From: a virus | DNA length: 64,000 bases | Strand: one strand, 5' to 3' | UHGV virus genome: UHGV-0293664 | Part shown: positions 1 through 64,000 of the stretch, piece after piece | How positions within the stretch are numbered: the first letter of the stretch is position 1 | How the letters are laid out: each line of letters starts with the position of its first letter | The notes under the pieces: generated by a model | The model's input: only the letters and a program-made list of their open reading frames with translations | What the model was told of the DNA's origin: nothing | Databases searched by the model: none | Position numbers and translations under genes: made by a program

Positions 1-458
1 TTGACAGTATGAATGCGGGAATCATCACCAAGTGGAACTCTGTTGTGTCACCTGCAGACACTGTGTTCCACTTGGGAGATATTGCGTGCACTAATGATAA
101 GAATATCAACAACTTACTTCCAGATATTCTAAATATGTTGAACGGACATATTATTCTTGTTCGTGGCAACCATGACACAAGGACGACTGTCAGAATTATG
201 AAAGAGTTCGGTCATGAGGTTGTAGATTATTACGAGCTTCGCCACAACAAGAATTTGATCTGTATGAGCCATTACCAGTTTGCAAAGTGGAACAGAAAGC
301 CTCACGGATCAGTCCAACTGTTCGGTCATGCTCACGGAACCACACAGCAGTTGTTTGGCAGGCAGTTTGATGTCGGTTGGGATGTGTGGGGGAGACTCTT
401 ACCATTAGAAGAGGCATACCGTATTGCAATGAGTCTTGCTATTGACAGCGGGGAGTAA
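1..458 (+). CDS. Ser/Thr protein phosphatase-like metallophosphoesterase, 5' end outside window
   Basis: ORF 9..458 stays open to the window edge; motifs GDIACTND, RGNHD and GHAHG match calcineurin-like phosphoesterase motifs II, III and the GHxH motif; the first DxH motif is absent, so the N-terminus is probably upstream. Confidence 0.55.
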   Translation, partial: DSMNAGIITKWNSVVSPADTVFHLGDIACTNDKNINNLLPDILNMLNGHIILVRGNHDTRTTVRIMKEFGHEVVDYYELRHNKNLICMSHYQFAKWNRKPHGSVQLFGHAHGTTQQLFGRQFDVGWDVWGRLLPLEEAYRIAMSLAIDSGE

Positions 459-505
459 TCCCTGCTATTTTAAAGAAAATTGCCACACAAGGAGAATCAG
501 GAGAT

Positions 506-856
506 ATGAAAGATGGGGATAAGCTGCTATATCTTAAAGTCCCCCTTGAAATACTATCTATGTCAAAAGTTTTGAATGACACAACTGGGGAGGTTGTTGT
601 TCTTGACTTATATGACAAGATCGTATACTGCTACCTGCACAACTGGTATAAGCTTGGAGGAAATTCACGCTTCACACCCAGCACAAGGAAAATTGCAGCA
701 GATGTAGGGATAAAGAAAACAAAAGCAGCAGCGTGCGTTAAAACTTTAGAATGTGCAGGAGTGGTTGAAATATCCACACAAGGGAGAGGTAAAAGATGCA
801 CATTTTCCAAAGTTTTGCCACCAGAAGAGGTTATTCGAATGTCAACAACTGATTAG
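506..856 (+). CDS. small DNA-binding protein, winged-HTH-like (possible origin-binding or regulatory protein)
   Basis: 116-aa ORF with RBS GGAGAA upstream; C-terminal segment STRKIAADVGIKKTKAAACVKTLECAGVV looks like a helix-turn-helix; sits immediately upstream of an iteron array. Confidence 0.35.
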   Translation: MKDGDKLLYLKVPLEILSMSKVLNDTTGEVVVLDLYDKIVYCYLHNWYKLGGNSRFTPSTRKIAADVGIKKTKAAACVKTLECAGVVEISTQGRGKRCTFSKVLPPEEVIRMSTTD

Positions 857-928
857 ACCAGTAAAAACTTAAATATCTGTACTATAAGGATTCGTATGTT
901 TTATGTTCGCCATGGAACAGACACTGTT

Positions 929-1015
929 AACTGTCCGTGATACGGACACTACTGTCCGTCACGCGGACACATCTGCCCGTAATACGGACACTAACTGTCC
1001 GTGATACGGACACAT
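929..1015. repeat. four tandem copies (about 21-bp period) of palindrome GTCCGT-N3-ACGGAC; iteron or operator array
   Basis: Core 15-mers at 934-948 (gtccgtgatacggac), 954-968 (gtccgtcacgcggac), 975-989 (gcccgtaatacggac), 997-1011 (gtccgtgatacggac). Confidence 0.7.
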
Positions 1016-1144
1016 AAAGAATATAACTAAAATAACTAAATAATAAAAATAAAAAGATCTAGTACTTATGGTACTAAAGTACATATACTTAACTTATGTA
1101 GAATATACTAGATCCTAAGTACCATGTTTTAAAATTATTACTTA
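1016..1144. other. AT-rich tract with shuffled inverted repeats (gatctagta / tactagatc; atggtact / agtaccat); possible DNA unwinding element
   Basis: Very high A+T, no ORF, lies between the iterons and a GC-rich island. Confidence 0.4.
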
Positions 1145-1400
1145 CTATAGGTAGTGTCGGCCCTTCATTGGCACTCGCCTACGAGGGGCGAGATGCCGGG
1201 CCTCCATGGTGCACACAATAACAGAAGTGCATACATGCAGGTCTGTTAACATGTGTGGGAGCGAAGCGATAGCGCAGGCCAAAGGCCGAGCACTGATGTG
1301 GACCACCGACGAAAGCTTGCCAGCGCCGTAAGGAGTCGGTTGAGAGTCTCCCGCGCGAGCTTGGATGAAGTTTATGTGTGGAAACGGACAAGAAGGCACC
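1145..1400. other. GC-rich non-coding island, candidate structured RNA or foreign insert
   Basis: Abrupt rise in G+C versus flanks; no plus-strand ORF; only overlapping minus-strand ORFs in two frames (1145..1399, 1179..1391) as expected for GC-rich non-coding DNA. Confidence 0.3.
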
Positions 1401-1517
1401 TAAATCGCTCCACAGCTATATAAACTGCACCAAGTAGGGCAATCACATCAGTTTGATAGAAAAGCTCGTTACAAAGCGATACAGTGAGTTTTTCTATAAC
1501 TTGAAGAGGAGGCTGCT

Positions 1518-2096
1518 ATGAGTTCACGCAAAGATTCCCGTGAAAAGATTGCAAAACGTTATCAGAATGAAGAACAGATGGAGAAAACTTTCAAGTGGAA
1601 GCCAGGTTTCCAGCGTAATCATTCTAACGCTCGTGATCGTAAGCATCCGGATAAGTGGTTAACACCGCCAAATGATGGCATGCAGGCTGGTGATGAGAAG
1701 GAGCTGTCACCTGGAAAAGATGGCAACTACATTCGCACTAAGGAAGCAGGTCCAAAGGATGACAGTTATCTTGTAGATAAGGTTCTTGACGGTATTGATG
1801 TAGATGTTGACACTGCACGAAACCTTTTTCTTGGTTGGTATCGCACAGGGTTTTTCGACATCAAGGCTATTCGTCGTGTTTGTGATATTAAAAAGTCTGC
1901 CTATGATGATGACTCCCTACATCGCACTCTGAGACAATACTCGGAGAGATACGGTCATCCAGTTATCACTCTTGACGATATTAACGAAGTGATGTATCAT
2001 GCAGAGGTTGTTGCAGGTAGATTCGGTGATGCATACCTGGACATCCTTTCTGCAAAGGATGAGGTAATGTTGAATAAGATTTACTATGAACGCTGA
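1518..2096 (+). CDS. hypothetical early protein
   Basis: 192-aa ORF preceded by RBS AGGAGG (1508-1513); no recognisable motif. Confidence 0.5.
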   Translation: MSSRKDSREKIAKRYQNEEQMEKTFKWKPGFQRNHSNARDRKHPDKWLTPPNDGMQAGDEKELSPGKDGNYIRTKEAGPKDDSYLVDKVLDGIDVDVDTARNLFLGWYRTGFFDIKAIRRVCDIKKSAYDDDSLHRTLRQYSERYGHPVITLDDINEVMYHAEVVAGRFGDAYLDILSAKDEVMLNKIYYER

Positions 2097-2295
2097 GGAG
2101 CGCTTAATGAACAATCTGGTAGCAAAGAACTGTAATAGGTTTAACAAGTCTGCGATTCACACTGACAGGAAAAAGAGCTGGTCTCCTGACATCGACGATG
2201 AGCTTGAGAGTTACTTTGAAGACCTGGTCACTAATGCAGATGAGATTGCGATTAAAGAATACGCAGACAGGCGAGATAAGGCCGGAATCTGTTGA
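2086..2295 (+). CDS. hypothetical small protein
   Basis: 69-aa ORF whose start overlaps the stop of the upstream gene (translational coupling). Confidence 0.35.
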   Translation: MNAEERLMNNLVAKNCNRFNKSAIHTDRKKSWSPDIDDELESYFEDLVTNADEIAIKEYADRRDKAGIC

Positions 2296-2371
2296 CAAAA
2301 ATAATCTTACCTGATAAGATCTGCAATATGATGTGATACAATTTTAACTTACGAGGTCTACAGGTAATGTT

Positions 2372-2614
2372 ATGTTTAAGGTTAAGCTCGTTTTTCGTTC
2401 CATGAATGAGGATTATTTAGAAGATGAAGGTGAATTTCGTGCACTAGATGATGCAATAGATTTTGCCAACGACTTAGCTTGTATGAATACTGGTTATGGG
2501 TTATGCTGTTGGGATGGTGGTGTTCAGATTGGCGATAGCAAGATCTTCTACTTCTACCCAGAGCCGGATAACAAACAAATTAAGTATGTTTTATTTATTT
2601 GTGCTTTACAATGA
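2372..2614 (+). CDS. hypothetical small protein
   Basis: 80-aa ORF; TTGACA at 2292-2297 upstream suggests a promoter. Confidence 0.35.
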   Translation: MFKVKLVFRSMNEDYLEDEGEFRALDDAIDFANDLACMNTGYGLCCWDGGVQIGDSKIFYFYPEPDNKQIKYVLFICALQ

Positions 2615-2639
2615 GGTTGTTTTCGTGTATCATGATGAA

Positions 2640-2900
2640 TATCCAATTTAAAGATGAATTTGATGGCTTTATCTCCGGATGCTTTGAAACAGGGTTCGGA
2701 GAAGACTGAGTTCCCCTTAGAGGGCTTGATAGTGCACCACACTCAAAATGGTAGGGGCAGCCAGCACATGACGATGTGACCCCAGCCAACCTGTAATAAG
2801 GTCGAGCCCAAGTGCGGTAATGGGTATAGCTGGTAACCCACTTGTTGGGTCTTGTTGGTCCAGGACGCTGGGCAAGTCGCAGGGAACACCACCCTGCGGC
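2640..2900. other. second GC-rich non-coding island, candidate structured RNA
   Basis: High G+C; four overlapping minus-strand ORFs of about 62-64 aa in different frames and no credible coding frame. Confidence 0.3.
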
Positions 2901-2904
2901 GAAC

Positions 2905-2933
2905 TTGACAATCAGTATTTGCTATGATAAAAT
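2905..2933 (+). promoter_or_regulatory. sigma70-type promoter TTGACA-N17-TAAAAT
   Basis: TTGACA 2905-2910, 17-nt spacer, TAAAAT 2928-2933. Confidence 0.65.
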
Positions 2934-2938
2934 CCACC

Positions 2939-2950
2939 TATCACGTGATA
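2939..2950. promoter_or_regulatory. perfect 12-bp palindrome TATCACGTGATA, putative operator
   Basis: Self-complementary sequence at the predicted transcription start, between the -10 element and the RBS of CDS 2962..3300. Confidence 0.5.
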
Positions 2951-2961
2951 ATGGAGGAAAC

Positions 2962-3300
2962 ATGGCGGATACAACTAAAAAGCGTCGCCGTAGAGGCAGA
3001 CCTCTGAAAGAGGAGTCCAACGCCATTCAGCTAGAGAAGAACATCCTTGATATGAAGGAATCTTTTATAGCGATGGTTCCAGAAGCTCACAAAGTTTTAA
3101 GAGAGCTGATGTTGGACCCGAAAACCAAACAAAATATTCGTCAAAGCATTGCAGAGTATGTTCTTGATAAGGCAGAACGAATGCAGGAAGAATATGATGA
3201 GATGTTTGGTGAAGAGGAAGAGGTGGTAGTGGAAGAGGCTGAAAAACCAGCACCCTTTATGCCATTTACCACAGAAATACAGCCTGTTGGCAATAGTTAA
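2962..3300 (+). CDS. basic/acidic small protein with KKRRRRGRP motif, putative nucleic-acid-binding regulator
   Basis: ATG at 2962 after RBS GGAGGA; Arg/Lys patch at N-terminus, acidic C-terminus; the track ORF 2842..3300 was trimmed because its upstream part covers the promoter. Confidence 0.5.
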   Translation: MADTTKKRRRRGRPLKEESNAIQLEKNILDMKESFIAMVPEAHKVLRELMLDPKTKQNIRQSIAEYVLDKAERMQEEYDEMFGEEEEVVVEEAEKPAPFMPFTTEIQPVGNS

Positions 3301-3309
3301 AATATTTTC

Positions 3310-3338
3310 TTGACAAACTTTGCTTAACAGTGTAATAT
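3310..3338 (+). promoter_or_regulatory. sigma70-type promoter for the tRNA cluster (TTGACA-N17-TAATAT)
   Basis: TTGACA 3310-3315, 17-nt spacer, TAATAT 3333-3338. Confidence 0.6.
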
Positions 3339-3396
3339 TGTAAACATGGTCTCCCACCTTTTCTGGCGGCTCAGGTGTAAAAGAAAGCCACCCAGT

Positions 3397-3471
3397 GCCC
3401 TGTTAGCTTAGTGGATAAAGCAGCGGCCTTCTAAGCCGTTGACACTGGTTCGAGTCCAGTACGGGGTGCCA
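3397..3471 (+). tRNA. tRNA-Arg (anticodon TCT)
   Basis: Hand-folded cloverleaf: 7-bp acceptor stem (two G-U pairs), D-loop with GG, anticodon loop cttctaa, T-arm actgg-ttcgagt-ccagt, encoded CCA. Confidence 0.7.
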
Positions 3472-3601
3472 AGTTCTTTTTAATGTAGCTTACTTTAGCA
3501 GAGTAAATCTTCGGCAAGTGGCGGTAACCACTTTACCGATACCTCATAGTTAGTGGTGAGAACACTAGCTATTTTAAAAAGAATTTAAATATTAGTATTT
3601 A

Positions 3602-3689
3602 GGTGAGTTAATTCCGTAGGGGTAGCGGGGCAGACTGTAAATCTGTTATCATTGCGATTCGGGTGGTTCGACTCCATCACTCACCACCA
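3602..3689 (+). tRNA. tRNA-Tyr (anticodon GTA), long variable arm
   Basis: Acceptor ggtgagt/actcacc, anticodon loop ctgtaaa, long variable arm, T-loop ttcgact, encoded CCA. Confidence 0.7.
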
Positions 3690-3803
3690 AATTTATATTT
3701 TTAAATGCATAAATCATACAGATAATGGCATTGATATTTATCGTCGTTTATACTAGTCACTAACTGCTCGAAAATCAGTGTCATTATCAGTATTGTTTAT
3801 AAA

Positions 3804-3894
3804 AGAGGGTAGGGAGCAATGGTGCTCAAGCGGTCTTGAAAACCGTCCCGTTGAGGATGACTCGATGATGGTTCGATTCCATTATCCTCTGCCA
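3804..3894 (+). tRNA. tRNA-Ser (anticodon TGA), long variable arm
   Basis: Acceptor agagggt/atcctct, anticodon stem gcggt/accgt with loop cttgaaa, long variable arm, T-loop ttcgatt, encoded CCA. Confidence 0.7.
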
Positions 3895-3992
3895 TATTGT
3901 TGACCTTGTAATTAAGCGAAAGCCGGAAGCAGAACCGGATTATCAAATGTTACAGTCGTCATCGCCGACTAGCAACATGGTCAACATACTGA

Positions 3993-4089
3993 GCTAGGTA
4001 AGCCCTTTGGCAAGGGCGAGGATTTTTAATCCTGAAAATAGACGAGGTAGTCGTTGAATACATAGGTGGTTCGATTCCATCACCTAGCA
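3993..4089 (+). tRNA. aberrant 97-nt tRNA-like gene (possible anticodon TTT; isotype unresolved; may be a pseudogene)
   Basis: Perfect 7-bp acceptor stem gctaggt/acctagc, canonical D-arm gccc-tttggcaa-gggc and T-arm ggtgg-ttcgatt-ccatc, but about 30 extra nt between anticodon and T arms and no encoded CCA. Confidence 0.4.
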
Positions 4090-4096
4090 CCTTTTT

Positions 4097-4172
4097 GCTG
4101 ATGTAGCACAATTGGTAGTGCAATTGATTTGTAATCAATAGGTTGCAGGTTCGAGTCCTGCTATCAGCACCA
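4097..4172 (+). tRNA. tRNA-Thr (anticodon TGT)
   Basis: Acceptor gctgatg/tatcagc, anticodon stem attga/tcaat with loop tttgtaa, T-arm gcagg-ttcgagt-cctgc, encoded CCA. Confidence 0.75.
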
Positions 4173-4173
4173 T

Positions 4174-4248
4174 GGCCCTGTAGCTGGAAGGTTCAAGCAA
4201 GCGACTCATAATCGCCAGACGGTGGTTCAATTCCACCCAGGGCCACCA
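4174..4248 (+). tRNA. tRNA with CAT anticodon (Met, or Ile if lysidine-modified)
   Basis: Perfect acceptor ggccctg/cagggcc, anticodon loop ctcataa, T-arm ggtgg-ttcaatt-ccacc, encoded CCA; D-stem and first anticodon-stem pair are imperfect. Confidence 0.6.
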
Positions 4249-4259
4249 AATAATAAATA

Positions 4260-4336
4260 CTCCGCGTAGCTCAGCTTGGTAGAGCGCCTGATTTGGGATC
4301 AGGAGGTCGAGTGTTCGAATCACTCCGTGGAGACCA
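4260..4336 (+). tRNA. tRNA-Pro (anticodon TGG)
   Basis: Acceptor ctccgcg/cgtggag, D-arm gctc-agcttggtag-agcg, anticodon stem cctga/tcagg with loop tttggga (G37), T-arm gagtg-ttcgaat-cactc, encoded CCA. Confidence 0.75.
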
Positions 4337-4383
4337 CTTTCAGTTATACTTTAAACATATACAAACAAAAGGAACCTTTAAAA

Positions 4384-4653
4384 ATGTATACACTTAAAAT
4401 TGTAGAGCGTGTAAATCCAACCCATACCGTAGATTTTCGTGACGATTTCAATCCTCTGGCTGTAAATCTTCGAGAGTCATATCATGAACTCAGCTGCGAT
4501 GCAGTGGTGGTCTTTTTTGAAGACAACTCTGAAGGGGCGGTAGCTTGTGTTGTTGATAGTGAGCAGAAGTTTTATATTTACAGAGATGTAGATGCATACT
4601 TGATGAATGAAAATGCAGTTACTGTTAGAATCATCCACCGAGTGCCTCGATAA
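4384..4653 (+). CDS. hypothetical small protein
   Basis: ATG at 4384 after RBS-like AAAGGAA; the longer track ORF 4276..4653 overlaps tRNA-Pro and was trimmed. Confidence 0.4.
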   Translation: MYTLKIVERVNPTHTVDFRDDFNPLAVNLRESYHELSCDAVVVFFEDNSEGAVACVVDSEQKFYIYRDVDAYLMNENAVTVRIIHRVPR

Positions 4654-4705
4654 GTATTAGTCTCCTTTTAGTTAGTTTCGATCTATTTAGGTTACTCAAT
4701 TTTAA

Positions 4706-4741
4706 CCCGCCCCGTTAGCTGTATAGCTGCGGGGTTTTTTC
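4706..4741 (+). terminator. intrinsic terminator
   Basis: Stem ccccg/cgggg with internal palindromic loop, followed by TTTTTTCGTTT. Confidence 0.5.
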
Positions 4742-4758
4742 GTTTCTGGAGCCTTAAA

Positions 4759-5157
4759 ATGATTTCAGTTTTAACATGGCTGAGCAGGTATAGAGGGGTC
4801 ATAAAAGGTTTAGTTTTTGCAGCTGCGATAGGTACAGCTTATCTTGGGGCCGTATATTGGTTTAACTCTAAGATTAATGAAGCCTACCAAGAGGGTGTAT
4901 CAGCAACAGAGTTAAAGTGGGAACGGATCCTTGATCAGCAACAAAAGCAGGCCGACAAAATTAAAATGGGCCACGCAGAGGAGGTTAAAAACCTTGAAAA
5001 ATCCCTTTCTGATCTGCAGGATAAATTAAATATGGCTGAGAAGGCAGGTAAAGAAAAGCAGATTATCTACCTCCAGTCACCTGAGGGCAAGAAGTCAACA
5101 CTTCCTGATCAGCTTATAGATATTTATAATGAGAGTATCAATCAGGAGGATCAATGA
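4759..5157 (+). CDS. i-spanin (Rz-like inner-membrane spanin)
   Basis: N-terminal hydrophobic segment GLVFAAAIGTAYLGAVYWF followed by a charged coiled-coil region; next gene overlaps its 3' end. Confidence 0.5.
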   Translation: MISVLTWLSRYRGVIKGLVFAAAIGTAYLGAVYWFNSKINEAYQEGVSATELKWERILDQQQKQADKIKMGHAEEVKNLEKSLSDLQDKLNMAEKAGKEKQIIYLQSPEGKKSTLPDQLIDIYNESINQEDQ

Positions 5158-5441
5158 GAGTTGCTACACTGTTTATTGTGTGCTTGTTATTATGTGGGTG
5201 TGCAACCAGCGTTGAGAGAGAATACAAGATTGACCCTCCTGATGTAGGAAGGTTGATTGTTAAACCCCCGGAAGGTGCCATGAAACCACCTGCTAAAGCT
5301 ATGCCTTTGAAGAAAGGTGCGCCAGATGCAGTGAATTCTGGCATTATGAGGGATAATAATCTGTCTTGTAGCAATGATAGAGTTAAATTGATCATTTTGC
5401 AAGACTATATTAGAACACTGTTTCCAAAGGAGAGAGGTTAA
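5154..5441 (+). CDS. o-spanin (Rz1-like outer-membrane lipoprotein)
   Basis: Signal peptide with lipobox-like LLLCGCAT, Pro-rich mature part (PPDVGRLIVKPPEGAMKPPAKAMP); start overlaps the i-spanin stop. Confidence 0.5.
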   Translation: MRVATLFIVCLLLCGCATSVEREYKIDPPDVGRLIVKPPEGAMKPPAKAMPLKKGAPDAVNSGIMRDNNLSCSNDRVKLIILQDYIRTLFPKERG

Positions 5442-5866
5442 TGTCTAAGATTTACGGACCGTGTTCTGAAAAGCAGAAGATGATCCTAGAAAACGATGCA
5501 GATATTTTGGTAATCGGCGGTGCCGCAGGGTCTGGCAAGTCGTTCCTCCTGCAGTTGATGCCGCTTAAAATTATTGATGACCCACACAGCTCTGTGGTTA
5601 TGTTCCGAAGAACAACTCCACAGTTGGAAGGTGAGGGTGGGCTATGGCCTAAAGCAGTAGCTATTTACAGTGATCTGCCTGAAAACATTAAACCAAAGTT
5701 CAGAGAAAAGGATCATAAGTTTATTTTTCCACGGTTTGATCCGAGCACTGGCAAGTGGGATAGGAGCAAAAAGGGGGCCGTTGTAAAATACTGCCACATG
5801 GAGTATGTCCAAGATAAGCTTAACCATCAAGGCCTTGAGTACACAATGGTTTGCTTCGATGAGGGT
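5441..5866 (+). CDS. terL: terminase large subunit, exon 1 (ATPase N-terminal part)
   Basis: Walker A GGAAGSGKS and Walker B MVCFDE; the ORF stops at TAA straight after the Walker B region, where terminases normally continue. Confidence 0.75.
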
Positions 5867-6749
5867 TAATTTGTAGCTCTCGTAAAACCTCCCTAATTGC
5901 GGGGAAATCTTTATTATTGACACCACCAACCTGTCATGGTAACATGATAGAGGCTTCGAAGAGAGATCGAAGGTATGGTAACAGTGTGTTAATTTAGATA
6001 ATCCGCAGCGAAGCATCCGAAAGGATGAACGTTCAACGACTAGTCGAAAGACGTAGAATCAAGCGATTCGAAACGGGAGGGTGAATGTGTAATACTAAAA
6101 AATGTATGGATTGCCAAAGAGTTCTACCTCTTGATGATTTCTTTTTATCATCTAAGAGCAAGGATGGATACTCCGGTACATGCAAGGAATGCTATATGTA
6201 CTACAGGAAGAATGGATCTCGTAGAAACAAAAATATGGTTAAGAGAGATGATGCAGCATCTTTTATTCAAGACTTACTGAAGAAAGGTGAGCTTTTTGAA
6301 TGTAAATCTTGTCATGAAAGTATGCTTGCTGATAGTTTTTACACAAAACGTGACTATGGTAAAGTGTATCTGGTTACGAACAGGTGTAAGATGTGTGAAA
6401 AGTTTTATCAGATTGAGAAGAAATTTCACATAACAAAAGATGAATACTATCGTTTACTCTCAGATCAAGATCATAAGTGTGCCATTTGTAGAATATCTCT
6501 TGATGAGTATAGGACGCAAGGGTACAGAGATTTCTTTTGTGTTGATCATGACCATAAAACTGGTGCTGTAAGAGGGTTGCTTTGTGATAAATGCAACAGA
6601 GCTTTAGGTTTCTTCCAAGAGGATGAGGAAACCATTCTTAGAGCAGCAGAGTATTTGCACATTCATAAGATATAGTCTGGTCTGCATGGAGACATGCAGC
6701 TGCCTGAAAATGGCGGGGCAAGACTAGCGACCTTGCCCGAACATAAACG
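5867..6749 (+). mobile_element. putative group I-type self-splicing intron carrying an HNH homing endonuclease gene
   Basis: Separates the two terminase halves, which are in different frames; exon 1 ends in T and the proposed intron ends in G; hairpins with GAAA tetraloops (catcc-gaaa-ggatg, tcgaaaga); boundaries approximate. Confidence 0.5.
6085..6675 (+). CDS. HNH homing endonuclease (endonuclease VII-like HNH family)
   Basis: Motif CVDHDHKTGAVRGLLCDKCNRALG plus several CxxC zinc-ligand pairs; lies inside the terminase-interrupting insertion. Confidence 0.8.
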   Translation: MCNTKKCMDCQRVLPLDDFFLSSKSKDGYSGTCKECYMYYRKNGSRRNKNMVKRDDAASFIQDLLKKGELFECKSCHESMLADSFYTKRDYGKVYLVTNRCKMCEKFYQIEKKFHITKDEYYRLLSDQDHKCAICRISLDEYRTQGYRDFFCVDHDHKTGAVRGLLCDKCNRALGFFQEDEETILRAAEYLHIHKI

Positions 6750-7871
6750 ACGCAGTTCGAATGGGAGCAGATAGACTATCTGATGTCTCGTCTGCGATCT
6801 CAGTCAAAGTATCCATCAAGAATGGTTATCAGCTGTAACCCCGATTCAGAACACATGCTTGCCAAACTGGTTAGGTGGTGGTTGGACGATGAAGGGTATC
6901 CAGATCCGGAGAAATGCGGTAAGAAAAGATATTTTATCCGACGCGACGGTGAATTTATCTGGGGAGACTCTAAAGAAGAGTTGATAGAGAAATACACCAC
7001 GGTTAACGGACTGGGTGTAGAGATCAAGCCGAGACCGTTGTCATTCTCGTTTATAGGCGCAACAATCTTCGATAATCCTGTCTGTTTGAGAGACAACCCA
7101 GAATACCTTGCTTTCCTTGAAGGTCTACCCGAGCTTGAAAAAGCTCAGCTTCTTCATGGCAACTGGTTTGCCAAACCTGAGGGTGCGAACTATTTCCAAA
7201 GATCTTTCCTTCGTGATGCCGATAGAGTACCACTTGGATCAGTATCTTGCAGGGCATGGGATAAAGCTGGAACTGAAAGAACTTCAGGTAATAAATTCCC
7301 TGACTTTACCGCCAGTGTTAAGGTAAGTAAAGATAGCGACGGCTTTTATTACCTGTCCGGTTATTATTGTCCTGAGAACGTGGATGACGGGAGGTATTCC
7401 ACAGGTCTGGAAGGTAAGTTCTGTAAAAAGGCTGGTGAACGAGATGTGATCATCAGGAAACAGGCACAGTTTGATGGTGATGATTGTATAATCGTATTCT
7501 CTGTGGACCCCGGTCAGGCAGGTAAGAGTGAGTTCTTAACTTCCTCCAGATCCTTACTCGCCGAAGGGTTTAGGGTTGAAGAAGACCCAATGCCTTCCAA
7601 CAAATCTAAACTAACAAGGTTCTCACCTTTTGCCAATCTTGCCCAACAAGGAATGGTGAGGATTGTAAAATCCAGTTTTCATCCTGATACTCTGGAAGCA
7701 TTTCTGACTGAACTTGAAAAATTCAACGGGGAAAGATCAACATTTAACAGAAAAGACGACTGGGCCGACTGTGTAGCTTCTGCGATTAATTTCCTGGAGA
7801 AAGAGGAGGTAGCACTTCCTTGTGTTATTCCATCAATCTCATCACCTTCTATGTTCAAGCGTTTTATCTAA
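6750..7871 (+). CDS. terL: terminase large subunit, exon 2 (coupling and nuclease C-terminal part)
   Basis: Frame open from 6747; proposed junction gives ...MVCFDEG|TQFEWEQIDYLMSRLR...; SRMVISCNPDSEH coupling-like motif, acidic nuclease-like motifs FSVDPGQAGK and DDWADCVASAINF. Confidence 0.7.
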   Translation, partial: TQFEWEQIDYLMSRLRSQSKYPSRMVISCNPDSEHMLAKLVRWWLDDEGYPDPEKCGKKRYFIRRDGEFIWGDSKEELIEKYTTVNGLGVEIKPRPLSFSFIGATIFDNPVCLRDNPEYLAFLEGLPELEKAQLLHGNWFAKPEGANYFQRSFLRDADRVPLGSVSCRAWDKAGTERTSGNKFPDFTASVKVSKDSDGFYYLSGYYCPENVDDGRYSTGLEGKFCKKAGERDVIIRKQAQFDGDDCIIVFSVDPGQAGKSEFLTSSRSLLAEGFRVEEDPMPSNKSKLTRFSPFANLAQQGMVRIVKSSFHPDTLEAFLTELEKFNGERSTFNRKDDWADCVASAINFLEKEEVALPCVIPSISSPSMFKRFI

Positions 7872-7874
7872 GTG

Positions 7875-7903
7875 TTGCCAATCTTGATCAGATGTGGTAC
7901 AAT
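7875..7903 (+). promoter_or_regulatory. sigma70-type promoter with extended -10 (TTGCCA-N17-TGgTACAAT)
   Basis: TTGCCA 7875-7880; TG at 7895-7896; TACAAT 7898-7903. Confidence 0.5.
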
Positions 7904-7919
7904 AGAGTAATTGGAGATA

Positions 7920-7946
7920 ATAGCCCTCTGATGAGGGCTATTTTGT
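7920..7946 (+). terminator. hairpin plus T-tract just downstream of the promoter (possible attenuator)
   Basis: atagccctc-tgatg-agggctat followed by tttgtt, about 20 nt downstream of the -10 and upstream of the portal RBS. Confidence 0.4.
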
Positions 7947-7971
7947 TATACTGTTTTGAGGGGTAAAGCTT

Positions 7972-9528
7972 GTGTCCAAAAAGAACCGCAGGAAACACAA
8001 CGCCACAGCCAAAACTGTGAATAAATCTGGGAACGCAGGCGCACCAACTCATAATGTTCGTATGAGTGAGATCGGTTCTGGCGCACTTTCCCAAATTATG
8101 GCAGAATCGCAATCTATGATGGTTGAGGAATTGCGTTGGCCTCAGCTGATTGCCACCGTGGAGACTATGAAATGTGATTCCACAGTTGCTACTGCCTTAG
8201 ATACAAAATATGTTTTCATCACGAAAGCATTCAATGATTTTAAGATCCTTTATAATGTTAAAAGTGAAGACTCTAAGAAAGCTGCAGAGCTTATAGAGTA
8301 TTCTTTGCGTAATTTGGCAAACCAACAAACTCTTCGAGATATCGCAAGAAGCGCAGCTACCTTTAACGAGTATGGTTTTTCACTGTTTGAGAAAGTATAC
8401 CGCAGAGAGAAAGAAGGTAAATATGCCGGGATGCTTCTTATTGATAAAATTGCATTCCGACCTCAGGCCAGCTTGTCCAGATCAGAGCCGTTTGTTTTTG
8501 ACAAGAATAGTAGAACACTGACAGGTATTTATCAGTCACCTAATGCATTTCTAAACACTCAGAATGCACGCTGGGCTGGACCTCTTGCTGCAATGCCTTC
8601 AAAAGGCTTTAATGAGCCTGAAATTTTCATCCCTGCTAAAAAGCTTATGCTCATGACCCTGTCAGGAACAGAATCTAACCCTGCAGGTGTATCACCAATG
8701 ATAGGTTGCTACAGATCTTTCCGTGAGAAAGTTCTGATTGAAAACCTTGAGGTTGTTGGCTGTTCCAAAGACCTTGGTGGTGTGCTTGAGCTGAAAATTC
8801 CTTCCAATATTTTGAACAAGGCCAGCATTGACCCGAATTCAATGGAAGGGAGAATGGTTGCAGACCTTATGCTTGACGCAGCAAACGCCCATAGTGGTGA
8901 GCAAAGTTTCTTTATACTTCCGTCTGATAGAGATAAGTCTGGTAAAGAGCTTTACTCCATGACCCTGAAGGGGGTTGACGGTATGGGTAAGCAGTATTCC
9001 ACTAAAGATTTGATTGATGCCCGTAAGAAGGCGATTCTTGACCGTTTCGGTGCTGGCTTTATTAACCTTGGTAACGATAACGTCGGATCTTTCTCTCTGT
9101 CTGAGTCAAAACAGTCTATCCATGGTCATTTTGTTCAGCGTGATATAGATATTATCACTGAGGCCTTCAATAAAGATCTTATCCCACAGCTTCTGGCATT
9201 GAATGGTATCATCCTTGAAGATGATGATATGCCTAAACTGAAACCTGGTCTGATTGAAGAGGTGGACATGGAGAGCTTCTCCAAGTTTGTCCAGAGGATC
9301 GGTGCTGTAGGTTACTTGCCAAAAACTCCTGCAGTAATTAATAAGATTCTTGAAGTAGGCGGGTTTGATGAAAGATTTGACGAGGACATGGATCAGGAAG
9401 AGCTGATGAAGCTCTTGGGCCAGGACATTAGTAGGGCTGGTGATGGAATGGCTGCAGGATCCACTGGCAACGGCACTTCTAAGATGTCATCAACCAGAGA
9501 TAATTCCATATCCAACATGGAAAATTAA
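7972..9528 (+). CDS. portal protein
   Basis: 518-aa ORF (GTG start after RBS GAGGGG) directly downstream of terminase; size and position typical of portal; no motif check possible. Confidence 0.55.
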   Translation: MSKKNRRKHNATAKTVNKSGNAGAPTHNVRMSEIGSGALSQIMAESQSMMVEELRWPQLIATVETMKCDSTVATALDTKYVFITKAFNDFKILYNVKSEDSKKAAELIEYSLRNLANQQTLRDIARSAATFNEYGFSLFEKVYRREKEGKYAGMLLIDKIAFRPQASLSRSEPFVFDKNSRTLTGIYQSPNAFLNTQNARWAGPLAAMPSKGFNEPEIFIPAKKLMLMTLSGTESNPAGVSPMIGCYRSFREKVLIENLEVVGCSKDLGGVLELKIPSNILNKASIDPNSMEGRMVADLMLDAANAHSGEQSFFILPSDRDKSGKELYSMTLKGVDGMGKQYSTKDLIDARKKAILDRFGAGFINLGNDNVGSFSLSESKQSIHGHFVQRDIDIITEAFNKDLIPQLLALNGIILEDDDMPKLKPGLIEEVDMESFSKFVQRIGAVGYLPKTPAVINKILEVGGFDERFDEDMDQEELMKLLGQDISRAGDGMAAGSTGNGTSKMSSTRDNSISNMEN

Positions 9529-9595
9529 AAATTATCAACACAGGGGGTTGCAAAACCTCCTTTGGCGTGATAAAATAATCCACATGGGGAATAAG

Positions 9596-10015
9596 ATGCC
9601 ACAGGAAGAAATGATTTCCTACGAAATCATCTACGAGCCTGACACTAAAGATGCTCACGGTGAGTGGATGAGTAAAGACACCATCAAAAAGGCTAAAGAT
9701 AACTGGGACGCAGCATACGCCGCAGGCCTAGTTTCTGAAAACCTTTTTCACTTGACCTCTACAGATGCTTTCACCATTGAAAAGACGTGGATTCAAGAAG
9801 AGTTTGATGTTGTAGTGATTGGCACTGAGCAGGTCATCAAGGCTGGCTCTTGGGTTGCTAAAGTTAAATACAATAATCCTGAATTATGGGAAGCTAAGAA
9901 GGCTGGCATTGTTGGTGGCCTAAGCATTCAGGCAACAGGTAATGTTGATGAAGAAACTGGTGAAATTACCAACGTAAACTTCGGGATCAGTGTTGTAGAA
10001 GAGGGCAATGAATAA
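9596..10015 (+). CDS. head morphogenesis protein (possible prohead protease)
   Basis: Between portal and scaffold-like gene; start trimmed to the ATG at 9596 after GGGGAA, because the track ORF 9440..10015 overlaps the portal 3' end. Confidence 0.3.
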   Translation: MPQEEMISYEIIYEPDTKDAHGEWMSKDTIKKAKDNWDAAYAAGLVSENLFHLTSTDAFTIEKTWIQEEFDVVVIGTEQVIKAGSWVAKVKYNNPELWEAKKAGIVGGLSIQATGNVDEETGEITNVNFGISVVEEGNE

Positions 10016-10992
10016 TGTCTGAAAAAACGATTACTATTAAAGAGAAGGGGATTGCCCTGTGCCATAAGGCGCAAGGCTATAGCGCTAACAACAGACCTGT
10101 ATCTCTTTTGATGAAGAGTGATCTTCAGCCTGAGCAGTTGACAGACGATATTGTTAAGGCACTTCGCCAAGTTACTGTGGAGCTTAGTTTTGAAGAATAC
10201 CTGCGTCGTTTCTTCGATATGTGGTATGACGATGCCAAGGCACTTGCACACATGCTTGGTTTTGAGATTGAAGAGGAAGCTTGGGCTAAAGAGCATCCTG
10301 ATTGGGAATGGGCGCAAGCTGACGCAGAGTCTTGCATTGCATGGCTGGAAGAGCGTTGTGATAACGTGACCATTCATAAAGCTGCAAAAGAAGGCAAGCA
10401 GCTTAGTGTGGTAGATCAGTACAGCCTGTTAAAAACACAACAGATTTTTGAACAAGTAACCGCTGATCTCTTCGATAAAGAAGGGAACCTGATCAAGGCG
10501 GTACAGGAACCTACTGAGGTGGATAAAACTACCGAGGTGGATGATGTTGCAAAATCCGCAAATACCGAGGAGAATCCGGTGGACGTAACCAAAACTAAAG
10601 AGTATCTGGATCTGCTGAAGCAAGTAGAAGAGCTGAAAGCAACCCAGAGTAAAGCTGAAGAAATCATCAAGGCCCAGGTTGAAGTTGAAAAAGCTAAAAT
10701 GCTGGCTAAAGCTCAAGCTTTAAGCTTTGTTGGTGAAGAAGATCATGCAACCCTTGTTGACTTCATGCTGGAAAAAGCTAACGAACCTATCGTAGCTATG
10801 CTGGAGAAAGCTCAAGCCAAAATTAAAGAGCTGGAAGCAGAGGTGCATAAAACCAAAGAAGAGTTTGCCACCACTGAACATGGTAATGATGGCGAACCTG
10901 TTGTGGATGATATTGCAAAATCCGCAGAAGAAATTCTTGCTGAAAACGTTGCAAAAGCGCTTGCTCGTGCACGTGCAGAATCTAACAAATAA
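10015..10992 (+). CDS. scaffolding protein
   Basis: 325 aa, highly acidic and Ala/Glu/Lys-rich with coiled-coil character, placed between portal/protease and capsid genes. Confidence 0.5.
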   Translation: MSEKTITIKEKGIALCHKAQGYSANNRPVSLLMKSDLQPEQLTDDIVKALRQVTVELSFEEYLRRFFDMWYDDAKALAHMLGFEIEEEAWAKEHPDWEWAQADAESCIAWLEERCDNVTIHKAAKEGKQLSVVDQYSLLKTQQIFEQVTADLFDKEGNLIKAVQEPTEVDKTTEVDDVAKSANTEENPVDVTKTKEYLDLLKQVEELKATQSKAEEIIKAQVEVEKAKMLAKAQALSFVGEEDHATLVDFMLEKANEPIVAMLEKAQAKIKELEAEVHKTKEEFATTEHGNDGEPVVDDIAKSAEEILAENVAKALARARAESNK

Positions 10993-11012
10993 GACATTAA
11001 CGGGGGAAATAA

Positions 11013-11402
11013 ATGATTACCGCTCAATATTCTGATATCGTGCTCGGCAAAGTTGATTCTAGCGATGCTGGCTACAATTTTAAAGAGATGGAAATTACAC
11101 TGACAGAGCACCATCATGCTGGCACTGTTGTAACAAAAATTGGCACTATCGCTAACGATGATGGCTCAGATGTTTATGGTGTTCTTGTAGACCGAGCTCT
11201 GGTAAAAGATGCAGGAAAAGTTCATCTGGCTGAGCCTCTGCAAACAGGTCAGAAATATAAACTGGTTGTTGCAGTTCACGGTGTTACCTTTGCAAAAGAT
11301 AAGCTGCTAGGGTCTAACGGTGAAGCAGCTAAGCAGGCTGTTCTTGAAAAGCTGGAAGCTCTGGGTAACAAAGTTCACGTCCAGACTCTTGGTGAAGAGT
11401 AA
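11013..11402 (+). CDS. head decoration-like protein
   Basis: 129-aa ORF immediately upstream of the capsid candidate with strong RBS and highly biased codon usage; call by position only. Confidence 0.35.
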   Translation: MITAQYSDIVLGKVDSSDAGYNFKEMEITLTEHHHAGTVVTKIGTIANDDGSDVYGVLVDRALVKDAGKVHLAEPLQTGQKYKLVVAVHGVTFAKDKLLGSNGEAAKQAVLEKLEALGNKVHVQTLGEE

Positions 11403-11449
11403 GCCCTAAATAGTTCGGGAAATATTTAAGTTTTACTTTGGAGAAATAA

Positions 11450-12460
11450 ATGATTACTCGTAAAGATGAATTTGGCATTGTTGATTTAGGTGCTACTCTG
11501 GACCTTGTTCCGCGCCAATTCCGACTGATTACCGGTATGGATCTGTTCGAAACCCGTCTCGGCACCTCAACAATTGCTCAGATCGAGCGTGTTGATGAAG
11601 TCGTAACCGACATTCCGGCACGCCGTCGTGGTGGTGAGCGTAACTACGTTGGTAGTGAACGTGCTCAGGTTAAAAACCTGAACATCCCGTTCTTCCCTCT
11701 GGACAAAGGCATCACCGCAGCAGATGTTCAGAACTTCCGTCGTTACTTCACTCCTGATGCTCCGAAAACTGTTCAGGACGTAGTAACCCGCGTTGTTCGC
11801 CGTATCCGTGTTTCTCATGAAGCACTGCGTGAGAAAGCGCTGTTCCAGGCTATTCTGGGTAAATCCTATGCACCTGGTGACACAACCTGTCAGTATGACT
11901 ACTACACTCTGTGGGGTGTGACTCAGAAGTCTGTTGAGATTGACCCTGCAAAAGCAGATCAGGATCCGATGGAGGTTCTGGAAGAAGCTCGTCTGCACAT
12001 CGCGCTGCAAGCTGGCGATAACGCAGCTGGTTATCGTATTGTAGCCCTGTGCTCACCAGAGTTCTTCAGTGCTATTACCCATCACCCACTGGTAGAACTG
12101 GCATACACCTATTACGGCTCTGCTCAGGAACCTCTGCGTCGCCGTCTGGGTGCAGGTGGTCAAGACAGCGTATACCGTGTGTTTGAGCATAAAGGTATCA
12201 CCTTTATCGAAGATATCTCTGGCAATATTCCTAAGAAAGAAGCTCGCATTCTGCCGATGGGTATTGATCAGATGTTCCAGCTGCACTTTGCTCCGGCAGA
12301 TGATGTTAACGAAGCAAACACTCCAGCACAGGAACTGTACATGTGGTATAAACACTCTGCATACCTGCGTGAAGAGAAGATTGAATCTGAAACTTCCATG
12401 CTGGCAGTTAACACCCGTCCAGAGCTGGTTGTTAAAGCAACTCTGAAAGCTGGTGGCTAA
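11450..12460 (+). CDS. major capsid protein (candidate)
   Basis: 336 aa, strongly biased high-expression codon usage, follows scaffold and decoration-like genes, followed by a strong terminator. Confidence 0.5.
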   Translation: MITRKDEFGIVDLGATLDLVPRQFRLITGMDLFETRLGTSTIAQIERVDEVVTDIPARRRGGERNYVGSERAQVKNLNIPFFPLDKGITAADVQNFRRYFTPDAPKTVQDVVTRVVRRIRVSHEALREKALFQAILGKSYAPGDTTCQYDYYTLWGVTQKSVEIDPAKADQDPMEVLEEARLHIALQAGDNAAGYRIVALCSPEFFSAITHHPLVELAYTYYGSAQEPLRRRLGAGGQDSVYRVFEHKGITFIEDISGNIPKKEARILPMGIDQMFQLHFAPADDVNEANTPAQELYMWYKHSAYLREEKIESETSMLAVNTRPELVVKATLKAGG

Positions 12461-12484
12461 TCACTGATGTGATTCATCCCATAT

Positions 12485-12513
12485 GGGGAGGGGGTTCTCC
12501 CCTCCCCTTTTTA
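12485..12513 (+). terminator. strong intrinsic terminator after the capsid gene
   Basis: GGGGAGGGGG-ttct-CCCCTCCCC then TTTTTATTT. Confidence 0.75.
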
Positions 12514-12540
12514 TTTATTAGGGTTTACCAGGAGTGTCCC

Positions 12541-13389
12541 GTGAAGAGAGCTGTATATCCAGTCGAGTATGATCCTCTATTAAGAGTTTTCAACAATCAG
12601 TTAAGTTTTTATCAATTTTTAGCACAATATAACCCAGAAATCAATGTTGGTTTATCAGCCCTGCTGCCACCAACAGAATTCGTTATCGGCAGTGTTCACT
12701 ATCCGTGCAGAACGATTGTAGACTTCTTCGAGAAGATTGCAAAACATACAGGACTGCCAATTGATCCTGGTATTTCAACTATCCGTATGGGTGTTATTCT
12801 TCTGTTCTTCACAGAGAACCTTGATGAAAGCACTTTAACACTGCAAAGCGGGGATGTCAATATCACACTCACCCCGTCAGTGTTTAAAGAGGTAGATGCT
12901 GCTTTCCAAGTTTCCGTGGCAGAGGGCCATCTATGGGACCCTGTAGGGATGCCTAAAAAAGTGACCATAAACGATGAGCAATGCAATATTGTTTATGAAG
13001 AAGATACCCAAACCTTCACCATTGAGTGGCCTAAGAAACGTTCTCAGGTTGTAAATCTTGGACTGGTCTCTACGATAGCTCCACCGCCTGAACCAGAGCC
13101 GGAGCCGCCTGTAGGTCCTACTGAACCTGGTGGTGGTGGTGAAGAATCTCAAGGTCCGACTGTACCTGAGGAAGGCACTGAGCAGGATCCTGAACAGGCA
13201 CAAGAATCAAGATCTTCTCGCAGTGATGTTGATGCCATACTACAGCAGGCCGCAGCTCTTAACAACGAAGATGACAAAAGTGGTTCAAAAGATGCACTTC
13301 AAGCCTTCGCTAAAGAGTACGGTGTTACCTTAAGTAAGGCAAAAACTTTCCAAAATATGATGAAAGATTTTGAGGCTGCACTGGCATAA
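12541..13389 (+). CDS. hypothetical head/neck protein with Pro/Glu-rich linker
   Basis: GTG start after RBS AGGAG (the track start 12469 lies in the terminator); contains PPEPEPEPPVGPTEPGGGGEE linker. Confidence 0.4.
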   Translation: MKRAVYPVEYDPLLRVFNNQLSFYQFLAQYNPEINVGLSALLPPTEFVIGSVHYPCRTIVDFFEKIAKHTGLPIDPGISTIRMGVILLFFTENLDESTLTLQSGDVNITLTPSVFKEVDAAFQVSVAEGHLWDPVGMPKKVTINDEQCNIVYEEDTQTFTIEWPKKRSQVVNLGLVSTIAPPPEPEPEPPVGPTEPGGGGEESQGPTVPEEGTEQDPEQAQESRSSRSDVDAILQQAAALNNEDDKSGSKDALQAFAKEYGVTLSKAKTFQNMMKDFEAALA

Positions 13390-13398
13390 TTTTGTTAA

Positions 13399-13433
13399 GG
13401 CCCCTTCCAAATCAGGAATGGGGCTTTATTTTT
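13399..13433 (+). terminator. intrinsic terminator
   Basis: ggccccttcc-aaatca-ggaatggggc followed by tttattttt. Confidence 0.6.
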
Positions 13434-13448
13434 ACGAGGTATTTTCAA

Positions 13449-14069
13449 ATGGCATGGTATGAAGATGAAGAGATTATCCCGTCCCCGCCTAACCATGATG
13501 GTGTAGTTGATACCCCAGAAGAACCACCAAAAGAAGATCCTGTACCTCCGGAACCTGATCCAGACCAACCTCTTATTAATATTATGAGGTTGTTGCTTGG
13601 CAATGTTGATGAGGAAACCCTCCCTGACGAGGTAATTAAAACATTCCTTGACATGGAGAAGCTGAAACTAAATTATCCGGCAGACCCTGATAAGCTACCT
13701 CTGCTTAAGTACAATGTGCTTGTGCAGCTTGTGCGGTGGCTGATGATGCAGGAAGTGTCCAGCGGTAATGCAAGTATAACTTCTCGTCTGGAAAAAATAG
13801 GTGATGAGACCATAGAGATTCGTGGTGGATCTGCCTACGCCCAGTGGAAAGATTTCCTTGATTGGCTGCTGGCACACCCAGACTATGTAGACTCTGAGCT
13901 GGATGCTTACAGCAGAATGATTATCATTGGTGGTGTTCGTGTAGACGAAGGAATTCGGGTTAAATTTAATGAAAACAGCAACGGCCCGTTCGATGTCCAA
14001 GGGATTACACCTATCAGTGGTCTAAATAATCAACCTCCTCGCCACCCAAGACGCAAACGCAGTTTTTAA
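13449..14069 (+). CDS. hypothetical neck/head-tail joining protein
   Basis: ATG at 13449 (MAWYEDEE...); the track start 13392 lies inside the terminator hairpin. Confidence 0.35.
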   Translation: MAWYEDEEIIPSPPNHDGVVDTPEEPPKEDPVPPEPDPDQPLINIMRLLLGNVDEETLPDEVIKTFLDMEKLKLNYPADPDKLPLLKYNVLVQLVRWLMMQEVSSGNASITSRLEKIGDETIEIRGGSAYAQWKDFLDWLLAHPDYVDSELDAYSRMIIIGGVRVDEGIRVKFNENSNGPFDVQGITPISGLNNQPPRHPRRKRSF

Positions 14070-14075
14070 AAATTG

Positions 14076-14104
14076 TTGCTTTTGATGTATCTTTGTGGTA
14101 AAAT
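14076..14104 (+). promoter_or_regulatory. sigma70-type promoter with extended -10 (TTGCTT-N17-TGgTAAAAT)
   Basis: TTGCTT 14076-14081; TG 14096-14097; TAAAAT 14099-14104. Confidence 0.5.
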
Positions 14105-14122
14105 ACATTAGTGAGGAATATA

Positions 14123-14587
14123 ATGCTAAAGGTTAAATGTCAAACAAGGTTCAACTTAAAGCGTTTAGATCGCTTTTATAAAGACCTTGTGAAACTTGAA
14201 AGCAAAACAATAACCTACGGCTTTTATGACGAACCTCACCCGTCAGGCTTAAATATGGCAACATTGGCAGCTATTCACAACTTCGGTTGGAACGGGCTGC
14301 CTGTTCGCAATTTCATGGAGACGGCCTTTGCATTTCACAGCACGCAACTGCAAACCTTGACAGAAAAATTGTTGAGGGCTATGGCTAGAGGATCAAGTGC
14401 AGAGGCCGTTCTTAGGCAGATGGGGGACACAGGGGCTAAAGCTATCCAGTTTGTTATTGAGGCTGGTCAGTTTAGTAACCCTACTGTTAGTGAGCAGTGG
14501 GCACAAGAGAAGGGCTTCAACGAGGCTATGCGGCATTACGATGTGCTGCTGGAATCTGCAACCTTTAAAATTGGACAGCAAAAATAA
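14123..14587 (+). CDS. hypothetical head-tail connector protein
   Basis: ATG at 14123 after RBS GTGAGGA; position between capsid and tail genes. Confidence 0.35.
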   Translation: MLKVKCQTRFNLKRLDRFYKDLVKLESKTITYGFYDEPHPSGLNMATLAAIHNFGWNGLPVRNFMETAFAFHSTQLQTLTEKLLRAMARGSSAEAVLRQMGDTGAKAIQFVIEAGQFSNPTVSEQWAQEKGFNEAMRHYDVLLESATFKIGQQK

Positions 14588-14596
14588 GGGGGTTGA

Positions 14597-15022
14597 GTGG
14601 CAGCAGGTTATAAGCTGATAGGAAAGAACAGGCTAATACCCCGTAAAACATTTAAAGGTCGCCACAGAGTGTATAACAAAACAGTTGGTGGTCCTTTTGC
14701 TAACGAGGGGTTAGAACTTGAGTATGAAGAGTTTGATGTCTTAGAGTGTGTTGTGCAGCCGTTGACAGGAAGGGCAGCTAAAGATTACTCCTCTCAAATA
14801 AATCCCGAAGGTGACAGACAGTACGAGGCTTTTACAGTTTACTCCTCAACCAAGTTGTATAGTCCAGATGAAGGAACATATGCAATGGCTGATCAAATTC
14901 AGCTGCCTGACATCCGTGGTGACTTGAAATGGTTTACCGTTTTAAAATGCGATGCATATGTCACGTCTGGTGGTGGAAGATATAGATTTTTTGTGGTAGA
15001 AGAGCCTGAAGGAGAAGACTGA
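14597..15022 (+). CDS. hypothetical head-tail connector protein
   Basis: GTG start after RBS AAGGGGG; 141 aa. Confidence 0.35.
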   Translation: MAAGYKLIGKNRLIPRKTFKGRHRVYNKTVGGPFANEGLELEYEEFDVLECVVQPLTGRAAKDYSSQINPEGDRQYEAFTVYSSTKLYSPDEGTYAMADQIQLPDIRGDLKWFTVLKCDAYVTSGGGRYRFFVVEEPEGED

Positions 15023-15573
15023 TGGAAGCTTTCGAAAAAGTTTTTTCTGATCTTGAAACAACCATTGCTAAGCTTGTCAAGGTTGCCACAGGAAGAACTG
15101 TAGTTCTGGCAGAAAGCTTCACCATACCGAAGCCGGAAGGTGAGTTTGTACTTTTACAAACCTTGGCGATCAATCCCACCACTTGGGAAGATAACGAGTT
15201 CCAAGATGCGGAAGGTAATGCTTACGTAACACACAGTTACACTGTTACCTATCTGTTAACAGCTTATCGTGGCAGGGCATATGCTGCACTTAGCAGAGTA
15301 TTGCAAGCAATAAACCTTCCAATGTTTTATGACAAGTATTTCCCTCTGGGATCGTGCTTTGCCTACTCTAACAATTCAACAATCTCACCTCAAAGAGTGC
15401 CGTTGAATAAGCAGACGTATGAAAATAGGGCCACGGTAATGCTGACATTTAACGTAAGGTTTGTTGAGACAGACATTGGGGCTTTTGAGGATCTTCAGGG
15501 AATTAAGGCTGAAATAACCATACACTTCCCTTCACCCAATTCTGATAAATCGGTTACAGACAGTGGTCAGTAA
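15022..15573 (+). CDS. hypothetical tail completion/neck protein
   Basis: 183-aa ORF with start overlapping the upstream stop. Confidence 0.35.
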   Translation: MEAFEKVFSDLETTIAKLVKVATGRTVVLAESFTIPKPEGEFVLLQTLAINPTTWEDNEFQDAEGNAYVTHSYTVTYLLTAYRGRAYAALSRVLQAINLPMFYDKYFPLGSCFAYSNNSTISPQRVPLNKQTYENRATVMLTFNVRFVETDIGAFEDLQGIKAEITIHFPSPNSDKSVTDSGQ

Positions 15574-15645
15574 TCGTTATAATTGTGTAGTGTAATGATT
15601 ACACTGCGTGTTTGATATCCGTGCACAGATATTAAGAGGAAACAA

Positions 15646-17022
15646 ATGCCATATTTAGATAAAGTGGTAGATGTTACAGTTAACCTCGGAACCCAGCCTA
15701 TTGACACTGTAGGTTTCGAAACCCCGCTGTTCATCGCTATCCACAACAACTTTACTGAGCGAGCTCGCGTGTATGCTGAGCTGGACCAGATGGTGGAAGA
15801 CGGTTTCGCACAAGGCTCTGCAGCGTATGAGTTTGCAGCAAAAGCTTTCGGCGGTGTATTCCCTCCACAATACGTTATAATCGGCAGACAGGCTAAAGAA
15901 AAAACCACTGTAGATTTTAAAGGTATTGCTGCCGCAGCCGATACCGATGTCGTAATGACCATTGCAAAAGGCAGCTACAATACTTCTTTGATAGTGCCTA
16001 TCTCTGGTGGAACAGCTGCAACTCAGATTGCAGAATCAATGAAGACTAAAATCGAAGCAGATGATAACTTGGACGATATCACTGTAGCGGCTGAAGACGG
16101 TGTTATCACCATCACTGGTGACTGTACTGTAGGTTATCATACTGGTAACTATACAATCAAAAATATCGCCAATGCTGAAAAACCTTCTACAGTAGTTGAT
16201 AAGATCAATGCTGAGCGTGACAATTGGTACTTCCTGTGCCATGAAGACCACACCGACATTGAAGCATGTGCTAAGTGGGCTCAGGCCAACTACAAGCTGC
16301 ATGTTTACTCTACTGCAGAAGATGTGACTGGTAAAGATAATAACATCGCCACCAAACTGATGGCTGCACAATATGACAGTGTTGGCATGTACGATCCTCG
16401 TGCTGATAAAGATTTTCCAGAGGGTGGTATCGTAGGCGCTATGGCATCCAACGATCCGTCTTACGGTGACAGCTTGCACTTAAAACAGATGCCGGGTGTG
16501 ATTGCACCATCTCTGACTTTAACTCAGCGTATGGCGATTTGGGAAAACCACGTTAACTTCTACAGAATGATTAACGGTGTTGGCGCTTTCTGGGAAGGTA
16601 AGTGTGCTTCAGGTCAGTATGCAGACGCTATTCGTTTTGCACACTGGATCAAGTTCAGATCTGAAGAATCCATGTTTGGGTACATGCATCGTCGCTCTAA
16701 TATGGGTTTAAGCATGAAGATGTCCGATGATGATCTCCCGGTTATCAAGTCTGTCCTGATGAACAACCCAATCAACACTGGCATTAAGAATGGTGCGATC
16801 CTGACAGGTTTCGACGAAGACAATAATGTATTCTACGACCCGATCATTACAGTTCCTAAACGTGCAGAAATCCCAACCAATCAGTTGGCTGCTCGTGTTC
16901 TGGAAGGTGTGAAAGTAGAGCTGGTGTATAACAACGCCCTGCACTTCGTTCGTATCCGGATCAACGTCCTTCTGGACAAAGTTGGTTCTAAATCCACCAA
17001 TGCTGTTGCAATGACTGAATAA
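15646..17022 (+). CDS. tail sheath-like protein (candidate)
   Basis: 458-aa ORF with high-expression codon bias, immediately upstream of a 157-aa tube-like gene, the chaperone pair and tape measure; order sheath-tube-chaperone-TMP is typical of contractile tails; not motif-verified. Confidence 0.4.
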   Translation: MPYLDKVVDVTVNLGTQPIDTVGFETPLFIAIHNNFTERARVYAELDQMVEDGFAQGSAAYEFAAKAFGGVFPPQYVIIGRQAKEKTTVDFKGIAAAADTDVVMTIAKGSYNTSLIVPISGGTAATQIAESMKTKIEADDNLDDITVAAEDGVITITGDCTVGYHTGNYTIKNIANAEKPSTVVDKINAERDNWYFLCHEDHTDIEACAKWAQANYKLHVYSTAEDVTGKDNNIATKLMAAQYDSVGMYDPRADKDFPEGGIVGAMASNDPSYGDSLHLKQMPGVIAPSLTLTQRMAIWENHVNFYRMINGVGAFWEGKCASGQYADAIRFAHWIKFRSEESMFGYMHRRSNMGLSMKMSDDDLPVIKSVLMNNPINTGIKNGAILTGFDEDNNVFYDPIITVPKRAEIPTNQLAARVLEGVKVELVYNNALHFVRIRINVLLDKVGSKSTNAVAMTE

Positions 17023-17032
17023 GGAAGCCTAG

Positions 17033-17506
17033 ATGGAAACTCAAATTTTAACTCCTTATGCGTATGACCCTAAAAAGGTCAAACTGTATCTGATGCAGCA
17101 GCGTGTCACTGGCTTCGCTGCTGACACCAAGATTGTTGTTTCAAGAAACGAAGACAACATTTATCCCCACGTCGGTGTGGATGGCGAAATGTCTGCAGCT
17201 CTGTCCCGTAACCAATCTGGTGTTATGACTGTATCTTTGCAGAACACTTCTGTATGGAACGCTTACCTTTCTGACTGGCAGAAACAGGCATCGATTACTG
17301 GCCTGGTATTCTTCCCGGTTCTGCTGGAAGGTAGCCAGGGCCCTGGTATTTCCACAATCGGTTGGATCCAGAAACAGCCTGACCTGACTTACGGAACCGA
17401 AGTAGGTCAACTGGACTGGGATATCGGTATTCTGGATGCATGGCTCAACCGTGATAACATCACTGGTGCTCTTACTGGCCTCGCAGGTCTTGCAGGTATT
17501 ATCTAA
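17033..17506 (+). CDS. tail tube / major tail protein (candidate)
   Basis: 157-aa ORF directly before the chaperone genes, followed by a terminator. Confidence 0.4.
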   Translation: METQILTPYAYDPKKVKLYLMQQRVTGFAADTKIVVSRNEDNIYPHVGVDGEMSAALSRNQSGVMTVSLQNTSVWNAYLSDWQKQASITGLVFFPVLLEGSQGPGISTIGWIQKQPDLTYGTEVGQLDWDIGILDAWLNRDNITGALTGLAGLAGII

Positions 17507-17523
17507 GGGCACACTTTAGCATA

Positions 17524-17555
17524 AGCCTCACCTTCGGGTGGGGCTTTTTGCTTTT
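17524..17555 (+). terminator. intrinsic terminator
   Basis: gcctcacc-ttcg-ggtggggc followed by tttttgctttt. Confidence 0.65.
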
Positions 17556-17596
17556 ATGGTTTTGACACACGTTCTTGAATTGCTTGAAAGGTTAAA

Positions 17597-17625
17597 TTGA
17601 CAATGCACAATAATCATGGTAAAAT
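17597..17625 (+). promoter_or_regulatory. sigma70-type promoter with extended -10 (TTGACA-N17-TGgTAAAAT)
   Basis: TTGACA 17597-17602; TG 17617-17618; TAAAAT 17620-17625. Confidence 0.6.
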
Positions 17626-17668
17626 ACACAAATATGGTGCACAACATGACTAATAAGGATGCTATAAA

Positions 17669-18142
17669 ATGGCTATAAACTTTAGACCTACAACAGAGAT
17701 TGATTTAGCAGGGCACAACTTTGTGATCACCCACTGGGGACCGATGAAAGCAATGAAAAACATGCCTAAAATCGGTAAGATTGTGGCTGTCCCGCTAGGT
17801 GCTATCGGCGGATCTATTATCTCAGGCGGTCAGAACATGGCAGAAGTCCTTCCTACTGCTCTGGCTTACCTGTTCCAAGAACTTGATGATAACTCTATTG
17901 AAGAGTTATTTAAAATTTTGTTCGAAGATATTACCGTAGATGGTGTGGATAAGCTTAACCCGGATGTTGTGTTTGCAGGGCATCTGCTGGAGATGATTAA
18001 GCTGGCAGGTAAGGTTCTGGAGGTTAACTACGGCTGTTTTTTCACACAAGACGGTTTAGGAAGCCTTCTGGAGATGTTACAGCAGATGGGTATGATTCAG
18101 CAGGTGAACAACCTGGATCAGACTCCGGAAGAGCAGGAATAA
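17669..18142 (+). CDS. tail assembly chaperone (gpG-like, zero-frame product)
   Basis: 157-aa ORF directly upstream of the tape measure gene; contains slippery heptamer T_TTT_TTC. Confidence 0.6.
   Translation: MAINFRPTTEIDLAGHNFVITHWGPMKAMKNMPKIGKIVAVPLGAIGGSIISGGQNMAEVLPTALAYLFQELDDNSIEELFKILFEDITVDGVDKLNPDVVFAGHLLEMIKLAGKVLEVNYGCFFTQDGLGSLLEMLQQMGMIQQVNNLDQTPEEQE
18037..18043 (+). other. -1 programmed ribosomal frameshift slippery site T_TTT_TTC
   Basis: Heptamer is in X_XXY_YYZ register with the chaperone frame (codons tgT TTT TTC = C F F); the -1 frame is open from here to 18402. Confidence 0.55.
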
Positions 18143-18402
18143 GCAAGGTTGTTGTGAGGGCCAGTGAGTGGGCAGCCAAGAACAGTTCACTCAACTGGTT
18201 CGACTTTCTTTGGTGCAGGGTGCTCAAGAATTTCAAAGGGGAAAATTTTGAATCGCTAAATCTTGCAGATATGGCGTATTTCCTGAAGCTCTGTGAGTAT
18301 CTTGATATCGAAGAATTCCTAGATACCGTCCAAAACAGGGAAATGGAGCGGGAGCAGAAGGCTGCCGCAGCTGCTGCGAAAGCTAAGCGCAGGAGAGGAT
18401 AA
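18043..18402 (+). CDS. tail assembly chaperone frameshift extension (gpGT-like; fusion product about 244 aa)
   Basis: The -1 frame has no stop between 18043 and 18400; the track ORF 18154..18402 is its tail; position matches the conserved G/GT arrangement before the tape measure. Confidence 0.5.
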   Translation, partial: HTRRFRKPSGDVTADGYDSAGEQPGSDSGRAGISKVVVRASEWAAKNSSLNWFDFLWCRVLKNFKGENFESLNLADMAYFLKLCEYLDIEEFLDTVQNREMEREQKAAAAAAKAKRRRG

Positions 18403-18456
18403 TCTAAGGGCCGGATTCCTTTTCTGGGATCTGGCCCTTTTTATTATGAGGAAACC

Positions 18457-20793
18457 ATGGCTACAAACAAAATAGTTGCCACAACAGTCAACAAGATTGG
18501 CTTTGAGATAGAGAACTCCTCCTACAAAAAAGCTGTAGAGAAAATTCGCAGTATTGGGAGGGAGTTCAGGAAACTGGGCGAAGATTTTAACTCAGCCAAC
18601 CCCATGAGCAGATGGCAGGCGGTAGCTGTTAAAACCCAGCAGACAATGCAGCGGGTTGCCAGACAGCAATCTCAGGCAAATGCTAAACTGCACAGAGAGA
18701 GCGTAGCACAGGCCAAGAAAGAGGCTGCAGTAAGGGCTGCAATAGAACGTAGGGAGAATGCGAGACGTAAACAAGCTGTAGGTAATCTTACCGCTAAAAA
18801 TCCAGAAATGGCTAGGATGCGTAAGTTCTACCAGCAGCAAGCTAAAGAGGCCAAAAAGGCTGCCAAATCTGCACCAGTGTCTTACGGTGGTTATAAGGCA
18901 CCTAAGGCAAGAGTTTTGGCTAATGCCAAATCTTTCAAATATATCCCCGGTAACCCTAATATGGGTGGTGTGGCTTCCGACCCTAACCTTGTGAAAGCTC
19001 AGACAGCCGCTATGAATCGTTATCATAGACAGCTAAGAAGAGACAGTAAAGCTGGTATGGATAATAAGCTTATGTCGGATCGTGAGGCAAGGAGAACCCA
19101 CCTCTACAACTCCGCGATAAGACTTTCTGCCAAGTATGGGGCCGGATTCCGTGGAAGCTTGCCAGGATACTCAGAGTTAGAGTCCAGGTTTGCTCGCGGG
19201 GAGATGAAGAAGTCAACCTTTAACGCCCACCTGTCAGCGCTGCAGTCTGGGTTTAAAAGCGCCACCAGCCAAACGCTTACACTAGGTGATGCCATGAGAG
19301 ACCTACGTAGATCTGTTATTAATGCAACAGCTGCGTATACGGCTTTTTCTGGATTTGCTGCGGTTAACAGATCCGGTCACATGATGGAGGGGGCAAGTGC
19401 TGCTCTTACTGCTGTTACTGGAGATCCAAACAAAGCCAACAGTGAGGTTGCGTTTGTCCAGCAAGAGGCTATGCGTCTTGGTTTTGATCTCAAATCTGGT
19501 CTTCAAGGTTACGCCCAGATGTCGGTAAACGCCAAAAACCAGATGACAAATCAGGAAGTGCATGAGCTGTTTTCTGCATACTCACAGTATGCTGCTGCTT
19601 ATGGTGCCGATGAGGTAAAATACCAGCGCGGTATTATGGCTATCCAACAGATGCTAGGCAAGGGACAAGTAATGTCCGAAGAACTGAAGCAACAACTTGC
19701 TGAAGCATTGCCCGGTGCATACGAACCTTTTATCAAGGCCACCAAAGAGGCTTTTGGTCTTTCTGAACTCTCCATGGATCAGTTCATGGACATGATGAAG
19801 AAAGGTGAGGTTAAAACAGCCAAGATCATGAAGTATGTGGCTAAGTACATGAACGAGGCATCTGCAGCTGGTTATGAAAGAATGCAGAAGTCTAACGTGC
19901 TGGCAGAAAACAGACTGAAAACCTTCATCGAACTGACTCGTCAGAAACTGTTCACCCGTTGGTCCGACGAACTAACAGAGTTCTATTATACACTAATCCG
20001 CACTGGTGAGACTCTGCAATTTGTGTGGGATGCCTCTGGTGATTTTGTTAGCGGGTTTGTGAGAGGCCTTAACTGGGTAGTTGGTGAACTAAACAACACC
20101 ATAGTCAAGATCCGCATGTTTTTCCTTGAATGGGGGATTAAATGGGGATTCATAACAGCTAAGACGAAGGAATATTCTGAAGAGCTTCATGACACCTTTA
20201 GTTATGCTAAATGGGCAGGGTTTGCTGCTGCCATTATGCTGGTAGTGAACGCCCTAACAAAAGGTTTTGTCATGGCATCCATGCTTGTAAAAACCTTTAA
20301 ATTCCTTAACTCTCTAAGGGGTGCAGCCGGAGCAGCGGGTGCCGCTACTACAGAAGGATCTGGTGGTGGTGCTCCGGCAGGAAAAGGGGGAGGTGGCCTC
20401 AAGACACCTGGTGGCAAAGTTGGTCTGCTCGGTAAGTTGGGCATTATCGGTACAATACTAAGCGCCGGGGAATTGTTTAATGACCGTTACAACCCACTAA
20501 GTGAAAGAAATCAGCAGCTGGATACCATCAGTGATATGATTCGTAAAGATATCATATCTGGAGGTAACGGGTTTGTTAATCCTTTGGACACCTTACCGGG
20601 AGGGACTCTTCCGTTACCAGGTGGTCCTGGTTTTGCTTCTCAATTAAGAACTATGGAAATGCTGCCTTTAGAGATCAGTGATGGGAAAATCACGATTTCA
20701 ATAGATGAGGGTGAGTTTAACAAAATATTTGATGCAAAACTGGAGTGGGAGAACAATAAAGATATCAACTTCATGTCTACCGACCTTTGGTAA
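18457..20793 (+). CDS. tail tape measure protein
   Basis: 778 aa; follows the chaperone pair; long helical Ala/Lys/Gln-rich stretches and Gly-rich hydrophobic segment GAAGAAGAATTEGSGGGAPAGKGGGG. Confidence 0.65.
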   Translation: MATNKIVATTVNKIGFEIENSSYKKAVEKIRSIGREFRKLGEDFNSANPMSRWQAVAVKTQQTMQRVARQQSQANAKLHRESVAQAKKEAAVRAAIERRENARRKQAVGNLTAKNPEMARMRKFYQQQAKEAKKAAKSAPVSYGGYKAPKARVLANAKSFKYIPGNPNMGGVASDPNLVKAQTAAMNRYHRQLRRDSKAGMDNKLMSDREARRTHLYNSAIRLSAKYGAGFRGSLPGYSELESRFARGEMKKSTFNAHLSALQSGFKSATSQTLTLGDAMRDLRRSVINATAAYTAFSGFAAVNRSGHMMEGASAALTAVTGDPNKANSEVAFVQQEAMRLGFDLKSGLQGYAQMSVNAKNQMTNQEVHELFSAYSQYAAAYGADEVKYQRGIMAIQQMLGKGQVMSEELKQQLAEALPGAYEPFIKATKEAFGLSELSMDQFMDMMKKGEVKTAKIMKYVAKYMNEASAAGYERMQKSNVLAENRLKTFIELTRQKLFTRWSDELTEFYYTLIRTGETLQFVWDASGDFVSGFVRGLNWVVGELNNTIVKIRMFFLEWGIKWGFITAKTKEYSEELHDTFSYAKWAGFAAAIMLVVNALTKGFVMASMLVKTFKFLNSLRGAAGAAGAATTEGSGGGAPAGKGGGGLKTPGGKVGLLGKLGIIGTILSAGELFNDRYNPLSERNQQLDTISDMIRKDIISGGNGFVNPLDTLPGGTLPLPGGPGFASQLRTMEMLPLEISDGKITISIDEGEFNKIFDAKLEWENNKDINFMSTDLW

Positions 20794-20802
20794 TAAACTG
20801 TG

Positions 20803-20828
20803 CAGGGGGCTCTGGCCCCCTTTATTCT
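20803..20828 (+). terminator. intrinsic terminator
   Basis: gggggc-tctg-gccccc followed by tttattct. Confidence 0.6.
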
Positions 20829-20835
20829 ATCAGTG

Positions 20836-20864
20836 TTGTAAAAACGGCTATTTTATGATACAAT
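20836..20864 (+). promoter_or_regulatory. sigma70-type promoter with extended -10 (TTGTAA-N17-TGaTACAAT)
   Basis: TTGTAA 20836-20841; TG 20856-20857; TACAAT 20859-20864. Confidence 0.5.
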
Positions 20865-20897
20865 ATTTAGATGGTATCGGAGTGTCCTGGAGAGGTT

Positions 20898-21782
20898 ATG
20901 CAAAGTAATATAGTTGATGAAAAAGACCTGTACAAGCCTCGAGAGGTTAAATCTCCAAAGGCTGAAAAGGCAGAGCAGCAAACCGAAAGCGATGTAAAGT
21001 ACACTATGTTTGTCAGCGGTCTTAACTATGGCGGTCGCAACATAGAGATGAAGGGTAAAAACTTTACTAACGATCTTGCCATTATCTTCGATCAGGTTGA
21101 GAACTACTCTTTCAAACATTCTGTTGATAAGACGGGGTTTGCGGTGGAAGATAAATCTACCCTGTCAGACCACGCTGTAATTAAAGATGGTGTATTTTCT
21201 TTTACTGGTAGGGTAAATACATCTCCACATATAATCTATGAGCAAAACTACATCGATAGGAATACTGACTCTAAAAACCCTGCAGCATCTATGCGACCAA
21301 GTGCTGCACTGGAGGCTTTGACTGAGATCATTAATAAGCGACAGTTGGTTTCTTTGGTTACCGAGGAGAGACTTCTTGAGAACTACATCATAACCAGTCT
21401 TTCTGCCAGCAAGTCTGTTGGTGAAGGTGCTGCAATGGTTTTTGATGTAGAACTTACGGAGTTCCGCACATTCTACTTGAACAAGGTTGTTAATGCAACT
21501 GTATACAGCAATCCCAAGAAAGTAGGCAAGACTCAACAAAAAGGTGCTGTCAACGATTGTAAGAATGGCAGTAACGTAGGTAACAAGAGAGACACAGGGG
21601 CATTTGCAGACACTGCATCCACAAATGCTGCAGAGGAGTGGCAGCCATATAAATCTATGATGTGGACAGATGAAAACGGTGTTACCCAATCGGCTGCGGA
21701 TTGGTATTATCAGGAATATGGAAGACCTTCTACCATAGTCCCATCTGAGCAGGGAAACTACGACAAAGTTAACGGGAAATAA
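20898..21782 (+). CDS. hypothetical tail/baseplate protein
   Basis: ATG at 20898 after RBS GGAGAGG; first gene after the tape measure. Confidence 0.35.
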   Translation: MQSNIVDEKDLYKPREVKSPKAEKAEQQTESDVKYTMFVSGLNYGGRNIEMKGKNFTNDLAIIFDQVENYSFKHSVDKTGFAVEDKSTLSDHAVIKDGVFSFTGRVNTSPHIIYEQNYIDRNTDSKNPAASMRPSAALEALTEIINKRQLVSLVTEERLLENYIITSLSASKSVGEGAAMVFDVELTEFRTFYLNKVVNATVYSNPKKVGKTQQKGAVNDCKNGSNVGNKRDTGAFADTASTNAAEEWQPYKSMMWTDENGVTQSAADWYYQEYGRPSTIVPSEQGNYDKVNGK

Positions 21783-21793
21783 GGGGGCGCATA

Positions 21794-22174
21794 ATGGAGC
21801 TTAAAGATTGGTGCATAATCACCTTTGTGTGGGACATTGACGGCTTTCCTGATCAAACCATGCGTGTTGTTTTAGACAATGAAACGTATGAAATGCGTAT
21901 GCAATGGAATGAGAGGGATGAGTCCTGGTGGTTATCTCTTGGTCCAGTAGGTGACAGCCCTTTAGTAACCAGAAAAGTAACAGCTTGTCAAGATATTTTA
22001 GACGGACTGCATTACAGGGATGATTTACCGAAAGGTAGACTAATGGCGCTGTCGTTTAAAGACGATCAATATTGGGGCAGGGTTGGAAGATATAACCTTG
22101 GGGCAAGATCTGAGCTACAACTTGTATACGGCACCCCGGTTGATCTTTACAAGGAACAGCAAGGGTTAGAATAA
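21794..22174 (+). CDS. hypothetical tail/baseplate protein
   Basis: 126-aa ORF with start/stop coupling to neighbours. Confidence 0.35.
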   Translation: MELKDWCIITFVWDIDGFPDQTMRVVLDNETYEMRMQWNERDESWWLSLGPVGDSPLVTRKVTACQDILDGLHYRDDLPKGRLMALSFKDDQYWGRVGRYNLGARSELQLVYGTPVDLYKEQQGLE

Positions 22175-23178
22175 TGGCAGAGTACAGACGTAGAACATGG
22201 CGATTATTGTTTGGTCGTCCGGTAGAGCATGGTGGTAAATCAAAAACCAATATCCCAAAATCTGTTGAAAAGAAAGGGGAGAGTGATTCCGGAGTTTATG
22301 AAGTTAGCTCAGACACTGGTGCTGCCAATATAGAGTTTGACATACAAAAGGACAATACCAAAGAGCCAAACAAAGGTTATGTGACAGTTTACAACCTGTC
22401 TGACGATACAGTTAACTATCTGGATATGCATCAGGCTGATGCCCTTGCAGTTATGTTTGAAGCTGGCTATGATGATGAGAACCAGTTGATATTCTCCGGA
22501 ACTGTGGAGTTTGTTGAAGACAGATGGGAAGGTCCGACCAGAAAAACTAAGTTCATCTTTGGGGATGGTACTGAGAACATCATTAAGTGCCAAAGCACAA
22601 GATCTTATCAGAAAGGCACACCTCTGAACTCTGTGCTTAATGACCTACTGAAGGATATGAACTTGCCAAAAGGTAGGGTTGTTGGTTTTGGAAACCAGAC
22701 TTTGCAATACTCTATGGCTTTCTCTGGAAACACTGCAGAGAACCTCCGCAGGTTTGCAAGGCTGACCAACTCCACATTTAGCGTTCAGGATGGAGCTTTG
22801 TATTGGACCAAGGTTGGAAAAAGGTTCAAAGACTCTGTGTTTGAAATAAGTGCAGAGTCTGGGATGCACGGATCGCCTACCCCTAAAAACCCAGAACCTG
22901 CTAAAAAACGAAAAGCTAAAGCTGCTGCCAAAGGTGGTTCGACATCTAAAAAGAAAAAGAAAAACCCGAGAGAGGATGTTGGCCTTACTGTAACCACATG
23001 CCTTAACGGAGCTATCCTCCCAGAGTCAACTATTTATCTTAAAAGCAAGCAATATACAGGATTCTATAAGGTAATCACGGTGCATCATAAGGGCACCATA
23101 GAAGGAGGTGATTACACTACAGAGCTTGGCCTTGGGGAAACAGTGGGTGGAGTTGTTGACAAAACTGAGGAGGTATAA
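22174..23178 (+). CDS. baseplate hub-like protein (candidate)
   Basis: 334-aa ORF directly upstream of the spike gene; Lys-rich patch KKRKAKAAAKGGSTSKKKKK. Confidence 0.3.
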   Translation: MAEYRRRTWRLLFGRPVEHGGKSKTNIPKSVEKKGESDSGVYEVSSDTGAANIEFDIQKDNTKEPNKGYVTVYNLSDDTVNYLDMHQADALAVMFEAGYDDENQLIFSGTVEFVEDRWEGPTRKTKFIFGDGTENIIKCQSTRSYQKGTPLNSVLNDLLKDMNLPKGRVVGFGNQTLQYSMAFSGNTAENLRRFARLTNSTFSVQDGALYWTKVGKRFKDSVFEISAESGMHGSPTPKNPEPAKKRKAKAAAKGGSTSKKKKKNPREDVGLTVTTCLNGAILPESTIYLKSKQYTGFYKVITVHHKGTIEGGDYTTELGLGETVGGVVDKTEEV

Positions 23179-23855
23179 TGGCAATAAATAGGAAAGATGC
23201 TGCTGTAAGATCCTTCATAGAAAAAATAATGAGGGACTACCACACAAGTATCAGGGCCAGAGTTGTCAGTGTAGACTACAGTATCCCTTCTGCAGCCGTG
23301 CAGCCAATAGCTGAAACCACGTTTGATGACGGAGATGTGGAGAGATACCCTCTTATCTATGACGTTCCAATTCAGGTGATGTCTGCAAACAGCGGAAAGG
23401 CAAGGCTAACACTTCCTATTAAGGCTGGGGATGTTGTAGGATTGCAGTTTTCAGAGAGAAATGAAAACAATAACGACGATCAACAAACTCACGGCCTGTT
23501 TCCAGGGTGGGCAATCACCTCTGTCCATTCAGACTCAAACGCTTTACAGATTGATCCTGACAACGTAGAGTTATGGAATGATAGGGTTTATTTTAAACTG
23601 ACACCTTCTGGCGATTTTGAGCTTCAAACACCCGGTGGGACATTACGGTGCGACAGCAGTGGGGAGTTTTCTTTCACTAACGGGGCTGCCAATTTGCGAG
23701 CTGCTGTGGATGGAAATATCAGAATGAATGGTGCCACAATAGACCCATCGGGTAGAATTATAACTGCTGCTGGTGTGGATTTGGATTCATTCTATGCAGA
23801 ATATAAAGGTCATACCCACTCTTGCCCTGATGGCGAGACAAGTGGACCGCACTAA
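23178..23855 (+). CDS. baseplate central spike protein (gpV-like)
   Basis: 225 aa; C-terminal GHTHSCPDGETSGP (HxH metal-binding apex motif of gpV-type spikes). Confidence 0.55.
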   Translation: MAINRKDAAVRSFIEKIMRDYHTSIRARVVSVDYSIPSAAVQPIAETTFDDGDVERYPLIYDVPIQVMSANSGKARLTLPIKAGDVVGLQFSERNENNNDDQQTHGLFPGWAITSVHSDSNALQIDPDNVELWNDRVYFKLTPSGDFELQTPGGTLRCDSSGEFSFTNGAANLRAAVDGNIRMNGATIDPSGRIITAAGVDLDSFYAEYKGHTHSCPDGETSGPH

Positions 23856-23867
23856 TAGAGGGCTTTC

Positions 23868-24584
23868 ATGGCTACGCTTTATAGTGATATATTGATGGAC
23901 CCACAGACAGGCGATTTGGCGATAGACAAAGGTCTTGAGTTGATAGATTCAAACCAGGTAAGTCTGCGCCAGCGCTTGTGGATGAGGTTTAATACGTGGA
24001 AGGGGAGCTGGTACTTTGACGAGTTGTTTGGCTTCCCTTATATGGACTTTCTCAGTAAGAAGGTCATGAAGACTGTTCTTGATAACAAGATTATGGAAGT
24101 GGCAAGACAAGAGCCGGATGTGCTAAACATCATAAACTTCCAGTCTACCATGGATCGAAGATCGAGAACATACCAAGCGTTCTTTGAGGTTGTTACCAAA
24201 GAGAACGAGATTGTAAGACTGGCTTTCGTAGGTCTTGATCAGTTCACCTACCCACAGCCTGATTCTGGGACAACCTCTCTCTGTGATGATGAGGGTTGGA
24301 TTAAGTGGGCCAATAAACTGTACTATCTGATCAACTTCAGATTGCCTAGAACCGGAGATGCCACATGGTGGAACCAGTATGCTGGTCCCGAGATGGAAAA
24401 CCCGATCCCTGTAGGCTCTCTGTTGACTCAGGATAAAGATCTGCTGATGACTGAGGCAGAACAAACTATTAACCGCAATACCTGGACGCTTGCTCCAGAT
24501 GAGCGCGAATACTCTGGTGTTATTGCTACCTCCAACGATGAGGCTATTGCCAACCAGTCTGGTCGTGCTATTGATGTTAACTAA
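23868..24584 (+). CDS. baseplate protein (candidate)
   Basis: 238 aa; N-terminal GDLAIDKGLELIDSNQVSLRQRLWMRFNTWKGSWYFDELFGFPY pattern as in small conserved baseplate proteins; by position. Confidence 0.35.
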   Translation: MATLYSDILMDPQTGDLAIDKGLELIDSNQVSLRQRLWMRFNTWKGSWYFDELFGFPYMDFLSKKVMKTVLDNKIMEVARQEPDVLNIINFQSTMDRRSRTYQAFFEVVTKENEIVRLAFVGLDQFTYPQPDSGTTSLCDDEGWIKWANKLYYLINFRLPRTGDATWWNQYAGPEMENPIPVGSLLTQDKDLLMTEAEQTINRNTWTLAPDEREYSGVIATSNDEAIANQSGRAIDVN

Positions 24585-24593
24585 GGAGAAATC

Positions 24594-25262
24594 ATGGCTG
24601 TAGCTTATCCTACAATACCAATTCCAGATCTTGAAGATGCAGAAACAGTCCTGAGTGATGACTTCTTGGTTGTCAACCAGACTGATGGGACAAGAAAGGC
24701 TAAGATTGACGATGTTGTCAACGATCTTAGTATTACTAAGATAGTCTATTTCACAGAGGGTGGTTATCTTAAGAGCAAGAAGGACTTTGCTTATGACCCA
24801 GAAACTAAACGCTACTATACGTGGAACGGGGATTATCCTAAAATAATCCTCCCAGACTCCACTGTAGATGGTGCTGGGGGTGTGTCTGCAAATGCCTGGT
24901 CTGTTTTTGGTGAGCTTGCTGCAACTTCTTCTGGCAGAATAGTTGATTACGGATCTATCGGTGGTCAGCTTGATATGGATCTTGAAGTTGCGGATACCTT
25001 TAAGGTTCGACTAACTTCAAATACCACAATCTCTTTTGAAAATCAAACAGAAGGTCTTGAAGGGGTGGCGAGAACTATAACCGTATGCATTACTCAGACC
25101 TCTGGCGGCAACAAAGTCTATTGGCCTGGTAATGTTAAATGGTCCTACGGAAGAGATCCTATCCTAACATTTACAGCTGGTGCAACAGATATTTTTAAGT
25201 TGGAAACCTACGACAACGGGTTAACTTGGTACGGGGCACTGATCATCGCAGGAGCTATCTAA
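24594..25262 (+). CDS. tail protein sharing an N-terminal domain with the 27897 fibre
   Basis: N-terminal region aligns by eye with the N-terminus of the 1269-aa fibre (TEGGYLKSKKDFAYDPETKRYYTWNGDYP vs KEGGKLNGPMDFAYFEEEDLYLRWKGEFP). Confidence 0.4.
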   Translation: MAVAYPTIPIPDLEDAETVLSDDFLVVNQTDGTRKAKIDDVVNDLSITKIVYFTEGGYLKSKKDFAYDPETKRYYTWNGDYPKIILPDSTVDGAGGVSANAWSVFGELAATSSGRIVDYGSIGGQLDMDLEVADTFKVRLTSNTTISFENQTEGLEGVARTITVCITQTSGGNKVYWPGNVKWSYGRDPILTFTAGATDIFKLETYDNGLTWYGALIIAGAI

Positions 25263-25263
25263 G

Positions 25264-27861
25264 ATGCGTATTCAACACAACATTGATAACGTATTTCAGA
25301 TGATTGAGGGGCACAGGAAGTGCCTCGATAACAACACAGGTATTACCAACACACCTACACAAAATAAGCTAGTAAACCCTGATGGTCTTATAGCTGCAGG
25401 GTGGGCAGGTAATAAGATAAATAATGATTGGGCAATGCATGAGTCCCAAGCTGTGTTGATTCTGGGATACATTGAAGCATACAGGGCATCGAAAAGCGAT
25501 TTCTATCTGGATAGGGCAAAAGATGCTTGGGAAGCTTACAATAGTCATCTTCTGGGTGCATATGCTGTAGAAAGTAAAATGCAAAGATTGTCCCACCACC
25601 CTCTGTCCACAGACGGGGTTCCATCACATGGTGGGTTTAAAGATGTGGTGGTGTCTTTTACTAATGGTAGAGGAAAAATCCCAGCTGGATCTCCGACATG
25701 GGGAGAATACCTGGACAAGGCATTCCAAGCATATAACGGTGTGTTAGGAAGAAACACTGTAGACTCTGATGTTTACGGCGGCACAGATGCTAACCCAGAT
25801 TGGACAACATCCGGATTAAGTTGGTGGGTTGAGTGGTATATAGCATGGGATGGTAACCGCTATTGGGCTAACGGTAGCATAGCCGACAGTGGTCATACGT
25901 CTGTAGAGTTCGGCACAATCCAATTACAAGATAAGGGTGTTACAGGCAGCCACAAGGTGACCTATTGTGTAAGATTACCTCAAGAGCAGGGTGGATCGGT
26001 GATACCTGCAGGATCCCCTGTAATTGTAAATCCTATAAACGTGGTTGCAGATAACCAGGCCCCAGAGTTGGACGGGGAAGAGATGTGGTGTGACGCTTGT
26101 TATCAACTCTACACCTTGACAGGTGAGGAAAAGTATTACACCGCGTTTAAACAGTCTTACAACAAGTTGCTTAATTTCAGTGATATAAACGCCTACGATA
26201 AGCTGTTTAGAAAGACCACGTTGATTAAGGCACCGTTCACAGATGGTACTTGCCTAGTTGCAGGGACAGTTCCTGTCATGAGCAGGGACAGTGACGGGTA
26301 TATCAATTTTAGAATGAACGCACGCCAGCCTTGTGAAATAATTCAAAAAGGGACTACATACAAAATAGGCAGAGATGCTGAAATTGTTATGAATTTCGGA
26401 GGAGAAGGGGTTCTGTTCCAGCCACATTTCATCCTTAATGATGGCAACAATAACAAAAAACAGTACAGGATAGGGGTTCCTTTTGGAGGGGCAGAGGTAA
26501 CAGAAATAGTTGCCAAGGTTACTGATTTCGTAGAGGTGGTTGGTAAAGACGGTAATCCGTATCTCTTACCTAAAGAGGAAAACATTGCCGTAAGCGGTGG
26601 TGCTAGTGTTAGTATGCAGTATGATACCGACATTTACAACCACTCTGACAACTTCACCCGCTGTAATATAGCAAGAGGCAAAGTAACTTTCAATTTTGGA
26701 AGAGAGATTTCTTTAAACTCAGTAACTTATCGATCAGATGATGAGATGGTAAGGGTCAAATTTCTTGACAAAGACAGGTGGTTATGGTATGCTGATCTAT
26801 ATGCCACTAATGGACAATGGATAACAGAAACTCTTACTCTAGGAGATTTCAAACTAGATCCGACACAACCTCATCACACCGAAGAAGAGATTAAACCTTT
26901 CTTTGCTAATCCTAAGGGGCTCACCTCTGTAGATTTCAGCCTAAGCGACAGGCAGATAGGTAATGGCTTGTTTGATCTATATTGCGTCAACACACTACCG
27001 CAATTTTATATTGCAGATAGGGATGCCTATCTAATCTGGTTTAGCGTATGGATGGCAAGCAAGACAGAATCAACCGCTAAGGTTGGCGATTGCTATGTCA
27101 GAAACTACAAGCAAGGTGCATACAGGCACACACCGGGTGTGTTCCCTGCCGGAAAGGTGATAGATAAGGAAAACTATCTCTTAGAGGAAAAGCCAAATTG
27201 GCCCTACCCTGGCATGCAATACCCAGCAGTCTACTGCATGGGTGCAGAAAACATAGATCGCCATAGATTGTCAAATACAACAGGCTTTCTGTATGACGCT
27301 CAAGTCTGGTATAATAATACATTTAAGACAGAGGGTCCAGTTGCCTCACGTTATGTATGGCAAAGAGGTAATGAAGGGTTGACTGGTTGGTGGGAGATGG
27401 TAGATAACTCTAAACTCCAGTCAAGATCTTTTGTTGCTGCGTGCCGCACAATATATGAGCTCAAGAAACATAAAGAACCTGTTGATGAAAGACTGTTCCT
27501 GTTCTGCCAGAAATGGGCATGGTTCCTCAACAGATTCCAGTCATCTCATTCAGGAAATCTGCCTACAGACTTTAACACCTCTGGGGGATATTCTTATCAA
27601 GACAGGGGAGACAGGATGTGGGTGGTAGGTGAATGGCTTGCAGGTTGCTGCTGGCTAGGTCTGTGCGGGTATTCAGAGACAATACCTCAAATAGATATTG
27701 TTGTAGAAGCCTGTGTGAAGCTACTGCAAAAGCACCACTTCATTAATGGGGATAATGTTTTAAACGGCTGCTGGGCAGTTTCTGATCCGGTAGGCTATCA
27801 CTCTGGCGAAATCCTTCGCGGTCTGGGCCTCTATGCTCAATACCGTGGATTGTACCTTTAA
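25264..27861 (+). CDS. large tail-associated protein, function unknown (possible tail spike/enzymatic domain)
   Basis: 865-aa ORF in the tail gene block, Trp/Tyr-rich; no recognisable motif. Confidence 0.35.
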   Translation: MRIQHNIDNVFQMIEGHRKCLDNNTGITNTPTQNKLVNPDGLIAAGWAGNKINNDWAMHESQAVLILGYIEAYRASKSDFYLDRAKDAWEAYNSHLLGAYAVESKMQRLSHHPLSTDGVPSHGGFKDVVVSFTNGRGKIPAGSPTWGEYLDKAFQAYNGVLGRNTVDSDVYGGTDANPDWTTSGLSWWVEWYIAWDGNRYWANGSIADSGHTSVEFGTIQLQDKGVTGSHKVTYCVRLPQEQGGSVIPAGSPVIVNPINVVADNQAPELDGEEMWCDACYQLYTLTGEEKYYTAFKQSYNKLLNFSDINAYDKLFRKTTLIKAPFTDGTCLVAGTVPVMSRDSDGYINFRMNARQPCEIIQKGTTYKIGRDAEIVMNFGGEGVLFQPHFILNDGNNNKKQYRIGVPFGGAEVTEIVAKVTDFVEVVGKDGNPYLLPKEENIAVSGGASVSMQYDTDIYNHSDNFTRCNIARGKVTFNFGREISLNSVTYRSDDEMVRVKFLDKDRWLWYADLYATNGQWITETLTLGDFKLDPTQPHHTEEEIKPFFANPKGLTSVDFSLSDRQIGNGLFDLYCVNTLPQFYIADRDAYLIWFSVWMASKTESTAKVGDCYVRNYKQGAYRHTPGVFPAGKVIDKENYLLEEKPNWPYPGMQYPAVYCMGAENIDRHRLSNTTGFLYDAQVWYNNTFKTEGPVASRYVWQRGNEGLTGWWEMVDNSKLQSRSFVAACRTIYELKKHKEPVDERLFLFCQKWAWFLNRFQSSHSGNLPTDFNTSGGYSYQDRGDRMWVVGEWLAGCCWLGLCGYSETIPQIDIVVEACVKLLQKHHFINGDNVLNGCWAVSDPVGYHSGEILRGLGLYAQYRGLYL

Positions 27862-27896
27862 CATAGGGGGCTGTTTGCCCCCTTTCAGGAGAAAGA

Positions 27897-30800
27897 ATGG
27901 CTGATATTAAAGTTGTCAGAATTGAATCTCTTCCTGCCACTACCGCAGTGACAGAGGATGATTACCTGGTTGTTCAGCAACCAGACCTGACCCGTCGTGT
28001 AAAAATTGGCGATGTTGTCCATGTGGATGGGACTGTTTCTCATGTAATCTCCTTTAAGGAAGGTGGTAAGTTAAACGGCCCAATGGATTTTGCCTACTTC
28101 GAAGAGGAAGACCTCTACCTGCGTTGGAAAGGCGAATTTCCGCACACTGTTCCTGCACTGTCTTCACCGTACGCTGATGGTGGGATTACTGACGCTGCAT
28201 GGATGGTATATACTGACCCGTCCTTAAGGGAGGAGCTGGAATCTACCATTGGCGCATCTATGATCATGACAGCCGAAGGGCAGTCTGTCCAGGATGTAAT
28301 GGATGTTACTGTTCAGACAGCTAACGATGCTAAAGCACTTGCACAGCGTGTAGATTTTGGTACAGTGCACACTGTAGGCGATGTTATTCACCTTGATAAC
28401 TTTGTTGGCCCTGCAGTTATTGAAGAGGGAAGAACTACCAACTACCCTTCTGTAGCAGCTGGTGAAAAATTTCTGAACGGTGTGGTATCTCGTCGTGATA
28501 CTACAACTGTTGATGGTATTTTCCGTGGTGCTACCTCAGGAGCCATGTATACCATTGCAGTAACCAACGGTGTAGCAACAACAAAAAGAATAGCACTTCG
28601 TGATGAATTTAAACGCCTAGAGGCAAACAACCCAACAAGAACAGTTATCCGTGCTGGAGATGATTTAAACACAGCAGGGTACTTGCAGCTTGATGCAACA
28701 GGCCGTTGGGGTATGTGGAACCAACAAACAGCTTCGTGGCAACCTCTTGCTATAGAGCAAGGCGGTACAGGGGCCAGAGATGTAGCAGGTGCACGCATTA
28801 ACTTAGGGGCTTTCTATAAGCAACGTGCAGCCCTTGAGCCAAATTTCAATATCAATAACTTGACTGGTAATCAGGATGGTGTATACTACCAGCCGATGAC
28901 TGCTTATGCAACTGAGGCAAATGGTTACCCTGCAGGTTCTGGTGCTGGTCACTTGATTGTTTGGCAGAACAATGCTAACGGCGGTACAGGTTGTCGTCAG
29001 GAATACTATCCATTCTCTAACGTAGATGTTTGGTATTTGAGAACCTATCAGGCCAACACAAATCAGTGGACTGCATGGCAGCCGATGGTCAGACCTCGTA
29101 ATGATGATACCTTTAGAACGCACATCGGTCTTGGGTCCAGAAATTCCCCTACCTTCGGGCACCTTTACCTGTCTCAAAGCTCTGCTGATGTTAAGTCGGC
29201 ATCAGGTATTGTTAACGGGGACAAATATAGTGCTGACGGTGTCCTTGAGCATGGGTATAGGATCTACTCTGAGGTAAGAAACGACAATAAAGCTTGGTTG
29301 ACAATCCACCTGCACAAAGGTGCAAAAGGATCTGAAACTCATAGATATTTAGGTTTCCGCGAAGACGGTGTATTAGTCTGCCCTAAATATATGCAAGTTG
29401 GGGATCTTACTGGTCAGCTGACAAACTGGGGGCTTGGAGAGTGGATTCGTAGTTCAGGGGCAGAAAGAGGTTTCTGGGGGTCCAAGAAAGCCGCCAAGAT
29501 GGTCATCTGGGATGGCGGGATGGACGAATCCGGTAACGGCAGTTTGGAATGGGGTGTTTATAACAACCGGAAGGCCAAGTGGGAACCTTTACCTCACGCC
29601 GCAGGTGGTACCGGGGCTACAACTTTAGCAGATGCTCAGAATCTGTTCAAAGTTCCTATAGCAGCAGGTGTAAAAGACTTATTAACACTGCCAAGAACCG
29701 CAGGGATGGAAGATGGGAAATACTACCCAATTATCGTTAGAACAGATCCGTACTATGCTCCAGCAACTGGCACTGATATTACTATAGTCACCAGGTCTTC
29801 ATCTGGAAATGACCCTATGAACTGTGCGACCTTACAGTGTCACTATAGAACTGGTGGTTGGACAGACAGAGGAGACTCTTTCTACGGGGTAGTAAATTTC
29901 TACCAGAATGAAAAAGCAATTCTTGGGATGGTTGCTCCAACAAGGGGTAAACAAGAATATGTTGCTTTCTATGCAGAGGCGCGTGCTTTCCCTGTCAGCA
30001 TATACGCAAGTAGAAATGTTGTCGAGGTGTTTACCAGAGAGCAAGATTACCAGGTTGGCTCTGTAACAAACAATCAGGACGGTGTTAAATTCGTTGCACC
30101 TCTCCAGTCAGCAGATTTGAATCTTGCTGTTCTTGGAGATAACAACACCAATACCAGACCTATTGTTGACTTCAAAGGTACCTCTGGGTTCTACACTGGC
30201 GGCGGCACACAGTGGCACTATATAGGCACTGCTGAACGCTATGCTGTGATGAGCAAAATGAATATGCCAAAAGTTGAGCTGTGGGCAGATGGTCTTGACT
30301 ATTTGTGCTACGGCAGCTCTAGAAAGGCGTTATTCTCTAATGCAGGATTCCAGTGTGCCTCCGATGGGACAGAGGATCTGACTAACGGTACGTTTACCTC
30401 TAAATGCGGTAATGGTGCTGGTCTCAAAGGTCGGGCAGAGTTCAGATCTACTCCGGAAGCGGGTCAAGTTATTGTTCGCGATGTTGTAGGCACAGCTCAT
30501 AGATTCTACAACTTCAACAAAGATGGTACTTTCTCAGCACCTGGTGGTTTTGTATGCCACACTGGTGGAGACTGGAACAACCAGTTTGGGAATAATAATC
30601 CGTCCAAAATAATGGCTGGCAACGTCAACGGACCTGAAGGTTCAATGGTTGTTGGCGGGGTGTCTGTAGCATTTTCTGGAAATTATGCTTTCCAGATAGC
30701 TGGTCGCCTTGATAGGTTGTATACCAGATCTATCGAGGGTGGTGCTCACAGACCGTGGAACAAGATCTTCTCACACAGAGGTGTAGGTCTTGGTTCTACA

Positions 30801-31706
30801 GACCTAAACACTTACGATGGTACTTGTGAGGGCATCTACGACCAACCGCTTGATGCCAACTCGACATCTGAAAGACATTACCCAGCACCGTACGCTGGTA
30901 CTCTGATTGTTTACCAGAACAATGCAAACAATCCGAAAGGATGCGTACAGGAGTACATCACACGTTTTGGTGACAGATACACGCGTGTTGGTAACATGGA
31001 TAGAACTGGTTCCACTTACATGTGGGAAGTTTGGCGGCATGATTCTGGTAAAGCTATCCAGTTACGCCCGAATCGCAATGTTGATGAAACAGATAAAGAG
31101 CTGTGCATTCATGTTGGTGGTTCTGAAAATCCCAGCAACAACGGTAACTTACCTAAGGATGATGCTGTACTCCATTATTGGGGTAACGGCAGCACAGGGG
31201 ATCGTCCAAACGTGTTAGAGTTTAAGGTTCTTGACGAGTCTCAAGCAAATTGGGTATGGCATTGCGGTACCTTGCCGGATAAATCAAGATATCTTTCTGT
31301 AAACGGTGCTGTGAATTGCGCATCTGTCAATCAGAGTTCTGACAGGGACCTGAAAGATAACATAGCTGTTATTCCTGATGCATTAGAAGCTATTCGGAAG
31401 ATGAAGGGCTATACTTACACTCTTAAAGAGAACGGTATGCCTTATGCAGGTGTTATAGCACAAGAGGTGCTTGAAGCGCTGCCGGAAGCAGTTAGCTCTT
31501 TCGTGCAAAGAAAGGAAATCCCAAACCCTGATCAAGATGGAACCCCTTTGATAACAGAGGAAAGATTCTACAGCGTGGATTACGCAGCCGTAACAGGCTT
31601 GCTTGTCCAGGTTTGCAGGGAACAGGACGATAAAATAACCGCCCTTGAGGAGCAGGTTAAAAAATTGACAGAGGTTGTTACTGGGTTGCAAGAGAAACTG
31701 AAGTAA
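27897..31706 (+). CDS. tail fibre with C-terminal intramolecular chaperone (peptidase S74-like) domain
   Basis: C-terminal SDRDLKDNIAVIPDALEAIRKMKGYTYTLKE...YSVDYAAVTGLLVQVCREQ with terminal coiled coil; fibre-repeat-like GGTGA motifs; internal duplicated LIVWQNNANG..C.QEY segment. Confidence 0.65.
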   Translation: MADIKVVRIESLPATTAVTEDDYLVVQQPDLTRRVKIGDVVHVDGTVSHVISFKEGGKLNGPMDFAYFEEEDLYLRWKGEFPHTVPALSSPYADGGITDAAWMVYTDPSLREELESTIGASMIMTAEGQSVQDVMDVTVQTANDAKALAQRVDFGTVHTVGDVIHLDNFVGPAVIEEGRTTNYPSVAAGEKFLNGVVSRRDTTTVDGIFRGATSGAMYTIAVTNGVATTKRIALRDEFKRLEANNPTRTVIRAGDDLNTAGYLQLDATGRWGMWNQQTASWQPLAIEQGGTGARDVAGARINLGAFYKQRAALEPNFNINNLTGNQDGVYYQPMTAYATEANGYPAGSGAGHLIVWQNNANGGTGCRQEYYPFSNVDVWYLRTYQANTNQWTAWQPMVRPRNDDTFRTHIGLGSRNSPTFGHLYLSQSSADVKSASGIVNGDKYSADGVLEHGYRIYSEVRNDNKAWLTIHLHKGAKGSETHRYLGFREDGVLVCPKYMQVGDLTGQLTNWGLGEWIRSSGAERGFWGSKKAAKMVIWDGGMDESGNGSLEWGVYNNRKAKWEPLPHAAGGTGATTLADAQNLFKVPIAAGVKDLLTLPRTAGMEDGKYYPIIVRTDPYYAPATGTDITIVTRSSSGNDPMNCATLQCHYRTGGWTDRGDSFYGVVNFYQNEKAILGMVAPTRGKQEYVAFYAEARAFPVSIYASRNVVEVFTREQDYQVGSVTNNQDGVKFVAPLQSADLNLAVLGDNNTNTRPIVDFKGTSGFYTGGGTQWHYIGTAERYAVMSKMNMPKVELWADGLDYLCYGSSRKALFSNAGFQCASDGTEDLTNGTFTSKCGNGAGLKGRAEFRSTPEAGQVIVRDVVGTAHRFYNFNKDGTFSAPGGFVCHTGGDWNNQFGNNNPSKIMAGNVNGPEGSMVVGGVSVAFSGNYAFQIAGRLDRLYTRSIEGGAHRPWNKIFSHRGVGLGSTDLNTYDGTCEGIYDQPLDANSTSERHYPAPYAGTLIVYQNNANNPKGCVQEYITRFGDRYTRVGNMDRTGSTYMWEVWRHDSGKAIQLRPNRNVDETDKELCIHVGGSENPSNNGNLPKDDAVLHYWGNGSTGDRPNVLEFKVLDESQANWVWHCGTLPDKSRYLSVNGAVNCASVNQSSDRDLKDNIAVIPDALEAIRKMKGYTYTLKENGMPYAGVIAQEVLEALPEAVSSFVQRKEIPNPDQDGTPLITEERFYSVDYAAVTGLLVQVCREQDDKITALEEQVKKLTEVVTGLQEKLK

Positions 31707-31713
31707 CTGTTTT

Positions 31714-31738
31714 GCCCTCGCTTCGGCGGGGGCTTTTT
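31714..31738 (+). terminator. intrinsic terminator with UUCG tetraloop
   Basis: gccctcgc-ttcg-gcgggggc followed by ttttt. Confidence 0.65.
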
Positions 31739-31745
31739 GTTTGTA

Positions 31746-31774
31746 TTGCGTATTAACTCAAAATCTGGTAAAAT
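31746..31774 (+). promoter_or_regulatory. sigma70-type promoter with extended -10 (TTGCGT-N17-TGgTAAAAT)
   Basis: TTGCGT 31746-31751; TG 31766-31767; TAAAAT 31769-31774. Confidence 0.5.
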
Positions 31775-31805
31775 AGCTATCATGATTGTTTAACCGGGAG
31801 GCACA

Positions 31806-32396
31806 ATGTTTTTATGGGAAAGGCCTAGATACCTTCCAGATATTAGATTGGAGCTGCTGGCAGATATTGTTACGTTTAAAAGTCCGTTTACAGGTAAAAC
31901 GCAAAAAGTAACCTATGCCACACCTAACTGGAAAGGCACTTTGACGGTTTCCAATATCAGTGAGTCACAGTTGCTAGAGCTTAAGAGCTTTGTCGATCAG
32001 GTGTATAAAGATGGGAACATATTTCTTATTAAAACTTACGGTCACTCAGTAACAGCTAATGAGCCAATCGCCCTCGGGCCTACTGGTAACGACGATTTTT
32101 TGAAGACGGTTGGGTGGGAGCCAAACAGAGACATAGCCAGAGCCGGGGATAAAATATCTGTCAATGATGAATTGAAAGTGGTAACAGCTCCAGTGCGTAG
32201 CGATGGTGTTGGGTCTGCTGTTATAGGTATATCTCCAAGACTTAGAAAACCTATTGCCGCAGGGGACACCATGAAGATAATAACTCAATCTCCGAAGGGT
32301 AGGTTTCATATCAGAGATATTTATAAAATTAAGCAAAAAGTCGATGCTATGCAAAAAGGTGATAATATAGTTATCAACTTCTTTGAGGATTTTTAA
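31806..32396 (+). CDS. hypothetical tail protein
   Basis: 196-aa ORF after RBS GGGAGG; first of three short genes preceding the gpJ-like gene. Confidence 0.35.
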   Translation: MFLWERPRYLPDIRLELLADIVTFKSPFTGKTQKVTYATPNWKGTLTVSNISESQLLELKSFVDQVYKDGNIFLIKTYGHSVTANEPIALGPTGNDDFLKTVGWEPNRDIARAGDKISVNDELKVVTAPVRSDGVGSAVIGISPRLRKPIAAGDTMKIITQSPKGRFHIRDIYKIKQKVDAMQKGDNIVINFFEDF

Positions 32397-32949
32397 GATG
32401 ATCAGAGCGCCATTAGATAATTTATTTCTTGAAAAGCTGGAGCTTGATGGTGTTGAGATCTTAATTGCTGCAAAGCTGGAGCTACCGACAGGAACTGTCA
32501 GGGTGTGCTCAGGCACTGGTGTTGTAGTAATTGAGGGGCAACATTTTATAGGGATAGGGGGATCAGCAACATTAACTGCTGTGTCTGAGAAAGATGCCAC
32601 CAACTTCGGATCTGTGGTAGCAACATTAAACGGGTTTGATCCTAAGTATGTGGGTGATCTGCTGAAGACAGAGTATTCTGGTTGTCGTGCCACGTTGTAC
32701 ATTACCGCTATGGAGAATGGTCTGCCTGTCACAACCAATGGCTTGTTTGACGGTCTTATAACAGATATGGCTATTCAGACAGGAGAGAATAGTGCTTTGT
32801 CCATATCCATCTCTTCCATCTTCAACAGCTGGTTAAGAGGTTTTCCTTATCGGTACACTGAGGAAAGCCACAGCTCAAGAAACGATAACGACAGATTTTT
32901 TAAATATGTGGATCAGGTGGCGAGCCGCCCGATCATTTGGGAGGTTTAA
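32383..32949 (+). CDS. hypothetical tail protein
   Basis: 188-aa ORF overlapping its neighbours at both ends. Confidence 0.35.
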   Translation: MRIFKMIRAPLDNLFLEKLELDGVEILIAAKLELPTGTVRVCSGTGVVVIEGQHFIGIGGSATLTAVSEKDATNFGSVVATLNGFDPKYVGDLLKTEYSGCRATLYITAMENGLPVTTNGLFDGLITDMAIQTGENSALSISISSIFNSWLRGFPYRYTEESHSSRNDNDRFFKYVDQVASRPIIWEV

Positions 32950-33374
32950 TGAGCACACATCCTCGTTTAGTGGACTGGCAAGAAAGATTGTGGAAAGTGT
33001 TTGACGAAGAGGCCACCATACCTTTTGAATGGGGATTCCACGATTGTTGCACCTTTGCGGCTAAGTGTGTTGATGCCCAATACGGAACAGATTTTCTTTC
33101 TAACTTCGAAGGAACGTATAAAACAGAGTTGGAAAGCAAGAGATGGTGCATGCTTCATTTCAAAACCACACACCTGCCCACTATTTTTGATTTCTTTATG
33201 ACTCGGCTGGACACTCCTAAACAGGTTCAGCGTGGCGATATTGTTATCTTCAAAGGTCTGAACGGCCTCACAGCTGGTGTGTTCTGGAACAACCAGATTT
33301 GGGCGAAAGGTGATAAAGGGGTCTTTATGTTCGACATGAAAGATTCTATCGTTGTTGATGTCTGGAGGTATTAA
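32937..33374 (+). CDS. hypothetical tail protein with HDCC Cys/His motif
   Basis: 145-aa ORF with FHDCCTF and GDIVIF segments; resemblance to papain-like or NlpC/P60 folds is speculative. Confidence 0.3.
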   Translation: MGGLMSTHPRLVDWQERLWKVFDEEATIPFEWGFHDCCTFAAKCVDAQYGTDFLSNFEGTYKTELESKRWCMLHFKTTHLPTIFDFFMTRLDTPKQVQRGDIVIFKGLNGLTAGVFWNNQIWAKGDKGVFMFDMKDSIVVDVWRY

Positions 33375-36300
33375 TGCCAATTGCAATGATTGATAACATC
33401 GTTGCTTCTGCAAGATCTTCAAGTTATGACTGGAACGCATCCAAGGCAGCTCTGGCTGACAGCCTGAACACTGTTACCACCAGAACTCTGGATAAGATTT
33501 TTGAGGGCAACAAATCTTACAGAAGTCAGCAAGATAGACAAAAGCTTCTCAGATCTTCTGCTGCACCCTGCTCTGTAGTGTATGGGAAGACACGCACATC
33601 CGGATTGCTTGCGTTTTTGGAGCAGGACAGAGACAGAACCCTCCATTGTGCTATTGTTCTTGCCAATCATCCTCTAGAAGGTATAGAAGACATACTCATC
33701 GACGGTAATCCTATTTCCTCGTATGGAGATCTGGTATCGTGGGAGCTACATAACGACAGAAAAACATCTGATCCTTTCATGGGTACACACTGCCCATCAT
33801 GGTCACCTGACATGATAGGTAGAGGGATCAGTTGGCTACGTGCCAGCTTCAGGTTTGACCCTAACAAGTTTCCTTTTGGGTTGCCAAACGTTACACTCGT
33901 TAAGGTTGGTAAAAAATGCTATGATCCTCGCATCAGTAAAGAGGTGTATACCAATAACGCGGCCTTGGTGATTCTAGACTATTTAAGAACGTACCTTAAA
34001 TGTCCTGACGAAACCATCAACTGGGAGTCCTTCAAGGAGGCTGCTAACATATGCGACGAGGCGGTAAAAAACGCAGACGGAACCAGTGAGCGCCGATACA
34101 CCATTAATGGCGAGTTTGACATGGACGAGGCTCCGGCAAGCATTATGGCAGAAATGCTGAAAGCTTGTGGCGCAGATCTCAGCTATGTAGCTGGTAAGTA
34201 TGGTTTGCTGGTTGGTGCATACTATGGCCCGGCAACAATGACGCTGAGTGAGGATTGTGTCTGTGGTGAGGTTAAGATCTATCCGGAAGCCTCGTTTGAC
34301 AAAAGATCCAACACAATAACTGGCAGATTCACCAGTCCGACCAAAGGGTATTCTGAAACAGATTTTCCATCAGTGTTTGTCCCAGAGTGGATAGAGAAGG
34401 ATGGAGAAAGAAAGATAATCGATATAGACTACCGCTTTGTTACCAGCCCTTATCAAGCTCAGCGTGTTTCTGCAATATTTTTAAGACGTGCTAGAGCTGG
34501 CAGGATTATTGAAGTCACCTGCAATATGCGAGGTTTTAAATTTAAACCTGGCCGTTACGTTACAATGAATCTCCCAAGTATTGGTATAGTGGGCCAAGAA
34601 ATGAGGGTTCTTGAGTGGGAGTTCACCAAAAAGGGCGGTGTCAAGGTAAAACTTCGTCAAGATGCTAAAGAGTGGAATGATGCCACAGGGCAACTTCCGG
34701 ATTCTGGCGATGTAGATATTCCGATATCCCCATCCGGTGTAGCTCAACCGCAAAACTTCAGATACTCCGTCCTCCAAGCTGGGGAAATAACTCACGGTGT
34801 TCTGGCTTGGGACAACGTTGGGACTTACGCTCAAAATATTGTGCAGGTAAGAAAGAACGGAGAGATTGTTTGGACAGCACAGACAGTTGAGCAGTTTGTC
34901 CGAGTAGAAGGCTTGACCAAAGGGTCATACACAGCAACCGTGGTTGCAACATCCTATAAAGGTGGTGTATCTCCAGAAGCGTACTGCGAGTTTAACATTC
35001 AGGCACCTGAAGCTCCGGTTTCTGTAGAGGTTAAGCAGGGATATTTCGCTATCACCTTGATTCCGCATAGTAGGGATTTAGCAAGCGTAAGCACCCAGTA
35101 TGACTTTTGGACATCTGGTATGACAAGGTTGCCAGACACCAGTGATGCTACCGTTACTTCAAAAGCCACCCGTATGGGTGTTGGTTCAACTTGGACGTCT
35201 GAAGGTCTCCAGAACGATAAGGTTTATTATTGGTATATTCGAACCACAAACGCTTTTGGTAGCTCTCAGTTTGTAGAATGCGCTGCACGCTGCTATACCT
35301 CTATTGAGGATTTGATGCCTCAGATAGATGCTGAATTCAAAAAGACAGAAACTTATAAAGAGTTGATGAGCACTTTGGATTCCTCTATTGAAGAGGTTGA
35401 AAATCGTGTCACAGAACTTAACAGGTACATGGATGGTAGGGTAGATGAAGCGTTCCAACAACTTGGGGACAGAATAGGTGCGGTAGTTACAGAAACAACT
35501 CAGAAGTTTGAAGATGTCAATGGTAACATTACAGCGCTGGATAGGAAACTTGTTGCTGCACAGAACAAATTCACCAACGATCTGAACACTGAAAGTGGCA
35601 GACTGGCATCTCTGATCGAGACAACCAATAAAGCAACTACTGATCTTCTGAACAAAAAGACAGAGGCTTTAGATGAGAAATTGGTTGCCGCCAAAGGTGA
35701 GCTGGTAGAGCAGATAGAGGGAGTTGAGAGCGGGTATTTAGCCGGAGATAAAACTCTGGATGGTAAGATCAATACTCAGAGAACAGAACTTGACGCAAGC
35801 ATCTTGAGCACTAACCAGGCAACTGTGGATCTTTTGAACAGGACATCTGAAACTCTGGATCAAAAGATCAGTCAGACAAACGCGACGGTATCTAAAAACT
35901 ATACCACCCTGGATGGCAAGATAACCACCGCAAAAACTGACCTCAACACCTTGATTGCCAATACCAACAAGGCCACCACTGACTTGTTGAATCAGAAAAC
36001 ATCTGCACTGTCAGAGCAGATAACTTCTGCACGTGGGGAGATTTCTACCAACAAGCAGGCGATTGATGCTTTGGATGGAAAACTGACTTCCACAAAAACA
36101 GCGCTGGATGCTACAATTTCCGATACCAACAAAGCCACTGTGGACCTTATCAACGGCACAGCGTCAGCTATTCGTCAAGAACTTGCTGTTGCTAAGCAGG
36201 AGATCATTGATGATGTTGGGGATGTGTCCGAGATCAGGGCTGCAGTAGCTACAACATCTAAGGCTGTAACCGACTTGGAGGGTAAAGTAAATGCTCAGTG

Positions 36301-37213
36301 GGGTACAAAAATACAGGTGGACTCCGCAGGGAATAAATATGTTGCAGGTATCCAGTTGGGGATGGAAGGGTCTGGGGGCCAAGTTCAATCCTACTTCATG
36401 GTTAGCGCAAACAATTTTGCGGTATACAACCCCGGCAATGGAACAGCAACCCTTGCTTTCGCAATCAAGAACAACCAAGCGTTCTTGAAAGACGCTTTTA
36501 TAGAGAATGGCACGATCTCTTCTGCCAAGATCGCACAAGAAATTTCGTCAAACAACTACGATGGCAACGGGTACCATAAATACGGTTGGTATATTAACAA
36601 GAACGGGCACGCCCAATTTATGGATGTGTGGGTGAAAGGCAACATCAACGCCAGTTCTGGTAACTTCACAGGGGCAGTTAACGCCACTAGTGGTACCTTC
36701 CGTGGGGATGTTTATGCCAACAATGGTAGCTTTAGGGGCACCATAGATGCAACCGGAGGTACCTTCCGTGGGCGTGTAGAAGCTTCTGTTATCCGCGCTA
36801 ACCAGTTCGAAGGTGCAATTGTTGCACACAGGACTTACGGAGATTGTGCTCCAGTATATAACTCCCGGCAAAGGGTTTGCCGTTGGAGGTGGAGATATGT
36901 GGACAACGTGCAAGGCCAAGGTAAAAACGTAACATTCTTCTTTAAACTGAACGGTACTCGTGCCAACTCTCAACTAAATGCGTGGATAGCTGGTCACCAA
37001 CTACTTGCTGGCAAGAAGTACGGAAACGATAACGATGGCATGTGTGCAGTTGGGATAACAGGTCTAGGTGAACAAACTATAGACATTATTATCGAGATTT
37101 ACACACCATGGTCAACAGGGAACGTGACAGGCATTACAATATCTTGTCCTACAGTCGTTGTAAGTCGTTCTAACTCAAGTTTCCAAGGTCCTTGGAATGA
37201 GTCTCACGACTAA
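33374..37213 (+). CDS. lambda gpJ-like host specificity / central tail fibre protein
   Basis: Segments match lambda J as recalled: GYFAITLIPH vs GYFQITATPH, YYWYIRTTNAFGSSQFVE vs YYFYIRSVNTVGKSAFVE, YVAGIQLGMEG vs YVAGIGLSMED; four tandem coiled-coil repeats. Confidence 0.6.
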   Translation: MPIAMIDNIVASARSSSYDWNASKAALADSLNTVTTRTLDKIFEGNKSYRSQQDRQKLLRSSAAPCSVVYGKTRTSGLLAFLEQDRDRTLHCAIVLANHPLEGIEDILIDGNPISSYGDLVSWELHNDRKTSDPFMGTHCPSWSPDMIGRGISWLRASFRFDPNKFPFGLPNVTLVKVGKKCYDPRISKEVYTNNAALVILDYLRTYLKCPDETINWESFKEAANICDEAVKNADGTSERRYTINGEFDMDEAPASIMAEMLKACGADLSYVAGKYGLLVGAYYGPATMTLSEDCVCGEVKIYPEASFDKRSNTITGRFTSPTKGYSETDFPSVFVPEWIEKDGERKIIDIDYRFVTSPYQAQRVSAIFLRRARAGRIIEVTCNMRGFKFKPGRYVTMNLPSIGIVGQEMRVLEWEFTKKGGVKVKLRQDAKEWNDATGQLPDSGDVDIPISPSGVAQPQNFRYSVLQAGEITHGVLAWDNVGTYAQNIVQVRKNGEIVWTAQTVEQFVRVEGLTKGSYTATVVATSYKGGVSPEAYCEFNIQAPEAPVSVEVKQGYFAITLIPHSRDLASVSTQYDFWTSGMTRLPDTSDATVTSKATRMGVGSTWTSEGLQNDKVYYWYIRTTNAFGSSQFVECAARCYTSIEDLMPQIDAEFKKTETYKELMSTLDSSIEEVENRVTELNRYMDGRVDEAFQQLGDRIGAVVTETTQKFEDVNGNITALDRKLVAAQNKFTNDLNTESGRLASLIETTNKATTDLLNKKTEALDEKLVAAKGELVEQIEGVESGYLAGDKTLDGKINTQRTELDASILSTNQATVDLLNRTSETLDQKISQTNATVSKNYTTLDGKITTAKTDLNTLIANTNKATTDLLNQKTSALSEQITSARGEISTNKQAIDALDGKLTSTKTALDATISDTNKATVDLINGTASAIRQELAVAKQEIIDDVGDVSEIRAAVATTSKAVTDLEGKVNAQWGTKIQVDSAGNKYVAGIQLGMEGSGGQVQSYFMVSANNFAVYNPGNGTATLAFAIKNNQAFLKDAFIENGTISSAKIAQEISSNNYDGNGYHKYGWYINKNGHAQFMDVWVKGNINASSGNFTGAVNATSGTFRGDVYANNGSFRGTIDATGGTFRGRVEASVIRANQFEGAIVAHRTYGDCAPVYNSRQRVCRWRWRYVDNVQGQGKNVTFFFKLNGTRANSQLNAWIAGHQLLAGKKYGNDNDGMCAVGITGLGEQTIDIIIEIYTPWSTGNVTGITISCPTVVVSRSNSSFQGPWNESHD

Positions 37214-37220
37214 CAGTAAA

Positions 37221-37248
37221 GCCCCGCTTCGGCGGGGTTTATTTTTAT
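37221..37248 (+). terminator. intrinsic terminator with UUCG tetraloop
   Basis: gccccgc-ttcg-gcggggt followed by ttatttttat. Confidence 0.7.
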
Positions 37249-37255
37249 GCTCAGA

Positions 37256-37284
37256 TTGACTATTGTTACAAAATTTGGTAAAAT
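37256..37284 (+). promoter_or_regulatory. sigma70-type promoter with extended -10 (TTGACT-N17-TGgTAAAAT)
   Basis: TTGACT 37256-37261; TG 37276-37277; TAAAAT 37279-37284. Confidence 0.6.
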
Positions 37285-37317
37285 ACCTTGTAGAGATTTT
37301 CATACCGGAGGAGTGAC

Positions 37318-38808
37318 GTGGCTAAGTATGGATTGACAGAGGCTGGTTTCGTTATACCAACCCTAAATGACCTAATCGTTGAAACTAAGCAAAGCCTGAT
37401 CCGTGCTTTTGGCGAAAACTTCAACGTACAGAGTAACTCCGTTGCAGATAAGCTGACCACTATCTTCAACGAGCGAGAGTATCAACTTATTCTTATGGCA
37501 GCATCTGTATACGCATCACAGACGCTGTATGGGGCAGAAGGTATTTACCTGGATGAGCTTCTTGGAAGACAAGGTATTTACCGAAGAGGCCGTTCTAAAT
37601 CATCAGGTACCTGCCAGTTGACAATCAACACAACTGTGCCGTACAATATGATTTACGATTCCAAAACTTACACACTGGACAGTGGGAACTTTGTTCTTAG
37701 CAATGACGTGCAGGTAGCGGGAAATCTTATTGCTCATAGGATAAACGCTCCAGATCTAAGAATTGGGAAATACAACTTTCAAATTACCAACCAGACAGAT
37801 GGAAGTATCAAAACAAAAAGTCTGGTTTTAACAGATAAGGCTCTGGACTCTTCTGATCTGCCAAGCTTTTACGGAGAGATTAAGCAGTTCATTGTCGATA
37901 ATACAACCCTGTTGAACGACGATTTGATTCAGATCGATATGTTGACAGGAACGTTGTGGATAGGGTACAATTCGAATCTTGATCAAGTTGGACTTAATAG
38001 TAGAGTAGATTTCAGGGTATCCCCGATTGTAGGGGAAAGAACTATTACCCTGGATGTTATCGCTAACGAGGCTGGTGAGCTGTCAAGAGAGGCAGAAACC
38101 GTGACAACAATGTCGCCTACTCCCAGCGGATTTATCAAACTCACCAACCGAGAAAGATTCAATGAGGGTAGGGATGTTGAGAAAGACTCAGAGTATCGCT
38201 TAAGAGCTTCCAGCACAAAACAGTTAACATCTAAGGCTACCCGTCCTGCAATCCTTAGCGCTGTAAGCGAGGTGAAAGGTGTTGAGAAAGTGAGAGTGTT
38301 CTCCAACAACACCGATAAAACTGATGCTAAAGGTATACCTCCTTACAAGTTCCAAGTGGTTGTGTTTGGTGGTGCAACGGAAGACATTTGCCAAGCACTT
38401 TACCAAACTATAGCCTGCACGAACAGGACTTATGGTAATATTTTCTACGATGTCACTACATCTGACGGTCAAACTGAAAGAATTTATTACTCCAAGGCAA
38501 ATACCTACCGCCTAGATGTAAGAATTACCTACTCCGGTGCTGCGCTTTCCACAACCGAAAAAGATGCCATTACAGAGGCCCTTTTGCATGTTGTTAACGG
38601 ACTAGATGTTGCAGATACGTTGTACAATATCCAATTGGTCGGTGCTGCATCTGCTGCTGTGTCGATAGGCAGATTTAATAGACTGGTAATTCAAGTTAAA
38701 CCAGTAGGAGCTTCTGATGAAGCTTACACTACAAACGATATTGTTGCGAACATGACCGAGGTGTTTGACCTCGACGAAAGTAATATAACTTTCCAACAAA
38801 CTATTTAA
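37318..38808 (+). CDS. baseplate/tail structural protein (possibly baseplate J-like)
   Basis: 496-aa ORF with GTG start after RBS GGAGGAG; by size and context only. Confidence 0.3.
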   Translation: MAKYGLTEAGFVIPTLNDLIVETKQSLIRAFGENFNVQSNSVADKLTTIFNEREYQLILMAASVYASQTLYGAEGIYLDELLGRQGIYRRGRSKSSGTCQLTINTTVPYNMIYDSKTYTLDSGNFVLSNDVQVAGNLIAHRINAPDLRIGKYNFQITNQTDGSIKTKSLVLTDKALDSSDLPSFYGEIKQFIVDNTTLLNDDLIQIDMLTGTLWIGYNSNLDQVGLNSRVDFRVSPIVGERTITLDVIANEAGELSREAETVTTMSPTPSGFIKLTNRERFNEGRDVEKDSEYRLRASSTKQLTSKATRPAILSAVSEVKGVEKVRVFSNNTDKTDAKGIPPYKFQVVVFGGATEDICQALYQTIACTNRTYGNIFYDVTTSDGQTERIYYSKANTYRLDVRITYSGAALSTTEKDAITEALLHVVNGLDVADTLYNIQLVGAASAAVSIGRFNRLVIQVKPVGASDEAYTTNDIVANMTEVFDLDESNITFQQTI

Positions 38809-38819
38809 GGCGGCGAGAT

Positions 38820-39506
38820 ATGGCAGAGATTAAGTCGGATGTTAACCACATCCACACTCTGCCAGATTTTGTTCAGGGAGGTCTTGACTACCTGCCTGGA
38901 GATTTTCTGGCTGAGAAGGTTAATTTAGTCACATTCTTAACCGTGTACCTTAAAAGGTTGGAGGATGTTGATAAGATGCTGGTAGGTTTGGCTGAAGGAA
39001 GATTGCTTAACAATGCCAGCGGAAGATACCTTGACGAGGTTGGTAATCAACTTGGTATTCTTAGGAATGGACTTTCAGATGCTGATTTTCGTGCCACACT
39101 AATTATTCAGCAGGCCGCAGCATCAAGGGGCGGGACTCGCGAAGATGTCATCTCCACCTTGCGACAATTGTTCGGAAGAGACAATTTCGATACGTGGAAA
39201 GGAGACAACTTCCGGTTTGACATAAATATTAGAAAAACTTGCTTTGACATATTGCAGTCTATCGATCAGATCTTAGATATGCTACCATTGCCTTGTCATT
39301 TGCGTCTTACAGAATCGCAAGGGCAAGCTTTTGGTTTTGAAGGGGACTCTACAGCTCTTGGCTTCGGATCAGTGTGGGAAGAAAACCAATTCGGAGTTGG
39401 TGGGCTGGCTACTTTGCTGTATGTTCCTGACGTAAGACCTGATTGGGACACCACAACCATTTATTGTGAAAGTATTACAGTAAACGCAACTAGACAGGAG
39501 GGTTAA
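38820..39506 (+). CDS. hypothetical baseplate/tail protein
   Basis: 228-aa ORF coupled to the flanking genes. Confidence 0.3.
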   Translation: MAEIKSDVNHIHTLPDFVQGGLDYLPGDFLAEKVNLVTFLTVYLKRLEDVDKMLVGLAEGRLLNNASGRYLDEVGNQLGILRNGLSDADFRATLIIQQAAASRGGTREDVISTLRQLFGRDNFDTWKGDNFRFDINIRKTCFDILQSIDQILDMLPLPCHLRLTESQGQAFGFEGDSTALGFGSVWEENQFGVGGLATLLYVPDVRPDWDTTTIYCESITVNATRQEG

Positions 39507-41578
39507 TGGCAACAGCTGTTTTTAAACCTTACCGTGATTACTCTACAATGGCTGCACAGTTTCATTACCGCACAGTTCAGGATACTGCCGTTCCTGGTAG
39601 GGATTATGATCATGTTGAGGGCGATGTAACTATCCCAGTCGGGGCAACCAGTATTGAGATTCCGGTGGAAATTGTTGACAAATTGCCCAACAGATTGCCA
39701 AGAAGCTTCTTTATGGAGTTTTCATCAAAATCTCAAGGGGTGATGATTGGGACACAAAGGGCGAAATGTACAATAGTTTCAGATGAGAATCTTGACAGGA
39801 TATCTTGGGATACTGTCGAGGAGAGAATGTTCCACCCAAGATATTGGGTTACAAATACTCAGCAGACTGAAAGTACCTGTATTGTTGCAGATAACAACTG
39901 TTGTATTAACCGTTTAGTGTCAAGAACATATGGAGGTGTGGCTGGGTGCATTTGGGAAACAGTTGACAAGTATGACCATTTCGGTATTGGGTTTGATGAT
40001 CACTATGAGATGAGAAACACCAAGCTTTGGTTCAGAATGTCAATAACCAACGCCAGCAACTTCTCCACTCCTGAAAAGATGATTATGACTGTAGACCTTG
40101 TTGATGGCACAATCATCTATGTTCCTTTAGCTCAATATGCTGTCAGCATCTCAGAGGATAAGAATGTTGCAGAAATTCATATTGATTTTGAGGACTGCGT
40201 CGGGATGGACCAGAACAACAACATGATGGGTGTTGATCCTCGGCAGGTGAGAAGGATTTTAATACCGCTCATGCCTAAAGACTGGGTAAGTAATAGCACA
40301 GACCCGAGAACGGAAAATGTAGAGTGTGAGTTGCGCCTAGATTTGCTTCAGCCAGACACAGGCTGGAAAATGATGCAACTTAACAATATTCAGGTGAGAG
40401 AGCACGACGTTGGGATCTGCACCGCATATGACGATATGTGGAACGTATCTCCTTTAAGGGTGTTGAACAATATCAAGCGTCTGGGCTATACCGGAACCAT
40501 AAACCATTATGTTGGTATGAGTCATTATTATGACTACACATGGTCAGGAACCCAATGGTCTATAAACAGAACAGGAGCGCTAAACGCTGCAGCTTATAAA
40601 TGGCATGATGATTTTATGTACAATGCCAAACGACATAACTTCGACGTTATGCAATCTGTAAGTTTTGAGCTTTTCAGCGATGCCTGCCCGTTGGAATGGA
40701 CCCAAAGAGACTGGAACGATAACTATGCTAAAACAGGCTATACGCCTTGTAGTTACCTCCTATCTCCAACCATTGAAGAGGGTATGAATTTCCTTACTGC
40801 AGTATTTAAGAATTTTGCATCAGCCGCTATGAGAAACAATCTGCCAGTGATTATGCAGATTGGTGAACCGTGGTGGTGGTTCAATACCGATACTCGTAAG
40901 CCTTGTATTTATGACTACCCTACAAAACAGGCGTTTTATGATGAGACTGGTGAATATGCACTAGACATTGGGACTATTGACGATCCTAAAACTGGCGGTG
41001 TTTATGACAAGTATGTAGCATTTTGTCGTGGTAAGCTTGGCGCTCGTATTGCGGCTATTTCAAAGGCAATAAAGGCACACGCTGCATCAGCTCAGATGAC
41101 AGCTCTGCTGTTTTTCCCAACCATTATGGAAACCGAGCTTACGCAAAAGCTGAACCTTGCTGACCAATATAAAAAAGAAGCAGGTGCTCTTGATTTCTTC
41201 TGCACTGAGTGCTACGATTGGGTGATGCAGGGAGGTATTGAAAAGGCAAAAGAGTCTGTAAACATACCTATCGTTAAGTTAGGTTGGCAACCGTCTGAAA
41301 TACAATACCTTGCAGGGTTCGTTCCTAGCAAAGAGCTTGCTCCGGTATATGGCTACGACCCAACCAGGAATTACCAAGAATTTTTATGGAGATGTATCTG
41401 CGGAAACATGGCAACCATAGAGTATAGATACCCTGAGGTAAAACAGTATGTGTGGGCATACCCGCAAGTAATGTCTGACAGCATCACTGTTACCGCTAGG
41501 GATTCTACCGTGCTTCATATAGGGCAGGTTGCTCTGAAAGGGTATGTAGAAGATGTTGTCCCGCCAGACTTCTCATAA
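39506..41578 (+). CDS. tail protein with N-terminal Calx-beta-like domain
   Basis: N-terminal RDYDHVEGDVTIPVGATSIEIPVEIVDK resembles the Calx-beta motif; 690 aa, Trp-rich C-terminal part of unknown function. Confidence 0.35.
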   Translation: MATAVFKPYRDYSTMAAQFHYRTVQDTAVPGRDYDHVEGDVTIPVGATSIEIPVEIVDKLPNRLPRSFFMEFSSKSQGVMIGTQRAKCTIVSDENLDRISWDTVEERMFHPRYWVTNTQQTESTCIVADNNCCINRLVSRTYGGVAGCIWETVDKYDHFGIGFDDHYEMRNTKLWFRMSITNASNFSTPEKMIMTVDLVDGTIIYVPLAQYAVSISEDKNVAEIHIDFEDCVGMDQNNNMMGVDPRQVRRILIPLMPKDWVSNSTDPRTENVECELRLDLLQPDTGWKMMQLNNIQVREHDVGICTAYDDMWNVSPLRVLNNIKRLGYTGTINHYVGMSHYYDYTWSGTQWSINRTGALNAAAYKWHDDFMYNAKRHNFDVMQSVSFELFSDACPLEWTQRDWNDNYAKTGYTPCSYLLSPTIEEGMNFLTAVFKNFASAAMRNNLPVIMQIGEPWWWFNTDTRKPCIYDYPTKQAFYDETGEYALDIGTIDDPKTGGVYDKYVAFCRGKLGARIAAISKAIKAHAASAQMTALLFFPTIMETELTQKLNLADQYKKEAGALDFFCTECYDWVMQGGIEKAKESVNIPIVKLGWQPSEIQYLAGFVPSKELAPVYGYDPTRNYQEFLWRCICGNMATIEYRYPEVKQYVWAYPQVMSDSITVTARDSTVLHIGQVALKGYVEDVVPPDFS

Positions 41579-41590
41579 TCAGGAGATAAA

Positions 41591-42631
41591 ATGTCAAAAC
41601 CTAGTTTTCCATTAGAGATTTGGGCAGAGGAGGATCAGGTTCTGCCTAACACCCACAGACAGAACAGGCTACGCCCGATTGATGATTTGTGGAGAAAAGG
41701 TTGGGATCTTGGTCAAAAGCCATCCTGTGAAGAACTTAACTATATTTTCAATATGCTCGGGACTTGGGCAAAATACATTGCTGACGAGCAGATCCCCGCT
41801 CAAGAAGGCCGCTATCTGGTACGTGATAATAACTTGAGTGATCTTTTAAACATCCCTGTTGCCCGTAGAAACCTTGGAATTATTACTAAGGAAGAGGCAG
41901 ACGCCAGGTATGTAAAAGTTACAGGTGATACAATGACAGGCCCATTGGGTTTGCAACGTATCAACTTTAAAGCTGCCGAGACAGATAAGGCTTGGATAGA
42001 GACAACTATTGGCCCAGATAAGACAACTCTTGACTTTGGGTTAAGTGATAATATTGGGGCGTTCGATGATGGTGGCACATCTACAGTGGATGCGTTCCGT
42101 TGGAGATTCCAGCCAACTCAGCCGGACATTAATCCAGAGTTCACTTTAATGTACCTGAACGCAATCACGGCTAATCGTGCGTTGTTGAAAGTGGTGGGCA
42201 ATGTTGAAGTTGTTGATAACATGCGGTGTAATAACCTCACCATTAGTAGCACAGCAACATTCACTAACTGCAATGTAGCCAGTCAGTTGACAGCTGGGTC
42301 AGTATATGTCAATGGCGGTGCAAGTTGTGATAGTATGGTTGTAAGAAGCCAGCATTGTGTTGTCGGTAACAGAAATGTGGTGCGCTCTGTGAATGGAGTG
42401 ACGGCTAACGGCAACGGCGATGTAACGATCACCATCCCACAGACAGGTGTACAGGATATCAGAATCGGTGCAAGACTTGTTGATGGCGTTTCTGAATCTC
42501 CAATCCGCAACGGATACGTTGTCACAGGTTGGCATTTTGGTGACAAAAAAGAGATGCGTGGTTCAACTTACTGGGCAGGACCTTTACAAAAACTTGTAAA
42601 TGGTCAATGGATCACTGTTAATTATGCATAG
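41591..42631 (+). CDS. tail fibre protein, paralog 1
   Basis: 346 aa; paralogous along its whole length to 43646..44689; followed by a Tfa-like gene. Confidence 0.5.
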   Translation: MSKPSFPLEIWAEEDQVLPNTHRQNRLRPIDDLWRKGWDLGQKPSCEELNYIFNMLGTWAKYIADEQIPAQEGRYLVRDNNLSDLLNIPVARRNLGIITKEEADARYVKVTGDTMTGPLGLQRINFKAAETDKAWIETTIGPDKTTLDFGLSDNIGAFDDGGTSTVDAFRWRFQPTQPDINPEFTLMYLNAITANRALLKVVGNVEVVDNMRCNNLTISSTATFTNCNVASQLTAGSVYVNGGASCDSMVVRSQHCVVGNRNVVRSVNGVTANGNGDVTITIPQTGVQDIRIGARLVDGVSESPIRNGYVVTGWHFGDKKEMRGSTYWAGPLQKLVNGQWITVNYA

Positions 42632-42645
42632 ATCGGAGGACTAGC

Positions 42646-43230
42646 ATGAAAATACTTCAAGAGTTTAAACTTTACCAACCGGGATCTGGCGAATACCACG
42701 CCAACAAGGAAACCAAGGAGCTGACCCCTCAAGAGGTTGAGGACTACACCGCATACACTGGGTATTTTTTACGTAATGATGATGGCGATTGGTATGTGCA
42801 GTCACGAACATTACGACAAGAAAATCCGGGTTGTATCTTCCTACTTGTTGACGAGAAAGGAATTCTTAAGACATCTACAGAAGAACCTGATGCCTTATGG
42901 CCTGCTCCAGGTCTTCGTGTGGTTATCGCCAAAAAAGAAGAGGTACCAGAAAACATTATGCTTCACCACGACGCTTTGCGTTTAGTTGGTGATGAATTTG
43001 TCACAGATAATGAATTCTTTGTTCAACAGGCAGAGGGTGTCATAGAGACAGAACTTGCTTGGGCTACTGCTAGACTTGGTGCCTATCAAGACATGATTGA
43101 CCTTGAATATGATCTTACTGATGACCAGAAACGTAACATCAGAGATTTGAAAATGTACAGGGTAAAACTTCTTGAAATAGATACATCTAAAGCCCCTGAC
43201 ATTTTCTTCCCGGAGCGACCTACCCTCTAA
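42646..43230 (+). CDS. tail fibre assembly protein (Tfa-like chaperone)
   Basis: C-terminal LLEIDTSKAPDIFFPERP resembles the conserved Tfa C-terminal motif; sits directly downstream of a fibre gene. Confidence 0.55.
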   Translation: MKILQEFKLYQPGSGEYHANKETKELTPQEVEDYTAYTGYFLRNDDGDWYVQSRTLRQENPGCIFLLVDEKGILKTSTEEPDALWPAPGLRVVIAKKEEVPENIMLHHDALRLVGDEFVTDNEFFVQQAEGVIETELAWATARLGAYQDMIDLEYDLTDDQKRNIRDLKMYRVKLLEIDTSKAPDIFFPERPTL

Positions 43231-43241
43231 GAGGAGGTGTT

Positions 43242-43556
43242 GTGGAGTTGGATTTGGCGGCATTGTACGGTATCTGTATGGGTACCGTTGTCCCGATCTG
43301 TGTATGGGCTTTCAACCAGTGGCACACCAAATGGAAAGGCATTTCCCAGAGGTTGGATGAACTGGAGAAAGACCTCATCTTAGTGAAAAATAGTATGGTT
43401 ACAAAAGATAGACTTGATTCCGTTATCGAGACCCGGTTAAGCAAGCTAGAGGCCGATATTAACGACCTTAAGCAGGATGTCAGGACAGATGTCTCCGGCA
43501 TCCGAGCTGATGTACAAAAGATTTTGCACATGCTCGTAGAGCATAGTAAAAGGTAA
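43242..43556 (+). CDS. small membrane-anchored coiled-coil protein
   Basis: GTG start; N-terminal hydrophobic segment then heptad-like LDELEKDL...LSKLEADINDLKQDV. Confidence 0.3.
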   Translation: MELDLAALYGICMGTVVPICVWAFNQWHTKWKGISQRLDELEKDLILVKNSMVTKDRLDSVIETRLSKLEADINDLKQDVRTDVSGIRADVQKILHMLVEHSKR

Positions 43557-43565
43557 ACAAAGGTC

Positions 43566-43597
43566 AGAACGGAAAGGACTCCGTTCTTGCATTTTGT
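43566..43597 (+). terminator. intrinsic terminator
   Basis: agaacgg-aaaggact-ccgttct followed by tgcattttgtt. Confidence 0.55.
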
Positions 43598-43615
43598 TCT
43601 CTAAAGTGTTAAAAT
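43587..43615 (+). promoter_or_regulatory. sigma70-type promoter with extended -10 (TTGCAT-N17-TGtTAAAAT)
   Basis: TTGCAT 43587-43592; TG 43607-43608; TAAAAT 43610-43615. Confidence 0.5.
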
Positions 43616-43645
43616 AGTCCTAAGGAATTTTCTCAGGAGAACGCG

Positions 43646-44689
43646 ATGACTAAACCAGTTATCCCTCTTGATATTTGGGCCAATCAGGATGTTGTGCTTG
43701 AAAATACGGGAGAGTTGAATAAATCTCAACCAAAAAAAGAAGAGAGATTGAAAGGTTGGGATATGACACAAAGAATGGCATGTGAAGTTGTTAACTTTGA
43801 ACTTCACATGCTTTCTGCGTGGTTGAAGCATTTAACAGAAGATGTTGTCCCAGGATGGGATAATAGATTCTTAAGGGTCACTAATAACCTAGCAGACGTT
43901 CCAGACAAAGCTGCTGCACGTCAAGTTCTCAATGTATACTCACCTGAAGAAATGGACGATCTATATGTTGACAAGTCTGGAGACATAATGACTCAGACTC
44001 AAACTTTAGGTCTTCAAAGAATCGAGTTTGCATCTGCGTCAACAGACAGTGCGGCAATATACACCACCATAACTCCAGACAAGACGACGATGGATTTCTG
44101 GATTATGGACAACATCGGTGGTGCTGACGGCACAGACCTTGATGATCCTTCTCACCAAATAGACGGGTTCCGTTGGAGATTTCAACCTTCTGGTGGGCAG
44201 CCTGTGTTTTCGGCTATGAAGCTCAATGCTATAACTGCCAACCGTGCAAGACTGGCTATCCAAGGAAATCTTGAATGTAACGATGCAAAAAGTTCCTCTG
44301 CAAATGCCAATGCGGTCACGATACCAAGAGCCACTGTTAACGGACAACAATCCTGCGGAAGCGCTCAAATAGGTGGAAGAGTTGATTGTAACGATGAAAC
44401 CGTTAGGGGCCAATATGCAACCGTTGGTGGAAGAAACGTGGTCCGCAGGGTAAATGGTAACAGCGCAGACGGTAGTGGTAACCTTACTATCCCTATGCCT
44501 AGCAGAGGGGTTGATGATGTAAGGATAGCGAACCGTTTCAAAACCACCTACAGAGAGTCAAGAGTCTACCCTGGACATGTGATGTGCTCTGGTAACTACG
44601 CCTATAAACACCCTTATCAAGGTGATTACTGGACAGGTGCTATCCAAAAACTTGTAAATGGTCAATGGATCACTATATCTTATGCTTAA
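43646..44689 (+). CDS. tail fibre protein, paralog 2
   Basis: 347 aa; shares the N-terminal P(L/I)(E/D)IWA..D.VL.NT pattern and C-terminal QKLVNGQWIT(V/I).YA with 41591..42631. Confidence 0.5.
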   Translation: MTKPVIPLDIWANQDVVLENTGELNKSQPKKEERLKGWDMTQRMACEVVNFELHMLSAWLKHLTEDVVPGWDNRFLRVTNNLADVPDKAAARQVLNVYSPEEMDDLYVDKSGDIMTQTQTLGLQRIEFASASTDSAAIYTTITPDKTTMDFWIMDNIGGADGTDLDDPSHQIDGFRWRFQPSGGQPVFSAMKLNAITANRARLAIQGNLECNDAKSSSANANAVTIPRATVNGQQSCGSAQIGGRVDCNDETVRGQYATVGGRNVVRRVNGNSADGSGNLTIPMPSRGVDDVRIANRFKTTYRESRVYPGHVMCSGNYAYKHPYQGDYWTGAIQKLVNGQWITISYA

Positions 44690-44700
44690 AAAGAGGGTAA

Positions 44701-44967
44701 ATGAAACTAACTCAGTTTTTATGGGGACTGGTTGCGGCATCTGATGACCCTACGAAAGTGTCCCAATCTAAGCTATGGTCGAACATAGGTATGGCGGTGA
44801 TGACTGGGGTGTTTATTCATATGGGGTATAATGATACGCTTCCTGAATGGTATGCGTGGATATACGCGCCTTCAGTAGCTTGCCCCCAGCTTATTAGCAA
44901 ATTCATCTCGCTCCGGTGGGGTTGCCAGCACCCTGACCACGTTAAAAACGAAGAGCAAAAAGCTTAA
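44701..44967 (+). CDS. small hydrophobic protein downstream of fibre paralog 2
   Basis: 88-aa ORF with two hydrophobic segments. Confidence 0.3.
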   Translation: MKLTQFLWGLVAASDDPTKVSQSKLWSNIGMAVMTGVFIHMGYNDTLPEWYAWIYAPSVACPQLISKFISLRWGCQHPDHVKNEEQKA

Positions 44968-44976
44968 GGAGAAATC

Positions 44977-46722
44977 ATGGCGCAAGACATGACAAGCTTT
45001 GAGCAGGCGGTAGATCAAGTAATTGTTGATTCTGAACGTTTGCACCTGATTGTCAACGGTAACGCTGTGGATGAAGTTGTCGTAGAGGATGGGACCACCA
45101 TCCCTACGGTACGAAAAGCCATGCTTGACACCCTTTATTTTAAAACGCCACCGATCCCTTGGGCGTATGGTGCATCCACAACAGTTTTTAACCAGCTGTA
45201 CGAGTTTAAGGGGGACACAGGCCCTCAGTGGTGGTACGCTCCCGCAGCATCAAAATCTAACCCGGTTAGAATGCCAGCAGATCCTTCACAATCTCCAAAC
45301 TGGAGATTATATACAGATTCTGCAGTAATGGCAAAATACTACGCAAAACTTAACAGTCCGAGGTTCGAAGGTGACCCGCGAGTACCGACACCTCCAATGG
45401 ACGACAAATCCGAGTCTATAGCAAACACAGAGTTTGTTGTTGACTACGTGGATAGCATATTTGAAGCCATGGAGGGGATGAAAGTTACTGTAGGGTCTTT
45501 GGTGGTAAAAGGTCTTACAGAACTTGCTAACACCATAGTTGGTGGCACACTCACCCTACATGGGCCTGTTAATGGAGCAGATTCTACTGCACGCTTCAGG
45601 AACCTAATCCTCACGGCAAACACTTCTACACTTACTTTTGCGTGGAGCGATCCTAAGCATGCAGACTGGAGAAGTACAGAGCTGCAGCCTCATGAAGTGT
45701 CCACCCACAGGATTATAGCTGACACTATAACTTCTGGGAAACCAGTGGCTAATAATAACGATGTGCATTTTGATGGTCTAGGTAATAACTTTTTTGACTA
45801 CGTGTACATTCGTGGTAATGCCATGAAGGCAGCAACCGAACCGACATTGCAGGTAGATGGAACCACCAGGGTTAAGAACCTTGAGGTGACAGGTACTGTT
45901 ACAGGAATAACCTACTCTGTCGATGGCACCATGATCTACCCTAGCTATATTGAAAGCACGGGGGACGCATTAATAAATGGTGATTTAGAAGTTGGCGGAT
46001 CTGTAGTTATTCGAGGTACAGCCTCTATCCAAAACATAGCTCTGAATACCTTAAGAGTCAATGAGCGTGCAACTTTTGAAGGAGAAGGGCTTGCAGCCAA
46101 TAAAGGTACAATTACCGAGCTGACCACCACCACTCTAACTGCAACAACTGCAAACTCTGAAAACTGCAACGTTACCAGAAACTTGCAGGTAAATGGGGAT
46201 GTTAGTTTAAACGCAGCAGGTACTGGCACCACCTACCTGCACAACCTTGAAATATCCGGCACAGTGACTGGGTGGCTGCCAGACTTCTCTAATGTCAACT
46301 TTGTTTGTAATGGCATTAACTCTAGCGGTAAGATAACCACCTCTCAAGGAATTGAAGCTGGTAAAACCATTACTGCCCCTACTTTCCACGCAGGGAAGGT
46401 AGATTTTGATTTAGAGGAGGTTGACGCGTCCAGTGGGACATGGACACCTAACGGGCAGGCCAGTATGTATGTTGTCCACGCGAAAGGGGATTTTACAATA
46501 GGACAGTGGCCTGGGACATCAGCGGAAGATAAACCTTATCCATTCACTGCAGTTATCTATGTAATTCAGGATGCTGTAGGTCACAACGTGACTTTGCACG
46601 ATAAGTATGCCATCCTGTCGGCAACACCTGTTATTAACAACAAGGCTAACAGTGTTACCTTGCTGCAATTAACGTATTGTGGTGTTGGTGATATTGTAGA
46701 CGTAGTAATTGCACAACGTTAA
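44977..46722 (+). CDS. tail fibre/spike-like protein
   Basis: 581 aa, Thr/Gly/Asn-rich repetitive composition typical of fibre shafts; RBS AAGGAGA. Confidence 0.4.
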   Translation: MAQDMTSFEQAVDQVIVDSERLHLIVNGNAVDEVVVEDGTTIPTVRKAMLDTLYFKTPPIPWAYGASTTVFNQLYEFKGDTGPQWWYAPAASKSNPVRMPADPSQSPNWRLYTDSAVMAKYYAKLNSPRFEGDPRVPTPPMDDKSESIANTEFVVDYVDSIFEAMEGMKVTVGSLVVKGLTELANTIVGGTLTLHGPVNGADSTARFRNLILTANTSTLTFAWSDPKHADWRSTELQPHEVSTHRIIADTITSGKPVANNNDVHFDGLGNNFFDYVYIRGNAMKAATEPTLQVDGTTRVKNLEVTGTVTGITYSVDGTMIYPSYIESTGDALINGDLEVGGSVVIRGTASIQNIALNTLRVNERATFEGEGLAANKGTITELTTTTLTATTANSENCNVTRNLQVNGDVSLNAAGTGTTYLHNLEISGTVTGWLPDFSNVNFVCNGINSSGKITTSQGIEAGKTITAPTFHAGKVDFDLEEVDASSGTWTPNGQASMYVVHAKGDFTIGQWPGTSAEDKPYPFTAVIYVIQDAVGHNVTLHDKYAILSATPVINNKANSVTLLQLTYCGVGDIVDVVIAQR

Positions 46723-46730
46723 TATATCTA

Positions 46731-46757
46731 ACCGCTCCTGACGGGGCGGTTTTCTTA
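46731..46757 (+). terminator. intrinsic terminator
   Basis: accgctcc-tgac-ggggcggt followed by tttctt. Confidence 0.55.
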
Positions 46758-46770
46758 TCTGGAGAACACA

Positions 46771-49700
46771 ATGCTTCCAATCCCTTTGCTAAAACTTGGT
46801 CGTCATTTCCTCGATAAGAGGGGTGGAATTAAGGAACTTGCTGTTCTGTCATACCCAATAGACAACAGTGATGGCACAAGCACTACAGTATCCTATGTAA
46901 ATAGTTTAGCTATACTTTTTGATGATGGTCAACTCAATATCACGGGCTATAACAGGTTCGGAGAGTGCCGCACTGGGGGTCTTGACACGATAAACTACCC
47001 CAACGAGGCTGCCTGGAACGTTGATCATGTGTGGAGAGCAGACCGTGCGTTTGTGATCCGAACTTTTGATAACCAGTTTTTCTACATCGGCTGCACTGCA
47101 GGGCTTATTGGGTCTGATGCTGCAGGCGGTAATGATGTTTGTGTAAGAGAGTGGACACCTCTTCCTGAACAGATCGTTAAAGGGTTGCACCTTGACACCC
47201 ACCCAGAGCGCCTTATTGAAGTAATGGGCGGTATTAACAACACTATCTGGGTTATTGCAGAGGCAGAAGGCACTGGCATACTTAACCTGTATGGATCTGG
47301 TAACAACACCTACGGATCTTTGCATGTAGATAAAAATCAGCATGCAACCCCTGTAAAGATCGGTGAGACATCGGAAAATCCTGAAACAGGCCCTTGGAAA
47401 AACCCAAGCATCAACTGCGAGGTGCATGACAACTCTGTTATTTTCGGTGGTCCTAGAGGTTTCTGGATTGCTGGATACGACTTTCTGAGAAATAACAGTA
47501 GAAACGATCTTGTTTGGCCTCCTGTGCAGATTACTCGTAACGATTTGAGGGGCATTCCTGCAGATGAGGAGTGGAAAGGGTTTATGTGTGGTCCTAACGG
47601 GGCAATAATTGCCACACAGAGGATGCATAGACCCGATGACCAGCAGCTTGTTAACGTATTCTACGGGCAAGACGTTTGGGGAGATGACACATGGCGTTCC
47701 TTAAATATCACCTACACCCATGAGGTAATAATGGCTCGTGGGTACGGCACAAGTGGCATTTTCTTCAATAATGGCACTAAGCAGTATCGTGGATTCTCTC
47801 GCAACTTGTGTAATGATATTGGCGCACAATCTGCAAACAATAGCCCTAGGGCCAATTTTATCCACTATCAAGCTCTTGCTACAGCTAAATATGTTGAGCA
47901 ACGCCTGCCAGTTAGCTGGACAGAGAGTGTTTATTTCCAAGGCATCCACAGGGAAGGTTTCTTAGGAACCTTTACTGTTGTTAATGGTAAACTTTGGTGG
48001 TCAGGCATCCCAAGGGGGAGTTTTGCAGGCTCTAACAACCTGTTTGGCGGCAGACTTAATAGTCAGGGGTTCACAGAGGTTCCTGAGAATTGGTATAAAA
48101 ATGTCCCAGTAGACAGTTGGGATGTTGATGATATTTTCGACGTTAACGGTGTTAGCAGCGTTAGCAATATTTACATTGGTGACACGGTCAAGATGAAATT
48201 GAAGCCTCAGCCAGAAGGGGCTACGTTCATTATTGACAAGATTGAACTGGTAAATGCTGCAGGCACGGTTGTTACAGATGCAAATTACCAATTCTCCACC
48301 AACTGGAACCACGGCGGGGCCAATGAAGTTGTTGTTACCCAGTATAACAGAAATGTTAACAGACGTGGCCTGTACTCTGTAAAAATAACTTATCATGACA
48401 AGCATGGCACAGGCAGAACCCATACGACAAGGACTTTGAACTGGAACACCATAGTTCCTGCGTATCCGTCTAACGGCAAGTGGCATACCGTTGGTAGAAA
48501 CAAGCAGTTCCATGTTAACGATACTGTATACTTTGGGCTGAATGGTACTCAGCCTGCAGTAGAAGGTGATACATCATATATGGTCCGACTCCACAGAATG
48601 GATGCTGGATCAGTCACTTACGATGTTACCCAAGAGATTTATGATCAGAGAAGAAATACCTACAACAACTTGGTGCAGACACAGGCCGTATGGGAGTTCA
48701 ACCCTAACGGCAGAGGTGGTAAAATGTTGCAGGTTAACGAGCAAAACGGAACGTCGTTAACTGTCCACAAACACCCAGACCCTTGGCCTGATCCTGGAAA
48801 ACCTCACCCAGGCGCTCGTACGCTGAAAATTGTCAGCCATGATGTAGGATATTTCGGAATACGCTGGGAAGCTACAGTAAGGTATGCCGACGGGACAACA
48901 AACAACATAGGGATTACACTTGGTGGCACCAGTGAAGATAACTCGCTGAAAATTGCCTACACTCCTAGAGGTATATCTATTGACAATATGGATGTTGTTC
49001 GCAATGGTTACGGCGATGTGAATGTCAAAGTTACTCTTGGCGAACATCTTGGTGGGGAAAGGATCATCATGTATGCTTTTGATCATGACCCGCGTACCAA
49101 CGGAACTTATGCAAATCAGGCATGGAGTTACCTGATAAATGCACCTGGGCCGAATACTAAAGAGTTCTACTACGGCATGAAGCGAGATGTGTGCAAGAAA
49201 ACAGGAACACATGACTGGATTGCTATCTGCGTTAAAGATGAGCGCACAGCTTGGGATGAGCCTGTTAACAGATGGTTCATAGGTATTCCTACCAGAAGTG
49301 ATAAGTATGTCGCAGAATATATTGTATGCATGGGCGGTACCAACCTGAACATGTGTTGGAACGAGGATGCAAACAAATACTCTGATTATGACTATATGAG
49401 GGACTACTCTTGTAATCAGTGGTTTAACCAATCAACAGGATACCCTCCACGTCAGGCGAGAGTAAACCCTGCAATCTTCACAGATACGCAGGTTTTCTTG
49501 ACAAAACAGGCCAACAAGGTTCAGACCTTCAAGAATAAATACGATCCTAACAAGTGGTTCTACAACTGTTACGGCGCATTTTTCTGGGGACCTGGTGAGT
49601 TACCTGGTGGAGGATCTTGCTTGAATGAGGCAACTTACGCCAGTGACTACATCATGGGGCAGGTCAAGAAGTATAAGATAATCCCCGGTCCTGAGACTCT

Positions 49701-52398
49701 GGGCAATGCCGTTGACCCTTATATCATCATGACTGCACTGAGATCAAACATGGACGGGACATCCATGTCTATGCAAATTCCGGTAACAAACGGGTACAAA
49801 CGTGTTGTGATGATCATTAAGTGCGACTTAATAGGTAAACAAGTTCTTGCAGAAAACGGGACATCCACACATCCTTTTGAGATTGCTCTGCACTATCAGT
49901 TTGCTGACTCGCCTTTTGCAGGTGATAAGAGAATATCTGATACAGATGCACAGCGTTGTAAGAAAGTATTGTTGGGTGCAGGTTGGTGGTGGTATGAGTT
50001 TGATTTAACAGACAAATTCACCGACACGTCTAAAGTTGTAACAGGACTTCGTCTAGACCTTGGCGAGAACATGCACAAAGCTGTTTGTGATGGCACCTAT
50101 GGTGACCCTACAATATACCTAAAATATATTTCTTTTGAGCATCCGGAAGATGTTGTCTACGGTCCAAAACTGAGATTGTTTGGCAGTTGGATTGCAAAAG
50201 ATAGGGTAGGCATGGGTAAGAAGGTGAGAGGGTTCTTGGTTGATGCAGGAACAGAAGACATGCTGGTTAATGCAGTATGGCCTGAATTACCTGGGACTCA
50301 GTGGAACAACTCAGCCAAATCTATAAACTGGTTTAACATCCACAGGGCTATGTGGACCACTAACTGCTACTTGTGGAGAGAGCTTAACGATCAGGCTTTT
50401 GGCTTCAGTGATGGCAGGAGGATGGCGATCATTTGCTGGACAACGCTGCAAAGATGCTATGACCATGACTACGAGATTGGTGGTAGGGCATGGAAAAATA
50501 TCAGGGACAGAATCATAACCAATTTTGCAGACGACAACGGTGGTGGAGCACATAACTTTGGCACAAGCCGACTTATCCATTTGAATGGATCCTCGGCCTA
50601 CAAGAAAGAAGGTTACTCAGGGTCCATGATCGAGTGGGGTCTGGTGAAAGATGCTCGCGTATTGATGGGCCAGCAACTTGCTGCCGCAATAGGCCCAAGC
50701 GCAGTGCAGTCGGTTAAACCAGCGTGGTTCGATATCCCATTGTGGTCACCAGGAACACCGGGAACTGCTGCAATCAACCCTACCACTGGGGATCTAGAAA
50801 TATCCTGGGAGGACTTGAAGCAGGTCGGTGGTTGGGATAAAACGGGGTATCAGGTCCAGTGGTGGAGGGCTGATGGATCTTTAGCCTCTGATGAGTTTGT
50901 TAAGGACAATTTCTACACCATGTCCTCTGCAAAAGCACAGCAATTATTTGGTCAGGCCACTCCGTCAACGATCACCATGTCTATGTGCTGTAAAGACAAC
51001 AGGACTGGAGCTTTGGGGCCAAGGGTTGCTAAGGTTTTCTCAGGTATTAAATGGAATCTCCCTGTTCAAAGTGTTTCATGGAAGCAAATAGGTGATAACA
51101 AGCTGCTGGTTACCCCTGCCTGTCAGTTCAACGCAACTCTTAACGTTGATCCTGCTGTTGCGGCAAACTCAGCTAAAGCTTCTGACTTCTCTGTGTCTAA
51201 CACTGCTATGGCAGATGTGAGGAAGATTGACACACTGAACGCCAGAATTACCTGTAAAAACACTTATGGCACATTCCAAATCATCAACAACTTCACAGAT
51301 GCTGATTCTAAGGTAGTAAGGACAGCAAGCCAGACTCTGAGTTTAGGGACTCTGGCCTATGCGGCCCTGATCACCGAACAGTCGGCAACACTCCAAGGAG
51401 GCGGTGTAGGCAAGTCCATTGCAACACCTGTGTGGAAGCCGAATGAGTGGGTTGTGTTTGATTTGACTGTGGACTTCTCCAGTGATAATAACTGGACATG
51501 GGTAAGGAATTGTTTGTCACAGTTGATGGGCGGTCCAAGCTCCATTAGCGATAGTCACGACTCTACTGACCCGAGCGTGTTCCAGGTGGGTAAAACTCAC
51601 CCAGAGACTGGAGAAACGTTGCCTGACAGGAAGTATGCTTTGGTTTGCATCTCTTACGGGAAGGCAGATGTCACCTTCTCAGGGACACACACTTATAACG
51701 GAACCTACAACTTCTCAAGGAAGTATAGTCTCAAAGCAGGGAACATTGTAGACGAGGTTGGTGTGCTGTATAATCCAGGTAACGGCATAGGGATTGTGGG
51801 TGGTCAACTGCAGATGCAGGAACCTTCTATTACACCTTCCAACGTATCCGGGATTAGAAAGACTTGGGAAAGTAGTAATACCAACATTGCAACAGTGGAT
51901 GCCACCACAGGACTGGTAACATTTAAAGCCACTGGGAATGTCACCATAAAGTTTGTAGTTACAGATGATGCAGGCCGCAAAACGTCTTCAACATCATTCA
52001 CTGTCAAACAGATGGCACCTCAGTGGTTTATTTGGGAAGGAAATCCTCTTGACGGGGCTTACCCTAGACCTGCAGGAACGTCTAATATGAGGGTCTTTAC
52101 CGGTCCGGTCATGAACAATCCGACCACAACCACCAACCCTACATTTTTTGGTGCTTACATACCTGAAATCATTGGCCTACCAAGGAACCAGATACAACTG
52201 CTTTTCGGAGCAGGTGTTGATGGTCTAGCCACCTTTGGGTACAGTGACAACATTGATGCAGCCAGAAGCTCGGGTTGGATTGGATTTAAGTTCCAGTGGA
52301 ACCCTGGTGGTAGAACATTAGGTCTTGCAAGCATAGGTGTTATGCTACCTGGTAACCAGCAATACCATCTCGAAGCTTATACAAACTTCCCTAGTTAA
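46771..52398 (+). CDS. giant virion-associated protein (1875 aa) with C-terminal Big_2-like Ig domain
   Basis: Uninterrupted 5.6-kb ORF after RBS GGAGAA; C-terminal SNVSGIRKTWESSNTNIATVDATTGLVTFKATGNVTIKFVVTDDAGRKTSSTSFTV resembles a bacterial Ig-like group 2 domain. Confidence 0.45.
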   Translation: MLPIPLLKLGRHFLDKRGGIKELAVLSYPIDNSDGTSTTVSYVNSLAILFDDGQLNITGYNRFGECRTGGLDTINYPNEAAWNVDHVWRADRAFVIRTFDNQFFYIGCTAGLIGSDAAGGNDVCVREWTPLPEQIVKGLHLDTHPERLIEVMGGINNTIWVIAEAEGTGILNLYGSGNNTYGSLHVDKNQHATPVKIGETSENPETGPWKNPSINCEVHDNSVIFGGPRGFWIAGYDFLRNNSRNDLVWPPVQITRNDLRGIPADEEWKGFMCGPNGAIIATQRMHRPDDQQLVNVFYGQDVWGDDTWRSLNITYTHEVIMARGYGTSGIFFNNGTKQYRGFSRNLCNDIGAQSANNSPRANFIHYQALATAKYVEQRLPVSWTESVYFQGIHREGFLGTFTVVNGKLWWSGIPRGSFAGSNNLFGGRLNSQGFTEVPENWYKNVPVDSWDVDDIFDVNGVSSVSNIYIGDTVKMKLKPQPEGATFIIDKIELVNAAGTVVTDANYQFSTNWNHGGANEVVVTQYNRNVNRRGLYSVKITYHDKHGTGRTHTTRTLNWNTIVPAYPSNGKWHTVGRNKQFHVNDTVYFGLNGTQPAVEGDTSYMVRLHRMDAGSVTYDVTQEIYDQRRNTYNNLVQTQAVWEFNPNGRGGKMLQVNEQNGTSLTVHKHPDPWPDPGKPHPGARTLKIVSHDVGYFGIRWEATVRYADGTTNNIGITLGGTSEDNSLKIAYTPRGISIDNMDVVRNGYGDVNVKVTLGEHLGGERIIMYAFDHDPRTNGTYANQAWSYLINAPGPNTKEFYYGMKRDVCKKTGTHDWIAICVKDERTAWDEPVNRWFIGIPTRSDKYVAEYIVCMGGTNLNMCWNEDANKYSDYDYMRDYSCNQWFNQSTGYPPRQARVNPAIFTDTQVFLTKQANKVQTFKNKYDPNKWFYNCYGAFFWGPGELPGGGSCLNEATYASDYIMGQVKKYKIIPGPETLGNAVDPYIIMTALRSNMDGTSMSMQIPVTNGYKRVVMIIKCDLIGKQVLAENGTSTHPFEIALHYQFADSPFAGDKRISDTDAQRCKKVLLGAGWWWYEFDLTDKFTDTSKVVTGLRLDLGENMHKAVCDGTYGDPTIYLKYISFEHPEDVVYGPKLRLFGSWIAKDRVGMGKKVRGFLVDAGTEDMLVNAVWPELPGTQWNNSAKSINWFNIHRAMWTTNCYLWRELNDQAFGFSDGRRMAIICWTTLQRCYDHDYEIGGRAWKNIRDRIITNFADDNGGGAHNFGTSRLIHLNGSSAYKKEGYSGSMIEWGLVKDARVLMGQQLAAAIGPSAVQSVKPAWFDIPLWSPGTPGTAAINPTTGDLEISWEDLKQVGGWDKTGYQVQWWRADGSLASDEFVKDNFYTMSSAKAQQLFGQATPSTITMSMCCKDNRTGALGPRVAKVFSGIKWNLPVQSVSWKQIGDNKLLVTPACQFNATLNVDPAVAANSAKASDFSVSNTAMADVRKIDTLNARITCKNTYGTFQIINNFTDADSKVVRTASQTLSLGTLAYAALITEQSATLQGGGVGKSIATPVWKPNEWVVFDLTVDFSSDNNWTWVRNCLSQLMGGPSSISDSHDSTDPSVFQVGKTHPETGETLPDRKYALVCISYGKADVTFSGTHTYNGTYNFSRKYSLKAGNIVDEVGVLYNPGNGIGIVGGQLQMQEPSITPSNVSGIRKTWESSNTNIATVDATTGLVTFKATGNVTIKFVVTDDAGRKTSSTSFTVKQMAPQWFIWEGNPLDGAYPRPAGTSNMRVFTGPVMNNPTTTTNPTFFGAYIPEIIGLPRNQIQLLFGAGVDGLATFGYSDNIDAARSSGWIGFKFQWNPGGRTLGLASIGVMLPGNQQYHLEAYTNFPS

Positions 52399-52404
52399 CA
52401 AGAG

Positions 52405-52442
52405 GAAAATAAAAAGGGGCCGTTTGGCCCCTTTCTTTTTAT
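52405..52442. terminator. bidirectional intrinsic terminator between convergent transcription units
   Basis: A-tract, stem ggggcc-gttt-ggcccc, T-tract; lies between the plus-strand stop (52398) and the minus-strand stop (52445). Confidence 0.7.
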
Positions 52443-52444
52443 AA

Positions 52445-52645
52445 TTAGTAATATTCCCAACACGACCCATCTTCAGACGGCTGGACACGCTTACCTTCAT
52501 GATCGACATAGGTGTAACCACAGCCTTCACAGATAACAGGTGCCGCATAACCTTCCTTCCACTGCTTCTCCGTGATCAATCCTTTCAGATCTCCGCAGTC
52601 ACGACCAAACAACTCTTCAGAACAGTCTTTACAAAAATCAGCCAT
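52445..52645 (-). CDS. small zinc-ribbon-like protein
   Basis: 66 aa with CKDC...CEGC cysteine pairs. Confidence 0.4.
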   Translation of the reverse strand: MADFCKDCSEELFGRDCGDLKGLITEKQWKEGYAAPVICEGCGYTYVDHEGKRVQPSEDGSCWEYY

Positions 52646-52714
52646 CTCTATCAGTCTCCATATTTAACCAATCTGTATTACATATTGCCGAAGAAACAGT
52701 ATTTCATTTCATCA

Positions 52715-52933
52715 TTACAGATCTCCAACAACTTCCCAAATACCCCAGTGAGCATCCATATCCTTGATAAAGTATCTTTCTCCACGGTTTGTCCACACAC
52801 CTATCCCAACTTTACCATCTATCCCATTGTATACATCTGCCTCATACTCTTTGCCCGGTGTAAAGTGTACACCCATCATAAGGGCTGTTATTCCGTTAGG
52901 ATTTTTAAATTTAACAAATTTTACTTTGCTCAT
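52715..52933 (-). CDS. hypothetical small protein
   Basis: 72-aa ORF in a tightly packed minus-strand gene block. Confidence 0.35.
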   Translation of the reverse strand: MSKVKFVKFKNPNGITALMMGVHFTPGKEYEADVYNGIDGKVGIGVWTNRGERYFIKDMDAHWGIWEVVGDL

Positions 52934-52934
52934 A

Positions 52935-53264
52935 TTACTTAATCCTTGCAGTTACAGTAGCGCTATACCCCATGTAGTTATGAGACATAAAGAATGTAAG
53001 CCCTTTAAGTTCAGGATTCTTTCTAAGAAATCGTTTCAATTTTCGAATGCAATTAACACCATGATCATAGTTTGAGAAATTAAATTTAATACCCTGCTCT
53101 ATCATAGTGCACACTTCTTCATGGGTATGCCATTGTCTATCGTGGTCACAAAACCAGTAACCAATACTTTCTTTTTCTTGGATATGCAACCCCCAAAATA
53201 CTTTATGCATTGGATATTTTGGTTTTCTACCATGATAATGTAGTTTAATATTCACATGTGCCAT
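52935..53264 (-). CDS. hypothetical His/Trp-rich protein
   Basis: 109-aa ORF; stop adjacent to the downstream gene start. Confidence 0.35.
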   Translation of the reverse strand: MAHVNIKLHYHGRKPKYPMHKVFWGLHIQEKESIGYWFCDHDRQWHTHEEVCTMIEQGIKFNFSNYDHGVNCIRKLKRFLRKNPELKGLTFFMSHNYMGYSATVTARIK

Positions 53265-53434
53265 TTTTTTGTTACTCCGTTCTGTATCTGTGATAATGAG
53301 AATAGCAAACTGGAGTGTGTGCTGTCAACAACATTTTTTAAGCGTTTTGGGGAAGTTTTTTGAAAGGTGGGTGTAATCACAAGAGGGGGTAGAGTTATTG
53401 AAGGCACAGGCCTCGTTTGAGGCCTTAAAACAGA

Positions 53435-53815
53435 TTATGATGCTTTGACGTAGCGCTCTGACAAAGCTGGGAAGCCAAAAGCAGCACCTACACTGCCGTA
53501 CGCTATCCACCATTGAAGTTCATCGTGACACCATTTTCCGATCAGAAAGGTGCTGGGGTAGCGGGTCAATATTTTGGCATAAGCTTTAGGGTCTGCATCC
53601 TCTGGGATAATGATGCTTGGAACATCTTTGTTATGACCACAGCAGCAGTTTAGAGTTTTCAATCCTGCCGCCCATAGACTCATGATAGGCTTAGCCATGC
53701 ACTTATCAAGGCACACACGTTTTTTGCCGTCTCGAAGTTTTTTAGGCACATCAACGATAACATTTGGATGCTTGGCACCTTTCACTTTCCAATTATAGGA
53801 TTTACACTTGCACAT
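53435..53815 (-). CDS. hypothetical Cys-rich protein
   Basis: 126-aa ORF with CKCK and NCCCGHN cysteine clusters. Confidence 0.35.
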   Translation of the reverse strand: MCKCKSYNWKVKGAKHPNVIVDVPKKLRDGKKRVCLDKCMAKPIMSLWAAGLKTLNCCCGHNKDVPSIIIPEDADPKAYAKILTRYPSTFLIGKWCHDELQWWIAYGSVGAAFGFPALSERYVKAS

Positions 53816-54117
53816 TTAATCAGTCTCCGTCTAGAAAGCTCTGTAACTAAAATGATGCACAAAACTACCTAGCAATGCAATCTTATGCCTGCGGTGAGTT
53901 AAGTGCGCTACAGGGACTCCTGTTGCGTTTTAAGGCATATTTTACTTAAAGTCTTTATCACCTGCCACGATTGCATGAATCCACTCATTGTGATGCTTAA
54001 TAGCGGTGAGATGTAACATGATGTAGTGATCGTCATTGCCAAACATGGTATGATAGGCTTTGGCAGCATTTTGATATAACTTCCACATCAGGTAATAATA
54101 TCTTCGCCTCATGGCTC

Positions 54118-54588
54118 TTACTCCGGTTCAGGATCTGGGTAATCTTCAATAATAAAGGGCCATCCGTTCCGCTTAGCCTCAGACTTATACTCGATCTCCT
54201 TCATTGCAAACTCTAACTGATTCTTAGCCGGAATACATGCCGGAGAATCATCAATCCAGATATCTGGGTAGATATCAAACTGCGCCAGATAGGCTGCCTT
54301 CTGAACACCCCCAGTATAAAACACACCAACATCAAGCTCCTTGCGCCAATACTCAATGTCTACATTGTCTTGAGTAATGAATCGGGAAGTCACAAGGTAG
54401 ACTGTCCACCCCTCCTTCTTCAGATCCCTGATCAGGCGGGAGAAGATGAAAGGGCTCGCATTAAACGTTCCATCAAAGTCAATGGCAATGATGTGCGTGC
54501 CGTGGCGAGTCTCATATGGATTGCTCGTGGTAAGATTGCTGTAGTTAAAAGGAACTTCTTCCCCGCAGTAGCTGTAGTCCATATTCAC
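54118..54588 (-). CDS. HAD-superfamily phosphatase (possible nucleotidase)
   Basis: Motif I IIAIDFDGT, motif II LVTSR, motif IV IWIDDSP. Confidence 0.55.
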   Translation of the reverse strand: MNMDYSYCGEEVPFNYSNLTTSNPYETRHGTHIIAIDFDGTFNASPFIFSRLIRDLKKEGWTVYLVTSRFITQDNVDIEYWRKELDVGVFYTGGVQKAAYLAQFDIYPDIWIDDSPACIPAKNQLEFAMKEIEYKSEAKRNGWPFIIEDYPDPEPE

Positions 54589-54860
54589 ACCTTCTCGTTG
54601 ATAAATTTACGGGCGGTTTGGTGAGTTGTTTCTGCTGTCTTCAGAATGATGTTAATTTTATTGTCAAGATCATTCATCTCTGCAGTTAATTCAGGAATCT
54701 CTCCGGCGTGCATAGTGAAATCATACATAGACATGCCCAGAATCTCATTGATGCGGCGGTTGCATTCTGCAGCACGCTGGTTCATTTTCCAAGCTAACAC
54801 CAAAGCCTCCTGCGTAGCCTCTAGTGCAAAATCTAATACGTCGGCCTCTTCTTTCGTCAT
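54585..54860 (-). CDS. hypothetical small protein
   Basis: 91-aa ORF overlapping the downstream gene start by 4 nt. Confidence 0.35.
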   Translation of the reverse strand: MTKEEADVLDFALEATQEALVLAWKMNQRAAECNRRINEILGMSMYDFTMHAGEIPELTAEMNDLDNKINIILKTAETTHQTARKFINEKV

Positions 54861-54917
54861 GTCAGTCTCTCCTGTTGTATTGTTGGTAGGTGTATGAATA
54901 CCTTATAACTCACCTTT

Positions 54918-55484
54918 TTATTCAAACTGCAATAGTAAATCCACCACCGCGCTAGGTCTGTCAACAAATTCCCCTGGTCCACATGCCCATAAAGGGTATC
55001 CGTCTACATACCGCCAAATCCAACCTGCAGTGTGGAGTTCGAGCAGGGCAGTACCGTCCTTACTGTCAACCACTCTTTCCCACAGTGTCGGGCAGCGAAG
55101 CTTGAGGATCGGATCCCCTCCCTTATACCCGTCCATGTAGATACCCATTGCAAAGTTCAGCATCATCTTTTTGTGCACCGATCTCTTACTGAGAGTGCTC
55201 ATCACTTCCTCTTTGTGAATGTTTGTAAGCTTCTCCTTGGCTATCCGCAGATCGTTGCAACCATTGTTCAGCAAATCTTCTAGACACCTGATCCGAAGGT
55301 CGTGAATGTCTTTGTCGTGTACCGTTGGCACAGGGTCGTAGCGGTATAGCACTGTTGATACAAGGTTGCTCGGGTGTGGGTCTGACAGCAACCCATAACC
55401 CCAATACTCTTCTGTATCTGAAAGGACAAGACACCCAATGTCTCTGTCAAGCTTTCCTGTGTTGTAAGCCACATTGACCGCCAT
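54918..55484 (-). CDS. hypothetical protein
   Basis: 188-aa ORF. Confidence 0.35.
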   Translation of the reverse strand: MAVNVAYNTGKLDRDIGCLVLSDTEEYWGYGLLSDPHPSNLVSTVLYRYDPVPTVHDKDIHDLRIRCLEDLLNNGCNDLRIAKEKLTNIHKEEVMSTLSKRSVHKKMMLNFAMGIYMDGYKGGDPILKLRCPTLWERVVDSKDGTALLELHTAGWIWRYVDGYPLWACGPGEFVDRPSAVVDLLLQFE

Positions 55485-55486
55485 GA

Positions 55487-55732
55487 CTATAGCTCCACTA
55501 GCAAAGTGCTTTCAAAGTGCCGTTCATGCAGACCGTTGTAAGGGACCACCTCCACAACGCCATCACGAACATATGGGGTCATCATAGTGGTATAATCTCC
55601 AAACGGGTTGGTATTGTCACTAACCACAACCACCTTCTGCCCTTCCTTGGCAGAGTGCCAAATAGATCTGCACTTCATCAGGTGTTCGAGAGCTCCAGGT
55701 AAAATTTTGTTACGTTCTTTACGGGTCTTCAT
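55487..55732 (-). CDS. hypothetical small protein
   Basis: 81-aa ORF. Confidence 0.35.
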   Translation of the reverse strand: MKTRKERNKILPGALEHLMKCRSIWHSAKEGQKVVVVSDNTNPFGDYTTMMTPYVRDGVVEVVPYNGLHERHFESTLLVEL

Positions 55733-56178
55733 AACAGGTATAGCTCCTTATGAAAGTGATCTTTTAATTTCTCACTGAGAAACTTCTTGATACCTTCCTC
55801 TAAAGTGTTTTCGATGTAGTCCAGCTTAACTGCTTCGATAGACATATCATAGATCGCCAGCTCTAAGCTGTCAAGTCCCATCATAGCATGAACCATAAGA
55901 TTTTCATCTTCAGATACATTCAGGGGACTTCCTATAACATCTGGAGGCAGAATAGTTTCCCAATTATTCTGGGTGGTAGTTCTCCCCCCCTCTGCTTTAC
56001 GGCGCAGTTCGAATGTGTTCTTAGTATAGAACACTTCATAAGAAACGATACGACTGTCGCTCTCATAATAAACGAAGTTCAGGTAGGAGCCTAGCCGCAG
56101 TCGGCAAACTTCCACCCCAAACCATTGTTTCTTATAAGAATTCAGGCTAATGCTGTCGCATTCACGTTTGCTCAACAC
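55729..56178 (-). CDS. hypothetical protein
   Basis: 149-aa ORF overlapping the downstream start. Confidence 0.35.
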   Translation of the reverse strand: MLSKRECDSISLNSYKKQWFGVEVCRLRLGSYLNFVYYESDSRIVSYEVFYTKNTFELRRKAEGGRTTTQNNWETILPPDVIGSPLNVSEDENLMVHAMMGLDSLELAIYDMSIEAVKLDYIENTLEEGIKKFLSEKLKDHFHKELYLL

Positions 56179-56194
56179 GGCTCTCTCCTTTTTG

Positions 56195-56428
56195 TTAATC
56201 TTCGTAAATCAGGATTTCTGCTTTAGGTTTTCGTGCTTTCAGATCCAGCTCTATCCAATGCACCATGGCTGTTTCAAGAAAAACAGCCTGGATGCATCCG
56301 TCCTCAGCGTGCCCTACCAACATAACAAGATCTTCACCTTCGTCATCTGCATCACGAACATACAGAATCTCTCCAGATTCAAAGTCTTTCACAACCTGAT
56401 TGCTGGATAATTTACGAATTTTTGCCAT
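56195..56428 (-). CDS. small protein, possible distant member of the 87-aa paralog family
   Basis: 77-aa ORF immediately downstream of the three paralogs, similar size and acidic character. Confidence 0.35.
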   Translation of the reverse strand: MAKIRKLSSNQVVKDFESGEILYVRDADDEGEDLVMLVGHAEDGCIQAVFLETAMVHWIELDLKARKPKAEILIYED

Positions 56429-56429
56429 A

Positions 56430-56693
56430 TCAGAAACCCTCTAAAAAGCTCTTGTAGAAAACAATCTCAGTGTCCACACCAGTCACAATCTTGTCGTTCC
56501 TGATTTCATCGGTAAGATAGGTGTCAAAACGCAGAACCTGTGTGGTGTTGTCACACATCCACTCAGCTGTGACCATTGCGAAAATCTTAGCATCTTCATT
56601 ATCCGGTGTAAATGTTACCACCTCACCGCATTTAAACTTTTCGATAGGTTGAGTGTTAGCTTTCGGCTCTGCGATAGTGATTTTTGTGGTCAT
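56430..56693 (-). CDS. 87-aa paralog family member 3
   Basis: Identical length (87 aa) and shared pattern with the two upstream copies (cGeVV...VTgvDteI). Confidence 0.45.
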   Translation of the reverse strand: MTTKITIAEPKANTQPIEKFKCGEVVTFTPDNEDAKIFAMVTAEWMCDNTTQVLRFDTYLTDEIRNDKIVTGVDTEIVFYKSFLEGF

Positions 56694-56956
56694 TATTCTC
56701 CTCCTTGTTTTGAATAGCTTGTCTCTCCAAGGATGGTAATTTTGGTATCAAGCTCTGTAACTTTCATGTTTGGTGGCAGATCGTACAACTCCTTATTTTC
56801 TAAATCGAACCCCCACACACAATGTTCTCCTGTTTTGACAATCATAACTATGTTTTGAATGCCGTCTCCGTCGCAACTTACCACGGTCCCACACGGAAAA
56901 CTATCTGCACGCTTTTTGTTCTTCACCTTAGAATTGAATACAATGCTAGTAGCCAT
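56693..56956 (-). CDS. 87-aa paralog family member 2
   Basis: MATSIVFNSKVKNKK..GTVV..GFDL..VTELDTKITILGE aligns with member 1; start overlaps the upstream stop. Confidence 0.5.
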   Translation of the reverse strand: MATSIVFNSKVKNKKRADSFPCGTVVSCDGDGIQNIVMIVKTGEHCVWGFDLENKELYDLPPNMKVTELDTKITILGETSYSKQGGE

Positions 56957-57219
56957 TATTGTTCCTCCACCATAACTTCGCCAAGAATTTCTATGCAGGC
57001 ATCCATTTCTGTAACAACCAAGGTGTGAGGTAGTTCTGCAAACACCTTTCTGAACAGGTCAAATACCCCAACATATATGTTTGCAGGATGTGATTTTACA
57101 ACAAGTGCTGTATTCACATCCCCAAGTTCATCAACAAACATCACCACAGTGCCTGGAGCTACTGAAGACAGATACTTCTTAGTTTTACGGTTTGATGCAA
57201 ATTTTAACTCTGTTGCCAT
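56956..57219 (-). CDS. 87-aa paralog family member 1
   Basis: MATELKFASNRKTKK..GTVV..GVFDL..VTEMDACIEILGE aligns with member 2. Confidence 0.5.
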   Translation of the reverse strand: MATELKFASNRKTKKYLSSVAPGTVVMFVDELGDVNTALVVKSHPANIYVGVFDLFRKVFAELPHTLVVTEMDACIEILGEVMVEEQ

Positions 57220-57234
57220 AAATAATCTCCTCCT

Positions 57235-58716
57235 TTATTTAGCGTACTCGATTAATTCCACAGTTTTCCCAAAGCTCGGGATATAATTTTTATTATACCC
57301 CTCGGTGAGAACCCATAAAGTATCGTACTTTTTCCACTTGTTGTCAACAGCCTTTTGTTCAAAGTTATGCTCAAAGTATAGGTCGGTCAGGACGATGACA
57401 TCTTTTGCATTCGGTATATTGGCATCCAGATACTCGAACACGCAAGCAGCTGTTGTGCCCCATGTTGAGTGGACCTCATAGTTGATCATCTCATCTATGT
57501 TACCGCGAGTGTATACTTTAACCTCTCCAACCTCAGTTGACCAACAGAACATTGTAACCTTAAACTCTTTATACAGATTGCACAATCCGGTGATTTCATT
57601 GAACATTTTCTTTAAAGTTCTTTGAGAGATCGAGCCAGAAACGTCTAAAGCCACCACAATATCTATGGTGTTTTCCGGATTACGACCAGGAACAATAACG
57701 TGCTGGTTCTTGTTTATAGCCCCAACTTTTCGCATTGTGCTGGTCAAAGACCCAGATCGGCGACCAGGTTTTCTGTAGGTCAGTTCAGCCTTTCGTTTAG
57801 ACAACATGCGTTGCTTAATGATATCTATATAGTTGATTACAGGCTTGCCTCTGTTCTTGACAAACTCACGCACCGCCTCAGGGCAACGACCTCCGGAAGC
57901 TTGCATTGCTGCCTCCAGCATGTCACCAGAATCCTGCATGGCCTGATCTTTATCAGATTGGCTGATTACAGGTTGTGGCCGATCATACCCCATAGCCTTC
58001 CCAAGATCATCGCTGGTGCCACCGTTCCCGCTCATGTGATCATCGGTTTGTCGCTTATCTCCTTGGGAGTTATCACCTTTACCGCTCTTACTTTTACCGT
58101 TATTTTGATCTCTTTGCCTATCAAGAACTGCATAGACGTTCTCAGCAATCCATCCATGAAACTTCATGTCGCAGTAGCAGCTGGCTAAGAAACCAAAAGG
58201 CTTACCTTTTACGAACGTAGTGCTTTTCCCCTTCGGGAAGAAAACACAAGGGGGCTTGCTAAAGTCAACCACAAGACCTGTGTTGATAACGTGATCACAA
58301 GCAATATTGAACAGTTCCGGCTCAAAGCTTTTGCCACGGACCAGGTGATCACAGATAATATGCCCCACCTCATGTGACAGAAGGAAAGCCACCTCTTTCA
58401 CAGATTTGGGGGAATAGAAAACTTCAGCCATCTCAAACTGCTCTCCAGTTAGAGAGGCCTTGAGAATAGCCTTGCGTTCATCAGCCAACCCCATAATGAA
58501 CTCAGGACTGTAATAGATGCGTTTATGGTCGGTTGCCATGGTGGAGCACCATGTGTGGTTTTCTACGAACTGTAACCCTGACAGCAGTGTGCCATAAAAC
58601 GGCAGCTTTTCAAGGAGATACATACGTGCAGCCTGTAACATTCTCAGGGCATCATCTTTCTGTGAGGCAATGATTTCTGAACTTCTGCTATCCATTAAAA
58701 CTCCAGAAGGGGCCAT
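57235..58716 (-). CDS. VWA-domain protein with N-terminal HExxH metallopeptidase-like domain
   Basis: HEVGH zinc-binding motif at N-terminus; MIDAS motif VVALDVSGSIS in the C-terminal half. Confidence 0.6.
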   Translation of the reverse strand: MAPSGVLMDSRSSEIIASQKDDALRMLQAARMYLLEKLPFYGTLLSGLQFVENHTWCSTMATDHKRIYYSPEFIMGLADERKAILKASLTGEQFEMAEVFYSPKSVKEVAFLLSHEVGHIICDHLVRGKSFEPELFNIACDHVINTGLVVDFSKPPCVFFPKGKSTTFVKGKPFGFLASCYCDMKFHGWIAENVYAVLDRQRDQNNGKSKSGKGDNSQGDKRQTDDHMSGNGGTSDDLGKAMGYDRPQPVISQSDKDQAMQDSGDMLEAAMQASGGRCPEAVREFVKNRGKPVINYIDIIKQRMLSKRKAELTYRKPGRRSGSLTSTMRKVGAINKNQHVIVPGRNPENTIDIVVALDVSGSISQRTLKKMFNEITGLCNLYKEFKVTMFCWSTEVGEVKVYTRGNIDEMINYEVHSTWGTTAACVFEYLDANIPNAKDVIVLTDLYFEHNFEQKAVDNKWKKYDTLWVLTEGYNKNYIPSFGKTVELIEYAK

Positions 58717-58728
58717 TGGCCCCTGTTA

Positions 58729-59718
58729 TTATTTAACGTGTTTGAAAATACCTGCCAACTCGGTCATTGTCATGCGGGTGGTCTTCATAAGATCTGTCAT
58801 AGCTTTCTCCATAATTGGGGATACTACCATAAAGTTTCCTTTAGTGAAACCTTTATTCCAGTCGGTCACCAACAGTGGTTTAAGTCCAGCTCCGAGACGT
58901 TCACCAGTTAAAGCACAACATTTTCGAATGTATGTGCTCTTAAACTGGCTGAATGACAGATCCACTTTCATACCTGCATCGTAGAACGTCTGGCAATAGA
59001 AAGTGTAAGCTTTGGCAATCTCAACATCGTCAGGCAGTGCAGGAACCTCTTCTGTAAGCTCTTCTTCGACCCCTTGAGGCTCTTTTTCCTCTTCGTAAGC
59101 CTGTTGCGTCATCTCTTCAATCTCCTCTACTACAGGCTCGTTTACAATGTCAGAAATGTGCTTGTTGGCTCCACGATTAGCCATGAAGTTTTTAAAATCC
59201 TGCATTGGTGACATATCTTCCTCCCATTCTTCGTCAAAGAGTGCCAGTTTATCCTCTTCCGTTCCATATTGCAAGATGAAATCTTCAAAAGTGTAATCAC
59301 CTTTCAATTTCTCCATACGCTCTTCGCTCAGGTGGAGCATCATCTGCTGGACAATTTTTCGATCAGTTTTGTCTTTAATCAAGACTGCGGTCTTTTTATC
59401 TACCAGACAGTCCTTTAGAGAGTTGCATCTCAACCCTACCACACAACAGTTATCAACCGCATAAGGGCCTTCATCATCTATCCGCTCTAGAGATGGGTAG
59501 AAAGGATTTCCCAGTCCGTTTTCATCCGTGTGCATGTCGAAAGGTATAAGGGTATAGTCGCATACTCCATCTCCTAAAAGTTTTTTACCAAATAGGAGAT
59601 ATTCTTCCCATGACAGGTTGAACTCTATATCTCGTTTCCGTGCATTATTCTGTTTGCGTCTGTATTTTTTGAGCAAGCGCTCTAACTCTTCTGGTGTATA
59701 ATATTTTTCAAGATTCAT
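58729..59718 (-). CDS. hypothetical protein with HNH-like cysteine motifs
   Basis: Start trimmed to the ATG at 59718 because the track start 59784 lies upstream of the predicted minus-strand promoter; motifs ERIDDEGPYAVDNCCVVGLRCNSLK and a second Cys-containing segment near the C-terminus. Confidence 0.35.
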   Translation of the reverse strand: MNLEKYYTPEELERLLKKYRRKQNNARKRDIEFNLSWEEYLLFGKKLLGDGVCDYTLIPFDMHTDENGLGNPFYPSLERIDDEGPYAVDNCCVVGLRCNSLKDCLVDKKTAVLIKDKTDRKIVQQMMLHLSEERMEKLKGDYTFEDFILQYGTEEDKLALFDEEWEEDMSPMQDFKNFMANRGANKHISDIVNEPVVEEIEEMTQQAYEEEKEPQGVEEELTEEVPALPDDVEIAKAYTFYCQTFYDAGMKVDLSFSQFKSTYIRKCCALTGERLGAGLKPLLVTDWNKGFTKGNFMVVSPIMEKAMTDLMKTTRMTMTELAGIFKHVK

Positions 59719-59749
59719 GAGTTGTCTCTTGTGCTCTGTGGGTGGAGAA

Positions 59750-59779
59750 ATCTTACCAAGGGCCTGGGAAGATGTCAAC
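59750..59779 (-). promoter_or_regulatory. minus-strand sigma70-type promoter (TTGACA-N18-TAAGAT on the complement)
   Basis: Plus-strand tgtcaa 59774-59779 and atctta 59750-59755. Confidence 0.45.
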
Positions 59780-59791
59780 CTCAAAAACGTG

Positions 59792-59820
59792 TTGACTTTA
59801 CTCTAAATCCTCGATATAGT
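59792..59820 (+). promoter_or_regulatory. plus-strand sigma70-type promoter (TTGACT-N17-TATAGT)
   Basis: TTGACT 59792-59797; TATAGT 59815-59820; back to back with the minus-strand promoter. Confidence 0.5.
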
Positions 59821-59860
59821 GCACCCATTCGAAAGAAAACTAGCATAGGAGTACTTATTC

Positions 59861-60760
59861 ATGGCAAATCTTAACAGTTTTAGCACCAGGTGGCAACAGG
59901 ATATAACAACCAATCTTTCAGCTGGAGATATCCTTTCTGCAATTTACGAGGCTTTGGATGATAAAGCTACTTCAAGATCGGTTTGTACTAATCCGCTAAT
60001 TCCTATAGTGATGAAGGTAATTGAGCGGAGGTTGGTATCCGGGTCTGATAAGTGGACATACCTTGATAATGGAGGGCATACTTACTCCAACGGATATGTT
60101 GATATAAAAGTGGAATACGCAGTATCATACCGCCGGAGCGGTTCTGTAACTTTCAACTTCTCTGGAGGTTTTCGATCTCTGGCTACTTCACCTTTTGTTT
60201 CCTCAGAGGAGAAGTATGAGCTGCCATTTCTTTGGATGATGGCTAACGCGACAGGAAAAACCCCCGTTAGCATCCGAGTAAAATACAACTACAACGGATC
60301 TAGTAAGATCTATGCCGAAAGTGCCTCAGCAAGTTTTTATTTTGTGATGGGGGATGGAATCCTCAAACATATAAAGATGTGCGATATGCATGATGTTATA
60401 AATGAAGTGACTGATAAGAATGTTCTAGTGAAAGACCTCAATAATTTTTATACACCTGGAGACTATTACGTCAACCGCCCACTGTGCATCTTTAATGCCG
60501 CACACCCTTTAGGTGAGTATTTGATCGCCAATAGCGATATTGCCAATAACCGCTTCGAGGTAGCAAGAGTACAGAATGAGGTATTGACATCTTGCAAGAG
60601 CGGTGATAAGTTTACCGAAGAAGAGATGGGTGTTTTAGAAATGATGGGATATAAGTGTAGCCTTTGGGTAGATGAGGTGTTTAATGACTGCATCTATGGA
60701 CAGGATATTTACCCGTTAAAGAAGTATACTGATTCCAGTTTAATTTACGCGGAGATTTGA
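59861..60760 (+). CDS. hypothetical protein
   Basis: 299-aa ORF after RBS AGGAG; first gene of a coupled plus-strand block. Confidence 0.45.
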   Translation: MANLNSFSTRWQQDITTNLSAGDILSAIYEALDDKATSRSVCTNPLIPIVMKVIERRLVSGSDKWTYLDNGGHTYSNGYVDIKVEYAVSYRRSGSVTFNFSGGFRSLATSPFVSSEEKYELPFLWMMANATGKTPVSIRVKYNYNGSSKIYAESASASFYFVMGDGILKHIKMCDMHDVINEVTDKNVLVKDLNNFYTPGDYYVNRPLCIFNAAHPLGEYLIANSDIANNRFEVARVQNEVLTSCKSGDKFTEEEMGVLEMMGYKCSLWVDEVFNDCIYGQDIYPLKKYTDSSLIYAEI

Positions 60761-61035
60761 CTATGATGAAGTCATGTGGTAGTGTATATTATGTTGGTGA
60801 GAATGTTCAGGCAGACAGCGTGTGGAAATCCATTAAGTCTACCACCGACGATGCCTTCTTGAGCGGGTTATGTTTTCCCAGCCCTGGGGACACTCTCCCT
60901 TACCCTGGAGATTTTGTTGTCAACAAGATGGACGGTTATACCGTGTGCCTGATGGTTGAAAAAATCTTTTTAGACACTAGACACAATCACCGTCTTGTGT
61001 TAAAATTTCAAGAATGTAAAATGACAATTGCCTAA
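60757..61035 (+). CDS. hypothetical small protein
   Basis: 92-aa ORF overlapping its neighbours. Confidence 0.35.
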   Translation: MTMMKSCGSVYYVGENVQADSVWKSIKSTTDDAFLSGLCFPSPGDTLPYPGDFVVNKMDGYTVCLMVEKIFLDTRHNHRLVLKFQECKMTIA

Positions 61036-61405
61036 GGAGGCCTTGCCTATGTCTAAAGTTACGTATCGTGCAGCTATTTACTGCAATGAACACCCAATCA
61101 ATAATGATGGTCACTGCCTTTTTAAAGAAAATCAGTTGGGCTGTATTGTCCTCCCTGATGAAGGGAAAGGTTATCTGATTGCATTGACAGGGTTTGAGCC
61201 TGAAGCTTTGGAAGCCAATCTGGACTACCTGGTAGAAGAGGGTGCTGCAGACCTGGTTGCCAATGGCCTCTCCATAAACCTTGACGAAGTGGAGCGCTTC
61301 ATGGGCAATTACCGTGTAGTGCGTGAGTTTACTATCGAGGTGGAAACTCCAGAGTGGGGTAGCCCTGAAACTAATACCGAAGAAAAAGAAGAGGAGGTAG
61401 AATAA
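61028..61405 (+). CDS. hypothetical acidic protein
   Basis: 125-aa ORF after RBS AAGGAGG. Confidence 0.4.
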   Translation: MPKEALPMSKVTYRAAIYCNEHPINNDGHCLFKENQLGCIVLPDEGKGYLIALTGFEPEALEANLDYLVEEGAADLVANGLSINLDEVERFMGNYRVVREFTIEVETPEWGSPETNTEEKEEEVE

Positions 61406-61662
61406 TGAAAGTGCAGATTTTGACTAATGCCGAGAAGATGTTTATTGAAGATACACCTTTTGAAGCTGGTGAGCTACAGTTCGTTTATTTTGTTGACTTA
61501 GATAAGGTGTTCCCTGCACTGAATCTGGGTCTGGATGAAGTTCCTCATAAGGTTTTGTGCCAAGTTGTTCGTGCTTTAGCGGCAGATGGGGAGTTCCACA
61601 CTCTTGAAGATATCCAGACCTACGGGTATCTTGAACTACAACGAGAAGAAGAGGTGGATTGA
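61405..61662 (+). CDS. hypothetical small acidic protein
   Basis: 85-aa ORF after RBS GAGGAGG, coupled to the upstream gene. Confidence 0.4.
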   Translation: MKVQILTNAEKMFIEDTPFEAGELQFVYFVDLDKVFPALNLGLDEVPHKVLCQVVRALAADGEFHTLEDIQTYGYLELQREEEVD

Positions 61663-62045
61663 TAATGGCCCGATGGAAGACAACGGTTGACCTGCATGAT
61701 CAGTGGTTAGGACGCATCACTGAAGACGGGAAACTAGTAGAGTGGGACAATAAACATGTCAGCGAGTTGGCAAGTATTGTGGCTGGCAAGTTACGCTCCA
61801 AGTTCCCTGAACAACTGGATCCTGATAATTCAAAGTTCGATCCTGAGTTGGAGGATGTTGTATACTACTTCGATACCGTGGATGACTACGATGCGTGGTT
61901 TGCAGCACGGGAGCTTTACCCACAAGGCTCCGCTATGCGTCAGATGGAAGAAGATTATCCTCCGTGCGAGCAATTCAATAGCGCAATGACTTGCCTCTAT
62001 GATTGGGCAGATAAGAACCTTGTCTGGATCCGGACTGCATTCTAG
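61659..62045 (+). CDS. hypothetical protein
   Basis: 128-aa ORF overlapping the upstream stop. Confidence 0.4.
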   Translation: MIMARWKTTVDLHDQWLGRITEDGKLVEWDNKHVSELASIVAGKLRSKFPEQLDPDNSKFDPELEDVVYYFDTVDDYDAWFAARELYPQGSAMRQMEEDYPPCEQFNSAMTCLYDWADKNLVWIRTAF

Positions 62046-62051
62046 CAGGCT

Positions 62052-62354
62052 GTGGCAAGGATGCCACTTAAAAGAGTAATAAGCATGTTATACCAGAAAC
62101 ACAAACTTTGTGCAGAAAAAGAGTTAAATTTTGACAAAGTTATCCACAGATATTGTTATGGGAAAACCGGAAGACAACTAAGAAGGTGTACCCCAACATT
62201 CTTTCACCCCAGTAGACGGCTAAGTCCTGAAGAAGCAACAGCAGAAAGGGTTGCATACAACTGGGAAGTTGTGTACGATATTGACAGATCCGATGTGGCA
62301 TCTGTTTTGGAAAACTTTGAAAACACTTACACACAAGTAGAGGACTTTTACTAA
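62052..62354 (+). CDS. hypothetical protein
   Basis: 100-aa ORF. Confidence 0.35.
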   Translation: MARMPLKRVISMLYQKHKLCAEKELNFDKVIHRYCYGKTGRQLRRCTPTFFHPSRRLSPEEATAERVAYNWEVVYDIDRSDVASVLENFENTYTQVEDFY

Positions 62355-63538
62355 TGTCAAGAAACGTATTTGAAAGTGGTCAAATCACTGTCCGTGAGTT
62401 GCCAGCTATCATTCAGTTTGCCCAGCGTCATAACCGATCTGTCCTGATTTTAGGACCAATGGGCGTGGGGAAGAGCCAGGTGATGAAGCAGATTGCCGAT
62501 AATATGTTCGGTGAGCGAGATGACAACCTGGTTGACGTGCGACTGTCAGATAAAGATCCTGCCGACTTATCTGGGCTACCTATCCCTGTAGAAGCGGATG
62601 GAACTACACGTACAGTGTTTGCAATTCCAGAATTCTGGCCTGCAGATCCAGACTGGAGCGGGATTATCTTTCTGGATGAGCTTACTCATGCAGATAACTA
62701 TCTACAAAAGGTTGCAATGCAGATTATGCTCGACCACAAGTGCGGCACCTATGCATTCCCTAAAGGCTCTGTTTTTGTGGCTGCGGGTAACCGTTCTACA
62801 GATGGTGCGGTTCTTTCGGCGCTCGAAGCCCCTCTGGCTAACCGTTTTATCATTGTAGAAGTTACAAGCAATGCAGAGGTGTTTATTGAGGACTACGCAT
62901 TCCTTAATGGGGTGCATTCCTCTGTAATTGGGTATCTGAAAAGAGTTCCATCAGCTATCGATAATTATGAGGCTATGGCTGAGATTAATTGTCCATCTTT
63001 TGCCACACCGCGATCTTGGGTTGCTGCATCTGACATCTTGCACGATTTTGACAGCGGTATTATTTCTGACGCTATGGCCCGTGTTCTTCTGCAAGGTGCT
63101 ATTGGTCACACTGCAGCGGTAGAGATCTGGACCTACCACACCAAGAAACGCAACTTACCGGAAATCGGTCGGATTATGGCAGGGGGTTGCAAAGAATACG
63201 TAGGTCCTAAACAGCCAGACATTTTGTGGATTCTTGGATCTGAAGGTTGTATCGCTATTCGTAATATGATGGAAAATGCAAGTATCTCCGACGAAGATCT
63301 TGTCAGCTGCGTGGCAAACTTCCTCGATTTCCTTTGGGAAAACTTCAAAGACGAGAACCGAGATTTTGTATTCTCAGTCTTTATGGCGATGATGAAACCT
63401 AATGCCTTAGGAAATGCCTTGCTTATCGGTAAAGGGCGTGACAAGATTGTTGCTCAGCTGATCAAAGCATACCCAAACCTGATGAAGATTGTAAAAGAGT
63501 TTGGTGAAGAGTTTAGCGCCATTTTGGCTAAAGCTTAA
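62354..63538 (+). CDS. MoxR-like AAA+ ATPase (CobS-like)
   Basis: Walker A GPMGVGKS, Walker B IIFLDELTHA, sensor-like AAGNRS. Confidence 0.65.
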   Translation: MSRNVFESGQITVRELPAIIQFAQRHNRSVLILGPMGVGKSQVMKQIADNMFGERDDNLVDVRLSDKDPADLSGLPIPVEADGTTRTVFAIPEFWPADPDWSGIIFLDELTHADNYLQKVAMQIMLDHKCGTYAFPKGSVFVAAGNRSTDGAVLSALEAPLANRFIIVEVTSNAEVFIEDYAFLNGVHSSVIGYLKRVPSAIDNYEAMAEINCPSFATPRSWVAASDILHDFDSGIISDAMARVLLQGAIGHTAAVEIWTYHTKKRNLPEIGRIMAGGCKEYVGPKQPDILWILGSEGCIAIRNMMENASISDEDLVSCVANFLDFLWENFKDENRDFVFSVFMAMMKPNALGNALLIGKGRDKIVAQLIKAYPNLMKIVKEFGEEFSAILAKA

Positions 63539-63547
63539 GGGGGTTGT

Positions 63548-63928
63548 ATGGCTAAAGTAGGTAAGCGGGGAAACTACCTGGTGGTATTGACCGAGGAGCC
63601 AGAGAAGGAGTACGAATGCAGCTCCACTTGCGTGATCGATATCCGAGAAAAAGATGTAGATGAAATCTGGTTTGAAATATTAGACGCTTGCGACAGCAGT
63701 GATTATTTCTTCATCTATGTCAACGATAAGGCTGGGTTCTTCCATGACGACGGAGAGTTGCCGTATGAAATCTATGAACTTGTAGAGGCTTGCCATCGCG
63801 GAGATGCGGAGTTGTTTGGCCTACGGCTGAAAAGCGGTAAATTCTTCTATCAAGATGAGTGCATGAATCTTCATAACTTTGTAGAGGGAACTTGCAACGA
63901 TGGAGAGATTTTGGCACACTACGATTAA
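63548..63928 (+). CDS. hypothetical acidic protein
   Basis: 126-aa ORF after RBS AAGGGGG, followed by a terminator. Confidence 0.4.
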   Translation: MAKVGKRGNYLVVLTEEPEKEYECSSTCVIDIREKDVDEIWFEILDACDSSDYFFIYVNDKAGFFHDDGELPYEIYELVEACHRGDAELFGLRLKSGKFFYQDECMNLHNFVEGTCNDGEILAHYD

Positions 63929-63939
63929 TTTCTAAGACA

Positions 63940-63966
63940 CCCCGCTTCGGCGGGGATTTTCTATTT
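63940..63966 (+). terminator. intrinsic terminator with UUCG tetraloop
   Basis: ccccgc-ttcg-gcgggg followed by attttctattt. Confidence 0.7.
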
Positions 63967-64000
63967 GGAGTTATTGTGAAAATTAAGATCTTTGCTATTA

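Follow-up and report, generated by a model that had tools for sequence, protein, structure and literature searches.

The DNA analyzed here, a window of 64,000 nucleotides, belongs to a Vequintavirus (an rV5-like myovirus), a genus of coliphages with genomes of ~137 kb. In a megablast search, its first 3 kb matched ~117 full-length rV5-like coliphage records at 96 to 97% identity. In the gene order of this region, genes for a polynucleotide kinase and a phosphoesterase are followed by a gene for a 116-aa helix-turn-helix (HTH) protein (rV5 gp075, or ORF79) and by a 660-bp gap without annotated genes. Beyond the gap lie an open reading frame of 192 aa (ORF192), small ORFs, tRNAs, spanins, and the large terminase gene. 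GenBank records name the HTH gene "putative transcriptional regulator" or "replication initiation protein" (automated PHROG labelling), and a few of them annotate repeats in the gap as "repeat_region," without interpretation. A circular 137.6-kb "plasmid" record from an E. coli isolate is also a phage of the rV5-like kind.

The authors of the rV5 genome paper sought an origin of replication by skew analysis and found only changes linked to transcription direction (PMC3606486). Over the whole rV5 genome, we located the global minimum of GC/AT skew at 66,689, at a divergent gene junction 1.5 kb from the repeats; because the skew flips with every change of transcription direction, it is uninformative on replication, as the earlier authors likewise concluded (PMC3606486). 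A full-text literature search returned no paper pairing Vequintavirus with iterons. The features of the locus are as follows; window positions 930-1150 correspond to ~65.0-65.25 kb of rV5.

442..471, + strand: promoter-like site of the sigma-70 type 5' of the HTH gene, TTGACA-18-TATTTT with TG
506..856, + strand: HTH gene, 116-aa winged-helix protein, rV5 gp075/ORF79
857..927, no strand: spacer from the stop codon to the first repeat, roughly neutral, 74.6% identity to the divergent clade described below
928..949, no strand: iteron 1, TAACTGTCCGTGATACGGACAC, perfect palindrome core at 932-948
949..970, no strand: iteron 2, CTACTGTCCGTCACGCGGACAC, core at 953-969 with one mismatch
970..991, no strand: iteron 3, CATCTGCCCGTAATACGGACAC, core at 974-990 with one mismatch
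992..1013, no strand: iteron 4, TAACTGTCCGTGATACGGACAC, same as iteron 1, perfect core at 996-1012
1014..1144, no strand: A+T-rich tract of 131 bp (80.9% A+T), proposed DNA-unwinding element
1145..1517, + strand: adjoining G+C-rich tract, apparently non-coding

Phased palindromes and the adjoining tracts

Four copies of CTGTCCGT-N3-ACGGACAC occupy positions 928-1013, the first beginning 75 bp past the end of the HTH gene. A preliminary description of this DNA had reported four copies of GTCCGT-N3-ACGGAC at a spacing of about 21 bp, and the array is indeed built in this way: four 22-nt direct repeats lie 21, 21, and 22 bp apart from start to start, and each contains a 17-bp palindrome, TGTCCGT-N3-ACGGACA, that is perfect in copies 1 and 4 and has one mismatch each in copies 2 (GCGGAC) and 3 (GCCCGT). 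These spacings total 64 bp, or ~6.1 helical turns, which places the four sites on one face of the helix. The 3-bp center of the palindrome is GAT, CAC, AAT, or GAG, and no copy has a poly-A center.

The array is unique in its genome. Allowing at most one mismatch, we found no further palindrome in the 64-kb window, where 0.2 would be expected by chance, and the observed count was reached in none of 100 shuffles of the window. At the same threshold, the whole rV5 genome (137,947 bp) contains the four copies at this locus and one isolated intragenic site. A scan of 185,579 genomes for the single site returned isolated chance matches only, and the two-copy pattern was found in IMG/VR in one unrelated G+C-rich contig only.

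Some records annotate a small ORF across the repeats (903..1004), which we rejected as a gene. Its N-terminus and non-repeat residues diverge freely among relatives, and in one relative, with an HTH protein 70% identical to that of the window, its frame lacks a start codon. The preliminary description had named repeats that form a conserved part of a coding region in relatives as contrary to its reading; this is not the case here, and the repeats are therefore a DNA feature.

The A+T-rich region of about 130 bp that had been noted after the repeats corresponds to 1014-1144, the richest 131-bp A+T stretch of the window (the runner-up has 73.3%). Its rV5 counterpart is the A+T-richest 120-bp stretch of that whole genome, at 80.8% versus 75% for the runner-up. 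The tract contains tandem 9-mers, ATAACTAAA, at 1023-1031 and 1032-1040, and an A-run that ends at 1055. What had been called shuffled inverted repeats resolves into two interleaved pairs, GATCTAGTA (1056-1064) with TACTAGATC (1106-1114) and ATGGTACT (1068-1075) with AGTACCAT (1118-1125), each pair 50 bp apart from start to start; two GATC sites are included. Neither DnaA sites (TTWTNCACA) nor IHF sites (WATCAANNNNTTR) were found within 800 bp of the array. The nearest IHF-like site is at 104-116, and neither motif occurs above chance in the window; the lack of such sites is expected of a phage with its own replisome.

Directly after the A+T-rich tract comes the G+C-richest 300 bp of the window (1150-1449). 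Four of the five ORFs in this G+C-rich tract are broken in relatives, and the fifth (1253..1423) stays open with changes that are almost all non-synonymous, evolving like non-coding sequence; we rejected all five as genes. A conserved RNA structure was also rejected: the tract folds more stably than shuffled sequence (z = -3.6), but we found no compensatory pairs among 14 relatives, and rV5 lacks 18 bp of the largest hairpin. Searches against Rfam returned only tRNAs at the gathering threshold and, over positions 850-1560, only chance-level matches at E ≤5. The tract may or may not belong to the proposed origin; it could mark the boundary of an unwound region or be transcribed as a leader or another RNA.

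The promoter-like site upstream of the HTH gene (442..471) has its rV5 counterpart in the annotated promoter P76, and the palindrome motif is absent from it. Between 900 and 1200, we detected no sigma-70 promoter at 9/12 or better, only weak 8/12 matches, and no copy of the rV5 late-promoter motif, TGGTAAAATA, which occurs in excess on the + strand in other parts of the window (18 copies versus 5.9 expected). No terminator was predicted between the HTH gene and the downstream genes.

The 116-aa protein and its relatives

The small HTH-like gene that had been placed before the repeats is a real ORF, conserved in 119 phage records, and it encodes a winged-helix protein that is a near orphan. Among 1.8 billion cluster representatives, searched exhaustively with HMMER, 15 matched at E ≤1e-3, a tblastn search against phages recovered Vequintavirus only, and distant members of the subfamily were found only via a metagenomic intermediate. 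In Pfam, the protein matched HTH_36 and DUF6945 (PF22182), a family built on RepA of the satellite PLE, the latter at E 4.7e-6 and 27.1 bits, just under the cutoff of 28; RepA_N (PF06970) was not matched at E values up to 1, and Phage_rep_O was not matched. PHROGs places the protein in family 12838, "replication initiation protein."

Profile searches of PDB sequences consistently pointed to one structure, 4RO3, which is the N-terminal domain of RepA from PLE, a phage satellite of Vibrio cholerae (PMC7145576). It was the best match with a profile of close homologues (E 1.8e-6) and reached E 5e-12 over residues 8-115 with a family profile that included distant homologues; the next matches were generic MarR/CodY winged helices at 1e-4 or weaker. 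The 4RO3 sequence reaches 83.8 bits against DUF6945 and shares 34% identity with the phage protein.

Structure prediction gave the same result. A model from a 5-sequence alignment was unusable (pLDDT 44), and an AlphaFold model from a 21-sequence alignment reached a pLDDT of 81. With the latter, Foldseek ranked 4RO3 first among PDB entries and the N-terminal domains of staphylococcal RepA_N proteins (4PQL, 5KBJ, and 4PT7) at ranks 3 to 7; 5KBJ is such a domain bound to iteron DNA. The predicted fold also matches staphylococcal RepA 4PTA, and generic winged-helix repressors (MarR, CodY, and LexA) were weaker matches. Among predicted viral structures, the matches included ICP1 ORF88 (the origin-directed nuclease Odn), ICP1 ORF5, a 328-aa protein of coliphage Mt1B1_P17, and proteins named as replication proteins.

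The protein thus has the RepA_N/DnaD-N-terminal-domain fold, an N-terminal winged helix of ~120 aa, and its nearest relatives are replication initiator domains, not repressors, by a wide margin. It stops at residue 116, shortly after the wing, and has no nuclease domain. We conclude that it is a stand-alone homologue of the RepA_N/DUF6945 N-terminal DNA-binding domain, without the C-terminal domain. ORF192 as a split-off C-terminal domain was rejected, since Pfam gives no match for it and it does not resemble the genes that lie downstream of homologues.

Conservation and recurrence of the module

We compared the window with a divergent clade consisting of Logan metagenome contigs L009-L013 and phage Aya, in which the HTH protein is 87 to 88% identical to that of the window. 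The iterons are 96.5% and the A+T-rich tract 95.4% identical to this clade, versus 74.6% for the 71-bp spacer and 71.8% for third codon positions of the HTH gene. Pooled, 208 of 217 positions are identical in the iterons and tract versus 137 of 188 in the spacer and third positions (Fisher p = 3.7e-11), a pattern which indicates that the iterons and the A+T-rich tract are under strong purifying selection. The metagenomic relative with the 70%-identical protein keeps CTGTCCGTcacACGGACAG, and its upstream spacer is unalignable. The number of iterons is three in nomine and V18, four in most relatives, and six in O157 typing phage 14. It varies in whole 21-bp units only, so that the phasing is preserved.

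Longer homologues of the protein (146 to 217 aa) occur on phage-like metagenome contigs, typically near the start of an early operon and beside a large divergent intergenic region, and several of them adjoin phased G+C-rich palindromic repeats and an A+T tract. On one contig (L024), CCGCTAGTAGCGG-type repeats 23 bp apart lie directly 3' of the gene and are followed by A+T-rich inverted repeats; on a second (L027), a 23-bp tandem repeat precedes ~100 bp of A+T, and on a third (L030), many GCCGCTtAGCGGC-type palindromes lie upstream. Many of these longer proteins have acidic tails ending in PF or PY, which the Vequintavirus protein lacks. Similar C-termini are found in SSB and T7 gp2.5, where they make contacts with replisome proteins, and this resemblance suits replisome recruitment and an initiator role for the family. 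Genes for GIY-YIG/T5orf172 and winged-helix proteins adjoin homologues at two loci (L026 and L022), and one homologue (P0013) is a GIY-YIG-DUF6945 fusion.

Other genera of Vequintavirinae pair diverged small homologues with phased palindromes and A+T tracts of their own. The 107-aa gp227 of Erwinia phage pEp_SNUABM_01 scores 32.2 bits on DUF6945, above the cutoff, and aligns to the family in hhalign with a probability of 98.4%; an A+T tract and TGCTCAATTTGAGCA repeats at 23-bp spacing precede its gene. The 118-aa gp098 of Salmonella phage PVP-SE1 is a weaker match (HTH_36 E 0.014; hhalign probability 88%) and lies next to ATTCCC-N4-GGGAAT repeats at 24-bp spacing and to an A+T tract that contains four GATC sites. 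In both phages, the module is at the major divergent junction, and the repeats are found just 5' of the homologue's gene. From genus to genus, the sequences of protein and sites change and the layout persists, as expected of a co-evolving pair of initiator and origin.

A candidate replication origin and its alternatives

The preliminary description had seen in this locus the layout of a replication origin or a multi-operator control region. That general reading is supported, and the homology of the protein, the uniqueness of the array, the A+T maximum of the genome beside it, the strong selection on both elements, and the lack of a good promoter favor the origin. We postulate that the locus is probably the vegetative replication origin of Vequintavirus, of the RepA_N iteron type, with an initiator that consists of a DNA-binding domain only.

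A similar arrangement is familiar from phage lambda, whose origin has four dyad-symmetric iterons ~two helical turns apart, followed by an A+T-rich unwinding region. Dimers of the N-terminal winged-helix domain of lambda O bind the iterons, and the C-terminal domain recruits P-DnaB; the lambda origin is part of gene O itself, and the replisome is that of the host. Both loci thus have four phased dyad iterons directly adjoining an A+T-rich tract. However, a lambda-type (O protein) origin was rejected, as the phage protein has no detectable relation to Phage_rep_O and the repeats are intergenic.

Further parallels are found among RepA_N replicons. In the theta replicon of the Gram-positive plasmid pSK41, a 120-residue N-terminal domain dimerizes and binds four Rep boxes that lie within rep, immediately after the part that encodes this domain; the linker that the origin encodes can be dispensed with, and the C-terminal domain, which binds DnaG primase, is essential (PMC5703833). 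The order at the phage locus is the same, with the coding sequence for the N-terminal domain followed by four boxes, except that the phage frame stops first and no C-terminal domain follows. The winged-helix domain of pSK41 and pTZ2162 is likewise ~120 aa long, and the fold predicted for the phage protein matches 5KBJ, 4PT7, and 4PTA. Unlike the plasmid origins, which lie inside the rep frame, the phage repeats are intergenic; the plasmid iterons converge on an A-tract, whereas the phage centers are variable (GAT, CAC, or AAT), and sub-repeats that converge on an A-tract are not universal (PMC7145576). RepA_N plasmid replicons occur in Firmicutes, and their Pfam family is not matched by the phage protein.

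The PLE satellite provides the other parallel. Barth et al. showed that PLE RepA is by structure a member of the RepA_N family and, by EMSA, that it binds semi-palindromic "repeat 3" iterons. They also found that PLE replication needs both repA and the iterons and that, during ICP1 infection, repA plus the PLE non-coding region suffice for it (PMC7145576). PLE RepA relies on the replisome of ICP1, with its T7-like polymerase, gp4-type helicase-primase, and SF1B helicase (PMC7145576). In both PLE and the phage, semi-palindromic direct repeats stand in non-coding DNA close to the gene, and in both cases a lytic phage supplies these three proteins, which rV5 encodes as gp223 (T7-like polymerase), gp225 (gp4-type, or T7-type, helicase-primase), and gp232 (SF1B helicase). 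The two systems differ in that PLE has three repeats of ~30 bp, compared with three to six 21-bp units with a 17-bp palindrome here, and in that PLE is a parasite of a phage and the module described here is the phage's own. PLE RepA also carries a conserved C-terminal domain with a presumed role in replisome recruitment (PMC8263062), and the phage protein stops after the DNA-binding domain.

Based on these comparisons, we propose that the 116-aa protein, presumably made early, acts as a stand-alone N-terminal winged-helix domain of RepA_N-family initiators and that a dimer of it would bind each 17-bp palindrome. With the palindromes two helical turns apart, three to six dimers would line up on one DNA face in a bent nucleoprotein complex, which could destabilize the adjoining tract of 131 bp, whose duplex is the least stable in the genome. 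The gp225 helicase-primase would then load on the opened DNA, perhaps aided by gp232, together with the polymerase gp223. The initiator may need no recruiting domain, since a T7-type helicase-primase would, we suggest, load itself. Whether three to six phased dimers suffice to open the tract, so that replication starts without protein-protein recruitment, is a more tentative matter, and we offer it as a speculation that is somewhat more doubtful than not. If it is correct, the locus would be a minimal model for how RepA_N initiators fire, and satellites such as PLE might have taken their replicons from lytic phages with a replisome of this type.

Some observations weigh against an origin. Missing from the protein is the C-terminal domain, an essential part of pSK41 Rep and a conserved one of PLE RepA; Pfam RepA_N is not matched, and the DUF6945 score falls just short of its cutoff. 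Winged-helix proteins with phased palindromes are also typical repressors. We know of no precedent in the RepA_N family for an initiator that has the DNA-binding domain only. A single iteron origin may also be non-essential, as replication in large lytic phages may start from several origins or depend on recombination.

The alternative that deserves most attention is transcriptional control, in which the winged-helix protein would be a repressor or roadblock on four phased operators after its own gene. Such an array would halt or modulate read-through from the early promoter at 442-471 into ORF192, the tRNAs, and the lysis and late genes or, alternatively, act on an unrecognized promoter in the A+T tract. 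The name "putative transcriptional regulator" in many GenBank records fits this explanation, as do the MarR, CodY, and LexA repressors among the weaker structural matches, and with no terminator predicted after the HTH gene, read-through must be handled somehow. In the Erwinia phage and PVP-SE1, moreover, the repeats stand directly upstream of the gene, the classic position for autoregulation, and iteron-binding Rep proteins often autoregulate too (PMC5703833). However, a motif confined to a single locus implies no regulon, the array is clear of the gene's own promoter, and 900-1200 has neither a sigma-70 promoter at 9/12 or better nor a late motif. Control of transcription would also leave unexplained the attached, equally conserved, extreme A+T tract, and the closest relatives of the protein are initiator domains rather than repressors. 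We consider this explanation unlikely as the main function of the locus, and an operator or roadblock role may coexist with origin function.

Conflict with satellites is a further explanation, in which the RepA_N-like domain and the repeats derive from, or target, a satellite replicon; the protein would occupy the satellite's origin, as an Odn without a nuclease, or the phage repeats would titrate the satellite's initiator. RepA_N domains of lytic phages are known from the anti-satellite nucleases ICP1 Odn (Gp88) and Gp5, and the related myoviruses Inny, Muut, and Mt1B1_P17, all coliphages, carry such nucleases with the same RepA_N/DUF6945 DNA-binding domain (PMC8263062, PMC10055350). In the coliphages, this domain is fused to T5orf172 nucleases predicted to attack satellite origins (PMC10055350). 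Odn-type proteins were among our structural matches, and the GIY-YIG/T5orf172 genes beside homologues and the GIY-YIG-DUF6945 fusion described above point in the same direction. Yet these T5orf172/GIY-YIG fusions are aimed at the origin of a satellite, whereas the 506..856 protein has no nuclease domain and its presumed sites lie in its own genome. Across 5,426 complete E. coli genomes, we found no DNA resembling the gene or the repeat array, iteron-like sequence included, and among E. coli plasmids the only related DNA was a phage genome deposited under that label. All 119 Vequintavirus records have the module, which is fixed and strongly conserved, unlike accessory arms-race genes, and diverged versions occupy the same genome junction in other genera, all of which makes a satellite-directed function improbable. 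Slightly less probable again is a packaging (pac) site or a centromere-like partition site for an episomal genome. Three metagenome contigs and one GenBank record start or end within the array, the large terminase gene is ~4.3 kb downstream, and the circular "plasmid" record from E. coli is such a phage. The contig ends are equally explained by heterogeneity in repeat copy number or poor coverage of the A+T tract, however, and the homology of the protein is to initiator domains rather than to small terminases or ParB/ParR/TubR, with no partner NTPase adjoining its gene.

Read as a probable origin, the locus would differ from known RepA_N replicons in having an initiator cut down to its DNA-binding domain, in residing in a large lytic enterobacterial phage, and in being intergenic rather than intragenic. 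The link to RepA_N and PLE RepA would place an initiator type of Gram-positive plasmids and of a Vibrio satellite inside lytic enterobacterial phages, and it also connects the module to the origin-directed nucleases of related phages. A version with the DNA-binding domain only would be a simple test of what this domain can do without a recruiting domain. The rV5-like phages rank among the most often isolated coliphages and serve in typing, biocontrol, and model collections. With an origin and initiator defined, mini-replicons, engineering handles, and studies of replication would become possible in these phages.

Interleaved inverted repeats and the G+C-rich stretch

The A+T tract (1014-1144) contains, at 1056-1125, two inverted-repeat pairs arranged in the order A-B...A'-B', interleaved rather than nested. 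A G+C-rich stretch lies directly 3' of the tract.

1056-1125, pair A/A': GATCTAGTA with TACTAGATC, 50 bp apart
1056-1125, pair B/B': ATGGTACT with AGTACCAT, 50 bp apart
1145-1517: G+C-rich stretch

Both GATC sites of the A+T tract are located in the interleaved repeats; the equivalent tract of PVP-SE1 has four such sites. The repeats could be bound by a second protein or serve in control that depends on methylation.

The G+C-rich stretch, which includes the highest G+C content of any 300 bp in the window (1150-1449), does not look protein coding. The only ORF that stays open within it is 1253..1423 (rV5 gp074), in which the changes are almost all non-synonymous. When folded as RNA, the + strand of 1145-1517 is more stable than its shuffles (z = -3.6). 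An Rfam search of the stretch returned no match, no compensatory base pairs were found in it among 14 relatives, and its largest hairpin has an 18-bp deletion in rV5.

Elsewhere in the window, a motif resembling the rV5 late promoter, TGGTAAAATA (≤1 mismatch), occurs 18 times versus 5.9 expected; almost every copy lies on the + strand among the structural genes (5700-50500). One tRNA gene cluster was also detected.

3397-4333: six tRNA genes (Rfam tRNA matches), two of them long (85 and 97 nt) with weak scores

Tails and nuclease fusions of winged-helix homologues

In an alignment of the winged-helix protein (product of 506..856) with its homologues (A3), the longer homologues (P0009, P0016, P0017, P0025-P0027, and P0029-P0032) have an acidic C-terminal tail that closes with PF or PY. 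These tails resemble the C termini of SSB and T7 gp2.5 and may be replisome-recruiting peptides. The Vequintavirus protein has no such tail.

On two other loci, genes with GIY-YIG/T5orf172-like N termini immediately follow the homologue genes (L026 4551-5144 and L022 856-1428), and the L026 product ends in a winged-helix C terminus. Homologue P0013 is itself a GIY-YIG-DUF6945 fusion. The architecture common to these genes and P0013 is that of the origin-directed nuclease Odn.

Contig ends, similar palindromes, and database records

Three metagenome contigs (L008, L014, and L028) end within the repeat array, and the GenBank phage record MG065672.1 begins there, at window position 928. These ends are likely to reflect either variation in repeat copy number or low coverage of the adjoining A+T tract, although they may alternatively be physical DNA ends.

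On an unrelated, G+C-rich viral contig (L153; IMG/VR 3300037465_000174), TTCCGTGACACGGACACTCCTGTCCGTGAGCGG occurs at positions 8050-8090, flanked by two small divergent genes. It comprises 1.5 copies of a similar palindrome and is probably an unrelated operator.

Campylobacter jejuni is given as the host in eighteen GenBank MG0656xx records titled "Campylobacter phage". These share 97% identity with rV5-like coliphages and are probably mislabelled or contaminant genomes. Plasmid record CP057073.1 (pRHB39-C03_2; circular, 137,565 bp) belongs to an E. coli isolate obtained from cattle faeces and consists of one complete rV5-like phage genome, including the winged-helix gene, repeat array, and A+T tract. 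This record points to a phage kept in a carrier state or as an episome, or else to one co-assembled with its host.

Follow-up and report, generated by a model that had tools for sequence, protein, structure and literature searches.

From sequence comparisons and structure predictions, we propose that a GC-rich, non-coding block of the window analysed here belongs to a replication-origin module. The window is the whole 64,000-nucleotide stretch of the virus genome UHGV-0293664, which we assign to Vequintavirus (rV5-like myoviruses of E. coli), and the functional unit spans positions ~1153 to ~1414, a little past the end at 1400 given by the initial annotation. That this unit is a functional non-coding structured element of some kind is very probable. 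More tentatively, we favour the reading that it is a cis-acting, origin-associated folded-strand signal for priming or loading. The element is previously undescribed: in the literature searched, we found nothing on it, nor on Vequintavirus noncoding RNAs (ncRNAs), transcriptomes, origins or satellites.

The island at 1153–1402 is the GC maximum of the entire 64 kb, with a GC content of 0.568 against 0.442 for the whole window (99.98th percentile among all 250-nt windows), and just before it lies an AT-rich stretch of 130 nt with a GC content of 0.19 (1015–1144), a candidate DNA-unwinding element. The initial annotation, which described sharply raised G+C in AT-rich surroundings, was correct on this point, and its placing of the island next to an origin-like region was also fair, since four palindromic repeats (928–1013) and the AT-rich stretch precede the island. 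That the island might itself belong to the origin module was not among its suggestions. In annotated relatives, the genes run in the order RNA ligase (on the opposite strand), polynucleotide kinase (PNK), phosphoesterase and a 116-aa helix-turn-helix protein; these are followed by a 660-nt non-coding gap with the island, three small ORFs, a second non-coding gap and a cluster of six tRNA genes, which begins 2 kb downstream of the island. The element has the same orientation as all flanking genes, in the phage and in the plasmids described below alike. Neither strand of 860–1880 carries a sigma-70-like promoter or an intrinsic terminator in our scan, which is blind to phage-specific promoters. 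A T7-promoter-like sequence, ACTATAGG, at 1145–1152 was rejected because homologs do not conserve it.

Sequence comparison indicates that the island is under strong purifying selection, because 119 of 119 Vequintavirus genomes carry it (88–98% identity) and the most divergent relative keeps it while its flank diverges. This relative is an IMG/VR contig, L001, whose flanking protein is 83% identical: its upstream 300 nt, with the repeats and the AT-rich flank, cannot be aligned, and 1160–1360 is still 85–95% identical (~90% for the island). Many other Vequintavirus genomes are ~96% identical to the window over the full length of 800–3000. A covariance model of the core, R1, scores 91–99 bits in all members and at most 23 bits elsewhere, and a model of the 5' hairpin, R2, scores 79–88 bits in members and at most 17 bits elsewhere; the non-members scored included every locus from the pattern scans, phages G4 and RB69, and two further genera of Vequintavirinae. 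Each model has one match in the window, on the + strand only, and each plasmid unit likewise has a single copy on the + strand only. In our scans of viral, genome and metagenome collections, the members found are solely Vequintavirus contigs and plasmid-type contigs of 13.5–15 kb. The metagenome scan returned 38 loci, 5 of them real and all Vequintavirus or mini-plasmid, while the 12 matches of the genome-contig pattern scan were all judged to be chance, as was the one match of the viral-contig 18-mer scan (L016, coding); among the 21 matches of the viral-contig 5'-block scan, only the known contig is real. Beside the phosphoesterase of Mydovirus and Seunavirus, which are other Vequintavirinae genera, there is no equivalent non-coding module, and the E. 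coli chromosome has no match to the element, matches in E. coli being confined to the mini-plasmids.

Rfam searches of the window, the local region and the plasmid loci gave nothing that meets family level at gathering score or E ≤ 10; at E ≤ 10, the only matches were sub-gathering ones, a 23-bit partial match to rli43 (gathering 100) and 17.6 bits to UPD-PK2. The covariance search thus places the island in no RNA family, and the suggestion of a ribozyme or intron remnant finds no support, there being no intron-like context either. We also considered whether the element imitates the E. coli CRISPR I-E repeat as an RNA anti-CRISPR, and rejected this: 20 of 29 positions of the repeat match in this genome only, L001 and the plasmids reach 16–17 of 29 against a shuffle mean of 15, and the hairpin of the repeat is absent (−4.5 versus −15.1 kcal/mol).

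The initial annotation had allowed the island only overlapping minus-strand ORFs and none on the plus strand. The minus-strand ORFs are present (84 aa, 1145–1399; 70 aa, 1179–1391), but the ORF list also contains plus-strand ORFs of 31 aa (1154–1249), 41 aa (1206–1331) and 56 aa (1253–1423), the last of which is annotated as ORF 78 in the rV5 record. It is nevertheless most improbable that the island encodes one or more small proteins, for example ORF 78 or the 84-aa minus-strand ORF. ORFs do occur in five frames, several records annotate one or two of them, and an AAGGAG lies 6 nt ahead of a TTG at 1340. Against this, each candidate ORF is interrupted by a stop or a frameshift, or has lost its start, in one or more of 14 homologs, and the records either leave the island empty or annotate differing ORFs in differing frames. 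Its 72 variable sites are distributed over the codon phases as 21/22/29, without the third-position bias of the neighbouring gene at 1518–2096 (36/21/96). In addition, the plasmid copy of the element has no corresponding ORF, and the only proteomics that we found, of virions, makes no mention of island ORF products. Because the frames are broken in homologs and codon periodicity is absent, we reject all five ORFs as genes and consider the island non-coding. The initial view of a non-coding, structured island is supported: the island is conserved, has no coding signal and contains two helices with compensatory changes.

These two helical modules, the 5' hairpin and the S2 stem, are robust as judged from the comparison of homologs. 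The 5' hairpin (1159–1202, + strand) consists of P1 (1159–1163/1198–1202), P2 (1170–1173/1194–1197) and P3 (1174–1179/1187–1192), with the loop at 1180–1186 and a bulged A at 1193. All 15 of its pairs can form in every sequence, and 2 of them are changed on both sides in the plasmid L014. Its minimum free energy (MFE) is −28.1 kcal/mol, with z scores of −3.2 as RNA and −3.4 as DNA, and the − strand behaves similarly (−3.0 to −3.5 over either strand, RNA or DNA). A variable spacer follows (1203–1250, + strand), which is ~190 nt long in L014. In the window it contains a hairpin at about 1209–1235, and in MaxTheCat, O157 typing phage 5 and Pr121LW an 18–21-nt deletion at 1215–1235 removes this hairpin; one of the three also has a 3-nt deletion at ~1270. 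Since the spacer hairpin is missing in three genomes, 1215–1235 is a dispensable part of the element.

The 3' domain (1253–1356, + strand) is delimited by a putative closing stem, P4 (GUGUGGGAG, 1253–1261, with CUCCCGCGC, 1348–1356; + strand, two U.G pairs), around small hairpins and S2. P4 received no covariation support in the comparison of homologs, and some genomes have disrupted versions of the small internal hairpins. As + strand RNA, the domain (1250–1360) is predicted to fold at −40.1 kcal/mol (z −1.3) with MFE and centroid in agreement, while the − strand gives −33.5 kcal/mol, a z of 0.05 and a largely unfolded centroid; as DNA, z is above 0 (+0.3 to +1.1), no better than shuffles. 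Within it lies the universal core of 67 nt (1294–1360, + strand), in which ATGTGGACC is followed by the S2 stem with its invariant loop and then by AGAGTCTCCCGCGCG. S2 has 6 bp (1305–1310/1335–1340, + strand) and presents a 24-nt loop (1311–1334, GAAAGCTTGCCAGCGCCG[T/G]AAGGA) that is invariant save for the one T/G position. All 6 pairs form in 15 sequences; three are double-changed in the plasmid, and two phages have a G.U variant. Taken alone, S2 is thermodynamically weak (z +0.66), yet it is kept by compensation around an invariant loop, and we therefore regard it as a recognition site rather than a stability element; the core probably acts as a recognition signal. At the 3' end, the conservation profile outlines a less conserved module (1374–1414, + strand; ATGTGTGGA...TCCACA), where a UGUGGA/UCCACA pairing is possible in most genomes, excluding L006 and L001, and the fold is no better than that of shuffles.

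Taken together, the two robust modules have 21 pairs that are 100% formed across 15 distinct sequences, with five double-sided changes. In the pairing controls, 0 of 500 shuffles equalled the observed value, and sliding the partner by 1–3 columns left 29–43% paired. All five double changes come from the single split between phages and plasmid, that is, from one lineage comparison. The phage sequences alone vary too little for covariation, the plasmid homolog being the informative comparison; RNAalifold on the phages alone proposed a long-range model in which a single pair covaries, and this model was not used. It should be noted that symmetric changes are also possible in a DNA palindrome bound by a dimeric protein, which tempers covariation as a sign of a folded strand, and that the whole region folds equally well on both strands (z −2.70 and −2.84). 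The structured RNA proposed in the initial annotation stands in part: the 3' domain is coherent solely as + strand RNA, but no promoter or terminator brackets the island, and the stability of the 5' hairpin is the same for both strands and for DNA.

Upstream of the island, a 116-aa winged-helix protein (506–856, + strand) matches Pfam HTH_36 and DUF6945 as well as PHROG 12838, "replication initiation protein" (E 9e-80); its annotation is either transcriptional regulator or replication initiation protein. It is a DNA-binding domain alone, and its initiator function is not certain. Presumably it binds the downstream repeats, which are four iteron-like units of 21–22 bp (928–1013) spaced by 21, 21 and 22, each with the 17-bp palindrome TGTCCGTGATACGGACA, and which we regard as putative binding sites. 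In L001, five unrelated palindromic repeats of the GATACATATTTGTATCAGAT type after a different helix-turn-helix ORF replace the TGTCCGTGATACGGACA repeats, and an equivalent A-rich tract (2545–2610 of that contig) lies directly ahead of the element; a weak promoter-like site is found 65 nt 5' of the element. The corresponding plasmid protein is a lambda-O-like initiator of 288 aa with 23% identity to the phage protein over 87 aa (E 2e-5). Both match HTH_36 and have three replication-initiator PHROGs in common, and the plasmid protein also matches lambda-O-like and DnaD-like families. In the three contexts (window, L001 and plasmids), the protein and the repeats therefore differ each time and the downstream element is constant: the initiators are 23% identical, versus 85–100% for the core. 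Several features of a lambda-type origin are present here, namely dyad repeats spaced by about two helical turns with an AT-rich region after them, an adjacent winged-helix/O-like gene, and repeats that change along with the protein. The origin of rV5 could not be placed by skew analysis (PMC3606486).

The plasmids that share the core are circular E. coli plasmids of ~13.5 kb. They include L050, L051, L052, L014, L059 and L066 (records NZ_CP043822, NZ_CP178698, NZ_CP035869 and NZ_CP020521 and two metagenome contigs), and in one record the unit is present three times. Besides a major head protein, they encode three tail proteins: a tape measure protein (phrog_5255, E 1e-162), a protein for tail completion (phrog_222) and a member of phrog_5197. 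These three PHROG families also have matches in the window, and the plasmid tail proteins are 40–57% identical to those of the window. No polymerase, helicase, replisome or terminase genes were found among the encoded proteins. When the first 7 kb of a plasmid were compared with 50,697 phage records, the sole match was the 65-nt core, in exactly the 119 Vequintavirus genomes, and the second half matched only a Vequintavirus tail gene (66%). The core is the only non-coding block common to the plasmids and any of these phage records; a second candidate at 13205–13242 of the window was rejected because it lies inside a coding region. In the plasmids, too, the core is downstream of iterons, at a distance of 330–470 nt. 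Most of the plasmids are without the 5' hairpin, and a C(UUCG)G tetraloop occurs in one plasmid module. In the plasmid, the upstream operon ends in a + strand terminator 1.8 kb from the element; the only good + strand promoter is on the downstream side of the element, and the opposite strand has three terminator-like hairpins. Apparent paralogous modules in the leader of the plasmid capsid operon were rejected, as their local alignment score is at shuffle level.

These mini-plasmids, of which we found no description in the literature searched, look like satellites or miniature relatives of the lytic rV5-like phages. The triple record (L050, NZ_CP043822.1, 39,610 bp) consists of three tandem 13.5-kb units with small differences, one of them with truncated capsid and baseplate genes, and could be a true multimer or concatemer or an assembly artefact. 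On their otherwise conserved backbone, the mini-plasmids have at least four unrelated iteron families (L014, 340–460; L051, 4446–4700; L052, reverse strand, ~7870–8010; L059), which suggests swapped replication specificity (incompatibility). Between the iterons and the core lie hairpin modules bounded by TGTGTGGG, and their number varies, as if by repeat-mediated deletion or insertion. An extra segment of ~600 nt in L014 (541–1150), absent from the other plasmids, contains three AT-rich palindromic repeats (ATCAACATATCAATNTGATATA) and a phage-type 5' hairpin (79 bits with R2), and may be a second, phage-like origin segment. The three terminator-like hairpins of L051 are on the minus strand (4810–4838, 4725–4747 and 5090–5107), between the rep promoter and the iterons, and in the best of them a T-run comes after a stem of 11 bp; their role may be to protect the origin against leftward transcription or to terminate an antisense RNA. 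Extended −10 sigma-70 promoters of the form TTGACA-N17-TG-TAAGAT/TAAAAT/TATAAT are very similar in the phage and the mini-plasmids (window, 2292–2320 and 2905–2933; L051, 5278–5306; L052, 10955–10985), and such similar strong promoters fit expression of both phage and mini-plasmid by the unmodified host polymerase.

Based on these observations, we suggest a mechanism in which the island would be the constant GC-rich flank of a lambda-type replication-origin module, composed in order of a small winged-helix gene, four or five protein-specific dyad repeats, an AT-rich unwinding region and the element. The initiator would open the AT-rich region, and the adjacent strand, either as exposed ssDNA or as a + strand RNA transcript, could then fold to give the 5' hairpin and S2. 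A replication factor, such as a primase-helicase or another component for priming or loading, would dock on the invariant 24-nt loop of S2, in a manner comparable to the single-strand initiation signals beside plasmid and phage origins. The mini-plasmids, which lack a replisome of their own, may retain the core so that the same machinery recognises them. We infer the repeats and AT tract to be an origin and the element to act in cis, through an active strand that may be DNA or RNA and with a putative binding partner. Four points argue for this signal: the element is constant beside three different sets of initiator and repeats; no promoter or terminator surrounds it in the phage; in the plasmid, the + strand terminator is far upstream and the only good + strand promoter is downstream of it; and the core is common to plasmids without a replisome. 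Other points weigh against it. The layout would look no different for a repressor, its operators and a leader RNA, and the 3' domain, with a z of 0.3 as DNA, is coherent solely as + strand RNA, in line with the U.G pairs of P4 and the G.U variant of S2, which favour RNA. As the plasmid core lies 330–470 nt from the iterons, mostly without the 5' hairpin, the element is not tightly coupled to the unwinding region in every case. T7-type primases are known to need only trinucleotide sites. rV5 has been reported to encode a T7-type replisome, primase included (PMC3606486).

Among known systems, the constant flank of a lambda-type origin and the single-strand initiation signals are those that the element would most resemble in the way it works. 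It is a member of no named family, Rfam families included, and shows neither the sequence similarity of G4-type signals nor the opposed pair of RSF1010-type ones. In lambda and lambdoid phages, the repeats and the specificity of the initiator vary and the flank is constant. The locus described here is alike in its four dyad repeats with a winged-helix initiator, its AT-rich region and its GC-richer palindromic flank, and in the way the repeats change with initiator specificity beside a constant flank. In contrast to ori-lambda, the repeats follow the gene rather than lying inside it, the phage protein of 116 aa is a DNA-binding domain alone, and the flank is ~250 nt with covarying hairpins and an invariant loop instead of a 28-bp palindrome. 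The G4 oric, the R1/R100 G-site and RSF1010 ssiA/ssiB are GC-rich, multi-hairpin, non-coding, strand-specific signals beside an origin or unwinding region that are read as folded single strands, and the element would resemble them in this. However, blastn of the element and its plasmid versions against the G4 genome gave a best E of 0.18 and nothing at oric (3905–4000), so the element is not similar in sequence to the complementary-strand origin of G4; of a strand-specific cluster of stable ssDNA hairpins, the G4-type feature, the 5' hairpin has a z of −3.4 and the 3' domain +0.3 to +1.1. ssiA and ssiB form an opposed pair, unlike the single + strand copy in the window and in each plasmid unit. 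Mitochondrial OriL, a stem-loop origin used by a T7-like replisome, offers an analogy only, as a displaced-strand hairpin that serves as a priming site for such a replisome (Pol A and gp4-like helicase); it is a single short hairpin with a T-rich loop and has no sequence relation to the element. ColE1 RNA II and the T7 and T4 origin transcripts are alike in being structured, G-rich transcripts beside an unwinding region, and the + strand across the island has a positive GC skew; here, on the other hand, no promoter was found, the + orientation leads away from the AT-rich region, and any RNase H processing would be hypothetical.

An alternative that we consider possible, if less so than the origin signal, is a new structured + strand ncRNA, either a processed stable RNA or a cis leader of the early operon (the 192-aa ORF, island 2 and the tRNA cluster), whose invariant loop binds a protein or another RNA; its function need not involve replication. 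The co-orientation of the element with its flanking genes in phage and plasmid speaks for such an RNA, as do the coherence of the 3' domain only as + RNA (−40.1 versus −33.5 kcal/mol), the U.G and G.U pairs on the + strand, the C(UUCG)G tetraloop in the plasmid module and the multi-hairpin layout with invariant loops. Read-through transcription is likely, since no terminator separates the upstream genes from the element, and L001 has its weak promoter-like site upstream. The locus is rich in RNA functions, with the RNA ligase, the PNK and the six tRNAs close by, and recalls the T4 stable RNAs C and D (species 1 and 2), which are non-coding RNAs of unknown function next to the tRNA cluster of that phage; these have no sequence relation to the element, whose own expression would be putative. 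Conversely, no promoter or terminator bounds a discrete RNA in the window, the transcription signals of the plasmid (terminator 1.8 kb upstream, promoter downstream, terminator-like hairpins on the opposite strand) are poorly placed for one, no Rfam family matches, the small internal hairpins are not maintained, the whole region folds equally on both strands, and our literature search found no transcriptome data.

The same shared core could also be read as a pac recognition region for the Vequintavirus terminase that the terminase-less mini-plasmids have copied for helper packaging, which we think unlikely. Vequintaviruses are reported to be headful (pac) packagers (PMC13211470). The plasmids encode head and tail proteins and no terminase, the core is the only non-coding block that they share with any phage, and copies of a short motif, TGTGTGG(G), flank the core on either side; repeated motifs occur in some known pac sites. 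There is also a parallel in the cos site of P2 and P4, a short non-coding block kept by a phage and by a small element that has related structural genes and no packaging enzyme, but here the block is at a replication module rather than a known packaging site, and the satellite behaviour of the plasmids is putative. On the other side, pac sites are usually located within or close to the gene for the small terminase, but the present locus belongs to the early region, beside an initiator-like gene, and compensatory stems with a 24-nt invariant loop are unexpected for a duplex terminase site. Among the record positions listed, only MG065672.1 begins near the island, which gives no sign of a packaging start; packaging of the plasmids is itself putative; and TGTGTGG(G) is not enriched beyond the element, its use as a genome-wide signal being rejected because it is only mildly enriched and its other copies are all located within long ORFs. 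Very unlikely, finally, is a functionless remnant of DNA exchange between phage and plasmid. Its GC content is foreign to the phage and its sequence is common to the plasmids, but it is fixed in 119 of 119 genomes and conserved far above its flanks in L001, its stems are kept intact by compensatory changes, and its loop is invariant across replicons whose proteins are only 23–57% identical. The horizontal acquisition put forward in the initial annotation accordingly holds insofar as the core is common to E. coli mini-plasmids, and fails insofar as the island, being fixed in Vequintavirus, is no recent passenger.

Phages of the rV5-like group have been isolated widely and serve in cocktails for therapy and biocontrol, and in the Vequintavirus records examined, the element is blank or mis-annotated as assorted small ORFs. 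The origin-associated signal that we favour would make it a concrete candidate for the rV5-like origin module, and the core is a sequence link to a family of small plasmids with rV5-type tail genes. We speculate, with some reserve, that the core is a handle for an unrecognised plasmid-borne satellite family that exploits lytic rV5-like phages, in which a new kind of folded RNA or ssDNA signal read by the replication or packaging machinery of the phage marks both helper and parasite. A functional plasmid link would bring to light satellites of a strictly lytic group of coliphages together with the signal that such satellites copy, with a bearing on the design of phage cocktails, on the mobilisation of plasmids by phages and on minimal replicating or packageable vectors for these phages. 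If the element is a stable RNA, it would represent a new family of phage RNAs whose 24-nt loop is invariant and sharply defined.

Some further observations were made in and around the window. A second GC-rich non-coding island, island 2, lies at 2700–2900 (core 2782–2828; GC 0.52–0.60), between the ORF at 2372–2614 and an ORF from 2962. Its 45-nt core (CCAACCTGTAATAAGGTCGAGCCCAAGTGCGGTAATGGGT) matches, at 91–100% identity, an intergenic block that hundreds of T4-like phages from Escherichia, Klebsiella, Yersinia and Salmonella carry and that in RB69 is upstream of vs.8; the flanks are unrelated, island 2 has no Rfam match, and its fold has a z of only −1.6. Eighteen MG0656xx records labelled "Campylobacter phage" (D1, C15, A141 and others) are Vequintavirus genomes 96–98% identical to this phage, and the Campylobacter jejuni host label or sample of these records is doubtful. 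In the tRNA region (3397–4336), the tRNA callers disagree: 3602–3686 is called by Rfam only, and a tRNA-Ser at 3804–3894 by ARAGORN only. rV5 reportedly has a tRNA-Tyr. The tRNA gene at 3993–4091 is 97–99 nt long with no anticodon assigned, and may be an intron-containing or unusual tRNA.

What the first reader, a model, noticed from the sequence alone, without database searches (positions are those of the whole stretch)
2640..2900. Second GC-rich non-coding island upstream of a consensus promoter
About 260 bp of high G+C with four overlapping short minus-strand ORFs in different frames and no credible coding frame. It lies between a small early gene and the promoter at 2905. Together with the island at 1145-1400 this suggests a class of GC-rich structured elements in the early region.
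Basis: seen in the sequence. Interest (0 to 1): 0.45.

Follow-up and report, generated by a model that had tools for sequence, protein, structure and literature searches.

The report
Conserved pseudoknotted phage RNA, also in T4
The GC-rich stretch is not junk or a hidden protein gene but a gene for a folded RNA whose 33-base core is almost identical in more than a thousand unrelated E. coli-type phages, including T4, and which matches no described RNA family, so its function is still open.

Summary
Window 2701-2900 has 56% G+C against 44% overall, carries four overlapping minus-strand ORFs, and keeps no reading frame in relatives. The element is really about 2710-2904 on the + strand; 2640-2709 belongs to a small conserved ORF.

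The window comes from an rV5-like phage (Vequintavirus). Bases 2782-2826 are about 98% identical to an element just 5' of gene vs.8 in roughly 840 T4-like phage records. The same core occurs in several uncultured phage lineages, often beside tRNA clusters.

Across lineages the flanks differ completely in sequence but keep one architecture:
- helix P1 enclosing a hairpin;
- helix P2 closing a small junction domain with near-invariant loops;
- a pseudoknot (X:X') tying the 3' tail back into the P1 loop.

P1, P2 and X:X' covary strongly. No Rfam 15 family, tRNA or tmRNA model matches. The core was not found in 185,579 bacterial and archaeal species genomes.

A diverged sister lineage has a consensus promoter directly in front of the RNA and another directly behind it, so it looks like a stand-alone RNA gene. 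Island 1145-1400 is unrelated.

The most likely mechanism is a stable RNA whose invariant core binds a conserved partner. Riboswitch and ribozyme readings remain open.

The parts
2605..2633 (+). Sigma-70-like promoter candidate (TTTACA-17-TATCAT) that could start a transcript at about 2640 running through the small ORF into the RNA
   Evidence: Consensus scan, 10 of 12. Not annotated in the rV5 record. Inferred only.
2611..2709 (+). Small ORF overlapping the left part of the finding (MRLFSCIMMNIQFKDEFDGFISGCFETGFGED*). Its ATG overlaps the stop of the upstream gene. It is not part of the structured RNA.
   Evidence: ORF list. Annotated as a 33-aa CDS in rV5_ev158. KDEFDGF is kept through synonymous changes in L133 and L015, and as an 8-aa ORF MKDEFDGF* with an AAGGAG ribosome-binding site in the sister lineage.
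2672..2702 (+). Hairpin UCUCCG...CGGAGA. In the sister lineage (L056/L066/L103) a consensus promoter occupies this position instead.
   Evidence: MFE fold; alignment; promoter scan of L066.
2710..2904 (+). The structured non-coding RNA as a whole (about 195 nt)
   Evidence: Begins where the sister lineage's promoter would start transcription and ends at the next promoter. Fold z = -2.05. Conserved in 119 Vequintavirus records.
2710..2753 (+). 5' module GUUCCCCUUAGAGGGCUUGAUAGUGCACCACACUCAAAAUGGUA, specific to the rV5-type RNAs. It is nearly identical in diverged lineages, where a variant is repeated 3' of the core.
   Evidence: Alignments.
2754..2783 (+). Helix P1 (GGGG 2754-2757 with CCCC 2780-2783) enclosing strand X and hairpin Pa (CACAU 2765-2769, loop GACG, AUGUG 2774-2778)
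   Evidence: P1 is GGAAC:GUUCC in L066/L103, GGGAA:UUCCC in T4, GGGAG:CUCCC in Dhakavirus, AAAGG:CCUUU and AAGC:GCUU in other T4-likes. All 5 P1 pairs covary in A3. Pa is CUACG-GACG-CGUAG in L066.
2760..2765 (+). Pseudoknot strand X (GCCAGC), pairing with X' at 2829-2834
   Evidence: Partners change together: L066 UGAGG:CCUCA, L103 GUGAGGG:CCCUUAC, Moon GCCGA:UCGGU, Q7622 CACAC:GUGUG, TG1 CUCGA:UCGAG, L105 AAACCA:UGGUUU. 3 of 4 pairs covary in A3. Cognate against swapped partners: -6.2 against -3.2 kcal/mol, 0 of 5000 permutations.
2786..2788 (+). Helix P2, 5' strand (CCA), pairing with UGG 2821-2823. It closes the core domain.
   Evidence: The pair next to the core is seen as A:U, U:A, U:G and C:G, and G:C in L074. 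P2 has double changes in 2 of its 4 pairs in A3 and 3 of 4 in A4.
2789..2820 (+). Near-invariant core ACCUGUAAUAAGGUCGAGCCCAAGUGCGGUAA. Probable hairpin P3 (2789-2792 with 2799-2802, loop GUAAUA). Junction CGA. Mini-hairpin P4' (G2806:C2815, C2807:G2814) or P4 (2806-2808 with 2816-2818). Then GGUAA.
   Evidence: In the 49-sequence alignment 19 of 50 columns are invariant and 7 more are at least 90% conserved. About 98% identical to T4-like phages. P3 and P4 never vary. P4' is backed by compensatory changes in L133 (G:C) and the second copy in L113 (U:A), and by C-to-A at the third P4 position (the column of window C2808) in L134/L136/L137.
2821..2834 (+). P2 3' strand (UGG), linker GUAUA, and pseudoknot strand X' (GCUGGU)
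   Evidence: As for P2 and X.
2836..2898 (+). Three 3' hairpins specific to the rV5 type: ACCCA/UGGGU 2836-2850; GUCCAG-GACG-CUGGGC 2858-2873; CGCAGGG/CCCUGCG 2878-2898. None is followed by a U-tract.
   Evidence: MFE fold. L077 lacks most of the first by a 10-base deletion. The sister lineage has a different 3' part. No terminator is called here apart from one weak hit at 2836-2850.
2905..2933 (+). Strong promoter of the downstream gene (2962-3300, phrog_3330). It marks the 3' border of the RNA.
   Evidence: Scan, 11 of 12. Annotated as P74 in rV5.

Best explanation
Window 2710-2904 (+ strand) is a gene for a structured non-coding RNA of about 195 nt. It belongs to a widespread family of phage RNAs that does not seem to have been described.

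Shown:
- The family has a conserved architecture. Helix P1 encloses a hairpin and a single-stranded segment X. Helix P2 follows directly and closes a small junction domain whose about 33 bases are nearly invariant (ACCUGUAAUAAGGUCGAGCCNNAGNGCGGUAA). The 3' tail X' folds back to pair with X, giving a compact pseudoknot.
- The scaffold helices change sequence freely but stay complementary. The core does not change.
- The family is confined to phages.

Inferred:
- The pseudoknotted scaffold exists to present the invariant core, which binds a conserved partner: a host or phage protein, an RNA or a small molecule.
- In rV5-like phages the RNA is made as a separate, probably stable, trans-acting RNA. 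It would be read from an upstream early promoter and, in the sister lineage, from its own consensus promoter. It does not regulate the downstream gene in cis, because that gene has its own strong promoter.
- Because the RNA recurs beside phage tRNA clusters, the partner most likely belongs to tRNA or translation biology, or to host defences that act on them.
- In T4-like phages the same module is built into the 5' leader of vs.8, where partner binding could additionally set expression of that gene.
For: Identity and spread:
- The window is rV5-like (96-97% identity).
- The full island occurs in 119 Vequintavirus records.
- The 45-base core is 91-98% identical in about 840 T4-like records. There it sits between the upstream gene and the conserved start of vs.8, while the Vs.8 protein itself falls to 37% identity.
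- Further lineages turned up in metagenome and IMG/VR scans. There were 89 model hits in the fetched loci.

Structure:
- 35 T4-like leaders: 89.6% of cells paired against 77.4% in shuffles (0 of 500) and 33-53% when partners are slid. 12 pairs have changes on both sides; P1 5 of 5, X 3 of 4, P2 2 of 4.
- Cognate X:X' against swapped partners: 0 of 5000 permutations.
- The same helices are rebuilt with other bases in the rV5 sister lineages L066, L103 and L133.
- G:U pairs and the fold z-scores fix the + strand as the RNA strand.

Stand-alone RNA:
- In L066 the RNA lies between an 11-of-12 promoter (4579-4606) and the next promoter (4784-4812).
- In L105, L086 and L074 the element is followed by an intrinsic terminator.
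- It is tRNA-adjacent in the window (tRNAs from 3397) and in L066, L090, L104, L105, L044, L070, L094, L053 and L096.

Phage-only:
- No extended-core match in 185,579 species genomes.
- No match in 5,426 E. coli genomes.
Against: - No partner is known, and no transcript ends have been mapped.
- In the window lineage the RNA has no promoter immediately in front and no terminator. It could simply be part of a long early transcript.
- By number of genomes, most instances are 5' leaders of one gene (vs.8), which is the classic picture of a cis-regulator.
- Invariant cores are equally typical of ribozymes and riboswitch aptamers.
- The tRNA association is a recurrence across lineages, not a tested statistic.
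- P3 and P4 are invariant, so their pairing is not demonstrated.
- X:X' could pair between molecules rather than within one.
Confidence: 0.55

Rival explanations
1. It is a riboswitch or other cis-regulatory leader. The core is an aptamer for a small molecule or protein, and binding changes transcription termination or translation of the gene that follows, as for vs.8 in T4-like phages.
For: - The element is always in the 5' leader of vs.8 in T4-like genomes, about 65-110 bases before the start codon. A conserved hairpin GUGCCANGGAAUGGCCC lies between it and the ribosome-binding site.
- Tandem copies occur in some leaders (L084, L108, L115).
- An intrinsic terminator follows 30-80 bases after the element, with a gene behind it, in L086, L105 and L074.
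- A compact pseudoknot with invariant junction bases resembles an aptamer.
Against: - In the window the next gene has its own 11-of-12 promoter between it and the RNA, and there is no terminator or sequestered ribosome-binding site.
- In L066 the RNA is bracketed by two promoters.
- In L090, L104 and L105 it trails tRNA genes, and in L053 and L044 it sits inside large non-coding regions.
- The family is absent from bacterial genomes, unlike most metabolite riboswitches.
- I found no convincing mutually exclusive pairing between the aptamer and a platform.
Confidence: 0.17
2. It is a self-cleaving ribozyme or RNA-processing module that cuts polycistronic phage transcripts, for example separating mRNAs from tRNA precursors.
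For: - The strand order P1a-X-hairpin-P1b-(closed domain)-X' is the nested double-pseudoknot topology of HDV-like ribozymes (from the helices; the comparison is from my own knowledge of the HDV fold).
- HDV-like 'theta' ribozymes are reported next to phage tRNAs (own knowledge), and this RNA recurs beside tRNA clusters.
- Near-invariant unpaired bases and tandem copies are typical of small ribozymes.
Against: - No ribozyme family of Rfam 15 matches, even at E up to 10 on short stretches.
- The conserved part lies where HDV-like ribozymes have their dispensable P4.
- The equivalents of L3/P1.1 and J4/2 vary in length and sequence, with no invariant C.
- L086 lacks the hairpin altogether.
Confidence: 0.15
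3. It is a decaying relic: either a leftover of a horizontally acquired T4 vs.8 leader that lost its gene, or the remains of tRNA genes, which occupy this position in other Vequintavirinae genera.
For: - No vs.8 homologue exists in the window.
- Av-05, a member of the same subfamily, carries a T4-type leader plus vs.8.
- KB57, GAP31 and pEa_SNUABM_56 have tRNA genes upstream of the phrog_3330 gene.
Against: - Three diverged rV5-type lineages keep P1, Pa, X:X' and the core through compensatory changes.
- L133 even compensates inside the core.
- The sister lineage has a dedicated consensus promoter.
- No tRNA or tmRNA signal from ARAGORN or Rfam.
Confidence: 0.04
4. It codes for a protein, or acts as a DNA-level site such as an origin, a recombination site or a homing-endonuclease target.
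For: Several ORFs of 35-64 aa overlap it, and some records annotate hypothetical proteins there. The core is conserved at DNA level across unrelated phages.
Against: - Frames are broken by indels among close relatives.
- Conservation follows base-pairing rather than codons, with G:U pairs that would be C-A mismatches on the other strand.
- Only the + strand folds better than shuffles.
Confidence: 0.04

Closest known systems
HDV-like (including phage 'theta') self-cleaving ribozymes
   Same: Same order of strands: a nested double pseudoknot (outer helix, second helix crossing it, one hairpin inside, one closed domain before the return strand). About 100 nt. Reported beside phage tRNAs (own knowledge).
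   Different: No Rfam HDV-type model matches. Here the invariant part is the domain equivalent to the dispensable P4. The catalytic-core equivalents are variable and there is no conserved C. Cleavage is untested.
ROOL and GOLLD RNAs (large ornate RNAs of phages and prophages, often next to tRNA genes, function unknown)
   Same: Phage-borne, tRNA-adjacent, highly structured, no known function. In gut-phage lineages (L053, L044, L096) the core is embedded in non-coding regions of 400-800 nt.
   Different: No match to either Rfam family. Much smaller (about 100-200 nt). Different hosts (Enterobacterales phages).
Riboswitch aptamers with pseudoknots
   Same: Compact pseudoknotted fold, invariant junction and loop bases, 5'-leader position and occasional tandem copies in T4-like phages.
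   Different: No known class matches. Absent from bacterial genomes. In the window and in many other lineages it is not in a 5' leader. No expression platform identified.
phi29 prohead (packaging) RNA
   Same: A phage RNA of about 120-170 nt built on a three-way junction, whose covarying loop-loop pairs act between molecules, and which works with a small ASCE packaging ATPase (own knowledge). In T4-likes this RNA precedes Vs.8, a 180-aa single-domain ASCE ATPase with weak fold matches to phi29 gp16 and terminase ATPase domains (TM below 0.5).
   Different: No Rfam pRNA match. rV5-like phages carry the RNA without any vs.8 homologue. There is no evidence of multimers or of a link to packaging.
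T4 stable RNAs of unknown function in the tRNA cluster (species 1 and 2, rnaC/rnaD; own knowledge)
   Same: Phage-encoded small stable RNAs associated with tRNA genes.
   Different: The core occurs only once per T4 record, at the denV-vs.8 junction and not in the tRNA cluster (one place per record).

Membership tests
The phage RNA family defined here (core plus P1, P2 and pseudoknot X) | Core sequence and structure: ACCUGURAHAAGGUCNAGCC..G.GCGGUAA closed by P2 | tested here: met
   Model R1 hits 2781-2830 at 71 bits, E 2e-23. 45 bases are about 98% identical to T4-likes.
The phage RNA family defined here (core plus P1, P2 and pseudoknot X) | Helix P1 immediately 5' of P2, enclosing a hairpin and strand X | tested here: met
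   GGGG 2754-57 with CCCC 2780-83. Hairpin 2765-2778. Both are rebuilt as GGAAC:GUUCC and CUACG:CGUAG in L066. P1 covaries 5 of 5 in T4-likes.
The phage RNA family defined here (core plus P1, P2 and pseudoknot X) | Pseudoknot between X (inside the P1 loop) and X' (3' of P2) | tested here: met
   GCCAGC 2760-65 with GCUGGU 2829-34. Cognate partners are far better than swapped ones. 3 of 4 pairs covary.
Any Rfam 15 family (4227 models) | Covariance-model match | tested here: not met
   Nothing at 2640-2905 at E up to 1 in a 12-kb scan. Only two noise hits at E up to 10 in a 401-base scan. Nothing for the T4 leader or for other lineages.
tRNA or tmRNA (gene or remnant) | Cloverleaf or tRNA-like domain detectable by ARAGORN or Rfam | tested here: not met
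   ARAGORN finds tRNAs only from 3397 onward and no tmRNA. There is no significant similarity to E. coli ssrA.
HDV-like ribozyme | Nested double-pseudoknot strand order | tested here: met
   The order P1a-X-hairpin-P1b-domain-X' follows from the helices supported.
HDV-like ribozyme | Conserved catalytic core (L3/P1.1 and a catalytic C in J4/2); dispensable P4 | tested here: not met
   The linker before X' varies (GUAUA, CCU, UUUACAU, GUAAAUA, CCUACA) with no invariant C. Hairpin loops are unrelated. The invariant bases lie in the P4-equivalent.
HDV-like ribozyme | Self-cleavage at the 5' end of P1 | not testable with these tools
   Needs in-vitro transcription and a cleavage assay.
Riboswitch | Conserved aptamer in a 5' leader, coupled to an expression platform of the downstream gene | tested here: not met
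   This applies to the window. An independent promoter at 2905-2933 separates the RNA from the next gene, and there is no terminator or ribosome-binding-site hairpin. In T4-likes the leader position is met, but no switch was identified.
Riboswitch | Specific ligand binding | not testable with these tools
   Needs in-line probing or ITC.
   No BLAST similarity. No R1 hit in 1145-1420. Island 1 folds about equally on both strands.

The most novel reading that the evidence does not exclude
The family is a new functional class of phage RNA whose invariant core is either a catalytic centre or an aptamer for a host immune or translation factor. One possibility is a decoy or sponge against a tRNA-targeting or nucleotide-signal-based defence. 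In T4 it heads the vs.8-vs.4 gene string, which from my own knowledge includes the cGAMP-binding anti-CBASS protein Vs.4/Acb2. That would make it the first RNA-based counter-defence or sensing module shared by T4-like and rV5-like phages, overlooked in the best-studied phage.
Probability: 0.2. Interest if true: 0.9.

Novelty: new variant of a known kind. Interest (0 to 1): 0.68.

Why it matters
A folded RNA with a 33-base core that stays nearly invariant while everything around it is rewritten must do something important. It is present in more than a thousand phage genomes of two unrelated groups used as models and in phage therapy (T4-like and rV5-like).

It is missing from Rfam, and in T4 it is hidden under a mis-set vs.8 start codon. 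Its recurrence beside phage tRNA clusters offers a concrete handle on why large lytic phages carry such clusters and what accompanies them.

T4 and rV5 are genetically tractable, so deletion, pull-down and cleavage tests are immediately feasible.

Tried and rejected
1. tmRNA mimicry. From memory the core and its flanks in gut-phage RNAs resembled E. coli tmRNA helix 2 and PK4. With the real ssrA sequence only chance 7-8-mers match, so I rejected it. The tmRNA-like tag reading frame in L053 is a separate, unexplained feature.

2. tRNA-gene remnant or tRNA-like fold. ARAGORN and Rfam are negative. By inspection the loops do not fit anticodon or T-loop rules.

3. Host mimicry or antisense. blastn against all complete E. 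coli genomes finds nothing at E up to 1e-5. Short complementarities cannot be evaluated.

4. Relation to island 1: none.

5. Homologues in other Vequintavirinae genera at the syntenic place: none, only tRNA genes there.

6. An alignment-free duplex test with broad windows was uninformative (mean z = -0.5). I replaced it with narrow windows and partner swapping.

7. The RNAalifold nested model for the rV5 type pairs GUUCC 2710-14 with GGGGC 2754-58. I consider it less likely than P1, because P1 covaries in all other lineages, but it is not excluded as an alternative state.

8. Vs.8 function. Pfam gave nothing and PHROGs 'unknown'. There is no PDB sequence relative. The AlphaFold model matches only generic ASCE ATPase domains. 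None of this clarifies the RNA.

9. Literature searches for vs.8, T4 or rV5 non-coding RNAs and phage ribozymes or riboswitch candidates found no description of this element. This is not proof that none exists.

Full report
**1.

The window is an rV5-like myovirus (genus Vequintavirus). Bases 2560-2960 are 96-97% identical to phages JES2013, rV5_ev158 and others.

- G+C rises to 0.56 in 2701-2900, against about 0.37-0.44 on either side and a window mean of 44.2%.
- Four minus-strand ORFs of 62-64 aa overlap the stretch in different frames.
- None is conserved. rV5_ev158 differs by +1 and -2 base indels, and other relatives by a 10-base deletion and many indels.
- The promoter at 2905-2933 matches 11 of 12 consensus positions and is annotated as P74 in the rV5 reference. 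In that record the 287 bases between ORF 75 and P74 carry no feature.

2640-2709 is AT-richer and belongs to a small + strand ORF (2611-2709), so the GC-rich structured part is about 2710-2904. Only the + strand folds better than shuffled sequence (z = -2.8 against 0.06; z = -2.05 for 2710-2904).

**2. The lead: a core shared with T4**

A sensitive BLAST of the region against 50,697 phage records hit 962 records. Of these, 119 are rV5-like and hold the whole island. The rest are T4-like phages of Escherichia, Shigella, Klebsiella, Yersinia, Salmonella, Citrobacter and others. These match only window 2782-2826, at 91-98% identity. The parts left and right of that core occur only in Vequintavirus.

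In T4 the match lies just after denV, under the annotated start of vs.8. In most records nothing is annotated there. The conserved start of the protein (MRTFLTGPYLSLMNAF...) is about 65-110 bases downstream of the core, so the element is a 5' leader.

The Vs.8 protein diverges to 37% identity across Tevenvirinae genera, while the RNA core stays above 90%. The core is therefore under stronger constraint than the protein it precedes.

**3. Other lineages**

Degenerate core patterns scanned over metagenome contigs and IMG/VR recovered many more T4-like and rV5-like copies, three diverged rV5-related lineages (L056/L066/L134-137, L103, L133), and unrelated contexts:

- directly after a tRNA cluster (L090);
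- 175-300 bases after a tRNA and followed by an intrinsic terminator (L104, L105);
- followed by a terminator and then a gene (L086/L119, L074);
- in front of tRNA-Ser/Thr/Arg/Met genes inside larger non-coding regions of about 46-kb gut phages (L044, L070, L094);
- inside an about 800-base non-coding region of about 70-kb phages that also holds a tmRNA-like tag frame (L053, L096);
- as tandem copies (L113, L084, L108, L115).

The scan of one genome for each of 185,579 bacterial and archaeal species gave nine hits. None continues into the rest of the core, and that number is what chance predicts. All complete E. coli genomes are negative. The family looks phage-only.

**4. Architecture**

Although the flanks are unrelated in sequence, every lineage can be drawn the same way.

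- **P1.** This helix encloses a single-stranded segment X and usually a hairpin (Pa). Examples: window GGGG 2754-57 with CCCC 2780-83; L066 GGAAC:GUUCC; T4 GGGAA:UUCCC; Dhakavirus GGGAG:CUCCC; others AAAGG:CCUUU, AAAGA:UCUUU, AAGC:GCUU; L086 GUAG:CUAC.
- **Pa.** Window CACAU-GACG-AUGUG; L066 CUACG-GACG-CGUAG.
- **P2.** This helix follows directly and closes the core. Window CCA 2786-88 with UGG 2821-23; others UCCC:GGGG, CUGGU:GCCAG, ACGCG:UGCGU.
- **X'.** After P2 and a short linker, this strand pairs back to X. Examples: window GCCAGC 2760-65 with GCUGGU 2829-34; L066 UGAGG:CCUCA; L103 GUGAGGG:CCCUUAC; Moon GCCGA:UCGGU; Q7622 CACAC:GUGUG; TG1 CUCGA:UCGAG; Winklervirus CCUGA:UCAGG; L105 AAACCA:UGGUUU.

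Counts on 35 distinct T4-like leaders:

| Measure | Value |
|---|---|
| Cells forming standard pairs | 89.6% |
| Same, in column shuffles | 77.4% (0 of 500 reach the observed value) |
| Same, with partners slid 1-3 columns | 33-53% |
| Pairs with changes on both sides | 12 |
| P1 pairs that covary | 5 of 5 |
| X:X' pairs that covary | 3 of 4 |
| P2 pairs that covary | 2 of 4 |

Because register shifts blur X:X' in an alignment, I also compared each X with its own X' and with the X' of other sequences. Cognate duplexes average -6.2 kcal/mol against -3.2, and none of 5000 partner permutations does as well. Relatedness of the sequences inflates such numbers. The independent lineages listed above each rebuild the helix with different bases.

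**5. The core**

In 49 distinct sequences aligned without gaps, 19 of 50 columns are invariant and 7 more are at least 90% conserved.

- A hairpin P3 (ACCU/AGGU, loop GURAHA) and a second small hairpin are plausible but never vary, so covariation says nothing about them.
- For the second hairpin two registers are possible. The register G2806:C2815 with C2807:G2814 is supported by a C:G to G:C change in L133 and a C:G to U:A change in the second copy of L113. It is also consistent with the C-to-A change at the next base (the column of window C2808) in L134/L136/L137, which would break the other register.
- In that register GGUAA (2816-2820) is left single-stranded and invariant.

A covariance model of the core finds exactly one copy in the window (71 bits, E about 2e-23). 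It finds nothing in island 1145-1400.

**6. What it is not**

- No Rfam 15 family matches the window element, the T4 leader or the other lineages, even at permissive thresholds.
- ARAGORN finds no tRNA or tmRNA there.
- A resemblance to tmRNA that I recalled from memory did not survive comparison with the real ssrA sequence.
- Other Vequintavirinae genera have tRNA genes at the syntenic place and no copy of the element. Relic status is nevertheless contradicted by the compensatory changes among rV5-type lineages.
- The window has no vs.8 homologue.

**7. Transcription context**

- In the window a promoter-like site (TTTACA-17-TATCAT, 2605-2633) lies upstream. The strong promoters P75 (2292-2320) and P74 (2905-2933) bracket the region.
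- In the sister lineage the segment that forms a hairpin in the window (2672-2702) is replaced by an 11-of-12, TG-extended promoter. It would start transcription a few bases before GUUCCCCUUAGAGGG, and the next promoter follows directly after the RNA. That is the layout of an independent RNA gene of about 170 nt.
- There is no U-tract terminator at the 3' end in either lineage, so read-through into the next gene and the tRNA cluster (from 3397) is likely. A discrete RNA would then need processing.

**8. Mechanism**

What is shown is a pseudoknotted scaffold under selection for pairing only, presenting a junction and loop core under selection for sequence.

The simplest reading is that the core is a binding or active site and the scaffold holds it in shape. 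I favour a trans-acting, partner-binding RNA in rV5-like phages for four reasons:
- the downstream gene has its own promoter;
- the sister lineage gives the RNA its own promoter;
- other lineages end it with a terminator or attach it to tRNA operons;
- the family is absent from cellular genomes.

The recurrent tRNA neighbourhood points to tRNA or translation biology, or to defences aimed at it. That step is inference.

Two rivals stay open.
- **Riboswitch-type cis-regulator.** Supported by the leader position and tandem copies in T4-likes and by terminators after the element elsewhere. It is a poor fit to the window itself.
- **Self-cleaving ribozyme.** The strand order equals that of HDV-like ribozymes. 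However, the conserved bases sit where those ribozymes are dispensable, and no model matches.

Vs.8 gave no help. It is a single ASCE/RecA-like ATPase domain with only weak matches to helicase, terminase and phi29 gp16 ATPase domains. That leaves a distant analogy to phi29 packaging RNA as a speculation only.

**9. Novelty and verdict**

- I found no description of it in Rfam or in the searchable literature. I cannot exclude that it is listed in large catalogues of unnamed candidates.
- I file it as a new variant of a known kind (an orphan structured phage RNA). There is about a 20% chance that it is a new functional class.
- Interest is high for a 260-base intergenic stretch, mainly because the same element sits unrecognised in phage T4 and can be tested at once.

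Noticed in passing
window 2611-2709 (+); L066 4551-4577; L056, L103, L136: A small ORF whose peptide KDEFDGF is conserved. 21 bases (AAAGATGAATTTGATGGCTTT) are identical between diverged lineages, and L133 and L015 carry only synonymous changes. In the sister lineage it is an 8-aa ORF MKDEFDGF* with a strong ribosome-binding site, and its stop codon abuts the -35 box of the RNA's promoter. It may be a leader peptide or micro-protein.
   Followed up: partly
window 1145-1420: The first GC-rich island (55% G+C) is also confined to Vequintavirus (119 records, 89-99% identity). It folds better than shuffles on both strands (z = -2.3 and -2.5), has no Rfam hit, is annotated as ORF 78 (56 aa, GTG start) in rV5, and is unrelated to island 2. 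Its nature is unresolved.
   Followed up: partly
window 903-1010: Repeated motifs of the type CTGTCCGTGATACGGACAC / CGTAATACGGACAC lie directly after a gene matching replication-initiation protein families (506-856, phrog_12838, HTH_36). This looks like an iteron array of a replication origin.
   Followed up: no
window 5857-6699; L066 7591-8803: A group I intron-like hit (47 bits, just under the Rfam gathering score of 50). In rV5_ev158 the terminase large-subunit CDS here is joined from two pieces around an endonuclease VII-like gene. The sister lineage has two such hits.
   Followed up: no
window 3602-3686 and 3993-4091: A tRNA-like sequence is found by Rfam (39 bits) but not by ARAGORN, and corresponds by position to the tRNA-Tyr annotated in rV5. 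A 99-base 'tRNA' has a four-base anticodon call. Structured-looking spacers of 100-130 bases lie between several tRNA genes.
   Followed up: no
L053 6700-7530; L096 10380-11300: Gut-phage contigs of about 70 kb carry an about 800-base non-coding region. It contains the core between two long hairpins and, 370 bases downstream, a tmRNA-like resume and tag frame (GCA AAC GAU GAU GUU GUU CUG AUG GCU GCU UAA = ANDDVVLMAA*; Rfam tmRNA_permuted 33.7 bits, below threshold). No tRNA-like domain is detectable.
   Followed up: partly
L001 1491-1607 (T4 AF158101 64796-64912): The annotated start of T4 vs.8 lies inside the RNA element. The start conserved across genera is 117 bases downstream, and in many relatives the upstream frame is closed. 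The T4 annotation is probably wrong.
   Followed up: yes
L031 (KPV15) 118-700; L025 197-246; L029 74-123 and 596-645: In Jiaodavirus an internal-head-protein gene is inserted between the RNA and vs.8. The hairpin GYGCCAAGGAAUGGCCC is duplicated on both sides of the insert, and UTI-K1 has two full copies of the RNA. The hairpin may serve as a recombination joint.
   Followed up: no
phage records MG0656xx: Eighteen records named 'Campylobacter phage', with host given as Campylobacter jejuni, are 98-99% identical to E. coli rV5-like phages across this region. The host assignment is probably an artefact.
   Followed up: no
L013/L021 (phage Av-05): Av-05 (Vequintavirinae, Avunavirus) carries a T4-type RNA leader plus a vs.8 gene 88% identical to T4's. 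It lies elsewhere in the genome than the rV5 island: contig coordinates 106572-110108, against the syntenic region at 3428-10637. This looks like a recent transfer of the cassette between phage families.
   Followed up: partly
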